Assembly: GCF_054482525.1 (NCBI RefSeq)
Contig: NZ_CM137006.1
Direction: 5' to 3' (one strand)
Length of the DNA: 64,000 nt
Of this stretch, positions 1 to 64,000 are shown piece after piece; positions within the stretch are counted from its first letter, which is position 1; every line of letters begins with the position of its first letter. Made by a program: the position numbers and the translations under genes. The notes beneath the pieces are model-generated. The model was not told the origin of the DNA. It ran no database searches and worked only from the letters and a program-made list of their open reading frames with translations.

Positions 1-1533
1 TCCCCTCCTGACGATGTTGATTAAGCCAGTTTGCGAACTCATCACCGCTGACAAATCTCCCTTTCGCATCCGGATAATTAAGGCCGTATTTCAACTCACC
101 TGTCTGGCGATACATGATGATGTCATCGCGTTGCAGGCTCCATGCCAGACCTGCGGCAACACCGACGCTATCAGTAAGAATATAGCGGCTTGGCTGCAGT
201 GATTCTTGTGTCATCTCGACAAAAAATTGCGGATGTTTTCCTTCCATGACTCTGTCAGGAATTGAAAATCCTACCAGCAACGCCAGCCCCAGCGGGCAAA
301 GCGCGGCAAAAGACCAGGTCTTTTCGACGTTTGTTAAGGTGTACCAGCCGAAAAATGCCCATAGCGAAAAAATCGACCAGGCACAGAAGACTTTATAGCT
401 CTCGAAGGTTTGCCACACCGGCGTGTTCATTGGTCCCCAGGGGGAGACCACAAACGTAGCAATAATGCCAGTGACGCCAAAAGCGATGTTAATCCAGCCA
501 TTAATCCGCAACGCCAGAGGATTATTTTTTGCTGCCAGCAAAGCGTAATGCGCCATCAGCATTGCCAGAGGTGCAAAGCAGGAAAGAATATAGGTGGGCA
601 ATTTGCCTTTGGCGACGGAGAAAAACAGCAGCGGCATTACCGCCCAGCTCAACAAATAGACGGTTGCGGAATGCTTGCGGTTTTTCCAGCCTGCGTACAG
701 TGCTCCGGGGAGTAATCCCAGCCACGGCAGGCTACCGGCAATGATGACCGGCAAGTAGTACCAGAACGAAGCTCTATGCTGAGCATCATCCATTGCAAAG
801 CGTTGAATATGCTCAACCCAGAAAAAATAGTGCCAGAAGTCAGGCTCCCGCTGCGCTATCGCCAGTCCCCAGGGGAGAACCGTCAGTACGCAACTGATAA
901 CCGCCAGCCAGCCGTAAATAAAGAGATCTTTCCAGCGTTTTTGCGTTGCAACCCATGGAAGCACGCTTAATACCGGCACGGCAAGGGCGAGAAAACCTTT
1001 GGTCATCACCCCCATGCCGCAAGTGATTCCCAGCAGTAAAAATCCCGCGCTTTTGCCTTTCCACGTCTGTGCCTGCATTGCCAGCCAGAAGCTGCACATT
1101 CCCGCCACCAGCCAGAAGGCAATAAACGGATCGAGCACGGCATAAGTGCCGATGGCATAGACAATGAACAATGAGAGGTAAATCACTGCGGCGAGTAATG
1201 CCAGACGTTTATCGCGCCATAAGCGCAGAGTAAACCAGGTCACCAGCGCGGCAGTTAACAGGGTCGCAAAGATAACGCCTGCCCGCACACCAAAGTTATT
1301 CGCGCCAAATAACCATTGCCCAATGCTGTTAATCCAGTATCCGGCAATGGGTTTTTCAAAATAACGTAGCCCTAACAGATGGGGCACAATCCAGTCGCCG
1401 GATGCCAGCATTTCCCGACTGATTTCCGCATAACGCGTTTCATCGGGTTGCCAGAGCAGACGCGTGCTGATCGGTAACAGGTAATAGCAGGCAATAAACG
1501 CGAAGAGGCCGATAAGGTAACGTACCGATTTCA
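1..1533 (-). CDS. arnT: Undecaprenyl-phosphate L-Ara4N transferase ArnT (C-terminus cut by window edge)
   Basis: Minus-strand ATG at 1533..1531 translates [11 protein letters not shown]...; reading frame stays open to position 1; start abuts arnD stop. Confidence 0.85.
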
Positions 1534-2424
1534 TCAACGACTACCCACAATTTGTTGGCAACCCAGCCAGCCTTCACGTCCGGCAATATTTCCGCGAACA
1601 ACTTGCCCGAGCGGCAACGTCCCTGATAACAGTTCGCTTAAAGGGCAAAATGTCACGCCTTCCTGGGCTGCCCGTTTCAGGAGATCCACAAAATTATGCT
1701 GATAAGCGCAGCCTTCAACTTCTGCATGAATGGTATAAACCGGCGTGCCTTTATCTCGCAGGATGCGGTTGAGTAACCAACCGTTAAAATCTTCTGCTTT
1801 CACATCCCGACCAATCACTTCATCCCAGGTGGGTAAGGTCACCGGAATTTGCGCAGTACCGGGTTTTCCTGATTCGAGCAATGGACGAAACGGCATCGCT
1901 CCACGACAATCGCTGTTGTAGCGCAAATGGAACGCTTCTTTTGCTTCGATCACCTGCTGGTCGGCACGCCAGCCAGCGGCTGCGGAGCAAGTTACCGGTT
2001 GGCCGATAATTTCTTCCAGGGTGCGAAGGCCGCGTGCGATATCGTCGACCATTGTTTGCCGATCCCAGTTACCGCTATGGGCTTGCCAGGCATGGTGATC
2101 CCAGGCGTGCAGGCCGACTTCGTGGTGTTTAGCCGCTTCACGAATGATATCGGCATTGGCATGACCAATCTCTTTACCTGGCCAGGCCGTACCTGCCAGT
2201 AAAATATCCCAGCCATAAAGCGATGCCGCGTTTGAGCGCAGCATCTTCCACAAAAACTGTGGCTTCACCAGTCGCCAGAGATGGCGGCCCATATTGTCCG
2301 GGCCGACGCTGAAAAAAATGCTGGCCTGAATATTATGCTTACTCAAGATTTCCAGCAGACGCGGCACGCCTTCACGGGTGCCACGAAAGGTATCGACATC
2401 AATGCGTAAGCCTACTTTGGTCAT
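1534..2424 (-). CDS. arnD: 4-deoxy-4-formamido-L-arabinose-phosphoundecaprenol deformylase ArnD
   Basis: 296-aa ORF beginning [19 protein letters not shown]...; position in arn operon. Confidence 0.9.
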
Positions 2425-4402
2425 GATGGTTTATCCGTAAGATCAACGGTGCGCAGGAAGAAATCCAGCGTTTCGTCGATGGTTTCCTGCATATCAATTT
2501 TTGGTTCCCAGTCCAGGCAGCGGCGGGCATTGCGGATGCTCGGTTTACGATGCTCTACATCCTGATATCCTTTGCCGTAGTAGCTGCTACTTTCGACAAC
2601 ACGAAAGCCCGCAAACGGTGGGAAGTGATGGCGCAGCGGATGTTTTTCGAAGCTCGCCAGCAGCATCTCGCCCAGTTCCTCAATGCTCGCTTCGTTATCA
2701 GGATTGCCAATGTTGATAATTTCGCCGTCGCAGCGATTTCCCGCATTTTCGATAATGCGGTATAACGCCTCGATACCATCGCGAATATCAGTAAAGCAGC
2801 GTTTTTGTTTTCCGCCATCAATTAGCTTAATTGGTGAACCTTCTACCAGATTGAGAATGAGTTGCGTAATAGCGCGGGAGCTGCCGATTCGTGCTGCATT
2901 AAGGTTATCCAGTCGTGGTCCCATCCAGTTAAACGGCCGGAAGAGGGTGAACTGTAAACCCTCTTTTTCGCCATAGGCCCAGATCACCCGATCAAGTAAT
3001 TGTTTTGACACCGAATAAATCCAGCGTGGTTTATTCACCGGGCCGACGATTAAATTAGAATGGTCCTCATCGAAGTATTTATCGCTACACATCCCATAAA
3101 CTTCTGAAGTTGACGGGAAGATGATTCGCTTACGGTACTTCACGCAGTAGCGGATAATGCGCAGATTCTCTTCAAAATCGAGTTCAAATACGCGCAACGG
3201 GTTGCGGGTATATTCAATCGGCGTGGCTATCGCCACCAGCGGCAAGACGACATCACATTTTTTGACGTGATACTCAATCCATTCGGAATGAATACTGATA
3301 TCGCCTTCGACAAAGTGAAAATGCGGATGATTCAGAAAACGGCTTATCGCATCGCTGCCAATATCCAGACCGTAAACTTCATAATGATCTTCGCGCAGCA
3401 GGCGTTCTGTCAGATGGTTGCCAATAAAGCCATTCACCCCGAGGATGAGTACCCGGGTACGGCGTCGGGCGGTGCAGGCAGGCTGGCTATTCAAGCGTGA
3501 ACCTTGCACCAGGCCCAGCGTCTGCGCTAACTGCGAGCCCTGCATAGTAATGCCGTCGCCCGCCTGTCCGGTGACGATTTCCAGCGCGCCATCGCCACAG
3601 GCAATCAGCAGTGGTGCAACAGAAATCACGCTCCCCGGCTGTGCTTTGCTGGCATGAGGATGAACACGCGACGACCAGACGGTGAATTTCTGATTGCCAA
3701 CATAGCTGAAGGCACCCGGCCACGGATCGGCAACGGCACGCACCATGTTGTGCAGTACGGATGCCGGCTTATGCCATTCGAGGAAACTGTCTTCCGGTGT
3801 TCTGCGACCAAAACAGGTGGCTTCGTTTTCGCGCTGGGCGATTTCCAGAATATTACCGTGTTTAATGGCGGGTAATGTCTGCTCCAATAGCTGGCGCGCG
3901 GCATGGCACAATTTATGATGCAGCGTAATGGCGATATCGTCTGGCGCAATGGCAACGCGCAGTTGTGCCACAATGGCCCCGGCATCGGCACGTTTCACCA
4001 TTCGGTGCAATGTAACGCCAGTTTCCGTTTCACCGTTCACCAGCACCCAGTTCAGCGGCGCGCGACCACGATATTTTGGTAACAGCGAACCATGCAGATT
4101 AAATGCACCTCTCGGAGCGAGCTGCAAAATCTCATCGCAAATAAGATGGCGATAATAAAAAGAGAAAATCACCTCTGGTGATAGTTGGGCAATGCGTTCC
4201 ACCCACAGCGGATGATTAACGTTATCCGGCGCATAAACTGGAATGCCTCTTTCCGCTGCCAGTCGGGCAACCGAACCATAAAAGGCTTTTTCACCGGGGT
4301 TATCAGTATGGGTAAAAATGGCGCTAATTTCGTAACCGGCAGACAGCAGGGCTTCAATACCGAGGCATCCCATATCGTGGTAGGCAAAAACGACGGTTTT
4401 CA

Positions 4403-4403
<1 letters not shown>
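2421..4403 (-). CDS. arnA: Bifunctional UDP-glucuronate decarboxylase / UDP-Ara4N formyltransferase ArnA
   Basis: 660-aa ORF beginning [20 protein letters not shown]...; overlaps arnD by 4 nt and arnC by 1 nt. Confidence 0.92.
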
Positions 4404-5374
<971 letters not shown>

Positions 5375-6532
5375 TTATTGTCCTGCGAGTTGCTGAAGGG
5401 CTGTGATGACGCGGTCGGCATCGGCGGTGGTCATATCCGGGAACAGCGGCAACGAACAGATGCGTTCGCTATTCCATTCGGTATTCGGTAACGACAGCGT
5501 GGGAAAACGCTCGCGATAATATTTTTGTGTGTGAGCGGCGCGGAAATGTAACCCGGTACCAATGCCTCTTTCTTTTAACGCTTCCATCAACGCATCGCGA
5601 CTGATACCACAACGTTGTTCATCGACACGAATAATAAACAGATGCCAGGCGTGAACGTGCGGCCAGGCGGGAAGGCTTAATGGCTGAAAGGGGAGAGCTG
5701 CCAGTGCTTGCTGATATTGCTGGGCAATTTCGCGCCGACGGGTGTTGAGGTGCTCTAATTTGGCTAACTGGGTCAGGGCAATCGCGGCGTTAATATCGGT
5801 CAGATTATACTTATAGCCCGGCGTTAAGACTTCAGCTTGCGGTGCACGGCCCCAGGTTTGTCTGTCATAGGCATCGACACCCAGACCGTGAAATTTTAGC
5901 ATCCGTAGCTGGCGGGCAAGGTTTTCATTATCAGTAACAATCAGGCCACCTTCCGCACAGGTAATATTTTTGATGGCGTGAAACGAAAAAATAGCGGTAC
6001 CTTTTGCGCCAATATGTCGGCCTTTGTAATACGTACCGACGGCATGGGCAGCATCTTCGATAACTGCGATGCCGTAACGTTCGCCAATGGCGCGAATGGC
6101 GTCAATATCTGCTGGCGCACCGGCATAATGCACCGGAATGATGGCTTTAGTGCGTGGCGTAATGGCTGACTCGATCGCTTCAGGCGTGACCATCAGCGTA
6201 TCGCGGTCGACATCCACCATTACCGGCGTTGCACCCAACAAGGAGATCATATTGAGGGTTGAAACCCAGGTCAGGGAAGGCGTAATCACTTCATCGCCCT
6301 TGCCAATTTCCAACGCCATTAGCGTGATATGCATTCCGGCGGTGGCTGAACTGACCGCGATGGCATGCTGATTTCCCGTCAACTGGCAAAAGGCTTGTTC
6401 AAGCGCCTGATTCTTCGGACCGGTTGTGATCCAACCGGATTCGAGAACCTCTTTAACTGCAGCGAGTTCCTCCACGCCCATTGCTGGTCGCGAAAAAGGC
6501 AAAAATTCTGACATTGCTTTTCCTTCCGCCAT
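5375..6532 (-). CDS. arnB: UDP-4-amino-4-deoxy-L-arabinose aminotransferase ArnB
   Basis: ORF 5375..6547 contains [28 protein letters not shown]...; start chosen at MAEGK, upstream in-frame start at 6547 also possible. Confidence 0.85.
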
Positions 6533-6613
6533 TGAATACCTGTCCACTTATATTTGCTATAAAGAGTGTTGTGTATATTTTGCCATTTGGAGCAAAATTT
6601 TAAGGATAGAATA

Positions 6614-6629
6614 TTAACTTAACCTTAAG
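6614..6629 (-). promoter_or_regulatory. Putative PmrA/BasR box upstream of arnB (CTTAAG-N5-GTTAAT on minus strand)
   Basis: Direct-repeat hexamers with 5-nt spacer read on the arnB strand about 80-100 nt upstream of the arnB start; matches the known PmrA half-site pattern. Confidence 0.45.
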
Positions 6630-6821
6630 AAACTAATATTAGACGTAAATATTGAAATTTTTATATTTTTTCTTATTTAGGCTTTGCATTTGGCAAAATT
6701 TTGAGGCATTTTGCCGGCATCGCAGGATTTTTAATATTACACCAACTGCTAATTATCGCCAGAAATGTCGCTCAATTTCACGGTAATTGTCTGGTTGCGC
6801 TTGTCTATAGGTGGAGTTTAC

Positions 6822-7424
6822 GTGTTAGCTTTTTGCCGCTCTTCGTTGAAGTCAAAAAAATATTTCATCATTTTACTGGCGCTCGCTGCAATTGCCGGAC
6901 TGGGTACTCATGCCGCCTGGAGTAGTAATGGTTTGCCACGTATCGACAATAAAACACTGGCCAGACTGGCACAGCAGCACACGGTTGTCGTTTTGTTTCG
7001 CCATGCTGAACGTTGCGATCGTTCAACCAATCAATGCTTGTCAGATAAAACAGGTATTACGGTCAAAGGTACCCAGGATGCCCGTGAACTGGGCAACGCT
7101 TTTAGCGCTGATATCCCTGATTTCGATCTTTATTCCAGTAATACCGTCCGGACCATTCAGTCGGCGACCTGGTTTTCAGCGGGTAAAAAGCTGACGGTAG
7201 ATAAACGACTTCTTCAATGCGGTAATGAGATTTATAGTGCAATTAAGGACTTACAAAGCAAAGCACCTGATAAAAATATCGTTATTTTTACCCATAATCA
7301 TTGCCTGACATATATTGCTAAAGATAAGCGTGATGCGACATTTAAACCTGATTATCTGGATGGTTTAGTCATGCATGTGGAAAAAGGCAAAGTTTATCTG
7401 GATGGGGAATTCGTTAACCACTAA
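6822..7424 (+). CDS. ais: Lipopolysaccharide core heptose(II)-phosphate phosphatase Ais
   Basis: GTG at 6822 gives (M)[25 protein letters not shown]..., 200 codons; in frame with the longer track ORF 6765..7424. Confidence 0.85.
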
Positions 7425-7433
7425 ATTTTCAAT

Positions 7434-7453
7434 CTGACAGCCAGTAATGGCTG
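7434..7453. terminator. Hairpin between convergent ais and nudI (gacagcc-agtaat-ggctgtc)
   Basis: Perfect 7-bp inverted repeat with 6-nt loop in the 38-bp gap between two convergent genes. Confidence 0.4.
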
Positions 7454-7462
7454 TCATCATTG

Positions 7463-7888
7463 TTACAGAAGACCTTTCAAACGTAACGTTTTTCGGGTGG
7501 CGACATTCAAATCATAATGCACCAGATCTTCAGGTTTTACCCACGCGTAGTCCTGAAACTCTTCGTTTATTTTCACTTCTCGGTTGGCAGAAACGCAGTC
7601 AAAAATCAGGTAAATCATATAAATCTCTTCCTTGCGACCATCTGCATACGTCTTGGTGCGAATATCATCGCTGAAGGTCCACGGCGTGATTTCTGTCAAA
7701 AGCAGCTGTTCTCCCAGTTCTTCGCGAATTTCGCGGCGTAGTGCCTCTTCAATTCGTTCGCCAGGCTCCACGCCGCCACCCGAAAGCGCCCATTGACCGG
7801 GGAAAACGCCGCGATCGTCGGCCATTTTACACAGCAAATAAGCACCATCATTTTGAATCAAAGGGCATACAATAGTCCGTTGTCGCAC
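7463..7888 (-). CDS. nudI: Nucleoside triphosphatase NudI (Nudix hydrolase)
   Basis: ORF 7463..7984 contains (V/M)[59 protein letters not shown] (Nudix box); start placed at GTG 7888 to give 141 aa. Confidence 0.8.
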
Positions 7889-8166
7889 GGGGATATTCCT
7901 TATAAATAAAAAGAAACCATGAGAATACGGTAACTCAGAAATATGTGAAAGTGACAGTAATCTCTTTTGCGATGATAACTGCACTTATTATTATTTTTGT
8001 GTGTATCGATAAAGTGTGTTTATTTTTTCGGCGTTTAATTATTTAAGAAGTATTTAGTTACAATAAGTGACTAGATCCCTTTTTTCGCTCATTGAATCCT
8101 CTGTGCCAGGCAGTACAATCCCGCAGCTTTGGGAATTTTGATTTATTGCTTGTGGGAGAGGGGAAA

Positions 8167-8709
8167 ATGAAAAAAATTGCGCTAGCAGGTCTGGCCGGAA
8201 TGCTGTTGGTTTCTGCATCGGTCAATGCAATGAGCATCAGCGGCCAGGCGGGTAAAGAATACACCAATATTGGTGTCGGTTTTGGGACTGAATCAACGGG
8301 CCTGGCGTTAAGCGGTAACTGGACACATAACGACGACGACGGTGACGTCGCGGGCGTGGGGCTGGGGTTGAATCTACCTCTCGGGCCGTTAATGGCGACC
8401 GTTGGCGGAAAAGGCGTTTACACCAACCCGAATTACGGCGATGAAGGTTATGCCGCAGCGGTAGGAGGTGGTTTGCAGTGGAAAATTGGCAACAGCTTCC
8501 GTTTGTTTGGCGAGTATTACTACTCTCCGGATTCACTCTCCAGCGGTATTCAAAGTTATGAGGAAGCGAATGCTGGCGCGCGTTACACCATTATGCGTCC
8601 AGTCAGTATTGAGGCGGGTTATCGCTACCTGAATCTGTCGGGTAAAGACGGTAACCGCGACAACGCAGTGGCTGACGGCCCGTATGTTGGGGTTAACGCC
8701 AGTTTCTGA
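8167..8709 (+). CDS. yfaZ: Outer-membrane protein YfaZ
   Basis: ATG at 8167 gives MKKIALAGLAGMLLVSASVNA (signal peptide) and a beta-barrel-like body ending ...GVNASF. Confidence 0.85.
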   Translation: MKKIALAGLAGMLLVSASVNAMSISGQAGKEYTNIGVGFGTESTGLALSGNWTHNDDDGDVAGVGLGLNLPLGPLMATVGGKGVYTNPNYGDEGYAAAVGGGLQWKIGNSFRLFGEYYYSPDSLSSGIQSYEEANAGARYTIMRPVSIEAGYRYLNLSGKDGNRDNAVADGPYVGVNASF

Positions 8710-8808
8710 TCCCTTCCGGCGCGGCATTCTGTCGCGCCATTCAGTTTCTTACTACGCCTTATCTCCCTTTGCGTTATAGTGATTCGATAACAAAAGCAGG
8801 AGATAACC

Positions 8809-10017
8809 ATGTTAAAAGTGGAAATGTTATCCACCGGGGATGAAGTGTTACACGGGCAAATCGTTGACACTAACGCTGCCTGGCTGGCCGATTTTTTCTT
8901 TCATCAGGGGTTGCCTTTAACTCGCCGCAATACGGTGGGGGATAACCTTGATGACTTAGTCACCATTCTTCGCGAACGTAGTCAGCACGCCGATGTGCTG
9001 ATCGTTAACGGCGGGCTGGGGCCGACCAGTGATGATTTAAGCGCACTCGCCGCTGCGACAGCAAAAGGTGAAGGCCTGGTGTTGCATGAAGCCTGGCTCA
9101 AAGAGATGGAACGCTATTTCCACGAACGTGGACGAGTAATGGCACCGAGCAACCGTAAACAAGCGGAGCTACCTGCCAGTGCTGAATTTATCAATAACCC
9201 GGTAGGCACCGCCTGTGGTTTTGCCGTGCAGCTTAATCGTTGCCTGATGTTCTTTACCCCCGGCGTACCGTCAGAATTTAAGGTGATGGTCGAGCACGAA
9301 ATCCTGCCGCGTCTGCGCGAGCGTTTTTCTTTACCACAGCCGCCGGTTTGTCTGCGTTTAACTACCTTTGGTCGTTCGGAAAGCGATCTGGCACAAAGCC
9401 TGGACACTCTACAACTGCCGCCGGGCGTAACAATGGGCTATCGCTCCTCAATGCCTATCATCGAACTGAAACTCACCGGACCGGCAAGCGAGCAACAGGC
9501 GATGGAAAAACTGTGGCTGGACGTTAAACGTGTTGCCGGACAGAGCGTGATTTTCGAAGGCACCGAAGGACTGCCCGCGCAGATCAGTCGCGAATTGCAA
9601 AACCGCCAGTTCAGCCTGACGTTGAGCGAGCAATTCACCAGCGGTTTATTGGCTTTGCAACTTTCTCGCGCAGGTGCTCCATTGCTGGCGTGTGAAGTGG
9701 TTCCTTCACAGGAAGAAACCCTGGCGCAAACTGCGCACTGGATTACAGAACGGCGGGCCAACCATTTTGCCGGGCTGGCACTGGCTGTTTCGGGTTTCGA
9801 GAACGAGCATCTCAACTTTGCGCTAGCCACGCCAGATGGCACTTTCGCTCTGCGTGTACGTTTCAGCACTACACGCTACAGCCTGGCTATCCGTCAGGAA
9901 GTGTGCGCAATGATGGCACTGAATATGCTGCGCCGTTGGTTAAACGGCCAGGACATTGCCAGTGAGCATGGCTGGATTGAGGTTGTTGAGTCCATGACCT
10001 TATCCAGTGCGCCGTAA
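8809..10017 (+). CDS. yfaY: CinA-like competence/damage-inducible protein YfaY
   Basis: 402-aa ORF beginning MLKVEMLSTGDEVLHGQIVDTNAAWLADFF...; stop is 3 nt before the IS left-end hairpin, so the last codons may be IS-derived. Confidence 0.85.
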   Translation: MLKVEMLSTGDEVLHGQIVDTNAAWLADFFFHQGLPLTRRNTVGDNLDDLVTILRERSQHADVLIVNGGLGPTSDDLSALAAATAKGEGLVLHEAWLKEMERYFHERGRVMAPSNRKQAELPASAEFINNPVGTACGFAVQLNRCLMFFTPGVPSEFKVMVEHEILPRLRERFSLPQPPVCLRLTTFGRSESDLAQSLDTLQLPPGVTMGYRSSMPIIELKLTGPASEQQAMEKLWLDVKRVAGQSVIFEGTEGLPAQISRELQNRQFSLTLSEQFTSGLLALQLSRAGAPLLACEVVPSQEETLAQTAHWITERRANHFAGLALAVSGFENEHLNFALATPDGTFALRVRFSTTRYSLAIRQEVCAMMALNMLRRWLNGQDIASEHGWIEVVESMTLSSAP

Positions 10018-10492
10018 AACCCCGTCCTTCAGGGCGGGGATATAAGGCGCGGTTTTCCACCTGACCAGGTGTTTGCTGTTGTTCAATGTATTGGCGGATG
10101 ACGGATATTGGCGCACCTCCGCAGCTACTGGCAAAATAGCCAGGACTCCACAAAACGCCTTTGTAGTAATACCTGACAGCAATATCTGGTCGATCTCGTC
10201 GCAGAAACCTATTCGATATGCCTTTGAGGCTGTTTACCAGACTGAATATCGCCAGTTTTGGAGGATAGTTAATTAACAAATGGACGTGATCTGGTTCGCC
10301 ATCCATTTCAATCAGTTCAGCTTCAAAATCAGCACATACATTTGAAAAGTAAGTGCGTAGTTTTTCTGTCGCGTCATGGTCAAAAATCTGGCGTCGGTAT
10401 TTGGTGACAAAGACCCGGTGAACATGCATCAGGAAAACACAATGCCTTCCACGCCGGATATCGGTTTCTTTTTTCACAGACCAAAGTATCAT
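9887..10492 (-). CDS. tnpA: IS200/IS605 Y1 (HUH) transposase TnpA, ORF extended past the element end
   Basis: Translation has the HUH motif (DHVHLLINYPPK) and catalytic-Tyr helix (VIRQYIEQQ); the ORF continues about 50 codons further, through the left-end hairpin and antisense to the yfaY 3' end. Confidence 0.75.
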   Translation of the reverse strand: MILWSVKKETDIRRGRHCVFLMHVHRVFVTKYRRQIFDHDATEKLRTYFSNVCADFEAELIEMDGEPDHVHLLINYPPKLAIFSLVNSLKGISNRFLRRDRPDIAVRYYYKGVLWSPGYFASSCGGAPISVIRQYIEQQQTPGQVENRALYPRPEGRGFTAHWIRSWTQQPQSSHAHWQCPGRLTNGAAYSVPSLRTLPDG

Positions 10493-11751
10493 TTGGCCTG
10501 TGAAACGACTACAGGCATTTAAATTCCAGTTAAGACCCGGTGGTCAACAGGAGCGTGAAATGAGGCGCTTCGCAGGCGCATGTCGTTTCGTTTTCAATCG
10601 TGCTCTGGCACGTCAGAATGAGAATCATGAGGCCGGTAATAAATACATCCCTTACGGGAAAATGGCTTCCTGGCTGGTTGAGTGGAAAAACGCCACTGAA
10701 ACGCAATGGCTTAAAGATGCCCCCTCACAGCCATTGCAACAGTCACTGAAAGACCTTGAGCGGGCTTACAAAAACTTCTTCCAGAATCGGGCTGCTTTTC
10801 CCCGATTCAAAAAGCGGGGACAGAATGATGCATTCCGCTACCCGCAGGGCGTTAAGCTCGATCAGGAAAACAGCCGTATTTTTCTGCCGAAACTTGGCTG
10901 GATGCGCTACCGGAACAGCCGTCAGGTCACGGGTGTTGTAAAAAATGTCACTGTCAGCCAGTCCTGCGGTAAGTGGTACATCAGTATTCAGACAGAAAGT
11001 GAAGTATCAACTCCGGATCACCCTTCAGCATCAATGGTCGGGCTGGATGCTGGCGTGGCTAAACTCGCCACGCTGTCAGATGGCACAGTCTTTGAGCCTG
11101 TAAACAGTTTTCAGAAAAACCAGAAGACGCTGGCGAGACTTCAGCGACAGTTAAGCCGCAAGGTCAAATTCAGCAACAACTGGCAGAAGCAGAAACGCAA
11201 AATACAGCGACTGCATTCCTGTATCGCAAATATCCGCAGGGACTACCTTCACAAAGTCACAACGACCGTCAGCAAAAACCACGCAATGATAGTCATTGAG
11301 GATTTGAAGGTCAGCAACATGTCAAAGTCAGCAGCGGGTACGGTCAGCCAGCCGGGGCGCAATGTCCGGGCAAAATCAGGTTTAAACCGTTCGATACTGG
11401 ATCAGGGCTGGTATGAAATGCGCCGCCAGCTTGAGTACAAGCAGCTCTGGCGTGGCGGTCAGGTGCTTGCTGTTCCGCCAGCGTACACAAGCCAGCGTTG
11501 CACGTGCTGTGGTCATACAGCGAAAGAAAATCGCCTGTCACAAAGTCAATTCAGATGCCAGGTATGTGGATATACAGCGAACGCCGATGTAAATGGCGCT
11601 CGTAACATTTTAGCGGCGGGGCACGCCGTTCTTGCCTGTGGAGGGATGGTGCAGTCAGGCCGCTCGTTGAAGCAGGAACCCACCGAAATGATTCAGGCGA
11701 CAGCCTGAACGTAGCAGGGATCCACGTTCTTCAGGGCGTGGAGGATGTCAA
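10001..11751 (+). mobile_element. IS200/IS605-family insertion sequence (divergent tnpA + tnpB); boundaries approximate (about +/-20 bp)
   Basis: Y1 transposase and TnpB ORFs bracketed by two similar subterminal hairpins on the same strand: ccccgtccttcagggcgggg (10020..10039) and ccacgttcttcagggcgtgg (11722..11741); rhmT homology resumes about 10 nt after the second hairpin. Confidence 0.8.
10500..11708 (+). CDS. tnpB: TnpB (IS605 OrfB family; RNA-guided RuvC-like endonuclease)
   Basis: 402-aa ORF with GTG start; RuvC-I (VGLDAGV), RuvC-II (IVIEDLKV), zinc finger CTCCGH...CQVCGY and RuvC-III (DVNGARNI) motifs all present. Confidence 0.85.
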
Positions 11752-11767
11752 GTTGGCGCTGTATGTG
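11560..11767 (+). ncRNA. Predicted TnpB-associated omega/reRNA (tnpB 3' end + right-end hairpin + about 16-nt flank-derived guide)
   Basis: Placed by analogy with characterised IS200/IS605 TnpB systems; the right-end hairpin is seen in sequence, the RNA extent is inferred. Confidence 0.3.
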
Positions 11768-12907
11768 CTGGCGTTTCTCGACCGTTCGAATATCGGTTTT
11801 GCCAAACAGACCTACCAGATTGATACCGGGCTGAGTAATGAAGCTTATGCGCTGGGAGCAGGCATTTTCTTTGTGGTATATGCGTTTCTGGGTGTTCCGG
11901 CGAATCTTTTGATGCGCAAACTGGGGGCAAGAACCTGGATTGGTACGACAACACTGCTGTGGGGATTTCTTTCGGCAGCCATGGCATGGGCCGATACTGA
12001 AGCGAAATTTCTGATCGTTCGCACTCTGCTTGGTGCTGCGGAGGCCGGGTTCTTCCCTGGTATGATTTATCTCACCTCGCAATGGTTTCCGCAGCGTAAT
12101 CGCGCCAGCATTATGGGGCTGTTCTATATGGGTGCACCGCTGGCGTTAACACTGGGATCACCGCTTTCCGGCGCGCTGCTGGAGATGCATGGATTTATGG
12201 GGCATCCCGGCTGGTTCTGGATGTTTGTGATTGAAGGATTGCTGGCAGTCGGCGCTGGGGTATTCACATTCTTTTGGCTTGATGACACACCGGAGCAGGC
12301 ACGTTTTCTGAGTAAACAAGAAAAAACGTTGCTTATCAATCAACTGGCAAGTGAAGAACAACAGAAAGTGACTTCTCGATTGAGCGATGCGCTGCGTAAT
12401 GGCCGAGTCTGGCAACTGGCGATTATCTACCTGACCATTCAGGTGGCGGTTTACGGATTAATTTTCTTCCTGCCGACCCAGGTTGCTGCATTGCTGGGGA
12501 CAAAAGTGGGCTTTACGGCGTCGGTGGTCACCGCCATTCCGTGGGTTGCGGTCTTGTTTGGGACCTGGCTTATTCCGCGCTATTCCGATAAAACCGGCGA
12601 ACGGCGTAATGTCGCAGCGCTGTGTGTTGCAGCCATCGGGTTTATTGCCGTGCAGCCGGTGTTCTGGACGATGCCGACACAACTTCTTTCCGGTACGGCG
12701 CTGGCTGCGGGGATTGGTTTTATAAACCTGTTTGGTGCAGTGGGCGGGTTTATTGCCCCGATCCTGCGCGTGAAAGCAGAAACGTTATTTTCCAGCGATG
12801 CGGCGGGATTACTGACGCTGGCAGCGGTGGCGGTCATCGGTTCACTGATTATTTTCACTCTGCGTGTAAATCACACTGTTGCGCAGACCGACGTGGCACA
12901 TCATTAA
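11752..12907 (+). pseudogene. rhmT: 5'-truncated L-rhamnonate MFS transporter rhmT (yfaV), missing about 40 N-terminal codons
   Basis: Translation from ...LALYVLAFLDRSNIGFAKQTYQIDTGL... matches RhmT from about residue 45 onward; sequence upstream is IS. An in-frame GTG inside the IS end (11738) could drive a fusion product. Confidence 0.75.
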
Positions 12908-12923
12908 TAGGTTAAGGAACACC

Positions 12924-13727
12924 ATGAACGCATTATTAACCAATCCCTTTAAAGAACGTTTACGCAAGGGCGAAGTGCAAATTGGTCTGTGGTTAAGCTC
13001 AACGACTGCCTATATGGCAGAAATTGCCGCTACTTCCGGTTATGATTGGTTGCTGATTGACGGGGAGCATGCGCCAAACACCATTCAGGATCTTTATCAC
13101 CAGCTACAGGCGGTAGCGCCCTATGCCAGCCAACCCGTGATCCGTCCGGTGGAAGGCAGTAAGCCGCTGATTAAACAAGTCCTGGATATTGGCGCACAAA
13201 CTCTACTGATCCCGATGGTCGATACTGCCGATCAGGCACGTCAGGTGGTGTCTGCCACGCGCTATCCTCCCTACGGTGAGCGTGGTGTTGGGGCCAGTGT
13301 GGCACGGGCTGCGCGCTGGGGACGCATTGAGAATTACATGGCGCAAGTCAACGATTCGCTTTGTCTGTTGGTGCAGGTGGAAAGTAAAACGGCACTGGAT
13401 AACCTGGACGAAATCCTCGACGTCGAAGGGATTGATGGCGTGTTTATTGGACCTGCGGATCTTTCTGCGTCGTTGGGCTACCCGGATAACGCCGGGCACC
13501 CGGAAGTGCAGCGAATTATTGAAACCAGTATTCGGCGGATCCGTGCTGCGGGTAAAGCGGCTGGTTTTCTGGCTGTGGCTCCTGATATGGCGCAGCAATG
13601 CCTGGCGTGGGGAGCGAACTTTGTCGCTGTTGGCGTTGACACGATGCTCTACAGCGATGCCCTGGATCAACGACTGGCGATGTTTAAATCAGGCAAAAAT
13701 GGGCCACGCATAAAAGGTAGTTATTGA
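12924..13727 (+). CDS. rhmA: 2-keto-3-deoxy-L-rhamnonate aldolase RhmA (YfaU)
   Basis: ATG at 12924 gives [26 protein letters not shown]..., 267 aa. Confidence 0.88.
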
Positions 13728-13767
13728 TATCAAAGGCCCATGGGGATCGGCTGTGGGCCTGTGTTAA

Positions 13768-13941
13768 TTAGTGGTTATTCGCTGCCAGATCGGCTTCGCT
13801 TAGCTGGGTGGCCGCGAGCACCAGGTCACGATCAATGCCCTGTTCCAGCATGCGCAAAGCAATTTTAATGGCTTGTTCATGCATGCCTTCCTGCCAGCCA
13901 ATTTGGTGTCCTTCCTGCCGTAGCCGTTCAGCAATAGTCAT
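13768..13941 (-). CDS. ypaA: YpaA: free-standing copy of the Rpn C-terminal small domain (57 aa)
   Basis: Hand-translated [57 protein letters not shown]; its 5' region, including the SD, is a near-identical duplicate of the rpnB 3' region. Below the 60-aa track cutoff. Confidence 0.7.
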   Translation of the reverse strand: MTIAERLRQEGHQIGWQEGMHEQAIKIALRMLEQGIDRDLVLAATQLSEADLAANNH

Positions 13942-13953
13942 TAATCTCTCCTT

Positions 13954-14913
13954 TTAATAACAGTTCGGAATATCAGCATCAGTGAGTTGGGTTGTCGCCA
14001 GCACAATCTCACGTTCAAAGCCCTGTTCCAGCATGCGCAAGGCAATTTTAATGGCTTGTTCATGCATACCTTCTACTTTGCCTTTCTGCAAACCCTCCAA
14101 CTTCCCCTCCTGCCAACCTTCAATCTTACCCTCCTGCCAGCCAATTTGATGTCCTTCCTGCCGCAGCCGTTCAGCAATAGTCATTAATCTCTCCTTTTGT
14201 AGTGGTGAACGTTCGGCAATCTCCTCAATAAAACGGGTGAAACGGGAGGTATCGCCGCATTGCAGCAGATAATTAAACAGCGTTTGTAGCTGGCTGTCAT
14301 TAGTGAAGCCTCTAACCAAAAGCGTGGTGATCCTGTCGACCATACCGATTAAATCGCGGTCGCGAATATGCTTTTGAATCAGTTCCAGCAGAGCTATACG
14401 CCGATGTTGCATGATCTCATCGTCAGGTACGATGGTGATATCCACCAACGGAAAAGCTTCGGTGTACAACTGCCGGGCAAGTTGCGGATCGTCAAACTCA
14501 TCCAGCCAGTTGAGTGAGTACGGGTAAGGCGAGGTTTCGCCATGATAAAACAGCAACGGCACCACCAGCGGGACTCTGTCATAGCCTTTGTCCAGGTGAC
14601 GCTGCATGGCGGCAGTGGCATAGCGCATTAGCCGAAAAGCCATATTCTTTTCTGCAGAGCTTTGATGTTCAATCACGCAGTAGATATAACCGTCACCGTC
14701 GCTGGTTTCCACGGACCACAAAACATCCGAGTAGTAAGCGCGTAAACTTTTTTCAATAAAACTGGTGGGTTCCAGGCGTAAGGTTTGCAGGTTGCAAAGC
14801 TTGCGCAGCGGCTCTGGTAGATGTATTTCCAGAAAATCCCGTGCGGTTTCGGGTGTGAACATAAAGGTTTTAAACACCGCATCATGCGGGGAGGAGGTTG
14901 TTGATTCGGTCAT
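13954..14913 (-). CDS. rpnB: Recombination-promoting nuclease RpnB (YfaD; PD-(D/E)XK / YhgA-like)
   Basis: 319-aa ORF beginning [36 protein letters not shown]... with C-terminal [17 protein letters not shown] repeats. Confidence 0.85.
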
Positions 14914-15105
14914 GGTTGTCCGTCACCTGATATTTATGATGACGCGACATTACGGTTATCCCAGGCCTTTGACATCTGCCAGTTTCAGCCTTTGTGAGAC
15001 GTTTTCAGAGGAATTTTCACTGCGTTGCAACGCATACATTGGGCATGGAATCGTGTACGCAAAAATGCCCGGTAACCACATGCTTACCGGGCATCAGAAG
15101 GGAGT

Positions 15106-19170
<4,065 letters not shown>

Positions 19171-19442
19171 TGTTATCCCTCTGAAGTTCGTTTTTTACCA
19201 TTTAGCCATAGTAAAAACATGAATTGTTTGATTTCGCGCATATTCGCTCATAATTCGAAAGTGAAACGTGATTTCATGCGTCATTATGAACATTTAACCC
19301 ATCGTATTTAATAATGTGTGCGGTAATTCACATTTAATTTATGAATGTTTTCTTAACATCGCGGCAACTCAAGAAACGGCATGTTCTCCCACTGAATCAG
19401 GCTGTTAATCATAAATAAGACCACGGGCCACGGAGGCTATCA
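19171..19442. promoter_or_regulatory. Divergent glpABC / glpTQ control region
   Basis: 272-bp AT-rich gap between divergently transcribed glpA and glpT; GlpR/CRP/FNR operators expected from established knowledge, individual sites not mapped here. Confidence 0.5.
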
Positions 19443-20801
19443 ATGTTGAGTATTTTTAAACCAGCGCCACACAAAGCGCGCTTACCTGCCGCGGAGATCG
19501 ATCCGACTTATCGTCGATTGCGCTGGCAAATTTTCCTGGGGATATTCTTTGGTTATGCTGCTTACTATTTGGTTCGTAAGAACTTTGCCCTCGCTATGCC
19601 TTATCTGGTCGAGCAGGGATTCTCACGCGGTGATTTAGGTTTTGCCCTTTCGGGGATCTCGATTGCTTATGGATTTTCGAAATTCATCATGGGCTCGGTG
19701 TCGGATCGCTCGAATCCGCGCGTATTCCTGCCCGCAGGTTTGATTCTGGCGGCGGCGGTGATGCTTTTTATGGGCTTTGTGCCGTGGGCGACGTCGAGCA
19801 TTGCGGTGATGTTTGTGCTGCTGTTCCTCTGCGGTTGGTTCCAGGGGATGGGATGGCCGCCGTGCGGTCGTACTATGGTGCACTGGTGGTCGCAGAAAGA
19901 ACGTGGCGGCATTGTGTCAGTGTGGAACTGTGCGCATAACGTCGGTGGTGGTATTCCGCCGCTGCTGTTCCTGCTGGGGATGGCCTGGTTCAATGACTGG
20001 CACGCGGCGCTCTATATGCCCGCTTTCTGCGCCATTCTGGTGGCACTGTTCGCCTTTGCGATGATGCGCGATACCCCGCAATCCTGTGGCCTGCCGCCGA
20101 TCGAAGAGTACAAAAATGATTATCCGGACGACTATAACGAAAAAGCGGAACAGGAGCTGACGGCGAAGCAAATCTTCATGCAGTACGTGCTGCCGAACAA
20201 ACTGCTGTGGTACATCGCTATCGCCAACGTGTTCGTTTATCTGCTGCGTTACGGCATCCTCGACTGGTCACCGACTTATCTGAAAGAGGTGAAACACTTC
20301 GCGCTGGATAAATCCTCCTGGGCCTACTTCTTCTATGAGTATGCGGGCATTCCGGGCACCCTGCTGTGCGGCTGGATGTCGGATAAAGTCTTCCGTGGCA
20401 ACCGTGGGGCCACCGGCGTCTTCTTTATGACACTGGTGACCATCGCGACTATCGTTTACTGGATGAACCCGGCAGGTAACCCAACCGTAGATATGATTTG
20501 TATGATTGTTATCGGCTTCCTGATCTACGGCCCTGTGATGCTGATCGGTCTGCATGCGCTGGAACTGGCACCGAAAAAAGCGGCAGGTACGGCAGCGGGC
20601 TTTACCGGGCTGTTTGGTTACCTGGGCGGTTCGGTGGCGGCGAGCGCGATTGTTGGCTACACAGTGGACTTCTTCGGCTGGGATGGCGGCTTTATGGTAA
20701 TGATTGGCGGCAGCATTCTGGCGGTTATCTTGTTGATTGTTGTGATGATTGGCGAAAAACGTCGCCATCAGGAATTACTGCAAAAACGCAACGGAGGCTA
20801 A
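19443..20801 (+). CDS. glpT: sn-Glycerol-3-phosphate transporter (MFS)
   Basis: 452-aa ORF beginning [48 protein letters not shown]. Confidence 0.92.
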
Positions 20802-20805
20802 TGGC

Positions 20806-21882
20806 ATGAAATTGACGCTGAAAAACCTTAGCATGGCGATCATGATGAGTGGAATGATCATGGGAAGCAGTGCAATGGCGGCGGACAGCAACGAAAAAAT
20901 AGTCATCGCCCATCGCGGTGCCAGTGGATATTTGCCGGAGCATACGCTGCCAGCAAAAGCGATGGCGTATGCGCAGGGAGCGGATTATCTGGAACAAGAT
21001 TTGGTGATGACCAAAGACGACCATCTGGTTGTCCTGCATGACCATTATCTCGATCGTGTTACTGATGTTGCCGATCGTTTCCCGGATCGGGCGCGCAAAG
21101 ACGGTCGTTACTACGCGATAGATTTCACGCTCGATGAAATTAAGTCACTGAAATTTACCGAAGGTTTCGATATTGAAAATGGTAAGAAAGTACAGACTTA
21201 TCCGGGGCGTTTCCCGATGGGTAAATCTGACTTCCGGGTACACACTTTCGAGGAAGAGATTGAATTTGTTCAGGGGTTAAATCACTCTACCGGGAAAAAT
21301 ATCGGTATCTATCCAGAAATTAAAGCGCCGTGGTTCCATCATCAGGAAGGGAAGGATATTGCGGCTAAAACGCTGGAAGTGCTGAAGAAATATGGTTACA
21401 GCGGTAAGGACGACAAAGTTTATTTGCAATGTTTTGATGCCGATGAACTGAAGCGTATTAAGAATGAGCTGGAACCTAAAATGGGCATGGACCTCAATCT
21501 GGTACAGCTGATTGCCTATACCGACTGGAACGAAACTCAGCAGAAACAGCCGGACGGAAGCTGGGTTAATTACAACTACGACTGGATGTTTAAGCCGGGG
21601 GCCATGAAACAGGTGGCGGAATATGCTGATGGTATTGGTCCGGATTATCATATGTTGATTGAGGAGACATCGCAGCCAGGTAATATCAAACTCACTGGCA
21701 TGGTGCAAGATGCTCAGCAGAATAAACTGGTAGTGCATCCTTACACCGTGCGGTCAGATAAGCTGCCTGAATACACTACTGATGTGAATCAGTTATATGA
21801 TGCTCTGTATAACAAAGCGGGTGTAAATGGGCTGTTTACTGATTTCCCTGATAAGGCAGTAAAATTCCTTAATAAAGAGTAA
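20806..21882 (+). CDS. glpQ: Periplasmic glycerophosphodiester phosphodiesterase
   Basis: ORF 20749..21882 contains MKLTLKNLSMAIMMSGMIMGSSAMAADSNEKIVIAHRGASGYLPEHT; start set at MKLTLK (358 aa). Confidence 0.9.
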   Translation: MKLTLKNLSMAIMMSGMIMGSSAMAADSNEKIVIAHRGASGYLPEHTLPAKAMAYAQGADYLEQDLVMTKDDHLVVLHDHYLDRVTDVADRFPDRARKDGRYYAIDFTLDEIKSLKFTEGFDIENGKKVQTYPGRFPMGKSDFRVHTFEEEIEFVQGLNHSTGKNIGIYPEIKAPWFHHQEGKDIAAKTLEVLKKYGYSGKDDKVYLQCFDADELKRIKNELEPKMGMDLNLVQLIAYTDWNETQQKQPDGSWVNYNYDWMFKPGAMKQVAEYADGIGPDYHMLIEETSQPGNIKLTGMVQDAQQNKLVVHPYTVRSDKLPEYTTDVNQLYDALYNKAGVNGLFTDFPDKAVKFLNKE

Positions 21883-22102
21883 TGCTATTGCAGGATGGCG
21901 TTCATGCGCCATCCTCTGCTAAAACGAAATAATGCTACTACCGGTTATTCTTTTCATTAACCGGTGCATCCTGTTAAAAAAGATGCCAACATATTTGCGT
22001 AAAACTCATTCGTTAAGAAAGCTAACACTGGGCATTGTTATTCCTTAAACAGTATGAATTGGGTTCAATAATAAATTGTATTGCAGTTTATACTGTAAAG
22101 TA

Positions 22103-23173
22103 TTATTCGCATTTCGGAAAAGTAAAGAAAATATTAATGTATCTTATTAATTTATTATATTGTTCTTGAGTGAATGCTATTTGCACACCTTCAGGATAAT
22201 ATTCACCAGTAATAACCAGTTGTCCATTGCTGTGTTGTACCATTAAACCTTTTTTTTCCTTTGGATCTTCAAACTTAGAATTATCAAACGTGAAGATGTT
22301 ATTTTCCTGTTTTGAGTAAGCAAAGAAATCTCGTGTATAGCTGAAACTATCATTTATTAATGGTGCTAACTTTTTGTCGGCGATATCGATAAGCTCACCA
22401 CTTAATTTATTGATGTATTTCATTTGGTTCAATTTTTTCTGCGCTTGTACAATTTGCTTGTAGGTATTTTTAATTTCCTTAGAAGAATTCTTGAATTTAT
22501 CATAGCGTTCCACGGAGGATGCGTATTTGTACCATTCTGTATTTTTCTCAGAATGTAGTAGCAGGTCTGTATATTTTTTTTGATCGCTGTAAAGTTGACT
22601 TTTAATACTTTCCTCACTGCTGGTTTTATAAGGTTTATCAGAGCTGTTTATTTTTGAAATGTCTTTTTCTGTCGGTGACTGGACCGTGTTGTGGATATTT
22701 TCTTTTATAACATGTTCATTGATGATGTTAATTGCAGTTTCATATTCATTTAAGTTTATTGTTCTTTGTGAAATAAACCCTTCTTTGCTTTCGACACTCA
22801 AAATACCTTCGTTGTTTTCACCTCGGGTAAAGGTAAGGGTATAGGGTTCATAATCCGCTGCAAATTCATTTTTATACGTTATGACATGTTCGACAAAATG
22901 TCTTATTGGTACGAAACTATAACTGTGAACGTCAATTTTTTGGGTCTTGATACTATCAATTGCATCTGAGGCTTTCGTGAAAAAAGTCAATAAATTAGCT
23001 ATGCTGTCTGCTGAGGTTGATAACCCGTATCTACTTTGAGATATTTTTAGAAACTCATCGCAAAAAATCTCAAGTTTCGCGGTTTGTTGTGATTCTTTGT
23101 AAACTTCTGCTGGTTGCAATTTATTATTTTGTAAAATATTACCTCGAGATAAGTGAATAGATGTATTTGGCAT
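22103..23173 (-). CDS. Orphan hypothetical protein on AT-rich islet (about 356 aa, Lys/Asn/Glu/Tyr-rich, no signal peptide or TM segment evident)
   Basis: Long minus-strand ORF in a conspicuously AT-rich block between glpQ and yfaH; start placed at the ATG (MPNTSIHLSRG...) preceded by AAGGA; the track's longer ORF begins at a TTG 12 codons upstream. Confidence 0.6.
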   Translation of the reverse strand: MPNTSIHLSRGNILQNNKLQPAEVYKESQQTAKLEIFCDEFLKISQSRYGLSTSADSIANLLTFFTKASDAIDSIKTQKIDVHSYSFVPIRHFVEHVITYKNEFAADYEPYTLTFTRGENNEGILSVESKEGFISQRTINLNEYETAINIINEHVIKENIHNTVQSPTEKDISKINSSDKPYKTSSEESIKSQLYSDQKKYTDLLLHSEKNTEWYKYASSVERYDKFKNSSKEIKNTYKQIVQAQKKLNQMKYINKLSGELIDIADKKLAPLINDSFSYTRDFFAYSKQENNIFTFDNSKFEDPKEKKGLMVQHSNGQLVITGEYYPEGVQIAFTQEQYNKLIRYINIFFTFPKCE

Positions 23174-23638
23174 AAATGATTCCTTGTATTGTGAGTTAAC
23201 AAGATACAATTTAATCTTTGCAGAATATATTCACTATCAAATTTAGCTCATTTTATTACGAAGACCTTTACGCATGTTAGAAAGTATCATTATTGTTAAT
23301 AAATACGGTAATAAGTAACAAACAGATATTGATAACTTCCCTGACAAGTTATTAAGTATCCCACTTGAAGATTGAGAATGGCTCCAGAGTAAACTGTGTA
23401 CTGTTCGCCGGAGTGTCATTACTCTCAACAATCGGTTTTGACAGTGAGTCGGGCGCTTCATACCGGTTTCTACCTGGAGTCATTGTCACTTCTCCCAACT
23501 GGATAAATATATATCGCCAATTCACAAAGTGGGCCAAAATCAGGTGAAAACGAATTATTACGCCAGGTAAAGGCTATAGTACAACTAAGTGTGGCGAATC
23601 AGGCAGTCTTGCATTTGTCATCAATCTCATGTCTTACA

Positions 23639-23845
23639 TCAAATTTTTCCACTCACCACGAGTTGTTCCGTACACGTTTGTAGTAAAAACAGTGGACTGC
23701 CTTCTACCGGCTTTTCTTTAGCCAGCAACGAAATCTGTCGATAGAAGGTTGGTTCGAGAGGAACGGAACACAATTCACCTGCAATGGTTTTCAGCGTCAA
23801 CTCTGGTAATAAGGCGATGCCTAATCCCTGTCGAATAAAATTCAT
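23639..23845 (-). pseudogene. yfaH: yfaH: C-terminal remnant of a LysR-family regulator
   Basis: 68-aa ORF MNFIRQGLGIALLPELTLKTIAGELCSVPLEPTFYRQISLLAKEKP... resembles only the C-terminal end of a LysR substrate-binding domain. Confidence 0.55.
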
Positions 23846-24060
23846 CGCTGTATCCGCCTGATTAAATTCACATTTTATCTGCTGGGTGCACTATTAGTGG
23901 TAGTGGCTGGTGGAGTCTATGCGCTGCAAATGAAGGGTAAAAGCGGTGTCGCGCTAGTAGTGGCAAAAGAAATTCATTAATACGACACGTTTCATTAAGA
24001 TTTTTCGCAGGTAACCACCTATAGTCATTGTCGTAAATAAAAAATGACAGGCGATAGGGT

Positions 24061-24711
24061 ATGGCAGTTTCAGCAAAGCACGACGAATTTAATCACTGGT
24101 GGGCAACAGAGGGCGACTGGGTTGAAGAGCCTAACTATCGCCGTAATGGTATGAGCGGGGTGCAATGCGTCGAGCGCAACGGCAAAAAGCTATATGTAAA
24201 GCGCATGACGCATCATCTGTTTCATTCCGTACGTTATCCGTTCGGCCGACCAACGATTGTCCGTGAGGTTGCGGTAATTAAAGAACTGGAACGGGCTGGT
24301 GTCATCGTGCCGAAGATCGTTTTTGGTGAAGCGGTGAAAATTGAGGGGGAATGGCGCGCGTTGCTGGTGACTGAAGATATGGCGGGGTTCATCAGCATTG
24401 CTGACTGGTATGCCCAGCATGCAGTAACGCCCTATTCTGACGAAGTACGGCAAGCCATGTTGAAAGCAGTGGCGCTGGCGTTTAAGAAAATGCATAGCGT
24501 TAATCGTCAGCATGGCTGTTGCTATGTTCGCCATATCTATGTGAAAACAGAAGGTAAGGTAGAAGCTGGATTTCTTGATCTGGAGAAAAGTCGTCGCCGC
24601 TTGCGTCGCGATAAAGCGATTAATCATGACTTCCGCCAGCTGGAAAAATATCTGGAGCCGATCCCCAAAGCGGACTGGGAGCAGGTGAAAGCGTATTACT
24701 ACGCCATGTAA
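24061..24711 (+). CDS. inaA: Acid-inducible kinase-like protein InaA
   Basis: 216-aa ORF beginning MAVSAKHDEFNHWWATEGDWVEEPNYRRNGMSGVQCVERNGKKLYVKRM. Confidence 0.88.
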   Translation: MAVSAKHDEFNHWWATEGDWVEEPNYRRNGMSGVQCVERNGKKLYVKRMTHHLFHSVRYPFGRPTIVREVAVIKELERAGVIVPKIVFGEAVKIEGEWRALLVTEDMAGFISIADWYAQHAVTPYSDEVRQAMLKAVALAFKKMHSVNRQHGCCYVRHIYVKTEGKVEAGFLDLEKSRRRLRRDKAINHDFRQLEKYLEPIPKADWEQVKAYYYAM

Positions 24712-24764
24712 TCGTTGTAGGCCAGATAATACGCGTAAGCGTCGTATCTGGCACTACAACCAAT

Positions 24765-25019
24765 TCACATCTCGATTTCAATATCGCCTTTTGCCCGGCA
24801 ACAACAGGGCAAAATTTCCCCCGGCTGAATAAAGGCTAACGGTTCGGCAATCCAGTCCACCTGGCCTGCAACAAGGCGCGTGCGACAGGAACCGCAGTAA
24901 CCTTCGCGGCACTGGTACTCAACCGCCACATTGTGGGATTCCAGCGCCGCCAGAAGGGAAGGGTGTTCATCCTGGCACAGCAGTTGTGTGCCAGTGATGC
25001 GCAGGGTAATGCGAGCCAT
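24765..25019 (-). CDS. yfaE: 2Fe-2S ferredoxin YfaE (RNR diferric-tyrosyl cofactor maintenance)
   Basis: 84-aa [52 protein letters not shown]..., directly downstream of nrdB. Confidence 0.88.
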   Translation of the reverse strand: MARITLRITGTQLLCQDEHPSLLAALESHNVAVEYQCREGYCGSCRTRLVAGQVDWIAEPLAFIQPGEILPCCCRAKGDIEIEM

Positions 25020-26149
25020 CAGAGCTGGAAGTTACTCAAATCGTCGGTGTCCACTTCCGAGTCAATCTGCCCGACCAGATAAGAACTGACTTCCACTTCC
25101 TGCGGAGCAACCTGCACGTTATCAGACACCAGCCAGGTATTGATCCACGGGATCGGGTTGGAGCGAGTCTGGAACGGCAGATCCAAACCGACTGCCTGCA
25201 TGCGGATATTGGTGATATATTCAACGTACTGGCAGAGAATGTCTTTATTCAGACCAATCATCGAACCGTCACGGAACAGATAATCCGCCCAGTCTTTCTC
25301 TTGCTGTGCCGCCTGGACAAACAGGTCATAGCATTCCTGCTTACATTCTTCGGCAATTTCCGCCATCTCCGGATCATCCGCGCCGCTGCGCAGCAGATTC
25401 AGCATATGCTGAGTACCGGTCAGGTGCAGGGCTTCATCGCGGGCAATCAGGCGAATAATTTTGGCGTTACCTTCCATCAGTTCGCGTTCTGCAAAGGCAA
25501 AGGAACAAGCAAAGCTGACGTAGAAGCGGATCGCTTCCAGCGCGTTAACGCTCATCAGGCAGAGATACAGTTTTTTCTTCAGCTCGCGCAGGCTAACGGT
25601 TACGGTTTTACCGTTAACGGTGTGGGTACCTTCGCCCAGCAGATGCCAGTAGCTGGTCATTTCGATCAGCTCATCGTAATAACTGGAGATCCCTTCCGCA
25701 CGTTTCTGGATCTGCTCGTTGGTGACGATATCATCAAACACAACGGACGGATCGTTAACGATATTACGAATGATATGGGTATAAGAACGAGAGTGAATGG
25801 TTTCTGAGAACGCCCAGGTTTCGACCCAGGTTTCCAGTTCAGGGATCGAGATCAGCGGCAGCAGTGCCACGTTCGGGCTGCGACCCTGAATGGAGTCCAG
25901 CAACGTCTGATATTTCAGGTTGCTGATAAAGATGTGTTTTTCGTGTTCAGGCAGTGCCTGGTAATCGATACGGTCACGAGAAACGTCAACTTCTTCCGGA
26001 CGCCAGAAGAAAGAGAGCTGCTTTTCGATCAGCTTTTCGAAGATGTCATATTTTTGCTGATCGTAGCGAGCCACGTTGACCGGCTGACCAAAGAACATCG
26101 GTTCTTTCAGCTGATCATTTTTCGTCTGTGAAAAGGTGGTATATGCCAT
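25019..26149 (-). CDS. nrdB: Ribonucleoside-diphosphate reductase 1 beta subunit
   Basis: ORF contains [40 protein letters not shown]...; start set at MAYTTF (376 aa). Confidence 0.92.
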
Positions 26150-26164
26150 GAATGTGTCCTGTTG

Positions 26165-26293
26165 GGAGTTTAATGCCGGATAAGGCATTTTACGCCGCAT
26201 CCTGTGCCTGATGCGACGCTGGCGCGTCTTATCAGGCCTACAAACCGAGCCGTAGGCCGGATAAGGCGTTCACGCCGCATCCTGCATCTCAAT
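26165..26293. repeat. REP/BIME palindromic repeats in the nrdA-nrdB gap
   Basis: Two copies of the gccggataaggc...cgccgcatcc / gatgcgacgctggcgcgtcttatcaggcctac REP motif. Confidence 0.7.
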
Positions 26294-26294
26294 A

Positions 26295-28580
26295 TCAGAT
26301 CTTACATGCGCCGCTTTCGCAGCCATCGTCCTGGATTGACGGCACCAGATCGTCTTGTGCGTCTTCAGCACCGTCACGGGTGTTCTGATAATACAGCGTT
26401 TTGACCCCGAATTTGTAGGCGGTGAGCAGGTCTTTCAGCAGTTGCTGCATCGGCACTTTTCCTGACGGGAAGCGTGACGGATCGTAGTTGGTGTTAGCAG
26501 AGATCGACTGATCGATAAATTTCTGCATGATACCCACCAGTTGCAGATAGCCATCGTTACCCGGCATTTCCCACAGCAGTTCATAGGCGTCGTGCAGATG
26601 CTCGTAGTCCGGCACCACCTGGCGCAGAATACCGTCTTTCGACGCTTTGATGCTGACGTAACCACGCGGCGGTTCAATACCGTTAGTGGCGTTAGAGATC
26701 TGCGAAGAGGTCTCGGACGGCATCAGAGCAGAAAGCGTGGAGTTACGCAGGCCGTGCGTTTTGATTGACTCACGCAGTGCTTCCCAGTCGTAATGCAGCG
26801 GCTCATTAGCGATGGCATCCAGATCTTTCTTATAGGTATCGATCGGCAGGATCCCTTTCGCGTAAGTGGTTTCGTTAAACCACGGGCACGCGCCTTGCTC
26901 TTTCGCCAGCTCATTAGAGGCTTTCAGCAGGTAATACTGAATGGCTTCGAAGGTTTTATGCGTCAGGTTGTTGGCGCTGCCGTCGGAGTAGCGTTTACCG
27001 TGCTTCGCCAGGTAGTAAGCGAAGTTGATCACACCAATACCCAGCGTACGACGACCCATCGCTCCACGTTTGGCGGCCGGGATCGGGTAATCCTGATAAT
27101 CCAGCAGCGCGTCGAGTGCGCGTACTGCCAGAATCGCCAGCTCTTCCAGTTCATCCAGGCTATTAATTGCGCCCAGGTTAAAAGCAGACAACGTACACAG
27201 CGCGATTTCACCGTTCTCGTCGTTGACATCATTCAGCGGTTTGGTCGGCAGGGCGATTTCCAGGCACAGGTTAGACTGGCGCACTGGCGCGATGGCCGGA
27301 TCAAACGGGCTATGGGTATTACAGTGGTCAACGTTCTGAATATAGATACGACCGGTAGACGCACGTTCCTGCATCATCAGCGAGAACAGTTCAACGGCTT
27401 TCACACGCTGCTTGCGGATGCTGTCGTCTTTCTCATATTTGGTGTACAGGCGTTCAAACTCTTCCTGATCGGCGAAGAACGCGTCGTACAACCCCGGTAC
27501 GTCGGACGGGCTGAACAGGGTGATATCTTCACCTTTCAGCAGACGGGTATACATCAGTTTGTTGATTTGTACCCCGTAGTCCATATGACGCACGCGGTTG
27601 CCTTCCACCCCACGGTTGTTTTTCAACACCAGCAGGCTTTCAACTTCCAGATGCCACATCGGGTAGAACAGCGTAGCTGCACCGCCACGCACACCGCCCT
27701 GAGAGCAGGATTTCACCGCTGTCTGGAAATGCTTATAGAACGGAATACAACCGGTATGGAACGCTTCGCCACCGCGAATCGGGCTACCCAGCGCACGAAT
27801 ACGCCCGGCGTTGATGCCGATCCCGGCACGCTGGGAAACGTATTTAACAATCGCGCTGGAGGTGGCGTTAATGGAATCCAGGCTGTCGCCGCACTCGATC
27901 AGTACGCAGGAGCTGAACTGACGAGTCGGGGTACGCACGCCGGACATGATTGGCGTCGGCAGCGAAATTTTAAATGTGGAAACCGCGTCGTAAAAACGCT
28001 TCACGTATTGCAGGCGCGTTTCACGCGGGTAGTTCGAGAACAGGCACGCGGCAACCAGAATATAAAGGAACTGGGCGCTTTCGTAGATTTCGCCGGTCAC
28101 ACGGTTCTGCACCAGATATTTGCCTTCCAGCTGCTTAACCGCAGCATAAGAGAAGGTCATATCACGGTCGTGATCGATAAACGTGTCCATCTGCTTGAAC
28201 TCTTCTTCCGTGTAGTCTTCCAGCAGATGATTATCGTATTTGCCCATCTCGACCATTTTCACCACGTGGTCGTACAGCGCAGGCGGCTCAAACTGGCCGT
28301 AGGCTTTTTTACGCAGGTGGAAGATCGCCAGGCGCGCGGCGAGATACTGATAATCCGGCGCATCACGGGAGATCAGGTCTGCGGCAGCCTTGATAATGGT
28401 TTCGTGGATGTCAGAGGTCTTGATACCGTCATAAAACTGAATGTGGGAGCGCAGTTCGACCTGGGAAATCGAAACGTTATGCAGTCCTTCTGCCGCCCAA
28501 TCCAGAACGCGATGGATTTTGTCGAGATTGATGCGCTCTGTGCTACCGTCGCGCTTTGTCACCAGCAGATTCTGATTCAT
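26295..28580 (-). CDS. nrdA: Ribonucleoside-diphosphate reductase 1 alpha subunit
   Basis: 761-aa ORF beginning MNQNLLVTKRDGSTERINLDKIHRVLDWAAEGL (ATP-cone) and ending ...CESGACKI. Confidence 0.95.
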   Translation of the reverse strand: MNQNLLVTKRDGSTERINLDKIHRVLDWAAEGLHNVSISQVELRSHIQFYDGIKTSDIHETIIKAAADLISRDAPDYQYLAARLAIFHLRKKAYGQFEPPALYDHVVKMVEMGKYDNHLLEDYTEEEFKQMDTFIDHDRDMTFSYAAVKQLEGKYLVQNRVTGEIYESAQFLYILVAACLFSNYPRETRLQYVKRFYDAVSTFKISLPTPIMSGVRTPTRQFSSCVLIECGDSLDSINATSSAIVKYVSQRAGIGINAGRIRALGSPIRGGEAFHTGCIPFYKHFQTAVKSCSQGGVRGGAATLFYPMWHLEVESLLVLKNNRGVEGNRVRHMDYGVQINKLMYTRLLKGEDITLFSPSDVPGLYDAFFADQEEFERLYTKYEKDDSIRKQRVKAVELFSLMMQERASTGRIYIQNVDHCNTHSPFDPAIAPVRQSNLCLEIALPTKPLNDVNDENGEIALCTLSAFNLGAINSLDELEELAILAVRALDALLDYQDYPIPAAKRGAMGRRTLGIGVINFAYYLAKHGKRYSDGSANNLTHKTFEAIQYYLLKASNELAKEQGACPWFNETTYAKGILPIDTYKKDLDAIANEPLHYDWEALRESIKTHGLRNSTLSALMPSETSSQISNATNGIEPPRGYVSIKASKDGILRQVVPDYEHLHDAYELLWEMPGNDGYLQLVGIMQKFIDQSISANTNYDPSRFPSGKVPMQQLLKDLLTAYKFGVKTLYYQNTRDGAEDAQDDLVPSIQDDGCESGACKI

Positions 28581-28655
28581 GTATGTCGTACCTGTTTTTG
28601 GAATTCTTCCGCAATAGTTTCATGCAGACTACCTGTAGTGAGGGAAGCTGCTTAG

Positions 28656-28741
28656 AACACTATATATAGGGGGTATGTTTGGGATTCACTGCAAGATAGT
28701 GTGAAAATGGCCCTCTTGCAAGTGCATAACTTTGTGGATAA
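28656..28741 (-). promoter_or_regulatory. nrdAB promoter region: two NrdR boxes and a DnaA box
   Basis: aacactatatatagg (about 28656..28671) and cactgcaagatagtgtg (28687..28703), centres about 32 bp apart; TGTGGATAA (28733..28741) is the complement of TTATCCACA. All lie 75-160 bp upstream of nrdA. Confidence 0.6.
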
Positions 28742-29274
28742 CTCAGGAAGGAAAAAGTGGCTTTCGCGCACCTTAGGTCAGACAAGGTGTCCGGGAAAGT
28801 CAATGGGAGGAGAAAAATTTGTTAAAAATAACTGTTCGGCGATTTCTTGAACGGAAGAATAGGTTAGATAAATTGATGTAGATGGTTTATTAATCTTTTG
28901 GCTAATGATTGCAAAAATTGATCTAAGCACGAGTCATCACATAATCTGATGTATCAGTTATGGTCAATATATAAGCGAATGTAAGCGGTTGTTGATGTCG
29001 AAATGGTTGTTTTCTCTTCGGTTGTTGTTAAATGAGAAGCCATTTTGTTAATTTACCTTATATTATAAGAAAATTATTCATTACTTTAATTCAGTTTAAA
29101 CATAACTGATATCCCTTAAGGTGATTAACTTGAATTATGACGCACTGATATTATTCATGAAATAATAACAAAATAGCCATTGCACCGGGTTGAACAATTT
29201 ACAAAAGAAAAATAACCCATATCGTATAATGCGATTAAATATGCCGTCTTATAGAAAATGATGGTCAGATTAAT

Positions 29275-32200
29275 ATGCGGATTATTTTTCTACGCAAGGA
29301 GTATTTATCTTTACTCCCGTCAATGATTGCATCTCTTTTCTCTGCTAACGGTGTCGCGGCGGCCATTGATTCATGTCAGGGATATGATATCAAAGCGAGT
29401 TGTCACGCCAGCAGGCAAAGCCTTTCAGGCATTACGCAGGACTGGAGCATCGCCGATGGGCAATGGCTGGTTTTTTCGGATATGACCAATAACGCCAGCG
29501 GTGGGGCCGTATTTTTGCAACAAGGAGCGGAGTTTTCTCTATCGCCAGAAAATGAAACTGGAATGACTCTGTTTGCCAATAATACTGTCTCAGGAGAATA
29601 TAATAACGGCGGGGCAATATTTGCTAAAGAAAACTCAACGCTGAATCTTACTAATGTTATTTTTTCCGATAACGTTGCAGGTGGCTATGGTGGCGCAATC
29701 TATTCTTCTGGTACTAACGATACCGGTGTCGTCGATTTAAGTGTCACTAACGCCGTGTTTCGCAATAACATCGCTAATGACGGCAAAGGTGGTGCAATTT
29801 ATACCATCAACAATGACGTCTATTTAAGTGAAGTTATTTTTGACAATAACCAGGCATATACATCAACAAGTTACAGTGATGGCGATGGGGGCGCAATCGA
29901 TGTCACCGATAATAATAGCGATATCACGCATCCGTCAGGTTTCACAATAATAAATAACACCGCATTTACAAATAACACTGCCGAAGGTTATGGCGGGGCA
30001 ATTTATACCAATAGCGTGACGGCTCCCTATCTTATTGATATTTCGATTGATGACAGCTACAGCCAGAACGGCGGCGTGTTAATCGATGAGAACAATAGCG
30101 CGGCAGGTTATGGGGATGGTCCTTCCACTGCGGCGGGCGGCTTTATGTATCTCGGCTTAAGTGAAGTTACCTTTGATATTGCCGACGGAAAAACGCTGGT
30201 TATCGGCAATACAGAGAATGACGGAGTTGTTGACTCTATTGCTGGTACCGGGGTAATCACCAAAACAGGTTCCGGCGATCTGGTACTTAATGCAGATAAC
30301 AATGACTTTACTGGCGAGATGCAGATAGAAAACGGTGAGGTTACCCTGGGTCGCAGCAACTCCCTGATGAATGTCGGAGATACTCATTGCCAGGACGATC
30401 CGCAAGACTGCTACGGTCTGACGATAGGGAGTCTTGATCAGTATCAGAATCAGGCTGAGCTAAACGTTGTCTCGACCCAACAAACTTTTGTGCACGCATT
30501 GACGGGCTTTCAGAATGGCACTTTAAATATCGATGCTGGTGGCAACGTTACTGTTAATCAGGGCAGTTTTGCTGGCACCATCGAAGGTGCTGGTCAGCTC
30601 ACCATTGCGCAAAACGGCAGCTACGTGCTGGCAGGGGCACAGTCGATGGCGCTAACCGGCGATATAGTCGTTGATGATGGTGCGGTGCTTTCACTGGAAG
30701 GCGACGCGGTAGATCTTGCCGCTCTCCAGAACGATCCGCAGTCGATCGTGTTAAACGGCGGCGTGCTTGATCTCTCTGATTTCGCCACCTGGCAGAGCGG
30801 CACATCATACAACGATGGCCTTGCAGTCAGCGGCAGCGGCGGTACGGTTATCGGCAGTCAGGATGTGGTGGATCTCGCAGGGGGCGACAATTTGCATATC
30901 GGCGGCGACGGGAAAGATGGCGTCTACGTGGTGATCGATGCGGGCGACGGGCTGGTTAGCCTGGCAAACAATAATAGTTACCTGGGCACCACGCAAATCG
31001 CTTCCGGTACGCTGGTGGTGAGCGACAACTCGCAGCTTGGCAGTACTGACGAAAACCGTCAGGTGATCTTTACCGATAATCAACAAAGCAGTGCGATGGA
31101 AATTACCGCCGACGTTGACACCCGCTCAGAGACGACAGGTCATGGTCGGGATATTGAAATGCGTGCCGATGGTGAAGTAATGATCGATACAGGCATGGAT
31201 AGCGAGTGGGGCGCACTGATGTCTGACAGCAGCGGGCAACATCAGGATGAGGGTAGCACATTGACTAAAACGGGGGCGGGTACACTGGAGCTGACCGCCA
31301 GCGGTACAACACAGTCAGCGGTACGTGTCGAAGAAGGCACCCTGCAAGGCGATGTTGCGGATATCCTTCCTTATGCTTCGTCGCTGTGGGTCGGTGACGG
31401 GTCAACGTTCGTTACTGGCGCGGATCAGGATATTCAGTCAATTGATGCTACTTCCAGCGGCACTATCGACATCAGCGATGGTACGGTTTTGCGCCTGACC
31501 GGGCAGGATACTTCCGTCGCCCTTAATGCCTCACTGTTTAACGGCGATGGAACGCTGGTGAATGCCACCGATGGCGTGACGTTGACAGGCGAGCTTAATA
31601 CCAACCTTGAAACTGACAGCCTGACTTATCTTTCCGACGTAACAGTTAATGGCAATCTGACCAATACGTCCGGTGCGGTCAGCCTGCAAAATGGCGTCGC
31701 TGGCGACACGCTGACGGTAAACGGTGATTATACCGGCGGTGGTACGCTACTGCTCGATAGCGAATTAAACGGCGATGACTCGGCAAGTGACCAACTGGTG
31801 TTGAACGGTAATACTGCTGGCAACACGACCGTGGTAATTAATCCCATTACGGGTATTGGTGAGCCGACATCTACAGGCATTAAAGTGGTTGATTTCGCAG
31901 CCGATCCAACGCAATTTCAAAACAGTGCGCAGTTCAGTCTGGCGGGCAGCGGCTACGTCAATATGGGAGCGTATGACTACACGCTGGTGGAAGATAACAA
32001 CGACTGGTATCTGCGATCACAAGAAGTAACGCCGCCATCGCCACCTGATCCCGATCCGACTCCCGATCCTGATCCCACACCGGATCCCGATCCAACACCC
32101 GACCCGGAACCTACGCCTGCTTACCAGCCGGTGTTGAATGCCAAAGTTGGTGGATATTTTAATAACCTGCGGGCGGCAAATCAGGCGTTTGTGATGGAGC

Positions 32201-33027
32201 GACACGATCACTCTGGTGGCAATGGTCAGACGCTGAATTTACGTGTTATCGGCGGAGATTATCATTACACAGCAGCGGGACAACTGGCTCAGCATGAAGA
32301 CACTTCTACGGTGCAGCTTAGCGGCGACTTGTTTAGCGGGCGCTGGGGCACGGATGGTGAGTGGATGCTTGGGGCGGTTGGTGGCTACAGTGATAACCAG
32401 GGCGACAGCCGCTCGAATATGACCGGAACTCGCGCCGATAACCAGAACCACGGTTATGCCGTTGGTCTGACCTCAAGCTGGTTCCAGCACGGTAATCAGA
32501 AGCAGGGGGCCTGGCTGGATAGCTGGCTGCAATACGCGTGTTTTAACAATGATGTTTCCGAACATGAAGATGGCGCGGATCATTACCACTCATCGGGGAT
32601 TATCGCCTCGCTGGAAGCCGGGTATCAGTGGTTACCGGGGCGTGGTGTGGTGATTGAACCGCAGGCGCAGGTGATTTATCAGGGCGTGCAGCAGGATGAT
32701 TTTACCGCCGCTAACCGTGCGCGCGTGTCACAATCGCAGGGTGATGATATTCAGACGCGGCTGGGTTTACACAGCGAATGGCGTACCGCTGTTCATGTCA
32801 TACCAACATTAGATCTGAATTATTATCACGATCCCCATTCGACGAAAATTGAAGAAGATGGCAGCACTATCAGTGACGATGCGGTGAAGCAACGGGGTGA
32901 AATAAAAGTGGGAGTCACGGGCAATATCAGTCAGCGAGTGTCCCTGCGCGGCAGCGTGGCGTGGCAGAAAGGGAGTGATGATTTTGCCCAGACGGCAGGG
33001 TTTTTGTCGATGACGGTGAAATGGTAG
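29275..33027 (+). CDS. yfaL: AIDA-I-type autotransporter adhesin YfaL (EhaC)
   Basis: 1250-aa ORF; Gly/Asn/Thr-rich beta-helix passenger, (PDPT)n linker, C-terminal beta-barrel ending ...FLSMTVKW. Confidence 0.88.
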   Translation: MRIIFLRKEYLSLLPSMIASLFSANGVAAAIDSCQGYDIKASCHASRQSLSGITQDWSIADGQWLVFSDMTNNASGGAVFLQQGAEFSLSPENETGMTLFANNTVSGEYNNGGAIFAKENSTLNLTNVIFSDNVAGGYGGAIYSSGTNDTGVVDLSVTNAVFRNNIANDGKGGAIYTINNDVYLSEVIFDNNQAYTSTSYSDGDGGAIDVTDNNSDITHPSGFTIINNTAFTNNTAEGYGGAIYTNSVTAPYLIDISIDDSYSQNGGVLIDENNSAAGYGDGPSTAAGGFMYLGLSEVTFDIADGKTLVIGNTENDGVVDSIAGTGVITKTGSGDLVLNADNNDFTGEMQIENGEVTLGRSNSLMNVGDTHCQDDPQDCYGLTIGSLDQYQNQAELNVVSTQQTFVHALTGFQNGTLNIDAGGNVTVNQGSFAGTIEGAGQLTIAQNGSYVLAGAQSMALTGDIVVDDGAVLSLEGDAVDLAALQNDPQSIVLNGGVLDLSDFATWQSGTSYNDGLAVSGSGGTVIGSQDVVDLAGGDNLHIGGDGKDGVYVVIDAGDGLVSLANNNSYLGTTQIASGTLVVSDNSQLGSTDENRQVIFTDNQQSSAMEITADVDTRSETTGHGRDIEMRADGEVMIDTGMDSEWGALMSDSSGQHQDEGSTLTKTGAGTLELTASGTTQSAVRVEEGTLQGDVADILPYASSLWVGDGSTFVTGADQDIQSIDATSSGTIDISDGTVLRLTGQDTSVALNASLFNGDGTLVNATDGVTLTGELNTNLETDSLTYLSDVTVNGNLTNTSGAVSLQNGVAGDTLTVNGDYTGGGTLLLDSELNGDDSASDQLVLNGNTAGNTTVVINPITGIGEPTSTGIKVVDFAADPTQFQNSAQFSLAGSGYVNMGAYDYTLVEDNNDWYLRSQEVTPPSPPDPDPTPDPDPTPDPDPTPDPEPTPAYQPVLNAKVGGYFNNLRAANQAFVMERHDHSGGNGQTLNLRVIGGDYHYTAAGQLAQHEDTSTVQLSGDLFSGRWGTDGEWMLGAVGGYSDNQGDSRSNMTGTRADNQNHGYAVGLTSSWFQHGNQKQGAWLDSWLQYACFNNDVSEHEDGADHYHSSGIIASLEAGYQWLPGRGVVIEPQAQVIYQGVQQDDFTAANRARVSQSQGDDIQTRLGLHSEWRTAVHVIPTLDLNYYHDPHSTKIEEDGSTISDDAVKQRGEIKVGVTGNISQRVSLRGSVAWQKGSDDFAQTAGFLSMTVKW

Positions 33028-33087
33028 CTGCTTTGCGCCCGGCATTGTAGCCGGATGTGGTGCGAGCACCTTATCCGGCTAACAATT

Positions 33088-33810
33088 TTATTTATTCTGC
33101 GTGTGCAGCATATAGTTCACATCCACGCCGGGGCCGAGTTTAAAAGTATTAGTGATCGGGTTGTAATGCAGCCCAGTGATATGCCGCTCTTTAAGGCTTG
33201 TCTGATCTACCCAGCCAAGCAGCTCTGCCGGTTTAATAAACTTCTTCACATCATGTGTACCTTTAGGCACCATGCGCAAAATATATTCAGCACCAACCAC
33301 CGCCATCAGCCATGACTTGCCGTTGCGGTTGAGCGTCGAGAAAAAGACATCGCCGCCCGGTTTCACCAGTTGCGCACAGGCTCTGACCACTGACTGAGGA
33401 TCGGGGACGTGCTCCAGCATCTCCATGCAGGTCACCACATCATACTGCCCGGCATGTTTTGCCGCGTGCTCTTCCACGGTTTCCTGCACGTACTCTACCT
33501 GAATGCCACTTTCCAGCGCGTGCAACTTTGCCACCTGCAATGGCTCAAAGCCCATATCCAGACCGGTCACCGTCGCGCCTTCGCGCGCCATACTCTCGGC
33601 CAGAATGCCGCCGCCACAACCGACATCGAGCACCTTTTTGCCAAATAAACCGCCAGCACGCTCGGCAATATAGCCCAGACGCAGCGGGTTAATGCGGTGC
33701 AGCGGTTTGAACTCACCTTCAAGATCCCACCAGCGGGAGGCGACAGCTTCAAATTTAGCGATCTCTTCGTGGTCTACGTTATGGTTTACCGGCGATTTTT
33801 CGGCATTCAT
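33088..33810 (-). CDS. ubiG: Ubiquinone biosynthesis O-methyltransferase
   Basis: ORF contains [38 protein letters not shown]... with SAM motif [12 protein letters not shown]; start set at MNAEKS (240 aa). Confidence 0.92.
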
Positions 33811-33956
33811 TGGCACTTCTACTCCGTAATTGGCAAGACAAACGAGTATATCAGGCATTGGATGTGAATAAAGCGTATAGGTTTACCTCAAACTGCGCGG
33901 CTGTGTTATAATTTGCGACCTTTGAATCCGGGATACAGTAGAGGGATAGCGGTTAG

Positions 33957-36584
33957 ATGAGCGACCTTGCGAGAGAAATTACACCGGTCAACATTGAGGA
34001 AGAGCTGAAGAGCTCCTATCTGGATTATGCGATGTCGGTCATTGTTGGCCGTGCGCTGCCAGATGTCCGAGATGGCCTGAAGCCGGTACACCGTCGCGTA
34101 CTTTACGCCATGAACGTACTAGGCAATGACTGGAACAAAGCCTATAAAAAATCTGCCCGTGTCGTTGGTGACGTAATCGGTAAATACCATCCCCATGGTG
34201 ACTTGGCGGTTTATGACACGATCGTCCGTATGGCGCAGCCATTCTCGCTGCGTTACATGCTGGTAGACGGTCAGGGTAACTTCGGTTCCATCGACGGCGA
34301 CTCTGCGGCGGCAATGCGTTATACGGAAATCCGTCTGGCGAAAATTGCCCATGAACTGATGGCCGATCTCGAAAAAGAGACGGTCGATTTCGTTGATAAC
34401 TATGACGGCACGGAAAAAATTCCCGACGTCATGCCAACCAAAATTCCTAACCTGCTGGTGAACGGTTCTTCCGGTATCGCCGTAGGTATGGCAACCAACA
34501 TCCCGCCGCACAACCTGACGGAAGTCATCAACGGTTGTCTGGCGTATATCGATGATGAAGACATCAGCATTGAAGGGCTGATGGAACACATCCCGGGGCC
34601 GGACTTCCCGACGGCGGCAATCATTAATGGTCGTCGCGGTATTGAAGAAGCTTACCGTACCGGTCGCGGCAAGGTATATATCCGCGCCCGTGCTGAAGTG
34701 GAAGTTGACGCCAAAACCGGACGTGAAACCATTATCGTCCATGAAATTCCGTATCAGGTGAACAAAGCGCGCCTGATCGAGAAGATTGCGGAACTGGTAA
34801 AAGAAAAACGCGTGGAAGGCATCAGCGCGCTGCGTGACGAGTCTGACAAAGACGGTATGCGCATCGTGATTGAAGTGAAACGCGATGCGGTTGGTGAAGT
34901 TGTGCTTAACAACCTCTACTCCCAGACCCAGTTGCAGGTTTCTTTCGGTATCAACATGGTGGCATTGCACCATGGTCAGCCGAAGATCATGAACCTGAAA
35001 GACATCATCGCGGCGTTTGTTCGTCACCGCCGTGAAGTGGTGACCCGTCGTACTATTTTCGAACTGCGTAAAGCTCGCGATCGTGCTCATATCCTTGAAG
35101 CATTAGCCGTGGCGCTGGCGAACATCGACCCGATCATCGAACTGATCCGTCATGCGCCGACGCCTGCAGAAGCGAAAACTGCGCTGGTTGCTAATCCGTG
35201 GCAGCTGGGCAACGTTGCCGCCATGCTCGAACGTGCGGGCGATGATGCTGCGCGTCCGGAATGGCTGGAGCCAGAGTTCGGCGTGCGTGATGGTCTGTAC
35301 TACCTGACCGAACAGCAAGCTCAGGCGATTCTGGATCTGCGTTTGCAGAAACTGACCGGCCTTGAGCACGAAAAACTGCTCGACGAATACAAAGAGCTGC
35401 TGGATCAGATCGCAGAACTGCTGCGTATTCTTGGCAGTGCCGATCGTCTGATGGAAGTGATCCGCGAAGAGCTGGAGCTGGTTCGTGAACAGTTCGGCGA
35501 CAAACGTCGTACTGAAATCACTGCCAACAGCGCCGACATCAACCTGGAAGATCTGATCACCCAGGAAGATGTGGTCGTGACGCTCTCTCACCAGGGCTAC
35601 GTTAAATATCAGCCGCTTTCTGAATACGAAGCGCAGCGTCGTGGCGGGAAAGGTAAATCTGCCGCACGTATTAAAGAAGAAGACTTTATTGACCGACTGC
35701 TGGTGGCGAACACCCACGACCATATTCTGTGCTTCTCCAGCCGTGGTCGCGTCTATTCGATGAAAGTCTATCAGTTGCCGGAAGCCACTCGTGGCGCGCG
35801 TGGTCGTCCGATCGTCAACCTGCTGCCGCTGGAGCAGGACGAACGTATCACTGCGATCCTGCCGGTGACCGAGTTTGAAGAAGGCGTGAAAGTCTTCATG
35901 GCGACCGCTAACGGTACTGTGAAGAAAACCGTCCTCACCGAATTCAACCGTCTGCGTACCGCCGGTAAAGTGGCGATCAAACTGGTTGAAGGCGATGAGC
36001 TGATCGGCGTTGACCTGACCAGCGGCGAAGACGAAGTAATGCTGTTCTCCGCCGAAGGTAAAGTGGTGCGCTTTAAAGAGTCTTCTGTCCGTGCGATGGG
36101 CTGCAACACCACCGGTGTTCGCGGTATTCGTTTAGGCGAAGGCGATAAAGTCGTCTCTCTGATCGTGCCTCGTGGCGATGGCGCAATCCTCACCGCAACG
36201 CAGAACGGTTATGGTAAACGTACCGCAGTGGCGGAATACCCGACTAAGTCGCGTGCGACGAAAGGGGTTATCTCCATCAAGGTTACCGAACGTAACGGTT
36301 TAGTGGTTGGCGCGGTGCAGGTAGATGACTGCGATCAGATCATGATGATCACCGATGCCGGTACGCTGGTACGTACTCGCGTTTCGGAAATCAGCATCGT
36401 GGGCCGTAACACCCAGGGCGTGATCCTCATCCGTACTGCGGAAGATGAAAACGTAGTGGGTCTGCAACGTGTTGCTGAACCGGTTGACGAGGAAGATCTG
36501 GATACTATCGACGGCAGTGCCGCGGAAGGGGACGATGAAATCGCTCCGGAAGTGGACGTTGACGACGAGCCAGAAGAAGAATAA
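33957..36584 (+). CDS. gyrA: DNA gyrase subunit A, Ser83Leu variant
   Basis: 875-aa ORF beginning [47 protein letters not shown]; residues 81-87 read GDLAVYD (codon 83 = TTG at 34203..34205). Confidence 0.95.
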
Positions 36585-36603
36585 TTTTACTTCTTCATGC
36601 CAA

Positions 36604-36621
36604 AAGGGAGCTATCTCCCTT
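36604..36621 (+). terminator. Probable gyrA terminator hairpin (aagggag-ctat-ctccctt)
   Basis: Perfect 7-bp stem about 20 nt after the gyrA stop, followed by gtttg. Confidence 0.45.
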
Positions 36622-36732
36622 GTTTGAATTGAAAAGTCCAGGCTGCAAAGTCTGGGCTTTTGTCGTATTAGGGCGCGGTAAAGTTTTGCTGTGCTCGTAA
36701 AAAATGGCTGGCTATACACAAGGAATGTGGCA

Positions 36733-43580
<6,848 letters not shown>

Positions 43581-45230
43581 GTGAACTGGCGCAGAATCGT
43601 CTGGCTATTAGCGTTGGTTACTCTGCCAACGCTTGCGGAGGAGACGCCGTTACAACTGGTGCTGCGCGGTGCGCAGCACGATCAACTGTATCAGCTGTCG
43701 TCATCAGGCGTGACCAAAGTCTCAGCATTACCTGACACGCTCACCACGCCGTTAGGGAGTTTGTGGAAACTGTATGTTTACGCCTGGCTGGAGGATACCC
43801 ATCAACCGGAGCAGGCCTACCAGTGTCGTGGAAACTCCCCGGAAGAGGTTTATTGTTGTCAGGCTGGGGAGAGCATAACGCGCGATACCGCGCTGGTACG
43901 TTCCTGTGGGCTCTATTTTGCGCCGCAGCGGTTGCATATTAGCGCAGATGTGTGGGGGCAATACTGGCAACAGCGTCAGGCACCTGCGTGGTTAGCGTCT
44001 CTTACTACGCTGAAGCCAGAAACCTCGGTAACGGTTAAATCGCTGCTTGATTCATTAGCGACGTTACCTGCGCAAAACAAAGCTCAGGAAGTCTTACTGG
44101 ATGTGGTGCTGGACGAGGCGAAAATCGGTGTCGCATCCATGCTCGGTAGTCGGGTACGGGTGAAAACCTGGAGCTGGTTTGCCGATGATAAACAGGAAAT
44201 CCGTCAGGGTGGTTTTGCCGGCTGGTTAACCGACGGTACACCGCTGTGGGTTACTGGCAGTGGCACCAGCAAAACGGTACTGACCCGTTATGCGACGGTG
44301 CTTAATCGGGTTTTGCCAGTGCCGACGCAAGTTGCCAGTGGGCAATGTGTAGAGGTGGAGCTGTTTGCCCGCTATCCGCTGAAGAAAATCACAGCGGAAA
44401 AGAGTACGACGGCAGTAAAACCCGGCGTACTTAATGGGCGCTATCGTGTGACGTTTACTAATGGTAACCACATTACGTTTGTCAGCCACGGTGAGACGAC
44501 CTTACTGAGCGAAAAGGGCAAACTGAAATTGCAGTCGCATCTCGATCGTGAAGAGTACGTTGCCAGAGTTCTGGATCGCGAGGCGAAAAGTACGCCCCCT
44601 GAGGCAGCGAAAGCCATGACCGTGGCGATTCGCACTTTTTTACAGCAAAACGCCAATCGGGAAGGCGATTGCCTGACCATCCCCGACAGTAGCGCCACGC
44701 AGCGTGTTTCTGCTTCGCCAGCGACCACGGGGGCGCGAACGATGACCGCCTGGACGCAGGATCTTATCTATGCGGGCGATCCGGTTCATTATCATGGCAG
44801 TCGCGCTACCGAAGGGACGCTTTCCTGGCGGCAAGCCACGGCCCGGGCGGGGCAGGGAGAGCGTTACGATCAGATACTCGCGTTTGCTTATCCCGACAAT
44901 AGCCTTAGCCGCTGGGGAGCGCCGCGCTCAACCTGCCAGTTATTACCCAAAGCGAAAGCCTGGCTGGCGAAAAAAATGCCGCAGTGGCGGCGTATATTAC
45001 AAGGCGAGACGGGGTACAACGAACCAGACGTGTTTGCGGTCTGTCGTTTAGTCTCAGGTTTCCCCTATACCGATCGGCAGCAGAAACGGCTGTTTATTCG
45101 TAACTTCTTTACGCTTCAGGATCGGCTGGATTTAACCCATGAGTATCTGCACCTGGCCTTTGATGGTTATCCCACCGGGCTTGATGAGAACTATATCGAA
45201 ACGCTGACCCGACAATTATTAATGGACTAA
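43581..45230 (+). CDS. yfaQ: YfaQ (DUF2300-family protein)
   Basis: 549-aa ORF with GTG start, (M)NWRRIVWLLALVTLPTLAEE signal peptide; starts immediately after the yfaS stop. Confidence 0.8.
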   Translation: MNWRRIVWLLALVTLPTLAEETPLQLVLRGAQHDQLYQLSSSGVTKVSALPDTLTTPLGSLWKLYVYAWLEDTHQPEQAYQCRGNSPEEVYCCQAGESITRDTALVRSCGLYFAPQRLHISADVWGQYWQQRQAPAWLASLTTLKPETSVTVKSLLDSLATLPAQNKAQEVLLDVVLDEAKIGVASMLGSRVRVKTWSWFADDKQEIRQGGFAGWLTDGTPLWVTGSGTSKTVLTRYATVLNRVLPVPTQVASGQCVEVELFARYPLKKITAEKSTTAVKPGVLNGRYRVTFTNGNHITFVSHGETTLLSEKGKLKLQSHLDREEYVARVLDREAKSTPPEAAKAMTVAIRTFLQQNANREGDCLTIPDSSATQRVSASPATTGARTMTAWTQDLIYAGDPVHYHGSRATEGTLSWRQATARAGQGERYDQILAFAYPDNSLSRWGAPRSTCQLLPKAKAWLAKKMPQWRRILQGETGYNEPDVFAVCRLVSGFPYTDRQQKRLFIRNFFTLQDRLDLTHEYLHLAFDGYPTGLDENYIETLTRQLLMD

Positions 45231-45234
45231 TGCT

Positions 45235-46011
45235 ATGCGAAAGATTTTTCTTCCGTTGTTACTGGTGGCGCTTTCGCCTGTCGCTCACAGTGAAGGTGTG
45301 CAGGAAGTCGAGATTGATGCACCGCTCTCTGGCTGGCATCCGGCAGAGGGCGAAGATGCCAGTTTTTCACAATCGATCAATTACCCGGCGTCGTCCGTCA
45401 ACATGGCAGATGATCAAAATATCTCAGCGCAGATCCGCGGCAAAATAAAGAATTATGCTGCGGCGGGTAAAGTTCAGCAGGGCCGGCTGGTGGTCAACGG
45501 TGCCAGTATGCCGCAGAGAATTGAATCCGATGGTTCATTTGCACGCCCTTATATTTTCACTGAAGGCAGCAACAGCGTGCAGGTCATCAGCCCAGATGGG
45601 CAAAGCCGACAAAAAATGCAGTTTTACTCAACGCCGGGCGCTGGAGTGATCCGCGCGCGTTTACGGCTGGTTCTCTCCTGGGATACGGACAATACCGACC
45701 TCGATCTTCACGTTGTCACACCTGATGGCGAACACGCCTGGTACGTTAACACCGTGCTGAAAAACAGTGGTGCACTGGATATGGATGTCACGACGGGGTA
45801 CGGACCCGAGATTTTCGCCATGCCAGCGCCAGTTCACGGACGCTATCAGGTGTATATCAACTACTATGGCGGACGCAGCGAAACGGAATTGACGACCGCC
45901 CAACTGACGCTGATCACCGATGAAGGATCGGTCAATGAGAAACAGGAAACATTTATTGTACCGATGCGTAATGCTGGCGAGTTGACGCTGGTGAAAAGTT
46001 TTGACTGGTGA
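45235..46011 (+). CDS. yfaP: YfaP (DUF2135-family protein)
   Basis: 258-aa ORF MRKIFLPLLLVALSPVAHSEG... (signal peptide), last gene of the yfaA-T-S-Q-P cluster. Confidence 0.8.
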   Translation: MRKIFLPLLLVALSPVAHSEGVQEVEIDAPLSGWHPAEGEDASFSQSINYPASSVNMADDQNISAQIRGKIKNYAAAGKVQQGRLVVNGASMPQRIESDGSFARPYIFTEGSNSVQVISPDGQSRQKMQFYSTPGAGVIRARLRLVLSWDTDNTDLDLHVVTPDGEHAWYVNTVLKNSGALDMDVTTGYGPEIFAMPAPVHGRYQVYINYYGGRSETELTTAQLTLITDEGSVNEKQETFIVPMRNAGELTLVKSFDW

Positions 46012-46285
46012 TCCATCCTTTCACACAACCTGGCTCTCTCTTTTTTCAGATAAGACTGCTGGGCGATCTGCCGACGCCAGGATATAACCATTAACAAGCG
46101 TCGGCAGATTGGTCATTTCTTGTTGTTCGTACGGAAAACTGTCCATTTACTCCGGCTTTCCTGATTAAGGCAATGGTTTCTAAGCGATACGCATTATTGC
46201 AATGGTGACAGAACATTGCGGTAACACGCTTTTACCGCTACCTTAACCACACTCCATCGGTCACCTGAGGCGGAGCTTCGCCCCT

Positions 46286-49135
46286 TTGAAATACCTTGCT
46301 TCTTTTCGTACAACCCTGAAAGCCTCGCGCTACATGTTCAGAGCATTGGCGTTAGTGCTCTGGCTGTTGATTGCTTTTTCATCCGTTTTTTACATCGTGA
46401 ATGCGTTACATCAGCGAGAATCGGAAATTCGTCAGGAATTTAATCTGAGTTCCGATCAGGCTCAGCGCTTTATTCAACGTACCTCTGATGTGATGAAAGA
46501 GCTGAAGTACATCGCTGAAAATCGCTTATCGGCAGAAAACGGTGTGCTTTCCCCGCGTGGACGAGAAACGCAGGCGGATGTGCCTGCGTTTGAACCGCTG
46601 TTTGCCGACTCCGATTGTTCCGCAATGAGTAACACCTGGCGAGGCTCTCTGGAGTCATTGGCGTGGTTTATGCGCTACTGGCGCGATAATTTCTCTGCGG
46701 CTTACGATCTCAACCGGGTATTTTTAATCGGCAGCGATAACCTTTGCATGGCCAATTTCGGTCTGCGTGATATGCCAGTGGAACGCGATACCGCGTTGAA
46801 AGCTTTGCATGAACGCATCAATAAATATCGAAATGCACCACAAGATGATAGCGGCAGTAACCTCTACTGGATCAGCGAAGGTCCGCGCCCTGGCGTCGGG
46901 TATTTTTACGCGTTGACGCCAGTTTATCTGGCGAACCGGTTGCAGGCGCTTTTGGGTGTCGAGCAGACCATCCGGATGGAGAACTTTTTCTTACCAGGTA
47001 CGTTGCCGATGGGGGTTACCATTCTTGATGAAAATGGTCATACCCTCATTTCGCTTACCGGACCAGAAAGTAAAATTAAGGGCGATCCTCGCTGGATGCA
47101 GGAACGCTCCTGGTTTGGCTATACGGAAGGGTTCCGGGAGCTGGTGCTGAAGAAAAATCTGCCACCCTCATCGCTAAGCATCGTTTATTCGGTGCCGGTT
47201 GATAAGGTGCTGGAACGCATTCGCATGTTGATCCTTAACGCAATTTTGCTGAATGTGCTTACCGGAGCTGCATTGTTTACTCTCGCGCGGATGTACGAGC
47301 GACGTATTTTCATTCCGGCGGAAAGCGACGCCCTGCGACTGGAAGAACATGAGCAGTTTAATCGCAAGATTGTCGCCTCCGCGCCAGTGGGTATCTGCAT
47401 TTTGCGTACCGCTGATGGCGTCAATATTTTAAGTAACGAACTGGCGCATACCTATCTCAATATGCTTACGCATGAGGATCGCCAACGGCTGACACAAATT
47501 ATCTGTGGGCAGCAGGTCAATTTTGTTGATGTCCTGACCAGCAACAATACCAATCTGCAAATCAGCTTCGTCCATTCGCGCTATCGTAATGAAAACGTGG
47601 CCATTTGTGTGCTGGTGGATGTTTCTTCGCGCGTGAAGATGGAAGAGTCGTTGCAGGAGATGGCACAAGCAGCGGAACAGGCGAGCCAGTCAAAATCGAT
47701 GTTCCTTGCCACCGTCAGTCATGAGCTGCGAACGCCGCTGTATGGCATTATCGGTAACCTGGATCTGTTGCAAACCAAAGAGTTACCGAAAGGCGTCGAT
47801 CGTCTGGTGACGGCAATGAACAACTCTTCCAGCCTGTTGTTGAAAATTATCAGCGATATTCTCGATTTCTCGAAAATTGAATCAGAACAGTTGAAGATCG
47901 AACCGCGTGAGTTTTCACCGCGTGAAGTGATGAACCACATCACCGCCAACTATTTACCGCTGGTGGTACGCAAGCAGTTAGGCTTGTACTGCTTTATTGA
48001 ACCGGATGTGCCAGTGGCCTTAAATGGCGACCCGATGCGTTTACAGCAGGTCATCTCCAACCTGTTGAGTAACGCCATAAAATTCACCGATACCGGCTGT
48101 ATAGTTTTGCATGTTCGCGCTGATGGCGATTATCTCTCTATCCGTGTTCGCGATACCGGCGTGGGGATTCCGGCGAAAGAAGTCGTGCGCTTGTTTGATC
48201 CCTTCTTCCAGGTCGGAACGGGCGTACAGCGAAACTTCCAGGGGACCGGTCTGGGTCTGGCGATTTGTGAAAAACTGATCAGCATGATGGACGGCGATAT
48301 CTCGGTAGATTCAGAACCGGGAATGGGCAGCCAGTTTACCGTGCGTATTCCGTTGTACGGCGCTCAGTACCCGCAGAAAAAAGGCGTGGAAGGGTTGAGT
48401 GGTAAACGCTGCTGGCTGGCGGTCCGCAATGCGTCGCTCTGTCAGTTCCTGGAAACCAGTTTGCAGCGCAGCGGCATCGTCGTTACAACATACGAAGGGC
48501 AGGAACCGACTCCCGAAGATGTGTTAATCACTGACGAGGTAGTGAGCAAAAAATGGCAGGGTAGAGCGGTAGTGACCTTCTGTCGTCGCCATATTGGTAT
48601 TCCGCTGGAGAAAGCGCCAGGGGAGTGGGTACACAGTGTGGCTGCCCCGCATGAGCTACCGGCATTGTTGGCGCGTATTTATTTGATCGAGATGGAGAGC
48701 GATGATCCTGCTAACGCTCTGCCGTCGACGGACAAAGCGGTCAGCGATAACGACGATATGATGATTCTGGTTGTGGATGATCATCCGATTAACCGGCGTC
48801 TTCTGGCAGATCAGTTGGGATCGTTGGGCTATCAATGTAAAACCGCGAATGATGGCGTCGATGCGCTTAATGTACTTAGCAAGAATCATATTGATATCGT
48901 GCTTAGCGACGTCAACATGCCAAATATGGATGGTTACCGCTTGACGCAACGCATTCGTCAGTTGGGACTGACGTTGCCGGTAATCGGAGTAACTGCTAAT
49001 GCGTTGGCTGAAGAGAAGCAGCGGTGTCTGGAGTCTGGTATGGACAGCTGCCTGTCGAAGCCGGTAACGCTGGATGTGATAAAACAGACGCTAACGGTAT
49101 ATGCCGAGAGGGTCAGGAAATCGCGGGATTCGTAG
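46286..49135 (+). CDS. rcsC: Hybrid sensor histidine kinase RcsC
   Basis: 949-aa ORF with HisKA (SHELRTPL), HATPase and C-terminal receiver (VVDDHPINRRLLADQL...DVNMPNMDGY). Confidence 0.92.
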   Translation: MKYLASFRTTLKASRYMFRALALVLWLLIAFSSVFYIVNALHQRESEIRQEFNLSSDQAQRFIQRTSDVMKELKYIAENRLSAENGVLSPRGRETQADVPAFEPLFADSDCSAMSNTWRGSLESLAWFMRYWRDNFSAAYDLNRVFLIGSDNLCMANFGLRDMPVERDTALKALHERINKYRNAPQDDSGSNLYWISEGPRPGVGYFYALTPVYLANRLQALLGVEQTIRMENFFLPGTLPMGVTILDENGHTLISLTGPESKIKGDPRWMQERSWFGYTEGFRELVLKKNLPPSSLSIVYSVPVDKVLERIRMLILNAILLNVLTGAALFTLARMYERRIFIPAESDALRLEEHEQFNRKIVASAPVGICILRTADGVNILSNELAHTYLNMLTHEDRQRLTQIICGQQVNFVDVLTSNNTNLQISFVHSRYRNENVAICVLVDVSSRVKMEESLQEMAQAAEQASQSKSMFLATVSHELRTPLYGIIGNLDLLQTKELPKGVDRLVTAMNNSSSLLLKIISDILDFSKIESEQLKIEPREFSPREVMNHITANYLPLVVRKQLGLYCFIEPDVPVALNGDPMRLQQVISNLLSNAIKFTDTGCIVLHVRADGDYLSIRVRDTGVGIPAKEVVRLFDPFFQVGTGVQRNFQGTGLGLAICEKLISMMDGDISVDSEPGMGSQFTVRIPLYGAQYPQKKGVEGLSGKRCWLAVRNASLCQFLETSLQRSGIVVTTYEGQEPTPEDVLITDEVVSKKWQGRAVVTFCRRHIGIPLEKAPGEWVHSVAAPHELPALLARIYLIEMESDDPANALPSTDKAVSDNDDMMILVVDDHPINRRLLADQLGSLGYQCKTANDGVDALNVLSKNHIDIVLSDVNMPNMDGYRLTQRIRQLGLTLPVIGVTANALAEEKQRCLESGMDSCLSKPVTLDVIKQTLTVYAERVRKSRDS

Positions 49136-49137
49136 GA

Positions 49138-49222
49138 CGGATAAGGCGTTTACGCCGCATCTGGCATTCAGTGCAAATGCCAGATGCGACGCTGACGCGT
49201 CTTATCTGGCCTACAGATGATT
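49138..49222. repeat. REP element between convergent rcsC and rcsB
   Basis: ggacggataaggcgtttacgccgcatc ... gatgcgacgctgacgcgtcttatctggcctac palindromic unit. Confidence 0.65.
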
Positions 49223-49871
49223 AGTCTTTATCTGCCGGACTTAAGGTCACAGAAGAGAGATAATTCAGCAGAGCAATATCGTTCTCGACACCCAGCTTCA
49301 TCATCGCAGATTTCTTCTGGCTACTGATGGTTTTGATACTGCGGTTCAGCTTTTTAGCGATCTCGGTCACCAGGAAGCCTTCAGCAAACAGGCGCAGAAC
49401 TTCACTCTCTTTTGGCGAGAGACGCTTGTCACCGTAACCACCAGCACTGATTTTTTCCAACAGGCGAGAAACGCTTTCCGGGGTAAATTTCTTCCCTTTC
49501 TGCAGCGCGGCGAGAGCTTTCGGCAGATCGGTCGGTGCACCTTGTTTCAGCACGATCCCTTCGATATCCAGATCCAATACCGCACTAAGAATCGCCGGGT
49601 TGTTGTTCATAGTCAGAACAATGATCGACAGGCTTGGGAAATGGCGCTTGATGTACTTGATTAAGGTAATGCCATCGCCGTACTTATCGCCAGGCATGGA
49701 GAGATCGGTAATCAACACATGCGCATCCAGTTTCGGCAGGTTGTTGATCAGTGCTGTAGAGTCTTCAAATTCGCCGACAACATTCACCCACTCAATTTGC
49801 TCAAGTGATTTGCGAATACCGAACAAGACTATCGGATGGTCATCGGCAATAATTACGTTCATATTGTTCAT
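49221..49871 (-). CDS. rcsB: Response regulator RcsB
   Basis: ORF contains MNNMNVIIADDHPIVLFGIRKSLEQ... and a LuxR-type HTH C-terminus; start set at MNNMNV (216 aa). Confidence 0.92.
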   Translation of the reverse strand: MNNMNVIIADDHPIVLFGIRKSLEQIEWVNVVGEFEDSTALINNLPKLDAHVLITDLSMPGDKYGDGITLIKYIKRHFPSLSIIVLTMNNNPAILSAVLDLDIEGIVLKQGAPTDLPKALAALQKGKKFTPESVSRLLEKISAGGYGDKRLSPKESEVLRLFAEGFLVTEIAKKLNRSIKTISSQKKSAMMKLGVENDIALLNYLSSVTLSPADKD

Positions 49872-49887
49872 GTAATAGGCTACCTTG

Positions 49888-52560
49888 CTACAGCAAGCTC
49901 TTGACATAACTGTCAATGTCGCTGATGTATTTTTCTATTCCTGGAACATCCTTCTCACGAATCAGATGTTCCAGCGTTTCACATAACTGCTTGCCGGGTA
50001 CCAGATTTAGCATGGCAAATACGCCTTTAAGACGATGAGCCGTTTGGGCTAACGCAGCAAAGTCACTGGTTGCTGCTTCAGTATACAGCCTCTTAACATC
50101 ATCCGGTACTGTGTCTACAAAGAGCGCATAATAGCCGCTGGCATGGAGTTGCGCATTTTCATCTCCGCCCAGAGGCGATTCTGTCACCTCTTCCTGCGCC
50201 AGTTGCACTTCAATTAATTGTAAGACCGCTTCCTGCATAGCGTTGCTCATATTGAAGTTGACGCACAATTGACCAGGCCCAATTTCCCGTACGCCAGACT
50301 CATCATCGCTTAAAAGCAAGCCAGAGGCAGTAAGATTAGACGGATTATCCGTTAAAAAGATATCATAATCTTGACTAATTAATCTTTCATCGGGTGTGAT
50401 ACAGGTTGCACCCCAATTTTCTAACTGGCGAGTGACAATATTCCGAATTTCTGCCGAAGTAACATCCACCATTACGCAGACATCATCCAGTAATCGCTCT
50501 TCTTCCTCTTCAACTTCCGGGTCAGCTGCGAGCATTTTGATATGCACAGAGTAGCGTGTACCAAGCCCATCCCGCGTTTTGATGTTTAAATGACCGCCCA
50601 GTTTACGCGCCAGTTGATCGCTCAGCCAGAATGCCAGCGGGTCCGCCTTGCCATAGCGATCGTTTTGGGTCTGGTTGATAAACGGGAAGTGCAAATTATC
50701 CATTTCATGAATGCTTACGCCTTCTCCAGTGTCCAGAATGCGGAACGTCAGGCGGTCTTCGGAGGACTCATCCTGATCAACCTCAAGGGTGATTTTTCCC
50801 AATTGCGTTGAGGTCACGGCATATTGTATCAGTAACAGCAAAATACGTCGTAAGGCATCGCGATCGCCGCGGCGCATATCGTGTGCTTTCAGATGATTGT
50901 TAATCAGCAGTTGCAGACCTTTACGCTTGATGGCAGGCAACACTGAAGGCACAACTTCATCAATCAAATCCTGCACGTAGAACAGCACCGTCTCACTTTT
51001 CCAGCTATCGTCCGCAAGCATGTTCGCTAACTGTATTTCATCGACCAGCCGCACCAGCACATCAGCCTGATTCGCCAGTTGTTTGCTTTCCGGGGCGTTG
51101 AGTTTAGCCGCGCTCTCCGCCAGGGACTGTGCGGGTTCTTTCAGCGCATCGCCAATGTTTTTCATAAAGGTCATCCGCCCCTGCTGGTTTTTCTCATACA
51201 GACGCTGCGCCTGCTTGAGTTTCTTGTTTACCAGCACTTCGCGATCCTGATCGCGAATAATGAAAATTTGTGTGCGCGGCGCGACCTGGCTGCGGAACAT
51301 GCGGATCTCATACAGCTCGTTATTAATCGTCGCCTGAATAATCCCCTGATGCTGTTCCGCCATGGTGGTGATGTTTTGCAGATTCAAATGCGGCAGCAAA
51401 TGATCGGCAATTTTGTTACTTATGACAGTGCGGTTCGATTCCTGATCGTGAACCAGCAGGCCGAGCGGCAGCAGTGAGACTATCTCTTCATTGATTGCCC
51501 GTAAAATGCGCAATTCGTTATTGACCGCCGTGTTGGGTAGACTTTCTGTACTACGACTGGAGAAATGGCGAAATGTGGTATAGCCAAATAACGCCAGCGC
51601 CAGCAAACCGATGTTCAGCAGCAGTGGCAGCAGAATGTTTTGCAACGTATCCAGCAATAAGGTGCCATAAGGAACCTGCCAGACCAGTCGCATATCGGTA
51701 GAGTTGAGTGCCGAGGAGATTTCAATCTTCGTACTGTTAAAGTGGATACTGACGCTATCCGTCCCTTCTTTCTCATTATCATTGTCTCCCGTTGCCGTCG
51801 CGTCTGGCTCAAGGCGGAAACTGTCCAGCGGCATACCCGGTGGGATCAAATCATTAATCGGCAGATCAAAAGCCACGACCGTTGCCAGATGTCCCGGCTG
51901 GTTGAACGTGGTACGCAAGGTAAAGTAATGACCGTTCTGCCAGGCCAGGCGGCGCATGTTAGAAAAGCTTTCGCGTTCATCGAGGGCGTTGGCCTGTCGC
52001 AACATCTCTGCACGACGTGAATCAACAATGTCGCTGACGGTCGATTCTTTAAATCCGGAGGTGAGATCTTTGAGGGGCAGGGTTGAGATCAGCACCAGAC
52101 TGTTATCCTGACCATTCAGGTAATACATCGACCACGGTACATTTTCTGCGCCCCACAATGTGTCCAGATAGGTGGACATCCGTTGAGTCATCTCAAGCGT
52201 TGAGTTGTCGTGAGAGCCAAAGATTAACGCTTCCGTTTTGCGGCGCGGTTTTTCCAGATAGTAGACATCCTGTTTCAGGCGCGTCTCTTGTAAACCTTCG
52301 CCGGAGGAGGGGGAGGTCGTCGCGGCAATGTTGTCGTAGATCTGCCAGGTCACGTAACGCCAGGTATCGACACGCTTTTGGATAGCGTGGGTAATGTCGA
52401 CAATCTGGTAACTTTTATCTTTCAGCCAGGCGTTAACGGCGCTTTGTACCATTACACCCATCGTCACCAGTAACACAATGATCAACAGTAAAAAGAAGCG
52501 GGTAATGCTCCCCGGTAGGAGTGAAAAGCGGGTCGTGGCCGTTGTCTCTTTCTGACGCAT
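49888..52560 (-). CDS. rcsD: Phosphotransfer intermediate RcsD
   Basis: 890-aa ORF beginning MRQKETTATTRFSLLPGSITRFFLLLIIVLLV... with C-terminal HPt region. Confidence 0.9.
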   Translation of the reverse strand: MRQKETTATTRFSLLPGSITRFFLLLIIVLLVTMGVMVQSAVNAWLKDKSYQIVDITHAIQKRVDTWRYVTWQIYDNIAATTSPSSGEGLQETRLKQDVYYLEKPRRKTEALIFGSHDNSTLEMTQRMSTYLDTLWGAENVPWSMYYLNGQDNSLVLISTLPLKDLTSGFKESTVSDIVDSRRAEMLRQANALDERESFSNMRRLAWQNGHYFTLRTTFNQPGHLATVVAFDLPINDLIPPGMPLDSFRLEPDATATGDNDNEKEGTDSVSIHFNSTKIEISSALNSTDMRLVWQVPYGTLLLDTLQNILLPLLLNIGLLALALFGYTTFRHFSSRSTESLPNTAVNNELRILRAINEEIVSLLPLGLLVHDQESNRTVISNKIADHLLPHLNLQNITTMAEQHQGIIQATINNELYEIRMFRSQVAPRTQIFIIRDQDREVLVNKKLKQAQRLYEKNQQGRMTFMKNIGDALKEPAQSLAESAAKLNAPESKQLANQADVLVRLVDEIQLANMLADDSWKSETVLFYVQDLIDEVVPSVLPAIKRKGLQLLINNHLKAHDMRRGDRDALRRILLLLIQYAVTSTQLGKITLEVDQDESSEDRLTFRILDTGEGVSIHEMDNLHFPFINQTQNDRYGKADPLAFWLSDQLARKLGGHLNIKTRDGLGTRYSVHIKMLAADPEVEEEEERLLDDVCVMVDVTSAEIRNIVTRQLENWGATCITPDERLISQDYDIFLTDNPSNLTASGLLLSDDESGVREIGPGQLCVNFNMSNAMQEAVLQLIEVQLAQEEVTESPLGGDENAQLHASGYYALFVDTVPDDVKRLYTEAATSDFAALAQTAHRLKGVFAMLNLVPGKQLCETLEHLIREKDVPGIEKYISDIDSYVKSLL

Positions 52561-52871
52561 TCGTGTTTATGACCTGTTAAAACTTCGCGAAGTGATAGGG
52601 CAGTATAAAGGGTACAGTGTGAAATTCCAGACTCTTACCTGATTGATGATTTTCTATTCTCCCGTGATATTTATCATCCTGCATTGGGGGAAATAGATGT
52701 ACAAGCGCCATTTTGCTGTACAAATAACCTACAAAAAGCCCAACGAAATTAATTGCAAATAAACGAAGATTGCTGGAAATTATGTTGATGTTAATTATTT
52801 GTGAAATAGTTAACAAGCGTTATAGTTTTTCTGTGGTAGCACAGAATAATGAAAAGTGTGTAAAGAAGGGT

Positions 52872-52964
52872 AAAAAAAACCGGATGCGAGGCATCCGGTT
52901 GAAATAGGGGTAAACAGACATTCAGAAATGAATGACGGTAATAAATAAAGTTAATGATGATAGC
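52872..52964 (-). ncRNA. micF: MicF antisense sRNA (represses ompF translation)
   Basis: Minus strand reads GCTATCATCATTAACTTTATTTATTACCGTCATTCATTTCTGAATGTCTGTTTACCCCTATTTCAACCGGATGCCTCGCATCCGGTTTTTTTT, matching MicF including its terminator hairpin and U-run; divergent from ompC. Confidence 0.9.
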
Positions 52965-54392
<1,428 letters not shown>

Positions 54393-54411
54393 TCTCGATT
54401 GATATCGAACA

Positions 54412-54433
54412 AAGGGCCTGCGGGCCCTTTTTT
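54412..54433 (+). terminator. ompC rho-independent terminator
   Basis: gggcc-tgcg-ggccc hairpin followed by a run of six T, 20 nt after the ompC stop. Confidence 0.75.
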
Positions 54434-54503
54434 CATTGTTTTCAGCGTACAAACACAGTTTTTTGGTGTACTCTTGCGACCGTTCGCATGAGGATAATCA
54501 CGT

Positions 54504-55559
54504 ATGGAAATAAGCTTTACCCGCGTGGCACTGCTGGCTGCCGCGCTCTTCTTTGTTGGTTGCGATCAAAAACCACAACCCGCCAAAACCCACGCTACTG
54601 AAGTTACCGTCCTTGAAGGCAAAACTATGGGTACCTTCTGGCGTGCCAGCATTCCGGGCATTGACGCCAAACGCAGTGCCGAACTTAAAGAAAAGATTCA
54701 GACCCAGCTGGACGCCGACGATCAGCTGCTTTCGACCTATAAAAAAGATTCCGCGCTGATGCGCTTTAACGACTCGCAAAGTTTGTCGCCGTGGCCGGTA
54801 AGTGAAGCGATGGCCGATATCGTCACCACCTCGCTACGCATTGGCGCGAAGACCGATGGCGCGATGGATATAACCGTCGGGCCGCTGGTGAATCTGTGGG
54901 GTTTCGGTCCGGAACAACAGCCGGTTCAAATTCCGAGCCAGGAACAGATCGATGCGATGAAAGCCAAAACCGGCTTACAGCACCTGACGGTCATTAATCA
55001 GTCGCATCAGCAATATCTGCAAAAAGACCTGCCGGATTTATATGTCGATCTCTCCACCGTCGGCGAAGGCTATGCGGCGGATCATCTGGCACGCTTGATG
55101 GAGCAGGAAGGGATTTCCCGCTATCTGGTATCGGTGGGCGGCGCGCTGAACAGCCGTGGTATGAACGGTGAAGGCCAGCCGTGGCGGGTAGCGATTCAAA
55201 AACCAACCGATAAAGAAAACGCGGTTCAGGCCGTGGTGGATATCAACGGTCATGGCATTAGCACCTCTGGCAGCTACCGTAACTATTACGAACTGGACGG
55301 CAAACGTCTTTCCCATGTTATCGATCCGCAAACCGGGCGTCCCATCGAACACAATCTGGTATCCGTGACGGTGATTGCCCCGACGGCGCTGGAAGCCGAT
55401 GCCTGGGATACTGGCTTGATGGTACTGGGGCCGGAGAAAGCCAAAGAGGTTGTTCGCCGGGAAGGGCTGGCGGTCTACATGATCACCAAAGAAGGTGATA
55501 GCTTTAAAACCTGGATGTCGCCGCAGTTTAAAAGCTTCCTTATCAGCGAAAAAAATTAA
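54504..55559 (+). CDS. apbE: FAD:protein FMN transferase ApbE
   Basis: 351-aa ORF MEISFTRVALLAAALFFVGCDQKPQ... (lipoprotein signal). Confidence 0.9.
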   Translation: MEISFTRVALLAAALFFVGCDQKPQPAKTHATEVTVLEGKTMGTFWRASIPGIDAKRSAELKEKIQTQLDADDQLLSTYKKDSALMRFNDSQSLSPWPVSEAMADIVTTSLRIGAKTDGAMDITVGPLVNLWGFGPEQQPVQIPSQEQIDAMKAKTGLQHLTVINQSHQQYLQKDLPDLYVDLSTVGEGYAADHLARLMEQEGISRYLVSVGGALNSRGMNGEGQPWRVAIQKPTDKENAVQAVVDINGHGISTSGSYRNYYELDGKRLSHVIDPQTGRPIEHNLVSVTVIAPTALEADAWDTGLMVLGPEKAKEVVRREGLAVYMITKEGDSFKTWMSPQFKSFLISEKN

Positions 55560-55632
55560 AGCGCAAGATTGTTGGTTTTTGCGTGATGGTGACCGGGCAG
55601 ACTAAAGGCTATCCTTAACCAGGGAGCTGATT

Positions 55633-56697
55633 ATGAAAAACGCCACATGCTTAACTGACGATCAACGCTGGCAATCTGTCTTAGCCCGCGACCCGAACGC
55701 CGACGGCGAATTCGTTTTCGCCGTGCGCACCACGGGTATCTTTTGCCGTCCGTCTTGCCGAGCCAGACATGCCTTGCGGGAAAATGTCTCCTTCTACGCA
55801 AATGCCAGCGAGGCGCTTGCCGCTGGCTTTCGTCCCTGCAAACGTTGTCAGCCAGACAAAGCCAATCCCCTGCAACATCGCCTTGATAAAATTACCCACG
55901 CCTGCCGACTTCTGGAACAGGAAACGCCTGTAACGCTGGAAGCCTTAGCCGACCAGGTGGCGATGAGTCCATTTCATTTGCATCGGTTGTTTAAAGCGAC
56001 TACCGGAATGACGCCTAAAGCCTGGCAACAGGCCTGGCGCGCTCGCCGTTTGCGCGAATTGCTGGCGAAAGGGGAGAGCGTGACTACATCTATTCTTAAC
56101 GCCGGATTCCCCGACAGCAGCAGTTACTACCGCAAAGCCGACGAAACGCTGGGCATGACGGCTAAACAATTCCGTCACGGTGGCGAAAATCTGGCGGTGC
56201 GTTACGCGCTGGCTGATTGTGAGCTGGGCCGTTGCCTGGTGGCAGAAAGCGAGCGGGGGATTTGCGCGATATTACTGGGCGATGATGACGGGACATTAAT
56301 CAGCGAGTTGCAGCAGATGTTTCCCGCTGCCGACAACGCGCCTGCCGATTTGACGTTTCAACAACATGTGCGTGAAGTGATCGCCAGCCTCAATCAACGC
56401 GATACGCCGCTGACGTTACCGCTGGACATTCGCGGCACTGCTTTTCAGCAACAAGTCTGGCAGGCACTGCGCACGATACCTTGCGGTGAAACCGTCAGTT
56501 ATCAGCAACTGGCGAACGCCATCGGCAAACCGAAAGCGGTACGGGCCGTTGCCAGCGCCTGTGCCGCCAACAAGCTGGCTATCGTAATACCCTGTCATCG
56601 GGTGGTCCGTGGTGATGGCACACTTTCCGGTTACCGCTGGGGCGTGTTGCGTAAAGCACAACTGCTGCGCCGCGAAGCTGAGAATGAGGAGAGGTAA
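55633..56697 (+). CDS. ada: Ada: methylated-DNA-protein-cysteine methyltransferase / AraC-type regulator
   Basis: 354-aa ORF MKNATCLTDDQRWQSVLARDPNADGEFVFAVRTTGIFCRPSCRAR... with the PCHRV active site. Confidence 0.92.
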   Translation: MKNATCLTDDQRWQSVLARDPNADGEFVFAVRTTGIFCRPSCRARHALRENVSFYANASEALAAGFRPCKRCQPDKANPLQHRLDKITHACRLLEQETPVTLEALADQVAMSPFHLHRLFKATTGMTPKAWQQAWRARRLRELLAKGESVTTSILNAGFPDSSSYYRKADETLGMTAKQFRHGGENLAVRYALADCELGRCLVAESERGICAILLGDDDGTLISELQQMFPAADNAPADLTFQQHVREVIASLNQRDTPLTLPLDIRGTAFQQQVWQALRTIPCGETVSYQQLANAIGKPKAVRAVASACAANKLAIVIPCHRVVRGDGTLSGYRWGVLRKAQLLRREAENEER

Positions 56698-57347
56698 TGT
56701 TGGATCTGTTTGCCGATGCTGAACCGTGGCAAGAGCCACTGGCGGCTGGTGCGGTAATTTTACGGCGTTTTGCTTTTAACGCTGCGGAGCAACTGATCCG
56801 CGATATTAATGATGTTGCCAGCCAGTCGCCGTTTCGCCAGATGGTCACTCCAGGCGGATATACCATGTCGGTGGCGATGACCAATTGTGGGCATCTGGGC
56901 TGGACGACCCATCGGCAAGGTTATCTCTATTCGCCCATTGATCCGCAAACAAATAAACCGTGGCCCGCCATGCCACAAAGCTTTCATGATTTATGTCAAC
57001 GTGCGGCTACGGCGGCGGGCTATCCAGATTTCCAGCCAGATGCTTGTCTTATCAACCGCTACGCTCCTGGCGCGAAACTGTCGCTGCATCAGGATAAAGA
57101 CGAACCGGATCTGCGCGCGCCGATTGTTTCTGTTTCTCTGGGCTTACCCGAGATTTTTCAATTTGGCGGCCTGAAACGAAATGATCCGCTAAAAAGATTG
57201 TTGTTGGAACATGGCGATGTGGTGGTATGGGGCGGTGAATCGCGGCTGTTTTATCATGGCATTCAACCGTTGAAAGCGGGGTTTCATCCACTCACCACCG
57301 ACTGCCTCTACAACCTGACATTCCGTCAGGCAGGTAAAAAAGAATAA
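56697..57347 (+). CDS. alkB: AlkB Fe(II)/2-oxoglutarate-dependent DNA/RNA dealkylase
   Basis: 216-aa ORF MLDLFADAEPWQEPLAAGAVILRRFAF...; start overlaps the ada stop (TAATG). Confidence 0.92.
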   Translation: MLDLFADAEPWQEPLAAGAVILRRFAFNAAEQLIRDINDVASQSPFRQMVTPGGYTMSVAMTNCGHLGWTTHRQGYLYSPIDPQTNKPWPAMPQSFHDLCQRAATAAGYPDFQPDACLINRYAPGAKLSLHQDKDEPDLRAPIVSVSLGLPEIFQFGGLKRNDPLKRLLLEHGDVVVWGGESRLFYHGIQPLKAGFHPLTTDCLYNLTFRQAGKKE

Positions 57348-57422
57348 AAATAAGAATTATTATTGCTGTGCGCGCGAAGATGTTTAAACTGCGGGCTGTA
57401 ATTCATTGTCCGGGTTTTCTGC

Positions 57423-59066
57423 ATGGAACTTCTTGTACTTGTCTGGCGGCAGTATCGCTGGCCATTTATCAGTGTGATGGCGCTAAGCCTCGCCAGTGCG
57501 GCTTTAGGCATTGGCTTAATTGCTTTTATCAATCAGCGCCTTATCGAAACGGCGGATACCAGTCTGCTGGTATTGCCGGAGTTTCTGGGATTATTGTTGC
57601 TGTTGATGGTCGTCACTCTCGGATCGCAACTGGCGCTTACTACGCTGGGCCATCACTTCGTTTACCGACTGCGTAGCGAATTTATCAAGCGGATTCTGGA
57701 TACTCACGTCGAGCGCATTGAACAACTTGGTAGCGCTTCGTTGCTGGCGGGGTTAACCAGCGATGTGCGCAATATCACCATAGCTTTTGTGCGTCTGCCG
57801 GAACTGGTGCAGGGGATCATTCTCACTATCGGTTCAGCGGCGTATCTGTGGATGCTGTCGGGCAAAATGTTGCTGGTAACGGCTATCTGGATGGCGATCA
57901 CCATCTGGGGCGGTTTTGTGCTGGTGGCGCGGGTGTACAAACACATGGCGACCCTGCGTGAAACCGAAGACAAGCTGTACACGGATTTTCAAACCGTACT
58001 CGAAGGGCGCAAAGAGCTGACTCTGAACCGGGAACGCGCCGAGTATGTGTTTAACAACCTCTACATTCCTGATGCGCAAGAGTATCGCCATCATATTATC
58101 CGCGCAGACACCTTCCATCTTAGTGCCGTGAACTGGTCAAACATCATGATGCTGGGCGCAATCGGCCTGGTGTTCTGGATGGCGAACAGCCTCGGTTGGG
58201 CTGATACCAACGTTGCCGCGACCTATTCGTTGACGCTTTTATTCCTGCGTACGCCGCTGCTTTCGGCGGTTGGCGCATTACCGACGCTGCTGACGGCGCA
58301 GGTGGCGTTTAACAAGCTGAACAAATTCGCGCTCGCGCCTTTCAAAGCAGAGTTTCCGCGCCCGCAGGCGTTTCCCAACTGGCAAACGCTGGAGCTGCGT
58401 AACGTGACGTTTGCTTATCAGGATAACGCGTTTTCCGTTGGTCCGATTAATCTCACCATCAAACGTGGCGAACTGCTGTTTCTGATTGGTGGCAACGGTA
58501 GTGGAAAATCGACGCTGGCGATGTTGCTGACGGGCTTGTATCAGCCACAAAGCGGCGAAATCTTGCTGGATGGCAACCCTGTCAGCGGCGAACAACCGGA
58601 AGATTATCGCAAACTGTTTTCGGCAGTGTTTACCGATGTCTGGCTGTTTGATCAACTGCTGGGGCCGGAGGGGCAACCCGCTAACCCGCAACTGGTTGAG
58701 AAGTGGCTGGCGCAGCTGAAAATGGCTCATAAGCTTGAGTTAAGTAACGGGCGTATTGTTAACCTGAAGTTATCGAAAGGGCAGAAAAAACGCGTGGCGC
58801 TGTTGCTGGCGCTGGCAGAAGAACGCGATATTATCCTGCTGGATGAATGGGCGGCGGATCAGGATCCACACTTCCGTCGTGAGTTTTATCAGGTGTTGCT
58901 GCCGCTGATGCAGGAGATGGGTAAAACTATTTTCGCCATCAGTCATGATGATCATTACTTTATCCACGCCGACCGCCTGCTGGAAATGCGCAACGGGCAA
59001 CTTAGCGAGCTGACAGGCGAAGAGCGCGATGCTGCTTCGCGTGATGCCGTTGCCCGGACGGCATAA
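57423..59066 (+). CDS. yojI: ABC transporter YojI (microcin J25 efflux), fused TMD-NBD
   Basis: 547-aa ORF with N-terminal TM segments and Walker A (GGNGSGKST), signature and Walker B (ILLLDE) motifs. Confidence 0.88.
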
Positions 59067-59078
59067 TATTACGACGCT

Positions 59079-59105
59079 GACCTGGCGGACTGCTGCCGCC
59101 AGGTC
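59079..59105 (+). terminator. Hairpin after yojI (gacctggcgg-actgctg-ccgccaggtc)
   Basis: Perfect 10-bp inverted repeat 13 nt downstream of the yojI stop; no clear T-run. Confidence 0.4.
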
Positions 59106-59271
59106 AATATGCTAAAAATCCCTTCATTTCTAATAACCCTATAATTAATCAACGAAATTATAATGTTTCTAAAATTAGAATATAATTTATAAACATTATT
59201 TAAATGTTGTTACTTAAGTGTTACCGTTGATGCCGCGCAAATCTCACCTGCAATAAAGCGACTAAAAGTAA

Positions 59272-60930
<1,659 letters not shown>

Positions 60931-60934
60931 TGAT

Positions 60935-61078
60935 GTGCCACATCCGGCATGGTATGCCGGATGTGGCGTATGCAGATAAGACGCGTCAGCGTCGCATCAG
61001 TCAACCGGCTCGGGCGTTAGATGTCGGATGCGGCGTGACCGCCTAATCCGACCTACGGGGTGCCGCACTTCACAGCAG
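60935..61078. repeat. BIME: cluster of REP palindromes between mqo and eco
   Basis: Repeated gccggatgtggc / gatgcgacgctgacgcgtcttatc / gtcggatgcggcgtga units in alternating orientation. Confidence 0.7.
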
Positions 61079-61079
61079 T

Positions 61080-61568
61080 TTAGCGGACTACCGCGTTGTC
61101 AATTTTCTCTTCCGCCTTCCAGATGCGGTACTTCACATCCACATTGTCTGGCGTATACACCACGATCGGCAGCTTGCTGTTATAACGCAGCATTCCAGCA
61201 TCGCCCAGATACGCGGTGACAAATTTCTTCTCTTTTTTGCCATCCGGGCAGGCCATCATCGTCGAAACCGGGGAACTGACTTTATCAAAGACATAATAAT
61301 CATAGCCCCAGCCTTCCAGCGTTTTGCTTTCCAGCTTCCCGCCGAGACGATGCAAATTGCAATCGACTTCCAGCGTCTGACCGATTAACAGTTCTACTTT
61401 CAGGGTAGATTCATCTTCTTGCGGGGTTAACTGAATCACCTGACGCTTCATGCCTTTTTCAGCTTGCGGATAAGGCGCGATTTTTTCCAGTGGCTGGACG
61501 CTCTCTGCCGCCCAGGCGGAGGTGGTGGCGAAAGCGGCAAACAATACTGCAGGTAGAATGGTCTTCAT
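61080..61568 (-). CDS. eco: Ecotin (periplasmic serine-protease inhibitor)
   Basis: 162-aa [50 protein letters not shown]... Confidence 0.92.
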
Positions 61569-61973
61569 TTTTGCTTTCCTTCTTCATTTATAGGTTTTCA
61601 CCGATGATGTCGCTGAAGGTTAACATATTCATCAGATTTATTAATTTGCTTTATGAATAACTTAAAGAACAGTCAGATAATTTTACCTGCTCTTTTAGTG
61701 TTAAATTCTGATGAGAGAGCAAACCAACAGAAATATTTCTGGTGAATTAATCGCTATATAAATATGTTTATAACCATTTGAAATGTGAGCAAAAGCCCGT
61801 TTTTGCCACGCTTCCCGCCACTCTTTTGATCCTGCTACAGGTTTTACCCCGATCGGGGTATGCATCTTTGACACATCCTTTAATATCTTAGCGGCTATAA
61901 AAATGGCTTATTAATTATGCGGTTTATTTGGTCGCTCTCAATTTTCAGAGCGCGTTAATGATGGAAGGTCAAT

Positions 61974-62468
61974 GTGAAGATTGATGCATCCCGTCGGGGC
62001 ATACTCACTGGTCGCTGGCGCAAAGCCAGTAACGGTATCCGTCCGCCCTGGTCCGGTGATGAATCTCATTTTCTGACCCATTGCACCCGCTGCGACGCCT
62101 GTATTAATGCTTGTGAAAACAACATTATGCAACGCGGCGCGGGCGGCTATCCGAGCGTTAATTTCAAAAATAACGAGTGCAGCTTCTGTTACGCCTGCGC
62201 GCAGGCTTGCCCCGAATCGCTATTTTCTCCGCGCCACACCAGGGCCTGGGATTTGCTGTTCACCATCGGGGAGGCGTGCCTGGCGTATCAAACAGTTGAA
62301 TGCCGCCGCTGTCAGGATAGCTGTGAGCCAATGGCAATTATCTTTCGCCCGACGCTCTCCGGGATCTACCAGCCGCAACTTAATAGCCAACTTTGCAACG
62401 GATGTGGAGCATGTGCAGCCAGCTGTCCGATATCAGCCATAACTGCGGAGTATCTCCATGCACACTAA
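61974..62468 (+). CDS. napF: Ferredoxin-type protein NapF
   Basis: 164-aa ORF with GTG start, (M)KIDASRRGILTGRW..., several CxxCxxCxxxCP iron-sulfur motifs. Confidence 0.9.
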   Translation: MKIDASRRGILTGRWRKASNGIRPPWSGDESHFLTHCTRCDACINACENNIMQRGAGGYPSVNFKNNECSFCYACAQACPESLFSPRHTRAWDLLFTIGEACLAYQTVECRRCQDSCEPMAIIFRPTLSGIYQPQLNSQLCNGCGACAASCPISAITAEYLHAH

Positions 62469-62721
62469 CTGGCAAGTTTGCAGCCTGGTCGTGCAGGCCA
62501 AAAGCGAACGAATTTCAGACATCAGCACCCAACTAAACGCCTTTCCCGGCTGTGAAGTTGCTGTCAGCGACGCGCCGAGCGGTCAGTTGATTGTGGTGGT
62601 GGAAGCAGAAGACAGCGAAACGCTGATCCAAACCATTGAGTCAGTACGCAACGTAGAGGGCGTGCTGGCGGTGTCGCTGGTTTATCACCAGCAGGAAGAG
62701 CAAGGTGAGGAAACACCATGA
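62458..62721 (+). CDS. napD: NapA chaperone NapD
   Basis: 87-aa [41 protein letters not shown]...; overlaps napF and napA. Confidence 0.9.
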
Positions 62722-64000
62722 AACTCAGTCGTCGTAGCTTTATGAAAGCTAACGCCGTTGCGGCCGCTGCGGCGGCTGCCGGTCTCAGCGTGCCGGGCGT
62801 TGCCCGCGCCGTTGTTGGTCAGCAGGAAGCCATTAAATGGGATAAAGCGCCGTGCCGTTTCTGCGGTACTGGTTGCGGCGTTCTGGTCGGAACGCAGCAG
62901 GGGCGTGTGGTGGCCTGTCAGGGCGACCCGGACGCACCGGTTAACCGTGGCCTGAACTGCATTAAGGGCTATTTCCTGCCCAAGATCATGTACGGTAAAG
63001 ACCGTTTGACGCAGCCGCTGCTGCGTATGAAAAACGGTAAATATGACAAAGAAGGCGAATTTACCCCAATCACCTGGGATCAGGCCTTCGATGTGATGGA
63101 AGAGAAATTCAAAACCGCCCTGAAAGAAAAAGGGCCGGAATCGATCGGTATGTTCGGTTCTGGTCAGTGGACTATCTGGGAAGGTTATGCCGCGTCCAAG
63201 CTGTTTAAAGCGGGCTTCCGTTCGAACAACATCGACCCGAACGCGCGTCACTGTATGGCGTCGGCGGTAGTTGGCTTTATGCGTACCTTTGGTATGGATG
63301 AGCCGATGGGCTGCTATGACGACATCGAGCAGGCTGACGCGTTTGTGCTGTGGGGCGCAAACATGGCGGAGATGCACCCGATCCTCTGGTCGCGCATCAC
63401 TAACCGTCGTCTCTCTAACCAGAACGTCACCGTGGCGGTGCTTTCTACCTACCAGCATCGTAGCTTCGAACTGGCGGATAACGGCATCATCTTTACGCCA
63501 CAGTCTGACCTGGTGATCCTGAACTACATCGCCAACTATATCATTCAAAACAATGCGATAAATCAGGACTTCTTCAGCAAGCACGTTAACCTGCGCAAAG
63601 GGGCGACGGACATCGGCTACGGTTTACGTCCGACCCATCCGCTGGAAAAAGCAGCGAAGAATCCGGGTTCTGACGCCTCCGAACCGATGAGCTTTGAAGA
63701 TTACAAAGCCTTCGTTGCTGAGTATACGCTGGAAAAAACTGCCGAAATGACCGGCGTGCCGAAAGACCAGTTAGAACAACTGGCGCAGCTGTATGCCGAT
63801 CCGAACAAGAAAGTCATCTCCTACTGGACGATGGGCTTCAACCAGCATACCCGTGGTGTGTGGGCCAACAACCTGGTCTACAACCTGCACCTGCTGACCG
63901 GCAAAATTTCCCAGCCGGGTTGCGGTCCGTTCTCCCTGACCGGGCAGCCTTCTGCGTGTGGTACTGCGCGTGAAGTAGGCACCTTTGCTCACCGTCTGCC
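62718..64000 (+). CDS. napA: Periplasmic nitrate reductase catalytic subunit NapA (N-terminal part; runs off window)
   Basis: ATG at 62718 gives [34 protein letters not shown] (Tat signal) then [10 protein letters not shown] 4Fe-4S motif; no stop before position 64000. Confidence 0.9.

Follow-up and report, generated by a model that had tools for sequence, protein, structure and literature searches.

A conserved PmrA (BasR) box between arnB and ais of Escherichia coli that probably serves both divergent genes

The DNA analysed here, referred to throughout as the window, is a stretch of 64,000 nucleotides whose segment 6400–6950 is E. coli chromosome, 100% identical to strain PCN033 and found in 5,418 of 5,426 complete E. 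coli genomes. RefSeq annotates the matching PCN033 sequence with arnB, the first gene of arnBCADTEF, at 5375–6514 on the minus strand. On the plus strand at 6822–7424 lies ais (pmrG), for a lipopolysaccharide core heptose(II)-phosphate phosphatase with a GTG start, as given by the RefSeq annotation and by homologues. The region between the two genes, 6515–6821, is 307 nt long. The products of the arn operon attach aminoarabinose to lipid A, and in E. coli the operon is the chief chromosomal basis of polymyxin and colistin tolerance; its promoter, which depends on PmrA, is textbook knowledge. In PCN033 and most gene calls arnB starts at the ATG at 6514 (379 residues), 5' of which is the Shine-Dalgarno sequence AAGGA, while the K-12 RefSeq entry and certain Salmonella calls begin at an ATG farther upstream in the same frame, at 6532 in the window, giving a protein six codons longer (385 residues, MAEGK...). 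The open reading frame extends further still, to a GTG at 6547. An earlier note on this DNA had taken 6548–6821 as the divergent region; the interval is indeed intergenic, but its left edge was counted from the GTG-started frame and not from the annotated arnB start at 6514. Rfam returned zero known RNA families in 6400–6950 at E-values up to 1. Elsewhere in the window, downstream of yfaY at ~10067–10500 and beyond (7668–8551 of locus L001), a truncated IS200/IS605 tnpA pseudogene stands beside a gene for a TnpB/InsQ RNA-guided endonuclease.

Within the intergenic region, on the minus strand at 6613–6629, there is a 17-bp direct repeat, CTTAAGGTTAAGTTAAT (CTTAAG-GTTAA-GTTAAT), with half-site 1 at 6629–6624 and half-site 2 at 6618–6613. 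It is oriented towards arnB and stands 98 nt from the arnB ATG and 192 nt from the ais start. PmrA boxes are defined as two XTTAAY hexamers in direct repeat, 5 nt apart (PMC10570014, PMC3973317), and the consensus from verified Salmonella boxes has CTTAAG as its first half and XTTAAT as its second with a 5-nt spacer (quoted in PMC3973317). The repeat has this two-hexamer form and spacing, and it agrees with the Salmonella-derived consensus at 12 of 12 specified positions. By analogy with orthologous promoters and from published work, it would be the site for a dimer of phosphorylated PmrA (BasR). CTTAAG being palindromic, the plus strand offers CTTAAGAAACTAATATT as a further candidate PmrA box facing ais; it was rejected, since other species do not conserve its second half-site. 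No PhoP box with two or fewer mismatches was found in the E. coli arnB/ais region, and the PhoP box has been described as absent from the arnB promoter of both E. coli and Salmonella.

The exact box sequence occurs once in the 64-kb window, and allowing one mismatch adds a second match, at 53022–53038, against 0.29 expected. The loose pattern YTTAAK-N5-BTTAAK is likewise found once, but since 13% of whole-window shuffles contain at least one match to it, the window count by itself is weak evidence, and by this measure the motif might be a chance match in AT-rich intergenic DNA. The local probability is far smaller. When the region 6515–6821 (307 nt) was dinucleotide-shuffled 20,000 times and scored on either strand, the exact motif appeared in 0.005% of the shuffles, CTTAAG-N5-NTTAAT in 0.11% (a chance of ~0.001) and YTTAAK-N5-NTTAAK in 2%. 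The box columns are invariant in a 13-species alignment (A1), the spacing to the −10 hexamer described below is fixed in ~80 species, and K-12 does not differ from the window in the box or in either core promoter. By these conservation data the chance reading is effectively refuted, and we give it almost no probability. The minus-strand CTTAAG-N5-GTTAAT repeat proposed in the earlier note is thus confirmed by exact match, fit to the consensus and local chance; the place given for it, about 6614–6629, was right except for one base.

The one-mismatch match at 53022–53038 (CTTAAGAATAAGTTATT, plus strand) lies in the rcsD-micF-ompC regulatory region; on our reading rcsD occupies 49888–52560 and ompC 53298–54392, with the micF start near 52964 on the minus strand. 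This regulatory region is under OmpR, a regulator of PmrA's family, and the match is probably due to chance or a related site.

Across the Enterobacterales we gathered 80 arnB loci, which provided 85 distinct PmrA-type boxes upstream of arnB. TAnnnT is found exactly 10 nt past the box in 68 of the 85, as against 0–7 at any other offset from 0 to 21. The E. coli representative is the predicted arnB −10 hexamer TAAAAT at 6597–6602 (minus strand), separated from the box by the 10 nt ATTCTATCCT and with its T and A invariant in the 13-species alignment. The promoter scan detected no TTGACA-like −35 on the arnB side, where the box, oriented to the gene and ~10 nt upstream of the −10, occupies the −35 place. 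The offset conserved in 68 of 85 boxes is strong evolutionary evidence that the box and TAAAAT form the arnB promoter. The claim that the box is correctly placed for the arn operon promoter therefore holds, both from its orientation and −10 spacing and from the layout of the Klebsiella pneumoniae pbgP promoter (PMC10570014). The motif, its orientation and its conserved spacing can be read directly on the arnB side; if binding and initiation proceed as at orthologous promoters and in published work, two DNA-binding domains would lie head-to-tail on CTTAAG and GTTAAT, replacing the −35 10 nt upstream of TAAAAT, and sigma-70 RNA polymerase would then initiate the arnBCADTEF transcript near 6588–6593.

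The predicted start zone, 6583–6593 on the minus strand with the start itself at about 6588–6593, is derived from the −10 together with the K. pneumoniae pbgP numbering, in which the PmrA box ends near −21 (PMC10570014). The predicted arnB 5' untranslated region is then 6515–6582, down to the ATG at 6514. Eight nucleotides past the −10 is the sequence CCAAATGG (6590–6583, minus strand), CCAAATG(G), which is kept in Escherichia, several Citrobacter and C. tructae, appears as CTAAATG in Salmonella and is absent from loci without adjacent arnB; it is a candidate for the start site or for the very beginning of the arn transcript. On the other side of the box, between it and the ais core block described below, is a tract of 83% A+T at 6630–6683. 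Relative to the predicted arnB start it lies at ~ −40 to −95, the position of an upstream AT-rich promoter element, and on the ais side it forms the spacer to the box. Its sequence is poorly conserved and its length varies within a narrow range (13-species alignment and 16 ais loci). The pbgP promoter construct used for cryo-EM also contained an 'upstream AT-rich sequence' (PMC10570014). In the start-site table of Kim et al. 2012, compiled under non-inducing conditions, the only start assigned to arnB is 691 nt upstream with 6 reads; it corresponds to window position 7223 on the minus strand, antisense inside ais with TATAAAT just before it, and has no bearing on the PmrA-dependent promoter.

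The closest structural parallel is box1 of K. pneumoniae pbgP, for which a crystal structure (4S05), a cryo-EM activation complex (PMC10570014) and an NMR study (PMC3973317) are available and which PmrA footprints. There the box replaces the −35 and the domains are arranged head-to-tail with the stronger half-site upstream (PMC10570014). The E. coli site shares the two hexamers, the 5-nt spacer, the gene-directed orientation in place of the −35 and the AT-rich DNA upstream, and TAAATT stands 10 nt past the Klebsiella-type box, the spacing seen in E. coli. The Klebsiella box, CTTAATATTATCCTAAG, has a weaker second half-site, and the Klebsiella promoter has in addition a PhoP box and a second start site, whereas E. 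coli is without a PhoP-like box; in none of the Klebsiella-type loci retrieved is ais adjacent, unlike E. coli. The orthologous locus of Salmonella enterica, pbgP (pmrH/arnB)-pmrG (ais), has the same gene pair, box orientation and 10-nt spacing to TAnnnT, and the ais-side block is present as TTGCTT-N17-CATTTT. It differs in the box sequence (CTTAATGTTAATTTAAT in place of CTTAAGGTTAAGTTAAT), in the −10 (TAGGGT against TAAAAT) and in the separation of box and ais block (67 nt against 77 nt). A direct repeat with 11-bp periodicity placed ~10 bp upstream of the −10 and bound by head-to-tail domains, as for PmrA, is also known for another regulator, which differs from PmrA in itself and in its half-site sequence.

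PmrA binding in the Salmonella pbgP-pmrG intergenic region was reportedly described by Wosten and Groisman in 1999. Published E. coli arnB promoter-gfp reporters depend on pmrA, and the PmrA motif upstream of yfbE (arnB) served as a conserved training instance in earlier motif-finding work. Given the orthologous Salmonella site and this prior use, the PmrA box at arnB/ais is already known and its confirmation here adds nothing new. The modest gain is one of anatomy, in that conservation locates the −10 of arnB and a candidate core promoter for ais, and this anatomy argues for one box governing both genes.

For the ais side, 16 ais loci were assembled via Ais homologues, ais adjoining arnB in only 4 of the 80 retrieved arnB loci. 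The 13-species alignment has only three conserved islands between arnB and ais: the arnB −10, the box, and a block of the form TTGCnT-N17-CATTTT. In the window the last consists of the predicted ais −35, TTGCAT, at 6684–6689 on the plus strand, and of conserved GGCATTTT at 6705–6712, which includes CATTTT (6707–6712), the predicted ais −10; the ais start is predicted near 6719. The −35 element is TTGCnT in most of the 16 loci (TTTAAT in E. marmotae), the spacer to CATTTT is 17 nt in 15 of 16, and GCATTTT does not vary in any of the 13 species aligned. Among arnB loci the block is present in 4 of 4 where ais is adjacent and in 0 of 64 where it is not. The predicted ais 5' untranslated region, 6720–6821, is poorly conserved in the alignment except for the Shine-Dalgarno sequence (AGGTGGAG, 6809–6816) and the region of the GTG start at 6822.

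The block scores about 1–5 bits against a sigma-70 matrix in 15 of the 16 loci and negatively in E. marmotae, ranks anywhere from 1 to 49, and in most species is not the top-scoring promoter candidate; with scores so low, its assignment as a promoter rests on conservation, from which we infer that 6684–6712 is a weak, activator-dependent sigma-70 promoter. A stronger candidate on the ais strand of E. coli, TAGACG-16-TATATT at 6640–6667, is conserved in no other genus; it could act in E. coli itself but is unlikely to be the ancestral ais promoter. Given the poor matrix score and the stronger, unconserved candidate, the conserved block could be some other element. A hairpin formed by GGCAAAAT and ATTTTGCC (6691–6715) was considered as a conserved structure and discarded, being missing in Salmonella and several Citrobacter, and sigma-54, sigma-32, sigma-E and sigma-S were set aside for the block by eye on misfits of spacing and key bases.

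In all 16 ais loci the box is present in the same reversed orientation, 56–77 nt from the ais block, and no other PmrA-type box was found upstream of ais in any of them. The distance from box to CATTTT is 77 nt in seven lineages including E. coli, 69 nt in L093, 67 nt in Salmonella and four other loci, 64 nt in C. tructae and 56 nt in L002. The values 77, 67 and 56 step by ~10.5 nt, but the 64- and 69-nt cases make placement of the box on one helix face with respect to the ais promoter only suggestive (Rayleigh test on the five distinct distances, calculated by hand, p ~0.15). With its single box reversed and 77 nt away from the predicted −10, ais cannot be classed with promoters in which the box replaces the −35. 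Moreover, a reversed box centred ~98 nt upstream of the predicted start is unusual for this family of regulators. The box nevertheless accompanies the ais block at a constrained distance independently of arnB. Four ais loci are without adjacent arnB, namely those of Intestinirhabdus alba (pmrD-ais) and of Citrobacter rodentium and the two Citrobacter-like lineages L090 and L091 (menE-ais), and all four keep the box at its usual distance from the ais block. Nothing argues more strongly for a role of the box at ais too than this retention by ais loci without adjacent arnB. In C. tructae (L089, 1–1280) a PMT-family gene (ArnT-like, PF02366), divergent from ais, stands in front of the box and −10 in place of arnB.

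That ais is PmrA-regulated, as the earlier note had stated, agrees with published work, in which ais (pmrG) is treated as activated by PmrA/BasR in Salmonella and is employed as a PmrA-activated gene in E. coli. Co-expression of arn, ais, eptA and basR has been published, ais mRNA falls 2.6-fold in a basSR mutant, and in APEC BasR is reported to shift an ais promoter fragment in a gel-shift assay. It could still be that the box acts for arnB only and that the PmrA dependence of ais is indirect or runs through a different, unrecognised site. The box is oriented to arnB and is the nearer to its start codon, the ais promoter is weak and only predicted, and one table gives BasR as the regulator of arn and none for ais (PMC4145685). 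We regard this as unlikely in view of the reported BasR binding to the ais promoter fragment, of the zero alternative PmrA-type boxes in 16 loci and of the nearly fixed distance between box and ais block in the four loci without adjacent arnB; in addition, one E. coli isolate that recently lost arn, seemingly through IS1 (described below), lost the box as well, unlike the arnB-less ais loci.

As to which of the two divergent promoters the box serves, a matter that had been left for testing, the comparative evidence thus points to both, and one box probably serves the two genes, as a core site for arnB and, putatively, as a reversed upstream site for ais. The explanation as a whole, in which the box is a BasR~P site acting as core activator for arnB and as distal activator for ais, we consider likely. 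At ais, PmrA bound to the same box in reverse, ~98 nt upstream of the predicted start near 6719, would activate TTGCAT-N17-CATTTT remotely, which could come about by contact with the alpha subunit of RNA polymerase, by bending of the DNA or by the lifting of silencing on the spacer of 83% A+T. There is a parallel in the reverse-oriented, distal PhoP boxes of Salmonella pagC, ugtL and mig-14 (PMC2681069), which involve a regulator of the same family and have the opposite orientation and the location farther upstream proposed for ais, although the regulator differs and the ais arrangement is a predicted one.

The same PhoP boxes (PMC2681069), with the A+T content of the spacer, can be cited for a version in which PmrA displaces H-NS-type proteins from the tract 6630–6683 instead of recruiting polymerase. 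The spacer, however, keeps its length in a narrow range though its sequence is unconserved, which anti-silencing does not obviously require, and we hold counter-silencing to be an improbable account of ais activation.

The four arnB-less loci also keep an arnB-type −10 at the 10-nt offset from the box, all near-consensus: TAGAAT, TAATAT, TATATT and TAATAT. The DNA beyond these orphan −10 hexamers is unrelated among the four, being the menE 3' end or terminator region, or running antisense into pmrD. One reading is that the box exerts control in two directions and that ais, too, requires its arnB-facing half, with the reversed box lying near −88 to −98; we think this conceivable but doubtful. 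Were it true, selection would be keeping PmrA-driven divergent initiation, either by way of supercoiling or polymerase coupling or for a short antisense RNA made under PmrA. In a more specific form, ais would be activated through the initiation on the arnB side, negative supercoiling or local polymerase occupancy opening the weak ais promoter. The persistence of the box and a good −10 at 10 nt in front of unrelated transcribed sequence would fit such coupling, as would the GC-rich DNA found right after CATTTT in most species. Supercoiling, on the other hand, does not predict the nearly fixed distance from box to ais block, and the −10 may instead have been kept for an antisense or short RNA with a function of its own, or could reflect only two independent lineages; coupling is itself an inference and we give it little credence. 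Distal activation of ais from the shared box is still the reading that we prefer.

Natural alleles, namely an IS1 insertion that parts the box from ais and the arn-less species with an orphan promoter, could settle how a direct-repeat activator site acts in two directions. In E. coli EC5931 (NZ_CP104592.1), IS1 has inserted directly behind the box, at 6629/6630, and has duplicated a 9-bp target, AACCTTAAG (window 6621–6630). The whole box and the −10 stay on the arnB side, and the ais side is left with the CTTAAG half-site only, IS1 lying between, so that this insertion is a natural allele in which ais is uncoupled from the full box. In E. coli 720632 (NZ_CP025842.1) the order is menE-IS1-ais, seemingly through an IS1-associated deletion; nothing is left of the pmrD-arn operon or of the intergenic region, ais lacks its 5' end (the junction lies within the first ~10 codons), and the box is not kept. 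In Citrobacter amalonaticus the arnB 5' untranslated region contains an insertion of ~200 nt, which places the box 310 nt from the ATG. The insertion carries GTGACTGGGGTGAGCG, which we take to be the core of the ERIC enterobacterial repeat.

Follow-up and report, generated by a model that had tools for sequence, protein, structure and literature searches.

A full-length copy of the insertion sequence IS609, a member of the IS200/IS605 family, stands in place of 2348 bp of the L-rhamnonate region in the 64-kb stretch of DNA analyzed here (hereafter, the window), which is 100% identical to Escherichia coli PCN033. The replaced segment comprises the last two codons of yfaY, all of rhmR and rhmD, and codons 1-21 of rhmT, and both of its endpoints in K-12 lie immediately 3' of the tetranucleotide TTAT on the same strand. 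With an IS609 target site at each endpoint, both on one strand, the deletion appears to have made use of the site specificity of IS609 itself rather than of a random break. As a single explanation, the identity of the element, the 2348-bp replacement, and a deletion directed by the element's own specificity are together considered very probable. The case is one of ordinary strain variation involving a known element, and the new detail is the placement of both deletion endpoints at TTAT.

The element was delimited as follows:

10004..11751, + strand (active, or top, strand of the element = window + strand): IS609, 1748 bp, bounded by alignment of seven copies and empty sites

Of the 1748 positions, 41 differ from the K-12 copy annotated as 'insertion sequence:IS609' in NC_000913.3, corresponding to 97.7% identity over the full length; by ISfinder convention, elements that share a name are roughly ≥95% identical in nucleotide sequence. 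The initial annotation had proposed homology of this segment to IS200/IS605 elements, which are of the single-strand 'peel-and-paste' type, and this assignment is borne out by that identity over 1748/1748 bp, by the Y1_Tnp and OrfB_IS605 domains of the encoded proteins, and by the PGAP annotation of the same genome, which agrees on the identity of the element. The layout is IS605-like (left end, outward-facing tnpA, tnpB, right end), and subterminal hairpins on the same strand are present instead of terminal inverted repeats, as is characteristic of the family. Seven IS609 copies at six loci have common ends, with TTAT followed by CC[A/G]GTGCGCC at the left and the element closing in GGATGTCAA at the right. 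The earlier placement of the element at 10001..11751 is thus correct at its right edge but not at its left, which lies at 10004, TTAT at 10000..10003 being native yfaY sequence. Copy number is low, with a median of 2 matching places per genome. The terminal signals, all on the + strand, are:

10000..10003, + strand: TTAT, IS609 target and left cleavage motif; native yfaY sequence, kept on insertion
10016..10019, + strand: AAAA, putative left guide tetranucleotide, directly 5' of the hairpin foot (by analogy with IS608)
10020..10039, + strand: left subterminal hairpin CCCCGTCCTTCAGGGCGGGG, perfect 8-bp stem with TTCA loop
11722..11741, + strand: right subterminal hairpin CCACGTTCTTCAGGGCGTGG, imperfect stem with two T.G positions in the window copy
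11748..11751, + strand: TCAA, right cleavage motif, ending 10 nt 3' of the hairpin foot; invariant in the seven copies

The two hairpins had been described as near-identical and on one strand, and both were recovered at exactly these positions. The left hairpin folds as DNA with -13.8 kcal/mol (z = -3.6); the right hairpin is weak (z = -0.85), such that its energy alone is not significant, owing to the two T.G positions, yet it is conserved in 7/7 of the IS609 copies compared. The hairpin motif has only these two matches in the window. TTAT precedes the left end at 6/6 independent loci and is found in the K-12 empty sites of yfaY, yoaG, ytfA, and yedK. When compared with K-12 empty sites, the yoaG, ytfA, and yedK copies (the K-12 ydcL copy being left out of this comparison) proved to be simple insertions 3' of TTAT, with neither duplication nor deletion, unlike the window copy with its 2348-bp deletion. 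Elements of this kind are reported to be cleaved commonly at TTAT on the left and at TCAA on the right (PMC9956272).

These features resemble those of IS608 of Helicobacter pylori, the mechanistic model of the family, which likewise encodes a Y1/HUH TnpA along with TnpB. Both elements have subterminal imperfect palindromes on one strand and insert 3' of a tetranucleotide without duplication (TTAC for IS608, TTAT for IS609), and in both TCAA closes the right end at a distance of 10 nt from the hairpin foot (PMC3201880). In IS608, the guide AAAG pairs with TTAC (PMC3201880); the tetranucleotide on the 5' side of the left hairpin co-varies with the last base of the target, being AAAG with C in IS608 and, as judged by sequence for IS609, AAAA with T. 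The elements differ in that tnpA and tnpB are divergent in IS609 but co-directional in IS608, and in that the left cleavage site lies 16 nt from the hairpin foot in IS609 versus 19 nt in IS608. The IS609 copy of K-12 MG1655, located between ydcL and ydcO with yncK as a tnpA pseudogene and insQ as tnpB, shares with the window copy its length of 1748 bp, gene layout, ends, hairpins, and the loss of the tnpA stop codon, but it occupies another locus and has an extra internal stop in tnpA.

In K-12, the gene order is yfaY-rhmR-rhmD-rhmT-rhmA, where rhmR-rhmD-rhmT-rhmA (yfaXWVU) make up the L-rhamnonate cluster. In the window, the order is yfaY, tnpA (-), tnpB (+), a remnant of rhmT, and rhmA, with the flanking genes as follows:

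8809..10017, + strand: yfaY, CinA-family, C-terminus altered by IS609
11752..12907, + strand: rhmT (yfaV) remnant with two separate losses
12924..13727, + strand: rhmA (yfaU), 2-keto-3-deoxy-L-rhamnonate aldolase, full length and the sole intact gene of the cluster

IS609 had been thought to follow directly upon yfaY; the two do adjoin, but yfaY is not untouched, as the element interrupts it within its final codons. The final 14 nt of the gene, including the stop codon, are IS609 left end, and the protein ends in ...TLSSAP rather than in the ...TLSV of K-12. The rhmT remnant lacks residues 1-21 and 310-333 (K-12 numbering), the latter through an in-frame deletion of 72 bp (24 codons) at ~12620-12623 that is present in PCN033, absent from strain 042, and unrelated to the IS609 event. 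A truncation of rhmT by its first ~40 codons had been proposed initially; the gene is indeed truncated at its 5' end, though by 21 codons, and the remaining deficit is accounted for by the internal 24-codon deletion. The CDS that PGAP calls for the remnant starts at 11705, inside the element. Searches with tblastn returned no match to RhmR or RhmD within the 64-kb window. With the regulator, the dehydratase, and an intact transporter all missing, the L-rhamnonate pathway would be expected to be dead.

A set of 5426 complete E. coli genomes contains 187 with the same IS609 junction, including those of strains 042 and PCN033. Sequences matching rhmR-rhmD were recovered in 3980 of the 5426 genomes, corresponding to an intact class (3825 genomes) and a partial-deletion class (~155 genomes); since these classes account for all matching genomes, no rhmR-rhmD match is left for any of the 187 genomes that carry the IS609 junction. 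The suggestion that rhmR and rhmD had been removed therefore holds for the window and for all 187 of these genomes. An assembly artefact, in which a collapsed IS or a mis-join would conceal an rhmR-rhmD segment that is really present, can be virtually discounted: the junction recurs unchanged in 187 complete genomes that were assembled independently, all without rhmR-rhmD, and nothing was found in favor of such an artefact. Between PCN033 and 042, the element differs by 1.8% and its flanks by 2.5% and 1.5%. IS609 and its flanks have thus diverged in step (~2%), which points to an old and inherited allele. The junction is a practical marker of a lineage that includes 042 and PCN033 and for which L-rhamnonate use is not expected. 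Overall, rhmR-rhmD is missing from ~27% of complete genomes through at least three independent deletions, with ~1400 other genomes having lost the locus through two IS-free deletions. The IS-independent deletions at this locus comprise one between 12-bp repeats that runs from rhmR to rhmT, the 72-bp deletion in rhmT, and a large one from yfaY to rhmA. For general biology, a known IS at a dispensable sugar-acid locus that has been lost repeatedly in E. coli is without significance. Its modest value is to transposon specialists, as a clean natural example of an IS200/IS605-associated deletion that has the tetranucleotide targeted by the element at either endpoint.

At the yfaY endpoint, K-12 reads GACCTTAT followed across the breakpoint by CTGTCTGA, and at the rhmT endpoint it reads CCGTTTAT followed by GTTGGCG, with TTAT spanning codons 20-21. 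The left end of IS609 adjoins the yfaY TTAT, and its right end adjoins the base that follows the rhmT TTAT in wild-type genomes. On the top strand, TTAT has a local frequency of 0.0066 per position, and a random endpoint would fall at such a site with this same chance (~0.7%). This low chance weighs against the initial interpretation in its literal form, namely an insertion at the yfaY TTAT followed later by illegitimate recombination or break repair, for which the distant TTAT would be a coincidence. The other endpoint would, in addition, have to coincide with the right end's final base, with TCAA left intact, an outcome that no known non-transposase mechanism favors. While the locus does undergo IS-independent deletions (the 12-bp-repeat, 72-bp, and yfaY-to-rhmA deletions described above), a generic adjacent deletion of this kind is considered improbable here.

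Even less probable is that the deletion came first, by slippage between the two TTAT sequences, with IS609 inserting later at the TTAT that remained. TTAT does provide a 4-bp microhomology common to both endpoints, and short-repeat deletions are known in the locus. However, the IS-free junction that would have preceded the insertion, ...GACCTTAT joined to GTTGGCG..., was present as one piece in 0 of 5426 genomes; 80 hits that appeared to cover this query represent the different 12-bp-repeat deletion. Moreover, TTAT occurs at ~0.0047 per base per strand, or roughly 47,000 times in a genome of 5 Mb, making a chance insertion at this one very unlikely. The initial reading of an insertion followed by an adjacent deletion is supported and can be refined, in that both endpoints are TTAT and the breakpoint is not random; we infer the order of events, no intermediate having been found.

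The route ranked first, and held to be a little short of evenly likely, is recombination between two copies. IS609 would have inserted at both TTAT sites, in yfaY and in rhmT, and with the same orientation at each. The two copies would then have formed 1.75-kb direct repeats, and RecA-type recombination between them would have removed one copy, taking rhmR, rhmD, and the 5' part of rhmT with it. Each of these steps is an established reaction. On the other hand, the low copy number of IS609 makes a second insertion in the same orientation only 2.35 kb away improbable from the outset, unless the element tends to hop locally. Neither the two-copy state nor a single-insertion intermediate, as queried by each hypothetical junction, was present in any of the 5426 genomes (0/5426), and scans of metagenomes and species representatives, run without a positive control, likewise returned none.

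A second route, ranked just below recombination between two copies and considered only slightly less likely, would involve a single insertion at the yfaY TTAT followed by a one-step deletion catalyzed by TnpA. On an exposed single-stranded lagging-strand template, TnpA would cut after the right-end TCAA, while the left-end guide would present the TTAT located 2348 nt downstream in place of its own flanking TTAT; the right-end 3'-OH would then be joined to GTTGG..., freeing the rhmR-rhmD segment as a single-strand circle. Such a reaction would amount to normal integration chemistry in cis. The presence of TTAT on the top strand at both endpoints and the IS608-like right end, with its terminal TCAA placed 10 nt beyond the hairpin foot, are consistent with it, as is the low copy number, given that one insertion suffices. 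The GC skew of the window (+0.04) further places the top strand of IS609 on the lagging-strand template, matching the lagging-strand bias of IS608 (PMC5027513). In IS608, the left-end guide reads the target tetranucleotide in trans at integration, and reactions with left-end-plus-target oligonucleotides work in vitro (PMC5027513; PMC3201880). However, the reaction would have passed over 14 nearer TTAT sites and would require >4 kb of single-stranded DNA, and the left end's own TTAT lies at only 16 nt and should be preferred over a distant site. The expected intermediate, with the right end beside CTGTCTGA, was not found in the 5426 genomes or in the metagenome and species-representative scans, and the three other IS609 loci (yoaG, ytfA, yedK) show no such deletions. 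A mirror version is also conceivable, with insertion in rhmT first and an exchange between two TTAT sites presented by left-end guides. Recombination between two copies and a one-step deletion would yield the same end product, so the sequence itself favors neither.

Classical DDE insertion sequences (IS1, IS10, IS903) give rise to adjacent deletions by intramolecular transposition of double-stranded DNA. The window allele is like such deletions in that one IS end stays in place and joins a nearby target site while the intervening DNA is lost, and a one-step deletion would be the Y1-transposase analogue. A limited literature search found no equivalent for a single-strand Y1 transposase, in vivo or in vitro; if the one-step route is correct, it would represent a site-specific adjacent deletion by a peel-and-paste element of a kind not found described. 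The TTAT endpoints constrain how IS200/IS605 elements remodel genomes, and they suggest a side reaction of TnpA.

The coding and putative RNA features of the element bear on its present activity:

10061..10492, - strand: tnpA, Y1/HUH transposase (Pfam Y1_Tnp; pseudogene according to PGAP)
10500..11708, + strand: tnpB, InsQ-type RNA-guided endonuclease, intact, 402 aa
11580..11751, + strand: tentatively predicted omega-RNA scaffold, formed by the tnpB 3' end and the right end; 5' limit nominal
11752..11767, + strand: 16 nt adjoining the right end, GTTGGCGCTGTATGTG, predicted omega-RNA guide

The opposite orientations first assigned to tnpA (minus) and tnpB (plus) agree with both the ORF and the PGAP calls. 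TnpA has a complete Y1_Tnp domain (1-121/121, E 8.6e-40) with both the HUH motif (H69-V-H71) and Tyr135. Its stop codon has changed from TAG to CAG (10061..10063), and the resulting ORF (9887..10492, 201 aa) reads through the left end into antisense yfaY. With the stop codon lost, the window copy is probably immobile and may be inactive. TnpB combines OrfB_IS605 (E 2e-34), Cas12f1-like TNB (E 6e-24), and HTH_OrfB_IS605 (E 3e-14) domains with the D-E-D motifs GLDAG(185)/IEDL(267)/NADV(363) and a CxxC...CxxC zinc ribbon.

The same TnpB domain set, and a tnpB 3' end that overlaps the right end, are found in ISDra2, whose TnpB and omega-RNA reportedly form a homing system (Karvelis et al., in 2021). 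By analogy with ISDra2, the predicted guide of IS609 would be the 16 nt past the right end, with the target motif as TAM. In Rfam comparisons, the candidate omega-RNA region scored below threshold for RAGATH-18 (26.5 bits versus 44.9 needed) and HgcC (19.1 versus 50), and its RNA fold has z = -1.98. GTTGGCGCTGTATGTG lies directly 3' of TTAT in every wild-type rhmT; unlike in ISDra2, the predicted guide matches wild-type rhmT, a sequence that no longer lies beside TTAT in the deletion lineage. If TnpB and its omega-RNA are active, incoming wild-type rhm alleles would be cut, whichever route gave rise to the deletion, and repair from the resident allele would copy both the IS and the 2.3-kb deletion, such that the deletion would hitch-hike on transposon homing. 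The tnpB reading frame has remained open, yet it shows little purifying selection.

The window is 100% identical to E. coli PCN033 over the 2.6 kb queried and encodes, in order, nudI, yfaZ, yfaY, tnpA (minus strand), tnpB (plus strand), a remnant of rhmT, rhmA, rpnE, and glpC. At the same place, K-12 and CFT073 encode yfaY-rhmR(yfaX)-rhmD-rhmT(yfaV)-rhmA(yfaU), which includes the regulator, dehydratase, transporter, and aldolase of the L-rhamnonate pathway. Alignment with K-12 placed the left junction directly 3' of GACCTTAT in yfaY, where the K-12 continuation CTGTCTGA is replaced such that the C-terminus of YfaY changes from TLSV to TLSSAP, and the right junction directly 5' of GTTGGCGCTG in rhmT. 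The missing segment totals 2348 bp and takes in the last two codons of yfaY with its stop codon, the intergenic region, rhmR, rhmD, and rhmT codons 1-21. The rhmA gene is full length; the L-rhamnonate pathway, judging from this gene content, cannot function.

The initial annotation had described rhmT as lacking its first ~40 codons. The 5' truncation is real and amounts to 21 codons, with the remainder of that estimate attributable to a separate loss of K-12 RhmT residues 310-333. This second deletion (72 bp, in-frame, window 12600-12625) sits between the imperfect short repeats GCAGCGCTG and GTAGCACTG and is present in PCN033 and absent from strain 042, which suggests ongoing decay of the orphaned transporter gene in PCN033. 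The remnant (11705-12907) is annotated by PGAP as an intact 400-amino acid 'MFS transporter' with a start codon, apparently CTG, that lies inside the right end of the insertion sequence and overlaps the tnpB stop by 4 nt; the rhmT frame remains open for at least 30 codons further upstream, into tnpB. Downstream, in the region 13768-14913 (minus strand), rpnE (yfaD) is 960 nt in length, compared to 900 nt for the K-12 gene and 927 nt for that of CFT073. A repetitive stretch of the GWQEGK(I/L)EG type lies near the C-terminus of its product, and an adjoining ypaA-like fragment duplicates the rpnE C-terminal sequence.

The sequence that replaces the missing segment is IS609. In the K-12 RefSeq record, an element of 1748 bp named 'insertion sequence:IS609' lies between ydcL and ydcO and contains yncK (a tnpA pseudogene) and insQ; the window element is equally long, with 41 of its 1748 positions differing. 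This match and the presence of Y1_Tnp and OrfB_IS605 domains bear out the assignment to the IS200/IS605 family in the initial annotation, an observation that was overall correct and careful. In an alignment of seven IS609 copies from six loci, the left end reads TTAT|CC[A/G]GTGCGCCGTAAAACCCC... and the right end ...GGAGGATGTCAA| in every copy, and the sequences beyond both ends are unrelated. Comparison of the copies at yoaG, ytfA, and yedK with the corresponding empty sites in K-12 indicated that IS609 lies directly 3' of a pre-existing TTAT, with neither duplication nor loss of bases. Together, these data delimit the element to 10004-11751 and identify the TTAT at 10000-10003 as native yfaY sequence. 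The element was already known and annotated, and the locus is one that E. coli loses repeatedly, as is evident when complete E. coli genomes are sorted with a 3-kb probe across it.

Classes of rhm locus alleles in complete E. coli genomes.
Intact rhm locus: 3825 genomes
Deletion from rhmR to rhmT between copies of the 12-bp direct repeat CTGGGAGCAGGC: approximately 155 genomes
IS609 allele: 187 genomes
Larger IS-free deletion, starting 64 nt beyond yfaY and ending within rhmA: approximately 1250 genomes

The identical IS609 junction was found in 187 of 5426 complete genomes, including that of 042, and a K-12 rhmR-rhmD probe matched 3980. Since the first two classes account for all of these matches (3825 + 155 = 3980), no genome with the IS609 allele carries rhmR-rhmD elsewhere; neither was a match detected within the 64-kb window. 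A mis-assembly masking an intact, contiguous rhmR-rhmD is contradicted by these probe counts and by recurrence of the junction in 187 genomes. Overall, rhmR-rhmD is absent from ~27% of complete genomes, and the 12-bp-repeat and IS-free yfaY-rhmA deletions represent two further, independent losses of rhamnonate genes. Two candidate parallels were rejected. The left break of the larger IS-free deletion (O104:H4 type; 2011C-3493), as judged from where the match to K-12 stops, follows ...TCCAACC rather than TTAT, with no IS annotated there. ISEc46, an IS200/IS605 element with intact tnpA and tnpB, lies inside the rhmR remnant of a 12-bp-repeat deletion allele in strain MLI114 (2200-3900 of locus L011) and is a simple insertion away from the deletion junction.

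The single feature of interest to specialists is the TTAT at both ends of the deletion. Both endpoints in the wild-type sequence, ...CCTTAT|CTGTC... and ...GTTTAT|GTTGG..., lie directly 3' of this motif on the strand that corresponds to the top strand of the IS. Locally, TTAT occurs on the same strand at a frequency of 0.0066 per position, with 15 sites within the deleted segment, and a random endpoint would fall directly 3' of one less than 1% of the time. A random deletion adjacent to an inserted IS609 is much less likely than the routes considered below, as it requires two coincidences: one endpoint at a TTAT and a second break falling exactly on the final base of the IS609 right end. The reading that we favor, while according it slightly less than an even chance, is that IS609 would have inserted 3' of both TTAT motifs in the same orientation and that homologous recombination between the two copies would then have removed the intervening DNA. 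Every step of this route is established, yet an element found at a median of ~2 matching places per genome would have to have inserted twice, at sites separated by 2.35 kb. Nearly as plausible is that IS609 inserted once, 3' of the TTAT in yfaY, and that TnpA then cleaved 3' of both the TCAA of the right end and the TTAT downstream and exchanged the strands. This would be integration chemistry applied in cis; during integration itself, the target is recognized in trans by the left-end guide (PMC5027513, PMC3201880). Such a route requires just one insertion, but a limited literature search recovered no report of the reaction. Recombination between two copies is ranked marginally higher because its reactions are all known.

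Three junctions bear on the order of events: GGAGGATGTCAA+CTGTCTGATTCC for IS609 at yfaY with rhmR intact, AATTCCGTTTAT+CCRGTGCGCC for IS609 inside an rhmT that retains its 5' end, and GACCTTAT+GTTGGCGC for a clean deletion. Chimeric queries joining the right end to K-12 sequence downstream of yfaY, or the rhmT 5' end to the left end, were covered in 0 of 5426 genomes, and exact-junction scans of metagenome_contigs and genome_contigs returned nothing, a weak result since these scans had no positive control. The IS-free junction TTAT|GTTGG, expected from precise excision or from a deletion that preceded the insertion, was likewise found in none of the 5426 genomes; 80 apparent matches were the other deletion, between 12-bp repeats. 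No intermediate of any sort was recovered by the single-insertion or junction searches. Deletion first and insertion later is also much less likely because IS609 would have to hit one particular TTAT out of tens of thousands genome-wide. Literature searches recovered nothing specific on IS609 biology, InsQ activity, rhmD in relation to phylogroup, or adjacent deletions by Y1 transposases. The GC skew of the window plus strand is positive (+0.04), which makes the IS top strand part of the lagging-strand template; such a location is expected for this family (PMC5027513).

The two subterminal hairpins reported initially (10020-10039 and 11722-11741) were found at exactly those positions, and their motif has just these two matches in the 64 kb. 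By folding energy, the left hairpin is strong (z = -3.6) and the right one weak in the window copy (z = -0.85), but the latter is kept in every IS609 copy examined. The arrangement resembles that of IS608: the right-end TCAA ends 10 nt 3' of the hairpin foot, and the tetranucleotide just 5' of the left hairpin is AAAA in the window copy and AAAG in IS608, the target of which is TTAC (PMC3201880). TTAT and TCAA are among the common cleavage motifs in a survey of TnpB-bearing elements (PMC9956272). Folding prediction for the DNA also gives a 5-bp outer stem, GCGCC...GGCGC (10009-10013/10046-10050), that encloses the left hairpin and guide region; 042 differs by C>T at 10013, within this stem.

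For an omega-RNA, Rfam returned sub-threshold matches alone, and the predicted region folds mildly better than shuffled sequences (z = -1.98). The matches were to sot0042 (RF02656) at the left end (9921-10040) and to RAGATH-18 (RF03064) and HgcC (RF00062) at the tnpB 3' end and right end (11635-11764). The HgcC and sot0042 alignments take in the ...TTCAGGGCG...-type end hairpin and that of RAGATH-18 lies upstream of it, within the tnpB 3' end, hinting that part of what these families describe is IS200/IS605 ends or omega-RNAs. By analogy with the family, the guide of the window copy would be GTTGGCGCTGTATGTG. In wild-type rhmT this sequence is directly preceded by TTAT, so that TnpB, if active, would target wild-type alleles as well as the donor joint that excision of the element would create.

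TnpB is intact (402 amino acids), with OrfB_IS605, Cas12f1-like TNB, and HTH_OrfB_IS605 domains and readable D-E-D and zinc-ribbon motifs. TnpA has a complete Y1_Tnp domain (Pfam, 1-121/121, E 9e-40), with the HUH histidines and catalytic-type tyrosine present, and is flagged as a pseudogene by PGAP. Its stop codon (10061-10063) is polymorphic, being TAG in two copies (O157 DEC4E and 3502) and CAG in six (window, 042, K-12, 5264, Z1323, and ET300), and it differs even at the single ytfA locus between O157 DEC4E and 5264. In the window copy, the frame consequently continues through the left end to 201 amino acids, a C-terminal extension of 58 amino acids. In most E. coli copies of IS609, tnpA therefore specifies a product with an extended C-terminus or is a pseudogene, and tnpB remains open. 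Divergence between PCN033 and 042 is 1.8% for the IS, compared to 2.5% (yfaZ-yfaY) and 1.5% (rhmT) for its flanks; by this measure, IS609 was already present here when the two lineages began to diverge. Changes number 20 nucleotides and 12 amino acids in tnpB and 10 and 7 in tnpA, and constraint on either gene is at most weak.

Follow-up and report, generated by a model that had tools for sequence, protein, structure and literature searches.

The stretch of DNA that we analysed (the window, 64,000 nucleotides of contig NZ_CM137006.1 from assembly GCF_054482525.1) carries the genes yfaZ, yfaY, tnpA, tnpB, yfaV and yfaU in that order. We found the same order in 189 of 5426 complete E. coli genomes, 042 among them. 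This region of the window is 100% identical to E. coli PCN033, and strain 19KM1776 is equal to it. The tnpA and tnpB genes belong to a complete IS609 copy which is 97.7% identical to the O157:H7 IS609 copy (1752 nt). Here we use IS609 as the name that RefSeq gives to the O157:H7 tnpA ("IS200/IS605-like element IS609 family transposase", WP_000604943.1). RefSeq annotates the tnpA of the window as a pseudogene with coordinates that correspond to 10067..10492, and PGAP places its "missing C-terminus" pseudogene flag on the tnpA of the window, 042, K-12, O104:H4 and M217. That this tnpA is a pseudogene of a known insertion sequence was thus already known from earlier annotation. The features of the locus are collected in Table 1.

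Table 1. Features of the IS609 locus, in window coordinates.
Feature	Coordinates	Strand	Remarks
yfaY, chimeric 3' end	8809..10017	+	final 14 nt, with the TAA stop, come from the IS
Tail after codon 144	9887..10060	-	19 IS codons (10060..10004), 38 antisense codons (10003..9890), stop TAG (9889..9887)
TTAT target / left cleavage tetranucleotide	10000..10003	+	within yfaY codons ACC-TTA-TC
Complete IS609 copy, 1748 bp	10004..11751	+ (= top strand)	four-locus alignments and K-12 homology breaks
Left-end imperfect palindrome	10009..10050	.	outer stem GCGCC/GGCGC
Left inner hairpin	10020..10039	.	CCCCGTCC-TTCA-GGGCGGGG, one T.G mismatch
Codon 144 stop-loss site	10061..10063	-	CAG here, TAG in the reference and outgroups
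Canonical tnpA codons 1-143, Y1 HUH transposase	10064..10492	-	PF01797; homologue C-termini
tnpB (insQ), 402 aa, intact	10500..11708	+	Pfam HTH_OrfB_IS605 PF12323, OrfB_IS605 PF01385, Cas12f1-like_TNB PF07282
Presumed omega-RNA scaffold: tnpB 3' end and right end	11635..11751	+	Rfam matches below threshold
Right-end hairpin	11722..11741	+	CCACGTTC-TTCA-GGGCGTGG, T.G mismatch, mirrors the left-end hairpin
Right cleavage site TCAA	11748..11751	+	right boundary from five-locus alignment
yfaV (rhmT), 5'-truncated	11752..12907	+	abuts the right end; K-12 first 62 nt missing

Element ends. We aligned the window with the copies at ytfA (O157:H7 and M217), yeaQ (O104:H4) and ydcL (K-12). The aligned copies share a conserved block that begins with the TTAT and ends with ...GGAGGATGTCAA at 11751, and homology to K-12 breaks off at 10004 and restarts at 11752. 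A TTAT lies directly 5' of the element at all five independent sites (yfaY, ytfA, yeaQ, ydcL and yidH), and the same TTAT is present in the uninterrupted yfaY of K-12. The fifth site, yidH, also has TCAA at its right terminus. The right flanks of the five loci are unrelated (GTTGG, CACAT, GACAC, TATCG and TTTGA), and the five-locus comparison revealed no direct repeats of the kind left by target-site duplication. In a survey of the IS605 group, the left cleavage site is most often TTAT and the right one most often TCAA (PMC9956272).

The left palindrome is kept across loci and also in Photorhabdus. It folds as DNA at -14.2 kcal/mol (z=-2.97) and as RNA at -28.0 kcal/mol on the plus strand (z=-4.0) and -23.1 kcal/mol on the minus strand (z=-3.7). 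With a Y1 HUH transposase, subterminal imperfect palindromes and a fixed tetranucleotide 5' of the insertion, the element has the hallmarks of the IS200/IS605 family; having tnpA plus a tnpB with HTH, RuvC-like and zinc-ribbon domains places it in the IS605 group. The copy in the window lacks the intact 143-aa TnpA, ending at the conserved stop, that marks an autonomous IS609. IS608 of Helicobacter pylori is the mechanistic model for this family. Both IS608 and the element in the window have a Y1 HUH transposase, subterminal hairpins with a mismatched T and a right end of TCAA, and both insert 3' of a tetranucleotide, which is TTAC for IS608 and TTAT here (PMC5027513, PMC3201880). Just 5' of the left hairpin there is an AAAA in the window and an AAAG in IS608, a difference in step with that between TTAT and TTAC. 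The tnpA and tnpB genes of IS608 are co-directional, whereas those in the window are divergent, as in IS605, with their start codons 7 bp apart. With this arrangement the 3' end of tnpA abuts the left end, so a lost stop lets the reading frame leave the element. A literature search on the tnpA, target site and TnpB recognition motif of IS609 returned nothing specific to this element beyond surveys.

The left boundary falls 14 nt inside the yfaY reading frame, so the element supplies the last yfaY codons and the stop. In K-12 the gene ends with ACC TTA TCT GTC TGA (...ESMTLSV*, 400 aa), and in the window with ACC TTA TCC AGT GCG CCG TAA (...ESMTLSSAP*, 402 aa); the insertion thus swaps one YfaY residue for three and provides the stop codon. 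The original prediction had put the end of the element after the yfaY stop, and this estimate has to be corrected leftward by 14 nt, to 10004. The prediction had also allowed that the end might be placed differently, and had named identity of the yfaY 3' end with IS-free strains up to 10017 as the sign of this. When we compared the window with IS-free K-12, the identity stopped at 10004. The end was therefore misplaced as it had allowed, but in the direction opposite to the one it had considered. The proposed overlap of tnpA with yfaY is likewise 131 nt long as described, but 14 nt of it (10004..10017) belong to the element, and only 117 nt are native yfaY.

The minus-strand frame (9887..10492 in the ORF listing, 201 aa, ATG start) gives a full-length match to Pfam Y1_Tnp (PF01797) over residues 18-139, with E=6.3e-40. 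Its HUH motif is H69-V-H71 and its catalytic tyrosine is Y135 in IRQYIEQQ. These residues are kept in the homologue alignment, so that Pfam and alignment agree with the motif and tyrosine helix first picked out by eye. The O157:H7 TnpA (WP_000604943.1) is intact, with 143 aa and a TAG at codon 144. Among the matches listed in the database search, homologues with 77-84% identity are 138, 143 or 146 aa long and come from genera that include Salmonella, Photorhabdus, Morganella, Proteus, Klebsiella, Yersinia and Xenorhabdus. We aligned one homologue from each of the first six genera, and in all six the C-terminus, QQQTP followed by G, S or D, is at residue 143 with no tail comparable to that of the window. 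None of the listed homologues from genera other than Escherichia is long-tailed.

As judged from these sequences, the tnpA stop was lost through a change of TAG to CAG at codon 144. Position 10063 of the window is G instead of A, a single T-to-C transition in the sense of the gene. In the DNA of the Salmonella and Photorhabdus relatives codon 144 is likewise TAG, and the left end after it is related to that of the window copy and, in Photorhabdus, nearly identical. TAG is thus the ancestral state and CAG a derived stop loss. Compared with the O157:H7 copy at ytfA, which has the same ends, TTAT on the left, TCAA on the right, divergent genes 7 bp apart and a 402-aa TnpB, the window differs in having CAG in place of TAG, 201 codons in place of a 143-aa TnpA, and the changes L26R, S83F and L96F along with other substitutions. 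Of these, L26R and L96F affect residues that hardly vary in the alignment. The K-12 copy (ydcL-insQ-ydcO) resembles the window in having CAG at codon 144, a tnpA pseudogene and an intact insQ, but its tnpA is further interrupted by a stop at codon 96, and it is a simple insertion without a flanking deletion.

The suspicion that the normal stop had been lost is borne out by the TAG of O157:H7, Salmonella and Photorhabdus, and the frame does continue past TnpA and through the left-end hairpin, for 58 codons beyond residue 143 to a stop at 9889..9887. With the stop lost and no other in-frame stop in the element, the frame crosses the 60-nt left end into flanking DNA. The extension consists of 20 left-end IS codons (QVENRALYPRPEGRGFTAHW, 10063..10004) and 38 codons antisense to the TTAT and yfaY. 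Its length is unremarkable, as 58 random codons would lack a stop with a chance of about (61/64)^58 = 0.06. Read-through proteins have in common the IS-encoded stretch QVENRA[L/V]YPREG[R/W]GFTAH[R/W]I, in which copies differ by single substitutions. Read-through frames at other insertion sites are 168, 204 and 320 aa long and unrelated beyond these 20 residues. Since the tails differ by locus and the homologues have none, the 58-codon tail is a positional accident and not a feature of the family, and the 201-codon frame should not be named as a transposase with a novel tail. It might be argued that the boundary was misjudged, that the frame ends normally within the element and that TnpA of this family is long-tailed. 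The first estimate of the boundary was indeed 14 nt off, but the corrected position makes the frame leave the element even earlier and the aligned proteins from other genera stop at residue 143, so we give this explanation next to no credence.

To see how common the lost stop is, we searched the 5426 complete E. coli genomes for 31-mers centred on the codon-144 site. For the CAG form we obtained 6606 matches, spread over 4186 genomes, and for the TAG form 1391, spread over 1255. About 83% of IS609 copies are thus without the TAG stop, and the allele that lacks it predominates. A sequencing or assembly error at 10063 would also explain the G, and we discount this entirely because the same 31-mer is found at those 6606 places in 4186 complete genomes. 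At the yfaY locus itself, codon 144 was read in two of the 189 copies. The ytfA site has TAG in O157 and CAG in M217; the yeaQ site has TAG in O91, JS426 and WGI31CT and CAG in O104, and only 8 differences in 1752 nt separate the yeaQ copies of O104 and O91. The presence of TAG and CAG at orthologous sites points to a polymorphism that is moved around by recurrent mutation, gene conversion or recombination between strains. For the window copy we considered gene conversion from the ytfA copy of the same genome, and this was ruled out by 38 differences between the two. Relative to both the ytfA copy and the 042 orthologue, the window copy has about 22 substitutions of its own.

Pooled over six copies, pN/pS is about 1.07 for tnpA codons 1-143, a value from pairs that are not independent and have 0-3 synonymous differences each, and about 0.26 for tnpB. 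Internal stops in tnpA are found in the K-12 copy (codon 96) and in the second PCN033 copy (ytfA), and the yidH copies of IS609 are frameshifted. In contrast, tnpB is intact in every complete copy that we examined. The best reading is that the transposase gene is decaying while the tnpB beside it is maintained. Most tnpA genes of IS609 in E. coli are stop-less and appear to drift neutrally while tnpB is constrained, which fits the picture of TnpB outliving the transposase.

A different view of the long frame is that it encodes a working, extended transposase which tolerates its tail, and that stop-less copies still move. The HUH motif and the tyrosine are intact and the stop-less allele is present at four sites or more (CAG was seen at yfaY, ytfA, yeaQ and ydcL, and in about 83% of copies), so an extended TnpA could keep some activity; the first 20 residues of the tail are also common to the copies. 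However, beyond those residues the tail is different at every site, tnpA pN/pS is near 1, several CAG copies have internal stops as well, and the copy in the window carries L26R and L96F. IS609 insertions, at about two copies per genome, give the impression of being old and passed on vertically, and no new IS609 insertions were seen in K-12 mutation-accumulation lines (PMC5009759). The alternation of TAG and CAG at orthologous sites also fits mutation or gene conversion and not a spread by transposition. We therefore regard an active extended transposase as improbable, and the CAG allele is probably a null or a hypomorph.

We also considered that the stop-less allele was selected because it silences TnpA and immobilises the element while TnpB and its guide RNA are kept, as a step to domestication. 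This would account for CAG being the majority allele, for its recurrence on backgrounds that are nearly the same (yeaQ in O104 and in O91) and for purifying selection on tnpB but not on tnpA. Drift, gene conversion and strain-to-strain recombination give the same pattern, though, and the occurrence of other lesions, both internal stops and frameshifts, indicates that there is nothing special about the codon-144 site. Selection for the stop loss thus seems to us a poor bet. We are confident instead that the window holds a structurally complete but transposase-defective IS609 copy, in which the tnpA stop is lost, the tail is positional and tnpB is intact. The original suggestion of a disabled or fixed element fits with the RefSeq pseudogene, with an insertion common to 189 genomes and with there being no empty or intermediate form of this site in the 5426.

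The 3' end of tnpB together with the right end is the presumed omega-RNA scaffold. When we searched the right end against Rfam, the matches were all below threshold (RAGATH-18 at 26.5 bits with a cut-off of 44.9, and HgcC at 19.1 with a cut-off of 50), so the omega-RNA assignment is an inference. The fold of the presumed scaffold region is not significant (z=-1.6), and a hairpin over the tnpB start (10496..10516) folds as RNA no better than shuffled sequence (z=-0.3). The uninterrupted yfaV of K-12 reads ...CCGTTTAT|GTTGGCGCTGTATGTGC..., the same as the right flank in the window, with a TTAT before it. Because this TTAT-preceded flank is intact K-12 yfaV, as would be expected of a homing target, the presumed guide of this TnpB would, on the published TnpB model, match the uninterrupted allele, and its target would be TTAT followed by GTTGGCGCTGTATGTG in that allele.

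Transcription at the left end. The end-proximal hairpin of IS200 in Salmonella is terminator-like in both directions. IS200 is without tnpB, unlike the element in the window, but the left-end hairpin here resembles that of IS200 in being strong on both strands and could act as a terminator in the same way. In the RNA folds a run of four U lies just after a stem on both strands; our terminator scan, with its requirement of 5 T in 8 nt, did not call the hairpin. Around the 7-bp gap between the divergent genes, a scan for sigma-70-like promoters found none for either tnpA or tnpB. The left-end hairpin may stop both the yfaY and the tnpA transcripts. If the tnpA transcript does end there, the message of the CAG allele would be without a stop codon and its product would be unstable. 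That tnpA transcription might interfere with yfaY, as had been proposed, is pure speculation.

Flanking deletion. In the window the element stands in place of 2348 bp of K-12 sequence, which comprise the final 7 nt of yfaY, the genes yfaX and rhmD, and the initial 62 nt of yfaV. The K-12 junctions are ...ACCTTAT|CTGTCTGA on the left and ...CCGTTTAT|GTTGGCGCTG on the right, so both breakpoints are directly after a TTAT. There are 15 TTATs in the 2.39 kb that we examined, and a random endpoint would fall right after one about 0.6% of the time. From this we infer that the target specificity of the transposase set both deletion junctions.

There are two routes by which this could have happened. 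In a one-step route, IS609 would insert at the yfaY TTAT and the transposase would then cleave the right end as in excision. The left-end guide would engage the downstream TTAT on the same strand, the right end would be joined to GTTGG, and the interval would be released as a single-stranded circle. In IS608, the left-end guide reads the target just as it reads the left flank (PMC5027513). In a two-step route, two copies inserted in the same orientation at both TTATs would have recombined homologously with each other. Among the 5426 genomes we found no case in which the left end follows the yfaV TTAT, in which the right end leads into the sequence downstream of yfaY, or in which the deletion is present without the element. 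With no intermediates in these genomes, the one-step and two-step routes both fit. That the IS609 transposase itself made the 2348-bp loss in one step is a tentative idea that we lean against. We know of no documented case of an adjacent deletion made by the transposase of an IS200/IS605 element.

A stop-less tnpA copy matters little for biology at large, and the deletion from TTAT to TTAT is the only mildly unusual aspect of this locus. If the specificity of the transposase did set the junctions, then the replacement would show, in a clean natural case, an IS200/IS605 element determining where a deletion begins and ends. In 189 genomes, the L-rhamnonate pathway has thereby lost its regulator and its dehydratase. 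The truncated yfaV has its sole possible start codons within the element, and RefSeq places its start at window position 11705, within the 3' end of tnpB. In this lineage, both the end of yfaY and the end of yfaV are therefore chimeras with the insertion sequence.

In the window, 2348 bp of K-12 sequence have been exchanged for IS609 (see the table for coordinates and for the genes affected). TTAT, which is the target of IS609, directly precedes both deletion breakpoints. The structure with IS609 in place of the 2348 bp is common to 189 of the 5426 complete genomes searched, and junction searches across 5426 complete genomes found neither an intermediate nor a deletion without the IS.

Coordinates of features at the IS609 insertion and in related loci
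Feature	Sequence	Position	Remark
K-12 sequence missing			last 7 nt of yfaY, yfaX, rhmD, first 62 nt of yfaV
Deletion junctions	window	10000-10003 and 11752
Two TTATs	K-12 locus (L003)	5559-5562 and 7907-7910	reverse strand
Third base of left end	window	10006
Cluster of private substitutions	window	10178..10721
tnpA and tnpB start codons, with hairpin	window	10492-10516	divergent, 7 bp apart
Sub-threshold Rfam matches	window	11635-11764
Right end with start of yfaV frame	window	11705-11760
RefSeq yfaV start	window	11705	CTG
Alternative yfaV start	window	11738	GTG
11-bp repeat in yfaV	window	12612-12622
IS609 copy of WGI31CT	L012	3054-3400	yeaQ site

The right end of IS609 now contains the start of the yfaV (rhmT) reading frame. 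The start chosen by RefSeq overlaps the tnpB stop, and a second start is possible further on. Because the frame opens inside the IS right end, the N-terminus of YfaV is an IS/yfaV chimera that is without the first 21 native codons. There is also an extra 72-bp in-frame deletion within the yfaV of this genome when compared to K-12 and strain 042; its limits are marked by an 11-bp repeat, which shows up as the overlap between two BLAST segments. The yfaV product is 400 aa here versus 424 aa in 042. The 72-bp deletion is in keeping with decay of the orphaned rhamnonate genes.

Rfam gave two sub-threshold matches, RAGATH-18 (26.5 bits) and HgcC (19.1 bits), which span the tnpB 3' end and the right end, the expected place of the TnpB guide RNA. 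In the sub-threshold HgcC match, it is the 3' end of the consensus that resembles the right-end hairpin and GGAGGAxGUCA. At the third base of the left end, both yfaY-site copies and the ytfA copy of PCN033 have A (CCAGTG), and every other IS609 copy examined has G (CCGGTG).

About 22 substitutions are private to the window copy when it is compared both with its 042 orthologue and with the second copy of PCN033. Most of them (18) cluster across the tnpA/tnpB divergent region, which suggests that this patch came in from another variant of IS609; AIFSL...ISNR is common to P0019-like proteins. With divergent starts only 7 bp apart, each promoter must sit within the opposite gene. A hairpin with a 7-bp stem extends over the GTG at which tnpB starts, 3 nt upstream of the ATG of tnpA, and in a folding test this start-region hairpin was no more stable than shuffled sequence.

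Both TAG, the ancestral stop, and CAG, the stop-loss allele, occur at tnpA codon 144 within one orthologous site, and this is true of both yeaQ (L006, L008) and ytfA (L004, L005). Between the two yeaQ-site copies there are just 8 differences in 1752 nt. The pattern is a sign of recurrent mutation, gene conversion or between-strain recombination acting on the single base at codon 144.

Strain WGI31CT has a yeaQ-site IS609 with an intact 143-aa tnpA. This copy breaks off approximately 130 nt into tnpB, and the sequence continues with a 5S rRNA gene and the yjaB-metA region. The junction indicates a rearrangement with its breakpoint within IS609.

Follow-up and report, generated by a model that had tools for sequence, protein, structure and literature searches.

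TnpB takes its guide from the flank adjoining the right end of its element, which is textbook biology, and the locus described here raises the question of what such a nuclease would be directed against when one flank of the element has been rearranged. In the window (the whole stretch of DNA that was analysed, 64,000 nucleotides long), a tnpB gene stands immediately upstream of a shortened rhmT gene, and the initial annotation had proposed that the encoded enzyme is programmed against the junction created by an apparent deletion.

A complete IS609 between yfaY and rhmT

Sequence comparison identifies the region as tnpB (insQ) and the right end of a complete, already catalogued E. coli IS609. 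The element, a member of the IS200/IS605 family, occupies 10004..11751 (+), is 1,748 bp long and lies between yfaY and a 5'-truncated rhmT (yfaV). It is equal in length and in its terminal bases to the annotated IS609 of K-12 (NC_000913 1503161..1504908), with which it shares 97.65% identity. The window is E. coli chromosome, and its sequence here shows 100% identity to the corresponding locus of strain PCN033. The termini read CCAGTGCGCC...GGAGGATGTCAA, and the form CC[A/G]GTGCGCC...GGAGGATGTCAA covers both the window and the K-12 copy. Within the element, tnpA lies on the minus strand and tnpB/insQ on the plus strand, with their start codons 7 nt apart; the positions of all features are collected in Table 1.

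Table 1. Positions of the element's genes, motifs, RNA structures and flanking sites in the window
Feature	Position (nt)	Strand	TnpB residues	Remarks
TTAT, target site and candidate TAM	10000..10003	+		abuts the left end on its 5' side; within the final codons of yfaY
Left-end subterminal hairpin	10019..10038	+		CCCCGTCC-TTCA-GGGCGGGG; read from the sequence; kept in relatives
tnpA, Y1 HUH transposase	10078..10492	-		probably defective; ORF continues to 9887 within yfaY
tnpB/insQ	10500..11708	+		GTG start, 402 aa, intact frame; predicted RNA-guided nuclease
GLDAGV	11040-11057		181-186	
IEDLKV	11295-11312		266-271	
CTCC	11499-11510		334-337	
CQVC	11556-11567		353-356	
DVNGARNI	11586-11609		363-370	
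Omega-RNA scaffold, 147 nt	11605..11751	+		predicted from covariance model, covariation and synonymous constraint
Scaffold closing helix	11605-11610 with 11743-11748	+		
Scaffold hairpin	11613-11629	+		
RAGATH-18-like junction	11635-11676	+		
Hairpin across the tnpB stop codon	11693-11708	+		
Right-end UUCA hairpin	11721-11742	+		inside the scaffold; found with the left-end hairpin and a Y1 HUH tnpA in the same element
Predicted guide, 16 nt	11752..11767	+		GTTGGCGCTGTATGTG; rhmT codons 21-26; possibly ~20 nt, to 11771
rhmT (yfaV) without its first 62 nt	11752..12907	+		

The position of the right end determines where a guide would begin, and it can be read from related elements. One scan of species-representative genomes gave 51 related loci with protein identities of 28-94%, and 33 of the 51 have the right end ...GGAGGATGTCAA, at which all similarity ends: these 33 loci are identical through TGTCAA (...GGATGTCAA) and unrelated beyond it. 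Two entire contigs among the related loci, of 1,752-1,753 bp, consist of just this element. Because similarity ends at the position equivalent to 11751, we place the right end of the element there and the start of the guide at 11752. The right-end model also matches the left-end hairpin weakly, the two hairpins being alike. The element found at the same locus in strain 042 differs from that of the window at 32 of 1,748 positions (1.8%) and is still intact; thus, the insertion is not recent.

The transposase gene has fared differently from the rest of the element. The tnpA product matches NCBIfam transpos_IS200 over the full profile (138.5 bits) and keeps the HUH motif and the catalytic Tyr. 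Its natural stop codon is lost (TAG to CAG) in all E. coli-type copies, while the proteins of relatives end in ...QQQTP[G/S]. An internal stop codon is found in the K-12 copy and the second copy of PCN033, and none in the window, where tnpA carries six private replacements in 138 codons; pairwise dN/dS values for the gene are ~0.5-1.3, and RefSeq flags it as a pseudogene. We conclude that tnpA has probably decayed and that the element is probably immobile. Truncation of tnpA by the deletion was considered and rejected, since the element has its whole left end and the K-12-type copies have lost the stop codon as well.

TnpB and its omega-RNA scaffold

The RuvC-I, RuvC-II, zinc-finger and RuvC-III motifs that the initial annotation had recognised in the TnpB translation are all present where it placed them. 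In a phmmer alignment with the solved ISDra2 TnpB (PDB 8bf8/8exa), which extends over residues 3-377 (E 4e-55), the RuvC triad D183/E267/D363 falls on the catalytic residues D191/E278/D361 of ISDra2, so that substitution of the catalytic residues, which had been named as a possible objection, is not what we find. The four cysteines C334/C337/C353/C356, located between RuvC-II and RuvC-III, likewise fall on C331/C334/C351/C354 of ISDra2. The protein scores 387.2 bits against NCBIfam guided_TnpB (NF040570; cut-off 100) over profile positions 1-388 of 389, and 194 bits, which is below the cut-off, against NCBIfam IS607_TnpB. The agreement of the motifs indicates homology, and a chance match is excluded. 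The identity of the protein was already known; RefSeq labels this very gene 'RNA-guided endonuclease InsQ/TnpB family protein'.

Only two substitutions, V173D and A335T, are private to the window TnpB in an alignment with 21 homologues. V173D falls in a variable column. A335T occupies an x position of the first CxxC and is unique to the window copy among the 22 sequences, but ISDra2 has His at the equivalent position, which therefore tolerates change. All six tnpB copies compared (window, K-12, 042 at the same locus, the second copy of PCN033, Escherichia sp. and Citrobacter) retain the full 402-aa frame, with dN/dS values of 0.11-0.42, although the values within the E. coli copies (0.17-0.42) are based on just 17-27 substitutions per pair. 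These values indicate that tnpB is under purifying selection. A nuclease-dead regulator of the TldR type was also considered for this gene and rejected, because the RuvC triad is intact and both transposon ends are present.

The scaffold search of the tnpB 3' end and right end that had been suggested as a check gave a clear match. A covariance model built from 19 loci, all of other genera, with Escherichia and Citrobacter left out, has a single significant match in the window, which is on the plus strand at the scaffold position of Table 1 and covers model positions 1-147 (165.6 bits, E ~8e-41), with no non-canonical pair flagged. The scaffold consists of the last ~100 nt of tnpB and the 43 nt that lead to the end of the element. 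In an alignment of 27 right ends, 15 of the 43 consensus pairs show compensatory double changes and 96.4% of cells pair on the consensus structure; shuffling of the columns left 4.7 ± 1.5 covarying pairs, and displacing the partners by 1-3 columns left 3-10. Moreover, the identity at third codon positions among 16 genes is 0.85-0.91 over the last 30 codons of tnpB compared to roughly 0.6-0.8 across most of the gene, while amino-acid identity is lower in these 30 codons (0.82-0.88). The combination of raised third-position identity and lower amino-acid identity points to a constraint at the level of RNA or DNA over the 3' coding sequence of tnpB. We conclude that an intact omega-RNA scaffold is encoded from the 3' end of tnpB through the right end, as model and covariation indicate.

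At a permissive threshold, no Rfam family reached its gathering score, and matches below the threshold were taken as leads only. RAGATH-18 (RF03064) matched 11635-11678 with 26.5 bits (gathering score 44.9), while HgcC and sot0042 matched 11581-11764 with 14-19 bits (gathering scores 50-88). In IS607 TnpB systems, RAGATH-18 forms the core of the guide RNA (PMC11061315). The junction CCUGUGGAG...GUUGAAGCAGGAA at 11635..11678 fits both ends of the consensus of this IS607 reRNA, but its inner stem is 17 nt long, compared to 44 nt in RAGATH-18; in addition, the window element has a Y1 transposase, as is characteristic of IS200/IS605, and a scaffold that overlaps coding sequence, while IS607 has a serine transposase. 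The sotRNA and HgcC families (RF02656, RF00062) include the UUCA hairpin found at the right end in transcripts from tnpB 3' ends (PMC4615843), and the window scaffold resembles them in this UUCA-tetraloop hairpin and in the sense orientation of the transcript over the tnpB 3' end; these families are archaeal, unlike the window scaffold.

The closest structural comparison is with the TnpB-omegaRNA of ISDra2 from Deinococcus radiodurans (PDB 8bf8/8exa/8h1j), a homologous protein with the same D-E-D triad and zinc finger. According to established work on its mechanism, the ISDra2 guide RNA also extends over the tnpB 3' end and right end, and its TAM is the target site of the transposon. The two systems differ in the TAM, which is TTGAT in ISDra2 and predicted to be TTAT for the window IS609, in the orientation of tnpA (co-directional in ISDra2, divergent in IS609), and in a C-terminal tail of ~25 aa that distinguishes the window TnpB and is encoded by the RNA scaffold. 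The module thus appears to have every feature of the TnpB family that sequence analysis can assess.

Guide, target and activity of the predicted nuclease

The predicted guide lies where the initial annotation had placed it and is rhmT sequence, a position on which the boundary of the 33 related loci and the annotation of the K-12 IS609 agree. In the wild-type rhmT of K-12, CCGTTTAT is followed immediately by GTTGGCGCTGTATGTG, so that the match to the guide begins directly after TTTAT; written out with a longer target, the TAM and target in rhmT read TTTAT+GTTGGCGCTGTATGTGCTGG. No other match to the guide with ≤3 mismatches was found in the 64-kb window. In the window genome, the DNA that matches the guide is preceded by the right end (..GTCAA) rather than by the TAM, and TTAT+GTTGGCGCTGTATGTG is absent; the predicted nuclease is therefore currently without a target in its own genome. 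The uninterrupted rhmT site (TTTAT and target) is found in 3,830 of 5,426 complete E. coli genomes (~70%), and intact rhmT in other strains is the only natural DNA that we found with both TAM and target. The predicted target is thus chromosomal and, within the species itself, a common allele.

It had also been proposed to look for the TAM 5' of the left end, and this appears to be correct. TTAT or TTAC, often with a further T before it, borders the left end in 14 independent copies and is also seen at the two empty sites of K-12. The left flanks are CCTTAT in the window, TTTTAT in K-12, GTTTAT at the second copy of PCN033 and CTTTAT in 042, while 10 loci of other genera have TTAT (seven) or TTAC (three). 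The K-12 empty site in yfaY reads ACCTTAT/CTGTCTGA. Thus, TTAT is the insertion site of IS609, and it is also the predicted TAM; a target for an IS609-type TnpB has been designed with TTAT (PMC12781874, Table S2).

The same comparison with K-12 bears on the proposal that the enzyme is programmed against the deletion junction, and here the initial annotation does not stand. Relative to K-12, the window lacks 2,348 bp, comprising the yfaY stop region, rhmR (yfaX), rhmD and 62 nt at the start of rhmT. The right junction is that of an ordinary IS609 insertion at codon 21 of rhmT, and the deletion altered the left flank only, at which the end of yfaY supplies another TTAT. Because wild-type rhmT already reads TTTAT/GTTGGCGCTGTATGTG, the guide records an ordinary insertion in rhmT and not the 2,348-bp deletion. 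We infer that the guide is older than the deletion and that it is directed at the wild-type allele of rhmT, which is common.

Taken with the protein and the scaffold, the guide and its match probably make up an intact IS609 TnpB-omegaRNA module with a guide from rhmT and a target in rhmT. If it functions as the ISDra2 and Geobacillus IS605-type systems do, the tnpB transcript would be processed to an omega-RNA of ~160 nt that ends in the rhmT-derived guide, and, as expected from established work on TnpB, the complex would cut double-stranded DNA that carries 5'-TTAT followed by GTTGGCGCTGTATGTG, ~15-21 bp from the TAM. TnpB classically makes such a cut in the empty donor site that excision leaves behind; the site is destroyed, and the element is then copied back from the sister chromosome. 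Precise excision of the window copy would indeed create TTAT followed by a target that matches the guide. However, excision is unlikely because tnpA looks defective, and for this reason the nuclease is probably idle here. We consider activity of the predicted nuclease in vivo to have slightly better than an even chance. Our literature search found no published cleavage result for the TnpB of E. coli IS609; an IS609-type orthologue was purified and assayed in the SfaTnpB paper, from the text of which the outcome is missing (PMC12781874).

A reading in which gene and RNA are intact only because decay has not yet arrived, with TnpB unexpressed or inactive (for instance through A335T) and nothing being cut, is on balance unlikely. 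It would fit with the decay of tnpA in every E. coli copy examined, with the immobility of IS609 in K-12 mutation-accumulation lines, in which no new insertions were seen (PMC5009759), and with a simple promoter and terminator scan, itself uninformative, that gave no convincing sigma-70-like promoter for tnpB or the omega-RNA; the present genome, moreover, offers no target, and the search of complete E. coli genomes gave no excision joint. The conservation of tnpB speaks against such a delay, as all six copies keep their frame at low dN/dS while the adjacent tnpA gains stops and replacements, and the scaffold matches the family model without a broken pair. The private zinc-finger substitution A335T, which might favour inactivity, is weakened as an argument by the His of ISDra2 at the equivalent position. 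Similarly, one report describes transcription in the sense direction at the 3' end of tnpB in RNA-seq of E. coli K-12 (PMC4615843), and the K-12 tnpB is an IS609 copy according to the K-12 annotation, which speaks indirectly against silence of the gene. We give still less credence to the idea that the deletion made a new junction against which the nuclease was specifically re-programmed. The left flank is new DNA relative to wild-type rhmT, and the joint yfaY-TTAT/GTTGGCG that precise excision would leave has both TAM and target, but the guide sequence and TTAT are already adjacent in wild-type rhmT, the joint is found in 0 of 5,426 complete E. coli genomes, and excision requires a working TnpA, which is doubtful.

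The conservation of tnpB beside a decaying tnpA could also be taken to mean that the host has domesticated TnpB, either for regulation or for defence against incoming DNA with intact rhmT. The fixation of the locus, with the right end joined to rhmT in 189 and yfaY joined to the left end in 187 of 5,426 complete E. coli genomes, the 1.8% divergence of its copies and the frequency of the target allele in the species would be consistent with such a role. In exapted TnpBs (TldR), however, the RuvC sites are inactivated and the transposon ends are lost, while both are intact here; conservation of tnpB in the absence of tnpA is common for the family and needs no special role, and we have no evidence of a phenotype. 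We regard domestication as very improbable. Only a little less improbable, in our estimation, is that nuclease and guide have been selected after the death of the transposase and constitute an allele-specific nuclease against the intact rhmT of ~70% of E. coli. If this were true, incoming wild-type rhm DNA would be cut and repair of the rhmR-rhmD deletion by recombination would be blocked, or the incoming allele would be converted to the allele with the IS and the deletion, as a within-species drive or incompatibility. The intact rhmT-directed module, probably idle in its own genome, has little significance beyond confirmation, as both the derivation of the guide from the flank and IS609/InsQ were already known, but the locus offers a clean natural example of a decaying tnpA beside a conserved tnpB with its RNA, at a position common to 187-189 genomes.

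The K-12 IS609 (insQ/b1432, with the yncK pseudogene) is the nearest known counterpart, and it shares with the window copy the divergent tnpA and tnpB, the 402-aa InsQ, the TTAT of the left flank and the decayed tnpA. It is inserted at ydcL/ydcO rather than at yfaY/rhmT, and its guide therefore begins TATCGGT... instead of GTTGGCG.... Compared to this element, the window copy has no internal stop in tnpA, the two private TnpB substitutions and an adjacent deletion of 2.3 kb.

The deletion next to the element

The end points of the deletion are themselves informative. An arbitrary end point would fall after TTAT with a chance that we estimate at ~1 in 256, and both end points do so; therefore, the deletion is tied to IS609, and IS609 activity is thereby linked to the disappearance of rhmR and rhmD, two L-rhamnonate genes. 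The loss of these genes would then be a separate event, specific to the transposase site and distinct from the insertion in rhmT. It could have come about if each TTAT had carried an IS609 copy in direct orientation and the two copies recombined, or if TnpA joined a yfaY copy by its right end to the downstream TTAT/G in rhmT and so released the intervening segment. Neither of the corresponding intermediates, a right end followed by yfaY-downstream DNA or rhmT-TTTAT followed by a left end, was found in the 5,426 complete E. coli genomes (0 in each case). The deletion itself may have arisen when TnpA joined the right end to a TTAT downstream of it. On the rhmT side of the junction, the shortened reading frame could restart at a GTG at 11738, inside the right end of the element; the RefSeq CDS starts at 11705.

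RAGATH-18-like junction and scaffold variants

We find a RAGATH-18-like junction (CCUGUGGAG...GUUGAAGCAGGAA; 26.5 bits, below threshold) within the guide RNA, which is of the IS200/IS605 type. RAGATH-18 co-occurrence has been described as restricted to IS607 TnpBs (PMC11061315). The TnpB protein likewise matches the IS607_TnpB profile below its cut-off (194 bits), and together the junction and this match suggest an RNA core that is common to both transposon families, IS200/IS605 and IS607.

The full 147-nt scaffold is retained in several genomes in which tnpB is reduced to its last 30-180 codons plus the right end. These genomes are from Citrobacter, Escherichia whittamii, Photorhabdus, a gammaproteobacterial MAG and Arsenophonus, and their loci could be stand-alone guide-RNA remnants or merely truncated copies. 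In a Photorhabdus/Klebsiella subgroup (loci L021, L022, L024-L027 and L035; about 62% protein identity, 408 aa), the right-end hairpin is ∼14 nt larger (..CCCCCTCTTGAGTCACGAAGTGCGAAAGTGGGGG..), with the terminus GGAGGATGTCAA unchanged.

Coordinates of tnpB-remnant loci and of other features
Feature	Locus	Position	Strand	Remark
RAGATH-18-like junction	window	11635..11678		
tnpB remnant	L044	1501-1850		
tnpB remnant	L046	1501-1738		
tnpB remnant	L050	1501-1677		
tnpB remnant	L053	1474-1648		
tnpB remnant	L054	1574-1748		
tnpB remnant	L033			
tnpB remnant	L045			
Second PCN033 IS609 copy	L056	2216..4362		disrupts a TetR/AcrR regulator gene (yjfZ-ytfB interval)
tnpA ORF with read-through	window	9887..10492	-	
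rpnE-like gene and short ORF	window	13768..14913	-	

Flanking genes and the tnpA reading frame

The insertion alters the YfaY C-terminus, which reads ...MTLSSAP* in the window (10004..10017) versus ...MTLSV* in K-12, the final codons and stop being provided by the IS609 left end. On the other side, translation of the truncated rhmT may still be possible (11705..11770): the IS609 right end contributes an in-frame GTG at 11738 (MEDVK followed by LALYVLAFL...), and the RefSeq rhmT CDS starts at 11705, overlapping the tnpB stop. Expression of truncated rhmT would need read-through from tnpB, and even with rhmT translated the deletion of rhmR and rhmD leaves the pathway broken.

The natural stop codon of tnpA is lost through a TAG to CAG change, common to the E. 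coli-type copies, such that the frame continues across the left-end hairpin and into yfaY, yielding an ORF of 201 aa compared to the usual length of about 146 aa. Among the changes private to the window copy is L26R, which turns HVHLVFV into HVHRVFV in the first beta-strand motif.

Other IS609 copies and the rpnE-like region

At the same locus in E. coli 042 (L055), the left flank is ACTTTAT, compared to ACCTTAT in the window (9998..10003); the polymorphic base is TAM position -5, and the 042 variant yields the more typical flank, TTTAT. The second IS609 copy of PCN033, flanked by GGTTTAT and CATATCAGTATGG, shows 38 differing positions relative to the window copy; its tnpB is intact and its tnpA carries an internal stop.

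Elsewhere in the window, a short ORF that comes after an rpnE-like gene repeats the C-terminal sequence of that gene and corresponds to the ypaA pseudogene of K-12; the repeat is a partial, local duplication with no relation to the IS609 TnpB finding.

Follow-up and report, generated by a model that had tools for sequence, protein, structure and literature searches.

An intact rhmA aldolase gene beside an IS609-associated deletion of rhmR and rhmD in Escherichia coli

Organization of the Locus

The DNA analysed here (the window) is a 64-kb stretch of an Escherichia coli chromosome, along which the genes run in the order arnT–arnB, ais, nudI, yfaZ, yfaY, an insertion sequence (IS), a gene for an MFS transporter, yfaU (rhmA), ypaA/rpnE and glpCBA–glpTQ, and on to gyrA and rcsCBD. 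The features between yfaY and ypaA/rpnE are the following.

8809–10017, plus strand: yfaY (CinA family), last codons rewritten by the left end of IS609
10004–11751, plus strand: complete IS609 (IS200/IS605 family), 1,748 bp, from end-to-end alignment to IS609 at unrelated loci
10020–10039, plus strand: left-end subterminal hairpin of IS609, CCCCGTCC-TTCA-GGGCGGGG, read from the sequence
10067–10492, minus strand: tnpA (Y1 HUH transposase), called a pseudogene by PGAP
10500–11708, plus strand: tnpB (RNA-guided endonuclease family, 402 aa), intact and co-oriented with rhmT'–rhmA
11722–11751, plus strand: right-end hairpin of IS609, CCACGTTC-TTCA-GGGCGTGG (11722–11741), and the terminus ...GGATGTCAA
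11752–12907, plus strand: rhmT' (yfaV), with homology to K-12 from the last base of codon 21
12605–12626, plus strand: scar of an in-frame 72-bp deletion in rhmT (join at 12615/12616), between imperfect GC(G/A)GCGCTG repeats
12914–12918, plus strand: native Shine–Dalgarno sequence of rhmA, AAGGA, 5 nt before the ATG
12924–13727, plus strand: rhmA (yfaU), 267 codons and a stop
13734–13760, plus strand: terminator-like GC-rich hairpin, native to the locus, directly 3' of the rhmA stop

The K-12 rhmRDTA operon (yfaX–rhmD–yfaV–yfaU) is located at this very site of the chromosome, flanked by yfaY and ypaA/rpnE. Relative to K-12, the window has lost about 2.35 kb, and the complete 1,748-bp IS609 stands in its place. 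The lost segment comprises the last yfaY codons, the yfaY–rhmR spacer, rhmR, rhmD, the rhmD–rhmT spacer and codons 1–21 of rhmT. The rhmA DNA is 98.6% identical to that of K-12, and the body of rhmT, the rhmT–rhmA spacer and the downstream hairpin are conserved; by contrast, the promoter region, rhmR, rhmD and the first 21 codons of rhmT have given way to IS609, and rhmT is also without residues 310–333. What the window lacks of a functional rhmRDTA operon, then, is RhmD, RhmR with the upstream promoter region, and an intact RhmT with 12 transmembrane (TM) segments.

The initial annotation had described an intact rhmA downstream of an IS and of an N-terminally truncated rhmT, with rhmD and rhmR missing from the locus, and comparison with the K-12 proteins bears out this picture in each respect. 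RhmD and RhmR gave no tblastn match in the 64-kb window (E ≤ 1e-3), RhmT aligned only from residue 22 (window position 11753 onward), and RhmA aligned at full length, with 99.25% identity over residues 1–267; the IS is a complete IS609 lying between yfaY and rhmT'.

At the left junction, the C-terminus of yfaY is rewritten at 10004–10017 (...MTLSV and a stop in K-12, ...MTLSSAP and a stop in the window), and PGAP still calls the gene intact. On the other side of rhmA, rpnE (319 aa; region 13768–14913, minus strand) precedes a ypaA-like fragment (13768–13953) in which its C-terminal coding part is duplicated.

The Aldolase Gene

The product of rhmA is identical to K-12 RhmA at 265 of 267 residues, the sole differences being S6T and E103D. 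The NCBIfam equivalog model NF007521 covered residues 1–267 of 267 with a score of 595.5 bits, the cut-off being 441. The HpaI/HpcH and GarL class II aldolases are paralogues of RhmA and share with the window protein the Pfam family HpcH_HpaI; however, the latter scored below the cut-offs for both HpaI (357.6 vs 368.8) and GarL (259.9 vs 406.75), passing only that of the RhmA equivalog.

The window protein could also be aligned end to end (1–267 to 1–267) with the crystallised YfaU (PDB 2VWS), again with 265/267 identical residues, and the next-best structure matches were to the solved HpaI/HpcH and 2-dehydro-3-deoxygalactarate (DDG) aldolase. His49, Arg74, Asp88, Glu153 and Asp179, which we take to be the active-site residues of YfaU, are the same in the two proteins. 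Judging from the sequence, the window rhmA is almost certainly an intact class II pyruvate aldolase gene with a catalytically competent product. YfaU is known to accept many electrophiles and several keto-acid substrates, including the combination of formaldehyde with pyruvate (PMC8461973, PMC11259041).

IS609 and the Deletion Junctions

Over positions 3–1747, the window IS609 is 97.4–98.3% identical to copies found elsewhere, in thousands of genomes. The copies used for comparison lie between ydcL and ydcO in K-12 and between yjfZ and ytfB in O157, where a TetR-family gene is split, and the O157 copy is annotated as IS609. A TTAT left flank was present at all three IS609 copies compared, with no direct repeats at the ends, and the window element ends in GTCAA. 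Its genes matched the Pfam families Y1_Tnp, OrfB_IS605, Cas12f1-like_TNB and HTH_OrfB_IS605, and the NCBIfam models NF033573 and NF040570. The tnpB product carries the RuvC-like motifs GLDAG (181), IEDL (266) and NADVNGA (361), together with two CxxC pairs (zinc-finger motifs). The tnpA gene has lost its stop, and its open frame extends for 58 codons through the left end and into the 3' end of yfaY, to 9887 (minus strand). The same stop is lost in the IS609 copy of the strain 042 haplotype described below, and tnpB is intact in both copies.

IS609 resembles IS608 and ISDra2, which likewise belong to the IS200/IS605 family, in having a Y1 TnpA, a TnpB, subterminal hairpins, no inverted repeats, insertion 3' of the target and a TCAA end. 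Unlike in a simple IS200/IS605 insertion, however, the right flank in the window is not what followed the left-flank target, so that the event was an insertion plus a deletion. The K-12 breakpoints are CCTTAT|C in yfaY and GTTTAT|GTTGGCG in rhmT (where TTAT corresponds to codons 20–21), that is, each deletion endpoint directly follows a TTAT, on one and the same strand. For this reason both junctions resemble genuine IS609 transposition junctions; among IS elements that carry TnpB, the commonest cleavage motifs are TTAT on the left and TCAA on the right (PMC9956272).

The simplest and conventional route to such an arrangement would be two insertions of IS609 in the same orientation, followed by recombination between the copies. 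Alternatively, a single aberrant transposition might have joined two cleaved TTAT sites. A search of 5,426 genomes for intermediates (two flanking IS copies, or a single insertion with the operon intact), in which IS609 was sought at just one of the two TTAT sites, gave no full junction match and also picked up unrelated IS609 left ends with a TTTAT flank; the route of the deletion is consequently a matter of inference.

Some additional observations concern the element itself. Two sub-threshold Rfam matches, RAGATH-18 (26.5 bits, E = 0.07) and HgcC (19.1 bits, E = 0.29), fall at 11635–11764 on the plus strand, i.e., across the 3' end of tnpB and the IS right end, the expected position of a TnpB guide-RNA scaffold. 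The TnpB guide would consist of the 20 nucleotides just 3' of the right end (11752–11771), GTTGGCGCTGTATGTGCTGG, which in wild-type rhmT lie in codons 19–27 (K-12) and have TTAT before them. An intact rhmT allele would accordingly be a perfect predicted TnpB target, as is expected for any IS200/IS605 insertion. In the window's sublineage there is a second IS609 copy, located in a TetR/AcrR-family gene (NZ_CP006632.1, ~4731459; NZ_CP051753.1, ~367627) and sharing with the rhm-locus copy the left-end variant CCAGTG.

The Transporter Remnant

According to hydropathy, TM1 of RhmT spans approximately residues 17–35, and the first of these residues were lost to the right end of IS609. PGAP annotates rhmT' as a 400-aa open reading frame from a CTG at 11705, overlapping the tnpB stop. 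A GTG at 11738, within the IS609 right end, or a TTG at 11753 seems a more plausible start from the sequence context: a GGAGG (11740–11744), also in the right end, lies 8 nt before the TTG and is a possible Shine–Dalgarno sequence for rhmT'.

A second and more damaging lesion, absent from the initial annotation, is the in-frame 72-bp deletion, which takes out K-12 residues 310–333, corresponding by hydropathy to about one helix of the TM9–TM10 hairpin. Its scar occurs in only three of the 5,426 complete genomes (PCN033, SCU-102 and 19KM1776) and is a marker of a rare sublineage. In a 12-TM MFS protein that is one helix short, all that comes after the missing helix should be inverted, and we infer that the window rhmT' is non-functional.

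Distribution of the Junction and of rhmD and rhmR

A 54-nt probe for the IS609–rhmT junction matched 189 of 5,426 complete E. coli genomes (~3.5%), with 100% identity and once in each; these include strain 042 and the three complete genomes that are almost identical to the window. The K-12 rhmD and rhmR DNA (2,003 bp) matched 3,980 genomes in 4,049 places, and a chimeric query consisting of the junction plus rhmD and rhmR matched 4,169 genomes in 4,238 places, which is 3,980 + 189 and 4,049 + 189, respectively. The additivity of the genome counts implies that the genomes with the junction and those with rhmD/rhmR form disjoint sets. By the terms of the initial annotation, finding rhmD and rhmR elsewhere in the genome would have refuted its reading of rhmA, but none of the 189 junction genomes carries detectable rhmD or rhmR, on chromosome or plasmids, in this megablast search, which picks up close homologues only and which a divergent dehydratase would escape. 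Rather than an accident of one strain, the IS609–rhmT arrangement is an allele fixed throughout a lineage.

Across the whole set of genomes, the rhm locus was found in the following states.

Full rhmD and rhmR: 3,825 of 5,426 genomes (70%)
No rhmD/rhmR DNA: 1,446 of 5,426 genomes (27%)
Partial rhmD/rhmR match only: 155 of 5,426 genomes
Full-length rhmA: 4,169 of 5,426 genomes
rhmA nucleotides 343–804 only: 1,241 of 5,426 genomes (23%)

The number of genomes with full-length rhmA equals that of the rhmDR-bearing plus the junction genomes. The truncated rhmA of the 1,241 genomes results from a 3.9-kb deletion that starts just after yfaY. Two of the 155 genomes with partial matches were examined and showed a third deletion, reaching from the middle of rhmR to about nucleotide 163 of rhmT, by which rhmD is lost and rhmA left intact; in one of the two, ISEc46 (tnpA + tnpB) lies in the rhmR remnant, with tnpB co-oriented with rhmA. 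These decay alleles, at least three besides that with IS609 when the one with ISEc46 is counted separately, are represented by NZ_CP035832.1, NZ_CM137004.1 and NZ_CP145630.1. In E. coli, rhmD has thus been lost through at least three independent deletions; loss of the pathway is recurrent, and much of the species can do without rhmA.

Haplotypes Carrying the Junction

Thirteen junction genomes that we sampled, from human, poultry, swine, sheep, cattle and civet, represent one haplotype, hereafter the 042 type after strain 042, a member of group D (PMC2808357). Within it, the RhmA and TnpB proteins are identical in 13/13 genomes and RhmT' in 12/13, with 3–4 SNPs in 5.25 kb; at one locus, 1 bp is deleted from the IS right end and RhmT' is called differently. 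Compared with the 042 type, the IS609 of the window type differs at 32 of 1,748 sites, and the two have 10 derived sites in common when the K-12 and O157 copies serve as reference. The junctions of the two types are identical. Taken together, these comparisons indicate a single, old deletion event, with later divergence of the window and 042 types.

The window itself differs from PCN033 by 5 SNPs per 50 kb, and from 19KM1776 by the same number. PCN033 carries a private non-synonymous change in RhmA, R12C (window position 12957). Decay is ongoing in the window's sublineage, as witnessed by this substitution and by the 72-bp rhmT deletion.

Other observations concern sequences outside the rhm genes. 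Codons 83–87 of gyrA (34203–34217) encode S83L with wild-type D87 in the window, S83/D87 in 19KM1776 and S83L/D87N in PCN033, forming a stepwise series at positions associated with quinolone resistance. In the near-identical 19KM1776 and PCN033, PGAP calls pseudogenes at window positions ~22103–23173, 23639–23980 and 39065–43580, namely a frameshifted hypothetical gene, LysR-type fragments beside inaA, and a frameshifted alpha-2-macroglobulin family gene between yfaT and yfaQ. The rpnE region shows a 24-bp indel and 96.3% identity to the 042 type, the identity of most neighbouring segments being 97.1–99.7%.

Possible Sources of rhmA Transcription

The K-12 transcription unit is yfaX–rhmD–yfaVU, and its upstream region is the yfaY–yfaX spacer (PMC8743547). 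This spacer, the native promoter region of the operon, is deleted in the window. There, tnpB is the sole upstream gene in the same orientation, and its stop precedes the candidate rhmT' starts at 11738 and 11753 by 30–45 nt. In ISDra2, the TnpB guide RNA spans the tnpB 3' end and the right end and proceeds ~16 nt into the flank (PMC8612924), so that transcription across the IS609–rhmT junction would be expected if IS609 behaves alike. There is no T-run after the IS609 right-end hairpin.

A scan of the plus strand from 9800 to 14000 found no consensus sigma-70 promoter, and with relaxed settings it returned weak candidates only, e.g., a TG-n-TATGAT ending at 12066. The RNA-seq and TraDIS supplements for PCN033 contained nothing on yfaU expression or fitness. 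Any transcription of rhmA would need to originate within IS609, through read-through of the tnpB mRNA or guide RNA, or else at weak internal sites, the gene having kept its own ribosome-binding site. Expression by tnpB read-through is, on these grounds, plausible.

Selection on rhmA

When the two IS-bearing haplotypes are compared, 13 synonymous and 2 non-synonymous differences are found in rhmA (omega ~0.05), and 8 and 12, respectively, in tnpB (omega ~0.42). The damaged rhmT' has an omega of 0.05, the same as rhmA, a value that fits with a legacy signal. Synonymous divergence between these haplotypes is 0.11 for yfaY and 0.07 for rhmA, exceeding the 0.03 of the IS. The window rhmA has 11 differences from K-12, 7 from the intact-operon strain R13 and 15 from the 042-type allele; its private changes are three, all synonymous. 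Only 3 differences, in turn, separate the 042-type rhmA from the rhmA of a genome carrying another deletion allele (allele d). From the divergence of the flanks relative to the IS, and from the distances among rhmA alleles, much of the rhmA divergence appears to be older than the deletion or imported by recombination.

Low dN/dS was considered as proof that rhmA has been retained by selection, and we rejected it as such, because the flanks are more divergent than the IS and the window rhmA is nearer to intact-operon alleles; the sharing of the 042-type rhmA haplotype with a different deletion allele was a further ground. Diversity within the 042 haplotype (3–4 SNPs in 5.25 kb among 13 genomes) gives no power for a selection test. 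The gene was intact at 16/16 junction-bearing loci examined.

Interpretation

We consider it likely that rhmA in the window is an intact leftover of an old, IS609-associated deletion that removed the promoter region, rhmR, rhmD and the 5' end of rhmT, leaving the rhamnonate route dead. With RhmD and RhmR gone and RhmT damaged, the window strain would have no dehydratase to make the aldolase substrate, no regulator, and a transporter short of part of TM1 and of a further helix; for these reasons its L-rhamnonate route would not operate. The persistence of rhmA would then mean that nothing has hit the gene so far, and a need for rhmA would not be demonstrated by its survival. The initial annotation had regarded the gene as either a remnant or co-opted for another function, and the evidence leans toward the former, given the repeated loss of the pathway and the dispensability of rhmA in the species.

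Under co-option, selection would keep RhmA as a promiscuous pyruvate aldolase working on its own, with other 2-keto-3-deoxy acids, 4-hydroxy-2-keto acids or small aldehydes as substrates; its expression from IS609 would be constitutive, the regulator having been lost. The substrate promiscuity of YfaU (PMC8461973, PMC11259041) is consistent with such a role, as are the tnpB gene abutting rhmT' in the same orientation, the open reading frame that is intact in every junction genome sampled, the independent rhmD deletion (alleles c and d) that likewise spares rhmA, and an omega of ~0.05 which, at face value, means purifying selection. Nevertheless, this low omega is uninformative for the period after the loss, synonymous divergence being higher in rhmA (0.07) and yfaY (0.11) than in the IS (0.03), and the window rhmA is nearer to K-12 (11 differences) and to the intact-operon strain (7) than to the 042-type allele (15). 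Variation within the 042 haplotype is too scarce to have any power, rhmA is destroyed in ~23% of E. coli genomes, and the paralogous families HpaI and GarL exist. We therefore regard co-option as rather unlikely. A more elaborate version, which we deem very unlikely, has IS609 rewiring the remnant: read-through from tnpB or the guide RNA would express rhmT'–rhmA constitutively, RhmA would be maintained as a promiscuous aldolase in lineages of the phylogroup D type, and TnpB would cut incoming rhmT. The predicted TnpB guide is made up of the first 16–20 nt past the right end (GTTGGCGCTGTATGTG...) which, with the preceding TTAT, matches wild-type rhmT exactly.

It is very unlikely that the pathway still works, with another dehydratase and another transporter supplying RhmA with 2-keto-3-deoxy-L-rhamnonate or with the lyxonate or mannonate analogues. 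Other acid-sugar dehydratases exist in E. coli, and a divergent paralogue from the enolase superfamily would escape megablast; however, we know of no alternative dehydratase that feeds RhmA, rhmD- or rhmR-like DNA was found in 0/189 junction genomes, RhmD and RhmR had no tblastn match in the window, and the dedicated transporter RhmT is damaged. As for an assembly or annotation artefact, in which the IS609 junctions would be a mis-join, its chances are practically negligible: 189 complete genomes, each assembled independently, have the same 54-nt junction, and both junctions lie at canonical TTAT sites.

The reading of rhmA as a leftover involves known components only. RhmA/YfaU, the ACS-type MFS transporter and IS609 with its TnpA and TnpB all belong to known families, and an IS-associated deletion that leaves an orphan gene behind is a known process, an ordinary case of operon decay and not a new system. 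As in IS-mediated deletion and pathway decay in enterobacterial lineages generally, the deletion is bordered exactly by a mobile element, a lineage is fixed for the allele and what is left of the operon erodes further; unlike in those cases, no intermediate was seen among the 5,426 genomes. Our literature search found no paper on this IS609–rhmT allele, although its annotation is public for 189 complete genomes, among them that of the reference strain 042 of 2010.

These results describe L-rhamnonate catabolism as a variable and repeatedly lost trait of E. coli, with intact rhmRDTA in ~70% of complete genomes. The locus also illustrates cleanly, in a natural setting, how an IS200/IS605 element can border a deletion with TTAT sites at both of its junctions. 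Should transcription prove to run from tnpB into rhmA, the locus would further serve as a modest example of an orphan gene expressed through an IS; and if IS609 has rewired the remnant, an active TnpB would cut incoming intact rhmT alleles, hindering restoration of the operon by recombination.

What the first reader, a model, noticed from the sequence alone, without database searches (positions are those of the whole stretch)
21883..23638. AT-rich islet with a single orphan ORF between glpQ and yfaH
About 1.7 kb between the glpQ stop and the yfaH remnant is conspicuously AT-rich compared with the flanking core genes (by eye roughly one-third G+C; not computed). It holds one long minus-strand ORF (22103..23173, about 356 aa) with its own SD. 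The protein is Lys/Asn/Glu/Tyr-rich, has no evident signal peptide, TM segment or motif I recognise, and, as far as I recall, K-12 has nothing comparable at this position. Composition and position suggest a horizontally acquired cargo gene, with candidates including a phage-defence or abortive-infection protein, a toxin, or a secreted effector. This is the least explained coding sequence in the window.
Basis: partly seen in the sequence, partly recalled or inferred. Interest (0 to 1): 0.75.

Follow-up and report, generated by a model that had tools for sequence, protein, structure and literature searches.

The report
Old foreign insert carrying orphan gene

Summary
Window 21916-23630 (1,715 bp, 33.6% G+C against 50.9% for the window) is missing from K-12. 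It contains a minus-strand ORF at 22103-23173 (356 aa) with an AAGGAA Shine-Dalgarno.

It sits at this one site in 1,052 of 5,426 complete E. coli genomes and in strain TW10509. Its alleles diverge about as much as the flanking core genes, so the insertion is old.

The protein matches nothing in Pfam, NCBIfam, PADLOC, PHROGs, PDB or 1.84 billion representative proteins outside Escherichia.

Selection keeps the frame open: no nonsense changes against 6.4 expected (P=0.0016), and a compensated frameshift in O157. The amino-acid sequence is barely constrained (dN/dS about 0.6-0.76). About 20% of carriers have an IS1-split copy.

Verdict: an ordinary xenogeneic orphan gene of unknown function. Horizontal origin is supported; the defence, toxin and effector ideas are not.

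The parts
21916..23630 (.). The inserted segment (1,715 bp, 33.6% G+C). It lies between ...GCGCCATCCT on the left and GTCT(T/C)ACATCAAATTTT on the right.
   Evidence: Boundaries come from comparing occupied sites with empty sites in K-12 and E. albertii. No terminal inverted repeats or target-site duplication were found.
22103..23173 (-). [not shown]
   Evidence: The ORF is longer than chance allows. No nonsense substitutions were seen against 6.4-8.3 expected.
23180..23185 (-). Shine-Dalgarno AAGGAA, 6 nt upstream of the ATG at 23173.
   Evidence: Read directly from the sequence. It is unchanged in seven aligned alleles.
23174..23489 (-). Conserved leader upstream of the ORF. It changes at 0.088 substitutions per site, against 0.22-0.26 in the non-coding ends of the insert. 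The core at 23385-23489 changes at 0.047 per site.
   Evidence: There is no RNA-structure signal (z -0.06 to -0.62) and no Rfam match.
23352..23483 (-). 43-codon upstream ORF (MTPGRNRYEAPDSL...) with GGAG 8 nt before its ATG. It has 46% G+C and is found only in this insert.
   Evidence: Every substitution seen in it is non-synonymous, so translation is unproven.
22574..22708 (-). Hypervariable linker, codons 156-200, predicted disordered. It changes at 0.385 substitutions per site, and the two main haplotype groups differ at about 27% of nucleotides here.
22542..22581 (-). Two homopolymer runs (T8 at 22574-22581 and T5 at 22542-22546 on the + strand). The O157/O55 lineage carries a -1 change in one and a +1 change in the other, 35 nt apart, which together restore the frame. 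PCN033 keeps the ancestral frame.
22886..22900 (-). Codons 92-96, HFVEH (an HxxEH motif), in a predicted helix and identical in all 12 alleles.
   Evidence: It is a lead only: Pfam reported no Peptidase_M16 match.
21892..21915 (.). G+C-rich hairpin (AGGATGGCG / CGCCATCCT) just after the glpQ stop codon. The insert begins at its 3' foot.
   Evidence: Read. The hairpin is conserved in K-12 and E. albertii. A terminator role is inferred; there is no T run and the scan did not call it.
21940..21965 (.). Second hairpin (ACCGGTTA...TAACCGGT) inside the left end of the insert, downstream of the ORF stop codon. It may be the ORF's own terminator, or a relic copy of the glpQ-end hairpin.
   Evidence: Read. 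Its resemblance to the glpQ end is weak (p about 0.04-0.07).
23639..23887 (-). [not shown]
   Evidence: PGAP annotation of PCN033. The gene is intact in O157.

Best explanation

- an N-terminal helical region followed by an alpha-beta3-alpha domain;
- a disordered hypervariable linker;
- a long helix;
- a small beta-rich C-terminal domain.

Selection keeps the reading frame open but hardly constrains the residues. The gene is dispensable and is being lost lineage by lineage.

Inferred, not shown:
- Expression is low and conditional.
- Expression comes from read-through of the LysR transcript where that gene is intact, and/or from a weak promoter in the conserved ~310-nt leader.
- The gene is probably H-NS-silenced because of its composition.
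- The benefit is small and niche-specific, not housekeeping and not a recognisable defence, toxin or effector module.
For: - **Insertion.** The outgroup loci lack it, and the K-12 empty site is collinear with the E. albertii spacer.
- **Foreign composition.** G+C is 0.336 against 0.509, and GC3 is 0.30.
- **No mobility signature.** Searches found none.
- **One site only.** It occurs once per genome, on the chromosome, in 1,052 of 5,426 genomes, and at the same site in strain TW10509.
- **Age.** Allele dS is 0.035-0.14, overlapping the flanking genes' 0.02-0.38.
- **Orphan status.** Only Escherichia sequences of at least 71% identity were found among 5.8 billion clusters and 1.84 billion representatives. 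One further weak hit (E 1.6e-4, a cadherin-repeat protein) was judged chance.
- **Real gene.** The ORF length is beyond chance. There are 0 nonsense changes against 6.4 expected in alleles not picked for intactness (P=0.0016), and against 8.3 in all 12 alleles. O157 carries a compensated -1/+1 frameshift. The ORF outside the linker changes at 0.13 per site, against 0.22-0.26 in the insert's non-coding ends.
- **Weak constraint.** Pairwise dN/dS is about 0.6, against 0.01-0.08 in the flanks. The tree-based omega is 0.76, not different from 1 (p=0.12). Diversity shows no third-position excess.
- **Dispensable.** It is absent from 81% of genomes. Among 60 evenly sampled carriers, 12 are IS1-split and 1 is mostly deleted. 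The TW10509 copy is frameshifted.
Against: - The simple scan found no sigma-70-like promoter upstream on the ORF strand.
- H-NS silencing and LysR read-through are inferences from composition and geometry only.
- Low constraint together with a hypervariable segment would also fit a protein in an arms race, such as a defence protein or effector.
- An invariant HxxEH motif hints at a specific activity that this explanation leaves open.
- The alleles L007-L010 were retrieved as full-length proteins, which biases the 12-allele count of intact frames.
Confidence: 0.6

Rival explanations
1. A functionless relic: a foreign gene that no longer does anything and drifts neutrally until it is disrupted or deleted.
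For: Omega of 0.76 is not significantly below 1. Diversity has no codon periodicity. The insert is absent from most genomes, about 20% of carriers are IS1-split, and the TW10509 copy is frameshifted. No structure could be predicted with confidence (pLDDT 46.7 and 48.7).
Against: No nonsense substitutions were seen in 120 changes against 6.4 expected (P=0.0016). The O157 lineage restored the frame with a second indel. Indels are rarer in the ORF than in the insert's non-coding parts (3 gap columns in 1,073 against 11 in 689). The N-terminal half and the leader change at less than half the rate of the insert's non-coding ends.
Confidence: 0.2
2. [not shown]
Against: There is no similarity to any effector family. 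No chaperone gene is adjacent. Carriers include LEE-negative strains such as PCN033, avian isolates and an isolate named ST38. Many carriers have lost the LysR gene. In that paper the z3495 phenotype was complemented by z3495 alone. The weak Foldseek rows for SteC fragments (E 0.4-1.6, TM 0.13-0.15) come from a low-confidence model.
Confidence: 0.1
3. A single-gene anti-phage defence or abortive-infection protein of a family not yet described.
For: It is a strain-variable, AT-rich orphan with relaxed sequence constraint and a hypervariable segment. Many defence genes are orphans.
Against: PADLOC and PHROGs gave no match. The gene stands alone between core metabolic genes, not in a defence island or mobile element. 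It has stayed at one site and is inherited like the flanks rather than turning over. It has no recognisable enzymatic or sensor domain.
Confidence: 0.07
4. A two-gene toxin-antitoxin-like cassette: the 43-codon upstream ORF together with the 356-aa ORF.
For: The small ORF lies upstream on the same strand, has its own Shine-Dalgarno, and sits in the best-conserved part of the insert.
Against: The two ORFs are 178 nt apart. Neither matches any family. All changes in the small ORF are non-synonymous. IS1 or frameshift disruption of the large ORF is tolerated, but that does not separate this idea from the others.
Confidence: 0.03

Closest known systems
K-12-absent 'O-island' segments of E. coli O157:H7, for example the adjacent OI-97 (z3494 MFS + z3495 LysR; PMC10819331)
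   Different: OI-97 is ancestral DNA that K-12 lost; it is syntenic in E. albertii, Salmonella and Citrobacter. This segment is a true insertion with foreign composition. I could not verify its O-island number.
Xenogeneic AT-rich genes silenced by H-NS in enterobacteria (general knowledge)
   Same: At 32-34% G+C in a 51% genome, strain-variable and with poor codon fit (GC3 0.30), it has the composition H-NS is known to target.
   Different: H-NS binding was not testable here. The region has fewer sigma-70-like sites than shuffled sequence (2 against 8.9).
Taxonomically restricted orphan (ORFan) genes of Escherichia
   Same: No homologue exists outside the genus despite exhaustive searches. It evolves fast (dN/dS about 0.6-0.76), is dispensable and is often disrupted.
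   Different: It is unusually long for an orphan (356 aa) and its frame is clearly maintained. So it is neither a mis-called ORF nor a de novo ORF from random sequence.
M16 'inverzincin' metallopeptidases (pitrilysin, insulin-degrading enzyme), defined by an HxxEH zinc motif (my own knowledge)
   Same: An invariant HFVEH lies in a predicted helix, and conserved Glu residues lie 47-66 residues downstream.
   Different: There is no Pfam Peptidase_M16 match and no PDB sequence match. The protein is far too small for the M16 architecture. A five-residue motif is expected by chance in roughly 1 in 70 proteins of this composition (my estimate).
SRP9/SRP14-type alpha-beta3-alpha fold
   Different: Sequence identity is 4-10%, the topology is generic, and the model is low-confidence overall (pLDDT 48.7). 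No functional inference is justified.

Membership tests
Known anti-phage defence systems (PADLOC-DB v2) | Profile match of the protein to a defence-system component | tested here: not met
   0 families at E<=1. PHROGs also gave 0.
Known anti-phage defence systems (PADLOC-DB v2) | Location in a defence island or mobile element, next to other defence or mobility genes | tested here: not met
   The neighbours are glpQ, the LysR gene, the MFS gene and inaA in every locus examined.
Integrative mobile island | Integrase or transposase gene, flanking direct repeats or terminal inverted repeats, tRNA or other attachment site | tested here: not met
   Only one ORF of at least 100 codons (the 356-aa ORF) lies in the insert. 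Repeats near the ends are only short AT-rich chance matches. No tRNA lies in 15000-30000. There are no plasmid or phage relatives.
Type III secretion effector | Homology to a known effector family | tested here: not met
   No Pfam or NCBIfam match, and only Escherichia orthologues in the sequence searches.
Type III secretion effector | N-terminal secretion signal and demonstrated T3SS-dependent secretion | not testable with these tools
   The N-terminus is polar with no acidic residue in the first 22 positions. That is compatible but not diagnostic.
M16 inverzincin metallopeptidase | HxxEH zinc-binding motif | tested here: met
   HFVEH at residues 92-96 in all 12 alleles.
M16 inverzincin metallopeptidase | Profile-level similarity to the Peptidase_M16 domain | tested here: not met
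   The Pfam scan reports only a Val_tRNA-synt_C match at E=0.2. A PDB profile search gave 0 hits at E<=10.
Type II toxin-antitoxin pair | Two adjacent co-directional genes, tightly spaced, each matching a toxin or antitoxin family | tested here: not met
   The 43-codon ORF is 178 nt upstream, and neither ORF matches a family.
Xenogeneic (horizontally acquired) islet | Absent from the same site in sister species and in many conspecifics; deviant base composition | tested here: met
   for distribution. for composition.
Xenogeneic (horizontally acquired) islet | Bound and silenced by H-NS | not testable with these tools
   Inferred from the 32-34% G+C only.

The most novel reading that the evidence does not exclude
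The ORF founds an unrecognised protein family with a specific activity. One version: a small zinc-dependent hydrolase built around the invariant HxxEH helix, acting as a secreted effector, toxin or single-gene phage-defence protein. In that reading the hypervariable linker and high dN/dS reflect an arms race rather than decay, and the conserved leader with its 43-codon ORF is a dedicated regulatory switch.
Probability: 0.1. Interest if true: 0.6.

Novelty: new member of a known kind. Interest (0 to 1): 0.3.

Why it matters
As it stands, this is one more uncharacterised strain-variable orphan gene in E. coli. Four things could still be of use.

- **A dated insertion.** It is a cleanly dated case of a foreign gene being kept open but barely constrained for the whole history of a species. 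That is useful for studying how orphan genes persist or decay.
- **Link to a virulence regulator.** It sits inside the transcription unit of a LysR regulator recently tied to EHEC virulence. Mutants of that regulator could therefore have polar effects on it.
- **An annotation error.** RefSeq annotation labels the ancestral-frame allele 'frameshifted', because the reference protein is the O157 allele, which itself carries the compensated frameshift.
- **OI-97 is not acquired DNA.** The neighbouring 'OI-97', described as laterally acquired, is ancestral DNA that K-12 lost.

If the protein proved to have a defined activity, such as an HxxEH hydrolase, an effector or a defence function, it would define a new family.

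Tried and rejected
- **Sequence homology.** Pfam, NCBIfam, PADLOC, PHROGs, PDB by sequence (15) and by profile (93), the 5.8-billion-cluster search (13) and full HMMER against 1.84 billion representatives (17) found nothing outside Escherichia.
- **One weak outside hit.** P0035 (E 1.6e-4) is a cadherin-repeat protein. It matches a short Y-x-L...S-x-[DE]-S-K-x-G hairpin motif five times. I rejected it as repeat-inflated chance.
- **Species-representative genomes.** The scan returned only a mis-binned 'Collinsella' MAG contig of E. coli DNA.
- **Plasmids and phages.** Protein and distant-DNA searches gave nothing real.
- **Structure.**
  - AF2 on the full length gave pLDDT 46.7, and on residues 1-160 gave 48.7.
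  - Foldseek returned only self-hits with TM about 0.25.
  - None of these can be used to infer function.
- **RNA element in the conserved leader.** There is no Rfam hit (52) and folding energies are no better than shuffles (75-77).
- **Homologues of the 43-aa upstream ORF.** Only the same locus turned up, including frameshifted variants from contigs whose neighbouring genes are also fragmented.
- **De novo origin.** Rejected on ORF length.
- **The three 'stop' changes.** These were artefacts of scoring multi-hit codons stepwise. No allele has an in-frame stop.
- **A duplicated copy of the glpQ end at the insert's left edge.** The resemblance is marginal (p 0.04-0.07) and the question stays open.

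Full report
**What is there**

The window matches the E. coli PCN033 chromosome at 100% identity (annotation). Sliding-window G+C falls to 0.30-0.34 between about 21950 and 23450. The flanking glpT/glpQ and inaA/nrdAB genes are at 0.45-0.60.

The minus strand holds an ORF at 22103..23173: ATG start, 356 aa, with a TTG-extended form of 368 aa. AAGGAA sits 6 nt before the ATG.

In DNA of this composition the stop-codon frequency is 0.076 per codon. A 356-codon open frame is therefore not chance. The observed stop-free run is 375 codons, against a mean of 79 and a maximum of 223 in 2,000 shuffles; the analytic P is about 2e-9.

The protein is hydrophilic (GRAVY -0.68) with no hydrophobic segment; the highest 19-residue Kyte-Doolittle value is 0.73.

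**Exact boundaries and direction of the event**

K-12 has 41 bp between the glpQ stop codon and the yfaH pseudogene. BLAST of K-12 against the window breaks at 21915 and 23627.

Reading the junctions gives this picture:
- Empty sites read ...GCGCCATCCT|GTCTCATATCAAATTTT.
- Occupied sites read ...GCGCCATCCT|CTGCTAAA... on the left and ...CATCAATCTCAT|GTCT(T/C)ACATCAAATTTT on the right.

The insert is therefore 21916-23630 (1,715 bp).

I used the LysR protein to pull out the locus in outgroups. E. albertii, Salmonella enterica and Citrobacter all have nrdAB-yfaE-MFS-LysR-glpQ. The spacer between the convergent LysR and glpQ genes is 42, 115 and 60 bp respectively, with no ORF. The K-12 spacer is collinear with the E. 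albertii spacer, base for base across the junction.

So the empty site is the ancestral state and the AT-rich segment is a true insertion. It lies 8 nt after the LysR stop codon and at the 3' foot of the G+C-rich hairpin that follows glpQ. It therefore sits between the LysR gene and what is presumably its terminator, with the ORF on the LysR strand. I infer that where LysR is intact its transcript can run into the insert. No terminator-like site was found on that strand.

**No mobility signature**

- The insert has no second ORF of at least 100 codons, so no room for an integrase or transposase gene.
- It has no terminal inverted repeats or target duplication beyond short AT-rich chance matches.
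- No tRNA lies nearby.
- Plasmid and phage collections hold no relatives, by protein or distant-DNA search. One 4.9-Mb 'plasmid' record is a mislabelled chromosome, and 50-bp matches to C. difficile phages are composition noise.

**Distribution and locus history**

The insert is present once per genome, always on the chromosome, in 1,052 of 5,426 complete E. coli genomes. A K-12-type uninterrupted junction is present in 3,155 genomes. Most of the rest carry larger deletions.

Five configurations exist:
- Insert + LysR + MFS: O157:H7 and L009, and L020-L022.
- Insert + LysR remnant: PCN033, L007, L008, L010, L023, L024 and TW10509.
- Empty site + LysR remnant: K-12.
- Empty site + LysR + MFS: L014.
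- glpQ directly next to inaA: L012 and L013.

The LysR/MFS deletion has the same junction in K-12 and PCN033, at a roughly 13-nt direct repeat TTTATCTG(C)TGGG.

Every insert-bearing locus I fetched has it at this same site. That includes TW10509, which to my knowledge is a cryptic clade I Escherichia. A scan of one genome per bacterial species found it in no other species representative. The single hit, a 'Collinsella' MAG contig, is 99% identical to E. coli and is mis-binned.

Nucleotide divergence of the ORF between loci is 3-8%, and glpQ diverges by 3-7% between the same loci. ORF dS (0.035-0.14) overlaps the flanks' dS. The insertion is therefore old: after the E. albertii split and at or before E. 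coli diversification. The alleles are mosaics. For example, PCN033 and L007 are identical over codons 281-356 but differ elsewhere, which points to exchange by homologous recombination.

**Identity in the literature**

**Is it a working gene?**

*Evidence for relaxed constraint:*
- Pairwise dN/dS averages 0.59, against 0.04 for glpQ, 0.08 for inaA and 0.01 for glpT.
- A parsimony count on a 12-allele tree gives 112 non-synonymous and 50 synonymous changes. Neutral expectation is 117 and 39.7, so omega is 0.76, with p=0.12 against 1.
- Diversity by codon position is 0.064, 0.044 and 0.055, with no third-position excess.

*Evidence for selection on the frame:*
- No allele has an in-frame stop.
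- Seven alleles that were not chosen for being intact carry 120 substitutions. Under neutrality 6.4 of these would create stops; none does (P=0.0016). For all 12 alleles the expectation is 8.3 (P=2e-4).
- The O157/O55 allele has a -1 change in an A8 run and a +1 change in an A5 run 35 nt downstream. These recode 11-12 residues and restore the C-terminal 146 residues.
- Six of the eight other protein clusters aligned across that stretch keep the PCN033 frame, so PCN033 has the ancestral frame.
- PGAP flags PCN033 and four other ancestral-frame alleles I fetched as 'frameshifted'. The only alleles it leaves unflagged are the O157-type ones, so the flag is evidently an artefact of using the O157 protein as reference.
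- Substitutions per site, from a parsimony count on a 14-allele tree, are in the table below. The ORF, and especially its first half and leader, changes about half as fast as the insert's own non-coding DNA.

| Region | Substitutions per site |
|---|---|
| ORF codons 1-155 | 0.094 |
| ORF codons 201-356 | 0.164 |
| Leader 23174-23489 | 0.088 |
| Insert's non-coding ends | 0.22-0.26 |

*Evidence that it is dispensable:*
- In an even sample of 60 carriers, 12 have the ORF split by IS1, apparently one clone, and 1 has most of it deleted.
- The TW10509 copy has a 1-nt insertion that gives a stop at codon 71.

**Internal anatomy**

Both AF2 runs gave low confidence: pLDDT 46.7 for the full length and 48.7 for residues 1-160. 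They agree on secondary structure:
- helices at residues 21-104;
- a three-strand meander at 112-140, followed by a helix at 141-156;
- a disordered stretch at 157-185;
- a long helix at about 186-268;
- a small beta-rich C-terminal domain ending in a helix.

Codons 156-200 are hypervariable. They carry 0.385 substitutions per site, and the two main haplotype groups differ at about 27% of nucleotides there, with both dN and dS raised. This could be an old imported segment or diversifying selection. I cannot tell which.

HFVEH (HxxEH) at residues 92-96 is invariant and lies in a predicted helix. This is the zinc motif of M16 'inverzincins' (my own knowledge). However, no Pfam M16 match was reported at E<=10 and no PDB match, and a five-residue motif can arise by chance.

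**The leader**

The 457 nt between the ORF and the end of the insert are not uniform.
- 23174-23351 is 27% G+C, and 23352-23483 is 46%.
- The stretch 23385-23489 is the most conserved part of the whole insert: 5 substitutions against 13.7 expected at the ORF rate (P=0.007, for a window chosen after seeing the data).
- It holds a 43-codon ORF with GGAG 8 nt before its ATG. Gene callers predict it in several assemblies. It has no relatives beyond this locus.
- All the changes seen in that small ORF are non-synonymous, so coding constraint is not shown.
- There is no Rfam match, and folding is no more stable than for shuffled sequence.
- The simple scan finds no sigma-70-like site upstream of the ORF. 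It finds fewer such sites in the region than in shuffles: 2 against 8.9 +/- 3.1.

**Interpretation**

The evidence supports an old illegitimate insertion of foreign DNA carrying one real orphan gene. The gene is kept translatable but is nearly free to vary, and it is dispensable. That it is H-NS-silenced and expressed conditionally, by LysR read-through or from a weak promoter of its own, is inference.

The isolated position among core genes and the long residence at a single site argue against a typical defence or mobile cargo gene. None of those candidates is excluded, and I give them low probabilities.

Overall this is an ordinary member of the class of strain-variable xenogeneic orphan genes. 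It is already annotated and has never been studied.

Noticed in passing
window 23639-23980; L002 5755-7975; L015, L016, L017: The LysR + MFS pair published as the laterally acquired 'OI-97' of O157:H7 (PMC10819331) is syntenic in E. albertii, Salmonella and Citrobacter. It is therefore ancestral DNA. K-12 and PCN033 lost it by the same deletion, at a roughly 13-nt direct repeat TTTATCTG(C)TGGG (window about 23874-23886).
   Followed up: partly
window 22103-23173; L001, L020, L021, L023, L024: RefSeq/PGAP marks the ancestral-frame allele of the ORF as a 'frameshifted' pseudogene in PCN033 and the other ancestral-frame alleles I fetched. The only alleles it leaves unflagged (WP_001301786.1, WP_001134028.1) are O157-type and carry the compensated -1/+1 frameshift, so its reference protein is evidently the O157 allele. 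The flagged ORFs are intact at 356 codons.
   Followed up: yes
window 24061-24711 (inaA); L015, L016, L017: inaA is missing from this position in the E. albertii, Salmonella and Citrobacter loci, where yfaE abuts the MFS gene. inaA may therefore be another lineage-specific gain or relocation at this variable junction.
   Followed up: no
L004 (JAIJJM010000334.1): A 3.5-kb contig binned as a Collinsella sp. MAG is 99% identical to the E. coli insert and ORF. It is almost certainly mis-binned E. coli DNA.
   Followed up: partly
PLSDB record NZ_CP141089.1: A 4.94-Mb record in the plasmid collection carries the insert. It is evidently a chromosome filed as a plasmid.
   Followed up: no
window 21919-21975: The left end of the insert weakly resembles a second, diverged copy of the glpQ stop codon plus hairpin plus CATCCTGT, which is the sequence at the empty-site junction (local alignment p about 0.04-0.07 by shuffling). 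It may be a relic of how the DNA arrived, or chance.
   Followed up: partly
window 22574-22708: The two main haplotype groups differ at about 27% of nucleotides within codons 156-200, while the rest of the ORF differs by 3-8%. Three versions of this segment exist (PCN033-type, L009-type and L007/L008/TW10509-type). Between the first two, dN is 0.148 and dS 0.045 on few sites.
   Followed up: partly
L012, L013 (5116-5317): In genomes where glpQ abuts inaA, the sequence right after the glpQ stop codon is a different hairpin (CCGGATGGCACTTATGTGCTATCCG) from the K-12 and PCN033 one. The glpQ 3' flank therefore exists in at least two diverged versions within E. coli.
   Followed up: no
L021 4257-5135: In strain WP3-W18-ESBL-08 the otherwise full-length LysR gene carries an internal stop. 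This adds to the picture of repeated decay across the whole locus.
   Followed up: no

Follow-up and report, generated by a model that had tools for sequence, protein, structure and literature searches.

What is the short open reading frame that lies immediately upstream of inaA in Escherichia coli? In the 64,000-nucleotide stretch of contig NZ_CM137006.1 analysed here (the window), 51 codons stand open on the plus strand at 23825..23980, bounded by a TAA at 23822-23824 and, as the initial annotation of this DNA had described, by a second TAA at 23978..23980. That annotation offered two readings: the 3′ remnant of a membrane-protein gene disrupted when the LysR gene and the adjoining islet region were rearranged, or a small protein with a non-ATG start. 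The features on which the answer depends are as follows.

23639..23873, minus strand: C-terminal remnant of a LysR-family regulator gene, about residues 212-292, equivalent of the K-12 pseudogene yfaH (b2238)
23825..23875, plus strand: upstream 17 codons of the open frame, antisense to the LysR remnant (shown by alignment with the oppositely oriented LysR coding sequence)
23874..23881, no strand: deletion junction, 8-bp microhomology TTTATCTG
23876..23980, plus strand: 3′ remnant of an MFS_1 transporter gene, codons 363-396 plus TAA, identical to the end of the HR12-1 gene at 105/105 nt and 34/34 aa
23981..24060, plus strand: spacer of 80 bp from the MFS stop to the inaA start, the same in intact alleles and unchanged by the deletion
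24061..24711, plus strand: inaA, the intact downstream gene, given for context, a 216-aa ORF annotated as lipopolysaccharide kinase InaA

The open frame and its parent gene

The 51-codon frame translates as SLSNKIHRCIRLIKFTFYLLGALLVVVAGGVYALQMKGKSGVALVVAKEIH*, the peptide ending in ...FYLLGALLVVVAGGVYALQMKGKSGVALVVAKEIH. Its sole ATG encodes the internal Met at 23930, in agreement with the initial annotation, and its earliest GTG, at 23897, would open an ORF of 27 aa. The length of the frame is not above chance, with 532 stop-to-stop frames of at least 51 codons in the window compared with 540 ± 14 in shuffled sequence; its homology, in contrast, is far above chance. The last 34 residues of the peptide are the C-terminus of a 396-aa MFS transporter (pairwise BLASTP E = 1e-19) that itself ends in ...HTGYRMIYLLGALLVVVAGGVYALQMKGKSGVALVVAKEIH, and the corresponding nucleotides, 23876-23980, align with positions 6356-6460 of the intact locus of E. 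coli HR12-1 (L003). These 34 of 396 codons hold most of the last transmembrane helix and a 17-residue C-terminal tail, and it is because they derive from a transporter that the frame has gene-like codon usage and a hydrophobic helix. The full-length parent that the initial annotation had proposed to look for in E. coli genomes does exist: HR12-1 carries it at the syntenic position, as do about 1200 further complete genomes.

A chance ORF with no gene history would be compatible with two of our observations: frames of this length are equally common in shuffled sequence, and the 51-aa peptide had no match in a Pfam scan, although the latter is expected of a piece with one helix. We nevertheless regard this explanation as refuted, since the 3′ end of a widely conserved MFS gene, resident at the same locus, is reproduced without a single nucleotide or amino acid difference, and 20/36 aa of the peptide are identical to the Klebsiella orthologue.

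The transporter origin does not extend to the whole frame. The first 17 codons, 23825-23875, translate as SLSNKIHRCIRLIKFTF, which has no counterpart within the MFS protein, and lie antisense to LysR coding sequence. They never belonged to the transporter gene, and 23876-23980 is the only part of this frame that formerly coded.

In HR12-1 the intact allele comprises a LysR gene of 879 bp on the minus strand (292 aa) and a divergent MFS gene of 1191 bp on the plus strand (396 aa), and the intact pair was also seen in O157:H7 strains, O145:NM, E50 and RIVM_C039629. Residues 363-396 of the parent transporter (WP_000660225.1 in HR12-1, WP_000660231.1 in O157:H7) equal the remnant. Unlike the remnant, the parent is 396 aa long, has about 12 hydrophobic segments and possesses a promoter region, shared with the LysR gene. 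It matches PF07690 MFS_1 with E = 1.8e-59 and 201.8 bits (cut-off 33.4), and falls below every cut-off in NCBIfam, where the best model, PRK05122, scored 112 bits of the 374 needed. By Kyte-Doolittle hydropathy, hydrophobic segments extend over aa 13-379, the last of them (aa 361-379) overlapping the remnant; the count of 12 helices is approximate, as helix 11 is under the threshold used. The closest solved relatives are NorA (E = 4e-13, N-terminal half only) and a sugar efflux transporter (PDB 6kki, E = 2.5e-5), and source names for the protein are generic, either "MFS transporter" or "predicted arabinose efflux permease". Orthologues with about 85% protein identity occur in Salmonella enterica, Klebsiella and Kluyvera.

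An 1880-bp deletion reaching from the LysR into the MFS gene

The window aligns to HR12-1 in two blocks that overlap by 13 nt, window 23200-23886 matching L003 3801-4486 and window 23874-24300 matching L003 6354-6780. The stretch missing between them, L003 4474-6353, is 1880 bp long. The intact allele has two copies of TTTATCTG, one within LysR and one within MFS, 1880 bp apart, and the window has a single copy, beyond which the junction homology continues imperfectly to 23887 (12/14 positions match). With this stretch the LysR gene lost 630 bp at its 5′ end (residues about 1-210) and the MFS gene lost codons 1-361, together with the 151-bp divergent promoter region that separates them; at the junction, MFS codon 362 changed from ATT (Ile) to TTT (Phe).

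The ancestral locus carried, between glpQ and inaA, a LysR regulator gene and, divergent from it, the gene for the 396-aa, roughly 12-helix MFS_1 transporter. One deletion of 1880 bp between the two TTTATCTG copies, probably mediated by their microhomology, left both 3′ ends fused tail to tail on opposite strands, so that the present open frame consists of 34 transporter codons preceded by 17 antisense LysR codons that happen to be free of stops. Since the fragment itself lacks a promoter, a ribosome-binding site and a start codon, it most likely yields no product, to judge from its sequence, and persists as neutral DNA just upstream of inaA. Of this history, the homology, the end points of the deletion, its frequency among genomes and the synteny in other genera are shown, whereas the lack of expression and the role of microhomology are inferences. 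We found no evidence that contradicts the remnant reading, and are highly confident that the feature is a non-functional 3′ fragment of an MFS gene, left by a deletion that also hit LysR.

The other half of the scar supports a rearrangement that involved the LysR gene, as the initial annotation had supposed. Translated, the LysR remnant gives 82 aa that match residues 211-292 of the 292-aa intact protein at 90% identity (E = 4e-51). That parent contains both PF00126 HTH_1 (E = 5e-18) and PF03466 LysR_substrate (E = 9e-37), and its C-terminus matches NCBIfam NF007272, a 68-aa YfaH model; in the window the HTH is missing and just the last part of the substrate domain survives, so the remnant does not qualify as a LysR-type regulator. 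Among other alleles, the C-terminal part of the LysR gene is 95-97% identical at the nucleotide level, compared with about 78% for a second allele class carried by O145:NM FWSEC0002 and 2017.06.04CC (L013 460-1338, L001 2220-2885), in which the adjoining MFS 3′ end is still about 99% identical.

The islet named in the same claim is uninvolved. Between glpQ and the LysR remnant, at about 21900-23626, lies an AT-rich islet with a GC content of 0.29-0.35 compared with about 0.46-0.54 in its flanks. It contains an ORF of 368 aa (22103-23209, minus strand) without a Pfam family, which according to PGAP is frameshifted in PCN033 and intact, at 356 aa (WP_001301786.1), in strain 124. We rejected insertion of the islet as the cause of the disruption, as the islet and the deletion occur independently: HR12-1 has the islet together with intact genes, whereas K-12 has the deletion and lacks the islet.

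Distribution of the deletion and the ancestral state

A 181-bp query across the junction was searched in 5426 complete E. coli genomes, with coverage of at least 80% taken as a contiguous match. It was contiguous in 3131/5426 (58%), K-12 included, and had no match whatever in 1061 of the 5426. The MFS gene with its promoter region was present over at least 80% of its length in 1227/5426 genomes. Among the partial matches to this MFS and promoter query that were sampled, nearly all begin at query position 1236, equivalent to L003 6354.

Salmonella enterica and Klebsiella hold the pair, LysR on the minus and MFS on the plus strand, between the glp genes and yfaE-nrdB-nrdA. Since these genera retain it at this very site, the intact arrangement is the ancestral one, from which the E. 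coli states lacking the pair are derived. We therefore rejected the possibility that genomes lacking both genes represent the ancestral state. That the intact MFS gene might be a recent fusion built on the short ORF was likewise considered, and is argued against by the full-length, 85%-identical Salmonella and Klebsiella orthologues.

About 20% of complete E. coli genomes are of a type exemplified by SF-468 (L005 3898-4100), which has neither LysR nor MFS and a glpQ-inaA gap of 202 bp. About 70 nt of this spacer have no match in other alleles; some 19 nt ahead of the MFS stop the sequence becomes homologous again, at about 86% identity. The loss in SF-468-type genomes is apparently separate and older.

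Several further disruptions were seen at the locus. In O104:H4 an IS5-like element follows nt 82 of the remnant, little of the LysR piece is left in HH45, 2017.06.04CC has LysR and MFS disrupted by IS5 and IS1 insertions, and in two strains an internal stop in LysR accompanies an intact MFS gene.

Haplotypes around the junction

The remnant in the window does not differ from intact alleles at any of its 105 nt, but 3-8/105 nt are changed in the other deleted alleles, a pattern that needs either recombination or a second identical deletion. We compared window 23787-24300 with other alleles (L003, L004, L008-L011 and L016-L019). Just left of the shared junction, three linked variants (23841, 23843 and 23871) are found in all deleted alleles that retain the stretch, that of the window included, but in none of the sampled intact alleles that belong to the same LysR class; at 23857 and 23858, where intact alleles read GG, every deleted allele differs, three of them having A in place of C at 23858. 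On the right side of the junction, as well as at greater distance to its left, PCN033 shows 0-3 differences to intact alleles compared with 7-13 to other deleted alleles, the latter including a 1-bp indel at 24035. This mosaic suggests that the deletion arose once, a short recombination tract having then brought it onto an HR12-1-like background; otherwise it would have recurred at the same microhomology.

Could the remnant have acquired a function?

Two functional explanations compete with that of a neutral deletion scar. In the first, the remnant would have been recruited as a small membrane protein with a single helix (about 27-35 aa), whose translation would begin at GTG 23897 or another near-cognate codon on a transcript reading into inaA. 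In its favour, all eight alleles with the deletion that could be read over the full 105 nt keep the frame open, 58% of complete genomes have the junction allele, and the peptide, with a basic tail behind its hydrophobic helix, is built like many known small membrane proteins. An open frame in eight alleles is, however, what chance predicts for a stretch of 35 codons at about 4% divergence, and recent common ancestry accounts fully for the conservation. The deleted lineages have also accumulated amino acid changes (V to I, A to T or K, V to A); the sites available for comparing synonymous with replacement changes are few, and the same tail positions vary in intact genes too (A to M and V to A in E50).

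Nothing that would drive expression was found. The promoter region, ribosome-binding site and start codon of the original gene went with the deletion; GTG 23897 and ATG 23930 both lack a preceding Shine-Dalgarno motif; and a scan of 23600-24120 for promoter-like or terminator-like sites returned none, so that the start codon, ribosome-binding site and promoter of a functional small ORF are not found together here. The remnant is interrupted by the IS element in O104:H4 and absent from about 20% of genomes, and the curated annotation of K-12, which lists very small proteins nearby (YoaM, with a 36-nt CDS), has none at this site. We consider co-option as a small protein exceedingly improbable, and the suggestion of a non-ATG start in the initial annotation has no support, on the same grounds: candidate starts without a Shine-Dalgarno motif, a deleted promoter region, and insertion or absence in other strains. 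There is barely any likelihood, in our view, that a non-canonical start on an inaA-leader or read-through transcript allows translation of the 34-codon tail, to give a small single-pass inner-membrane peptide in the roughly 58% of sampled complete genomes that carry the deletion allele; if true, this would be a small protein born from a pseudogene fragment.

The second explanation is that the 105 bp are not neutral but have been retained as cis-regulatory sequence for inaA, as activator sites or part of its promoter. The remnant lies 81-185 bp upstream of the inaA start codon, with no terminator-like site between the MFS stop and inaA, and inaA is activated by MarA, SoxS and Rob (PMC5257004). 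Against this, the marbox consensus had no match with two or fewer mismatches near inaA, its count across the whole window being at chance (17 compared with 18), and the right end of the deletion is already accounted for by microhomology. Even in SF-468, which lacks LysR and MFS, homology is kept from about 19 nt before the MFS stop to the inaA ATG. Genomes of this type share only that region and yet have an intact inaA; the common inaA upstream region is therefore roughly the 100 bp nearest the gene. A cis-regulatory role of the remnant is thus unlikely, and we would give it only slightly more weight than the small protein.

Two further observations concern inaA itself. In Salmonella and Klebsiella (L020, L021, L022) the MFS gene directly abuts yfaE with no inaA between them (compare window 24061-24711), which places the insertion of inaA at this locus on the E. 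coli side. In intact E. coli alleles, a 19-nt direct repeat, TGACAGGCG(G/A)TAGGGTATG, spans the ribosome-binding site and start codon of both MFS and inaA with 18/19 positions identical (L003 5254-5272 and 6525-6543; window 24045-24063), and the MFS genes of Salmonella and Klebsiella lack this upstream sequence. The repeat may record the way in which inaA arrived behind the MFS gene in E. coli.

Relation to existing annotation

Window 23400-24100 is 100% identical to the chromosome of E. coli PCN033, for which RefSeq gives the order glpQ, a frameshifted hypothetical gene in the AT-rich stretch, a partial LysR pseudogene, a partial hypothetical protein and inaA. PGAP places the LysR pseudogene at window 23639-23887 on the minus strand, and describes 23876-23980 on the plus strand as a "hypothetical protein, incomplete, missing N-terminus". 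This record (PPECC33_RS29155 in PCN033) and its RefSeq equivalents in E. coli cover the same DNA with the same coordinates and reach the same verdict of a truncated gene. They differ from our account in leaving the parent unnamed, whereas here it is the MFS transporter that adjoins inaA, and the deletion is mapped to the base.

K-12 MG1655 has the same junction, but between inaA and glpQ only the LysR piece is annotated, as pseudogene yfaH (b2238). This is the other half of the same deletion scar, on the opposite strand, and the MFS remnant, whose K-12 position is NC_000913.3 complement(2349552..2349656), is absent from the K-12 record. A literature search on "yfaH" returned it only as a marker insertion site or as a table entry of uncharacterised proteins; the site has been used to place a linked selectable marker in strain construction (PMC2714960). 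The feature upstream of inaA is an ordinary truncated pseudogene, already flagged by RefSeq, and the unlisted partner of K-12 yfaH.

Conclusions

The frame is settled as a deletion scar rather than an overlooked gene, and needs no pursuit as a small-protein candidate. Of minor use to annotators is that a fragment called "hypothetical protein, incomplete" by RefSeq, and unlisted in K-12, now has a named parent. For the biology of the species, likewise of minor use, K-12 and most complete E. coli genomes lack a LysR-MFS pair which about a quarter of E. coli genomes still have, as do Salmonella and Klebsiella.

Follow-up and report, generated by a model that had tools for sequence, protein, structure and literature searches.

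Control sites of nrdAB and AT-rich yfaL-side DNA in the divergent nrdA-yfaL spacer of Escherichia coli

The spacer that separates the divergently transcribed nrdA and yfaL genes of Escherichia coli raises two questions: which of its sites form the working control region of nrdAB, and to which of the two genes its long AT-rich part belongs. Both were addressed here in a stretch of 64,000 nt (NZ_CM137006.1 of GCF_054482525.1, hereafter the window), in which positions 28581-29274 correspond exactly to the 694-bp spacer extending from the nrdA ATG (28580, minus strand) to the yfaL ATG (29275, plus strand). The window is 100% identical to the chromosome of E. coli PCN033, and the coordinates of nrdA, ypaB and yfaL were taken from the RefSeq annotation of that record. 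Homologues of positions 28481-29374 occur in 5,423 of the 5,426 complete E. coli genomes. The orthologous nrdAB promoter/operator region of K-12 is 96% identical across the entire spacer and shares the sites collected in Table 1, but for the two leading bases of NrdR box 2 and the loss of 1 bp from the nrdA leader of the present strain. Binding and regulatory results obtained in K-12 are carried over to the present strain by analogy.

An earlier note on this DNA had read it as a control region for nrdAB that carries NrdR and DnaA sites and lies beside the AT-rich upstream region of yfaL. This overall reading agrees with the literature on the 96%-identical K-12 sequence, and we are confident that the spacer is a composite in which the nrdAB control region adjoins AT-rich DNA of the H-NS type on the yfaL side. 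Two further searches yielded no feature: a terminator scan of the spacer region returned no sites, and a match to the Rfam family IS605-orfB-I, found when positions 28300-29500 were scanned at E<=1, was rejected since it reached 17 bits for a gathering score of 94.

Table 1. Features of the nrdA-yfaL spacer, its flanking genes and its copies on phage-plasmids
Feature	Position	Strand	Basis or remark
nrdA start codon	28578..28580	-	nrdA ORF 26295-28580, 761 aa
nrdA leader (5' UTR), ~106-110 nt, with NrdR boxes 1 and 2	28581..28688	-	putative start
NrdR box 2, TCACTACAGGTAGTCT	28626..28641	-	PWM rank 2/63,985, 11.3 bits
NrdR box 1, CCCCTATATATAGTGT	28657..28672	-	PWM rank 1/63,985, 17.1 bits
NrdR box 0, TCACACTATCTTGCAG, classical upstream box overlapping -10 hexamer	28689..28704	-	PWM rank 18/63,985, 8.0 bits
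nrdA -10 hexamer TATCTT	28693..28698	-	read from sequence; CACTATCTTG conserved in 32 type-A loci
Weak third DnaA box candidate, ATTTTCACA, in -35/-10 spacer	28700..28708	-	1 mismatch to TTWTNCACA
ORF ypaB, 47 aa, annotated	28707..28850	+	overlies -35 hexamer, DnaA boxes, HusR boxes
nrdA -35 hexamer TTGCAA	28716..28721	-	read from sequence; 17-bp spacer to -10
DnaA box, TTATGCACT	28721..28729	-	3 bp from TTATCCACA; overlaps first base of -35 hexamer
DnaA box, TTATCCACA, perfect consensus	28733..28741	-	consensus scan; nrdA-sense strand
HusR (YnfL) box, CACTTTTTCCTTCCTG	28744..28759	-	exact match to K-12 ypaB/nrdA spacer box, PMC12844172 Table 1
45-bp imperfect inverted repeat, 14/22 pairs	28758..28802	.	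best imperfect repeat between 28700 and 28880
HusR (YnfL) box, CAGACAAGGTGTCCGG	28779..28794	.	unchanged vs K-12 box in PMC12844172
AT-rich tract upstream of yfaL, 475 bp	28800..29274	.	30.1% GC
H-NS-motif-like site TAGATAAATT, 9/10 match to high-affinity motif TCGATAAATT	28865..28874	+	motif scan
Promoter-like TTGATC-16-CATAAT facing yfaL	28918..28945	+	own promoter scan
Fis-consensus-like 15-mer, GGTCAATATATAAGC	28962..28976	.	sole spacer match to GNNYRWWWWWYRNNC; shuffle mean 0.2
TATAAT, perfect, candidate proximal -10 without good -35	29225..29230	+	45 bp before yfaL ATG
yfaL, AIDA-I family autotransporter adhesin YfaL/EhaC, 1250 aa	29275..33027	+	RefSeq annotation
nrdA upstream module copies	L086 (P1) 1201-1315; L087 (P7) 1201-1327; L002 4001-4115		matching window 28703-28833

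The AT-rich tract and its association with yfaL

The yfaL-proximal part of the spacer differs from its surroundings in base composition, the 30.1% GC of this stretch, which is longer than 300 bp, comparing to 50.9% for the whole window, with 100-bp minima of 24%. The earlier note had described the ~500 bp toward yfaL as extremely AT-rich, which is confirmed, and as carrying phased A/T tracts, which is not: in four sub-regions the Fourier power of AA/TT and A-tracts at 10-11.5 bp was no higher than the mean of dinucleotide shuffles, and a fraction of 0.35-0.88 of the shuffles reached the observed periodicity. A scan with the H-NS motif also gave a result at chance level, the single 9/10 match of Table 1 representing no enrichment since at least one such match occurred in 43 of 300 shuffles. 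Promoter-like sites were slightly in excess, with six in the tract versus 3.5 +/- 1.9 in shuffles, as counted by a simple consensus scan, promoter islands themselves being defined by PlatProm.

Because no phasing was detected and the motif is not above chance, the assignment of this DNA to the H-NS type rests on its AT content and on published K-12 data. The K-12 "promoter island" 2342143_534, reported to be H-NS-bound in all ChIP studies (PMC3661553 Table 1, Panyukov and Ozoline 2013), maps to ~28791-29324; the homologue of this segment is therefore among the 78 listed islands, beside a gene of presumed foreign origin. Compared to such islands, the tract displays a weak excess of promoter-like sites and no detected A-tract phasing. 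In addition, H-NS is flagged in the yfaL/nrdA spacer in an RpoD genomic SELEX table (PMC3946193). The H-NS-type yfaL promoter proposed in the earlier note is thus retained on these grounds but not on that of the phased tracts. The yfaL-proximal ~475 bp would represent xenogeneic-type DNA that came with yfaL, a gene inserted between ubiG and nrdA, and H-NS would coat this DNA, keeping yfaL largely silent.

The ownership of the tract was further approached by comparison with other Enterobacterales, for which 80 loci with close NrdA relatives were fetched, one genome per species, and 79 were analysed. The gene ubiG lies immediately upstream of nrdA, in the same orientation, in 68 of the 79, and a divergent yfaL-like gene was found in only five. 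A distal spacer with a GC content of 29% is restricted to the Escherichia/Pseudocitrobacter yfaL loci, the corresponding values being 34-54% in 17 sampled ubiG-adjacent loci, and this distribution indicates that the AT-rich tract travels with the yfaL insertion. It also bears on the alternative that the 475 bp mainly constitute an upstream activating or cell-cycle element of nrdA, acting through Fis and UP-like sequence, and not a silencer of yfaL. Activation of nrdAB by Fis and by IciA has been reported, and the Fis scan suggested in the earlier note, run here with the consensus, did find one match, located within the tract (28962-28976). Nevertheless, genera devoid of yfaL have kept the nrdA promoter core with a distal spacer that, in the 17 sampled loci, is not AT-rich to this extent, and the K-12 tract is documented as occupied by H-NS and as behaving like a silent "promoter island" (PMC3661553), which makes the alternative rather unlikely as the main role. 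One role need not preclude the other: according to the title of Sun et al. 1994, an upstream AT-rich sequence is required for nrd cell-cycle control, so that part of the tract may serve nrdA as well. Overall, the sequence comparisons support the view that the AT-rich tract would belong to yfaL and its xenogeneic silencing, and not to ancestral nrdA control, with a possible secondary role at nrdA.

YfaL-like genes were also observed in Enterobacteriaceae bacterium RIT691 (L027) and Rahnella bonaserana (L060), at positions ~1-1840 of these loci. They display 54-55% identity and are divergent, ~660-700 bp upstream of nrdA, at a place where relatives have ubiG, which suggests either that insertion occurred here more than once or that an ancient insertion was followed by losses.

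On the yfaL side itself, the TTGATC and CATAAT hexamers retrieved by our promoter scan are those listed in PMC3946193 as a yfaL-side constitutive RpoD promoter. The perfect TATAAT located closer to the gene is kept in K-12 and O157 and reads CATAAT in ST131. Regulation of yfaL by GadE/GadX has been reported. Two repeats of this area may correspond to regulator sites or to chance, namely a 16-nt inverted repeat (81% complementary) that flanks TAACTGATATCCCTTAAGG (29087-29137) and a direct repeat of 31 nt whose copies share 74% identity and lie 110 bp apart in the AT-rich DNA close to yfaL (29098-29238). The short direct and inverted repeats designated D1 and I2-I8 in the AT-rich tract were judged compatible with chance at 30% GC.

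NrdR boxes and the nrdA core promoter

For NrdR, a position weight matrix (PWM) was trained on the four boxes of E. coli nrdHIEF and nrdDG only (oligonucleotides from PMC12176259), the nrdAB sites being kept out. The PWM scan called for in the earlier note confirmed NrdR sites in the spacer, with three boxes occupying ranks 1, 2 and 18 of 63,985 in the window. Counted from the nrdA ATG, they occupy the interval 46-124 bp upstream, and all three possess C4 and G13. Their linkers are of 15 bp (box 2 to box 1) and 16 bp (box 1 to box 0), corresponding to start-to-start spacings of 31 and 32 bp, respectively. Box 1 has two mismatches to the consensus; box 2 combines C4, A6, T11 and G13 with a central AG; and position 6 of box 0 is a C, not an A. 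A scan for box pairs that allowed linkers of 15 or 16 bp put box 2+1 (28.4 bits) and box 1+0 (25.1 bits) ahead of all others in the window, far from the next best pair (10.6 bits) and from the best pair of each of 100 dinucleotide shuffles (mean 12.7, maximum 20.3).

The earlier note had recognised two NrdR-box-like palindromes ~32 bp apart and linked them to the known control of nrdAB. These palindromes are real and correspond to the classical pair formed by boxes 0 and 1; there are, however, three in-phase boxes and not two, and the working pair published for K-12 is another one. Microscale thermophoresis with K-12 oligonucleotides gave a Kd of ~113 nM for box 1+2 and of >6000 nM for box 0+1, and this 2025 study concludes that the true NrdR site consists of boxes 1 and 2 (PMC12176259). 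The failure of box 0 has been put down in a 2026 preprint to the C at position 6, a C6A change resulting in a 10-fold higher affinity. Our own PWM ranking agrees with the published K-12 result, and the functional operator of the present strain is very probably, as predicted from both, box 1 plus box 2.

This places the operator downstream of the transcription start and not over the -10 hexamer. The hexamers of the nrdA promoter match the consensus at 8 of 12 positions, which falls under the threshold of the consensus promoter scan; CACTTGCAA, which contains the -35, is conserved in most type-A genera (see below). From the -10 hexamer, transcription would start at ~28686-28690, so that NrdR boxes 1 and 2 would both lie in the transcribed leader. 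In the model favoured here, a sigma-70 promoter (TTGCAA, 17 bp, TATCTT) would start a leader of ~106-110 nt, and NrdR loaded with ATP plus dATP would assemble as a tetramer on box 1 and box 2 in that leader and repress when dATP is plentiful.

Two main layouts of the nrdA promoter were found among the 79 loci, in the ~250 bp upstream of nrdA. Type A (32 loci, in genera that include Escherichia, Yersinia, Serratia, Rahnella, Hafnia, Edwardsiella and Dickeya) has a TTGCAA -35, a TATCTT -10 inside box 0 and a DnaA box upstream. In type B (42 loci), the -10 is TAGAAT and is located upstream of both NrdR boxes, while three DnaA boxes directly follow box 1, in the leader. Type-B regions (Citrobacter, Enterobacter, Raoultella, Kluyvera, Pantoea, Erwinia) resemble that of E. 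coli by having box 1, a box 32 bp upstream of it and DnaA boxes, but differ by having neither box 2 nor yfaL, their upstream neighbour being ubiG. The two layouts are distributed across, not along, family boundaries. Apart from a few loci in which it is degenerate (L083 and L085, for instance), box 1 reaches 12-18 bits across almost the whole set of 79, and nearly every locus also has a box 32 bp further upstream. A full box 2 was found only in Escherichia, with a weak version in Pseudocitrobacter. Of the 32 type-A loci, 17 carry a CACTA half-site 16-18 nt after box 1, for ca. 0.4% expected per locus, these loci being related so that the counts are not independent.

According to the classical model, the operator is formed by box 0 and box 1, 32 bp apart, and NrdR bound over the -10 and the start directly blocks RNA polymerase; box 0 indeed covers the -10 region and the start site, as described in the 2026 preprint. 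The 16-bp linker and the helical register fit this model and the score of the pair is far above those of shuffles. Almost all of the 79 loci have kept a box here, a conservation that is nevertheless confounded by the overlap with the -10 hexamer TATCTT. In Salmonella, mutation of either annotated NrdR box raises nrdAB expression (PMC2892513). Against these stand the more than 6000 nM measured for the box 0+1 oligonucleotide versus 113 nM for box 1+2 and the explanation of this defect by C6, an earlier gel-shift experiment in which, as related in PMC12176259, mutation of box 0 caused no loss of binding, and the PWM, which places box 0 only eighteenth. Taken together, the classical pair is improbable as the operator. 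The equivalent of box 0 scores higher in the 42 type-B loci (mean 8.4 bits) than in type A (6.4), the common type-B form ACTCACCATATAGCGT reaching 11.0, and since its position is kept throughout the order, box 0 may have some role. With box 1 plus box 2 as the operator, box 0, which lies over the -10 hexamer in helical register, would be at most a weak auxiliary site.

The nrdAB boxes resemble the operators of E. coli nrdHIEF and nrdDG, which also consist of two 16-bp, partly palindromic boxes with C4/G13 and a 15-bp linker, and for which NrdR affinities similar to that of nrdAB have been reported (PMC12176259). They differ from these by the third in-phase box (box 0), by the central AG of box 2 instead of AT, and by the location of the operator in the transcribed leader.

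Some variation was observed in box 2 and in the leader. The first two bases of box 2 (28640-28641) are TC in the present strain and in ST131, GT in K-12 and O157 and GC in an E. coli representative (L006), and the remaining 14 positions are invariant across these five sequences. The K-12 form (GTACTACAGGTAGTCT) and that of the present strain have nearly equal PWM scores, 11.2 and 11.3, respectively. Between box 2 and the ribosome-binding site (~28600-28611), the leader of an ST131 strain (L004) has a 13-bp deletion (GGAATTCTTTCCG, plus-strand reading) and the present strain has its 1-bp deletion relative to K-12 in the same stretch.

DnaA boxes, HusR boxes and the ypaB reading frame

A single DnaA box upstream of nrdA had been noted earlier. 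The consensus scan found the perfect box TTATCCACA at 28733-28741 together with a second one, TTATGCACT, at 28721-28729, both 9-mers matching TTATNCACA and the pair abutting the -35, so that the promoter has two tandem boxes plus a weak third candidate, and not one box. Lone boxes of the relaxed consensus TTWTNCACA are not rare, with eight in the window for 5.3 expected, and TTATCCACA and TTATGCACT are the sole same-strand pair within 20 bp in the 64 kb. Type-A genera share the TTATCCACA box upstream of the promoter. In Escherichia and Pseudocitrobacter this box is located 10 bp, or one helical turn, nearer to the -35 than in other genera having the same promoter type (L031, L033, L046, L060 and others), a position that creates the tandem pair.

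In a review, three DnaA boxes are described at nrdAB, one of which is specific for DnaA-ATP, with low occupancy activating and high DnaA-ATP repressing the promoter. The candidate ATTTTCACA would be this third, DnaA-ATP-specific box. Low occupancy of the tandem boxes at the -35 would stabilise RNA polymerase, and high DnaA-ATP would spread toward the promoter, probably via the weak 9-mer of the -35/-10 spacer, and repress.

Further upstream in the nrdA-proximal part of the spacer (~230 bp, 28581-28810) are the HusR/YnfL boxes and the 45-bp inverted repeat. A "45 bp inverted repeat" is described in the literature as required for nrd cell-cycle regulation, and the one detected here is probably this 1998 element. 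As single-stranded DNA it has only a modest hairpin potential (z = -1.8) and it was therefore treated as a protein site and not as a structure. One of the two HusR boxes, CAGACAAGGTGTCCGG, lies inside the repeat, which raises the idea that HusR, or a competitor of HusR for this repeat, could be the missing trans-acting factor of nrd cell-cycle regulation; we regard this as a very long shot, and the 2026 HusR paper (PMC12844172) mentions neither the repeat nor the cell cycle.

The upstream module of nrdA also exists outside the chromosome. Copies of positions 28703-28833 were found in ~318 plasmid records and 15 phage records, and all the records with a copy that were inspected are P1/P7-type phage-plasmids, in which the copy is located ~40-110 bp upstream of hot, a homologue of Pol III theta. 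P7-type copies are 94.5% identical to the chromosomal module and P1-type copies 78-83.5%. The copies retain the -35 hexamer and both DnaA boxes, those of P7 having also the HusR boxes and the 45-bp repeat, and they end precisely at the point where box 0 and the -10 hexamer would start. The 235 plasmid matches to positions 28703-28817 were discarded as a novelty, since they belong to P1/P7-type phage-plasmids and the P1 GenBank record already notes a 56-bp similarity to an E. coli region with two DnaA boxes; the longer P7-type match, 128 bp at 94.5%, is not annotated. In the P1-like, 112-kb plasmid p2 of E. coli EC19 (L002), hot and humD are adjoined by apbC and metG, two housekeeping genes usually found on the chromosome (4957-8115).

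Finally, ypaB is doubtful as a coding sequence and is probably not a real gene, because it is interrupted in E. albertii, has lost its ATG in ST131 and overlaps the nrdA promoter and regulator sites. That its conservation reflects the coding constraint of a real protein is highly improbable: although the ORF is annotated by RefSeq in most E. coli, is open in Pseudocitrobacter, P1 and P7 and has an mRNA reported as HusR-dependent (PMC12844172), it is cut short by an in-frame stop, codon 18, in E. albertii, is not annotated in ST131, is full of known regulatory sites and diverges in the phage copies as fast at the protein as at the DNA level outside the DnaA-box block, and its apparent essentiality in a CRISPRi study was explained by the nrdA promoter lying within it.

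Implications for nrdAB control

The sites described here are ordinary and belong to already known biology, to which nothing new in kind is added. The expression of nrdAB sets the supply of dNTPs and is coupled to the initiation of replication, so that the placement of the operator matters for models of this coupling. The outcome is a current site map for the present strain that takes in the 2025 revision by which boxes 1 and 2 became the NrdR operator. Independent scoring puts box 2 above box 0, and the AT-rich half of the spacer would be part of the yfaL insertion and not of ancestral nrdA control.
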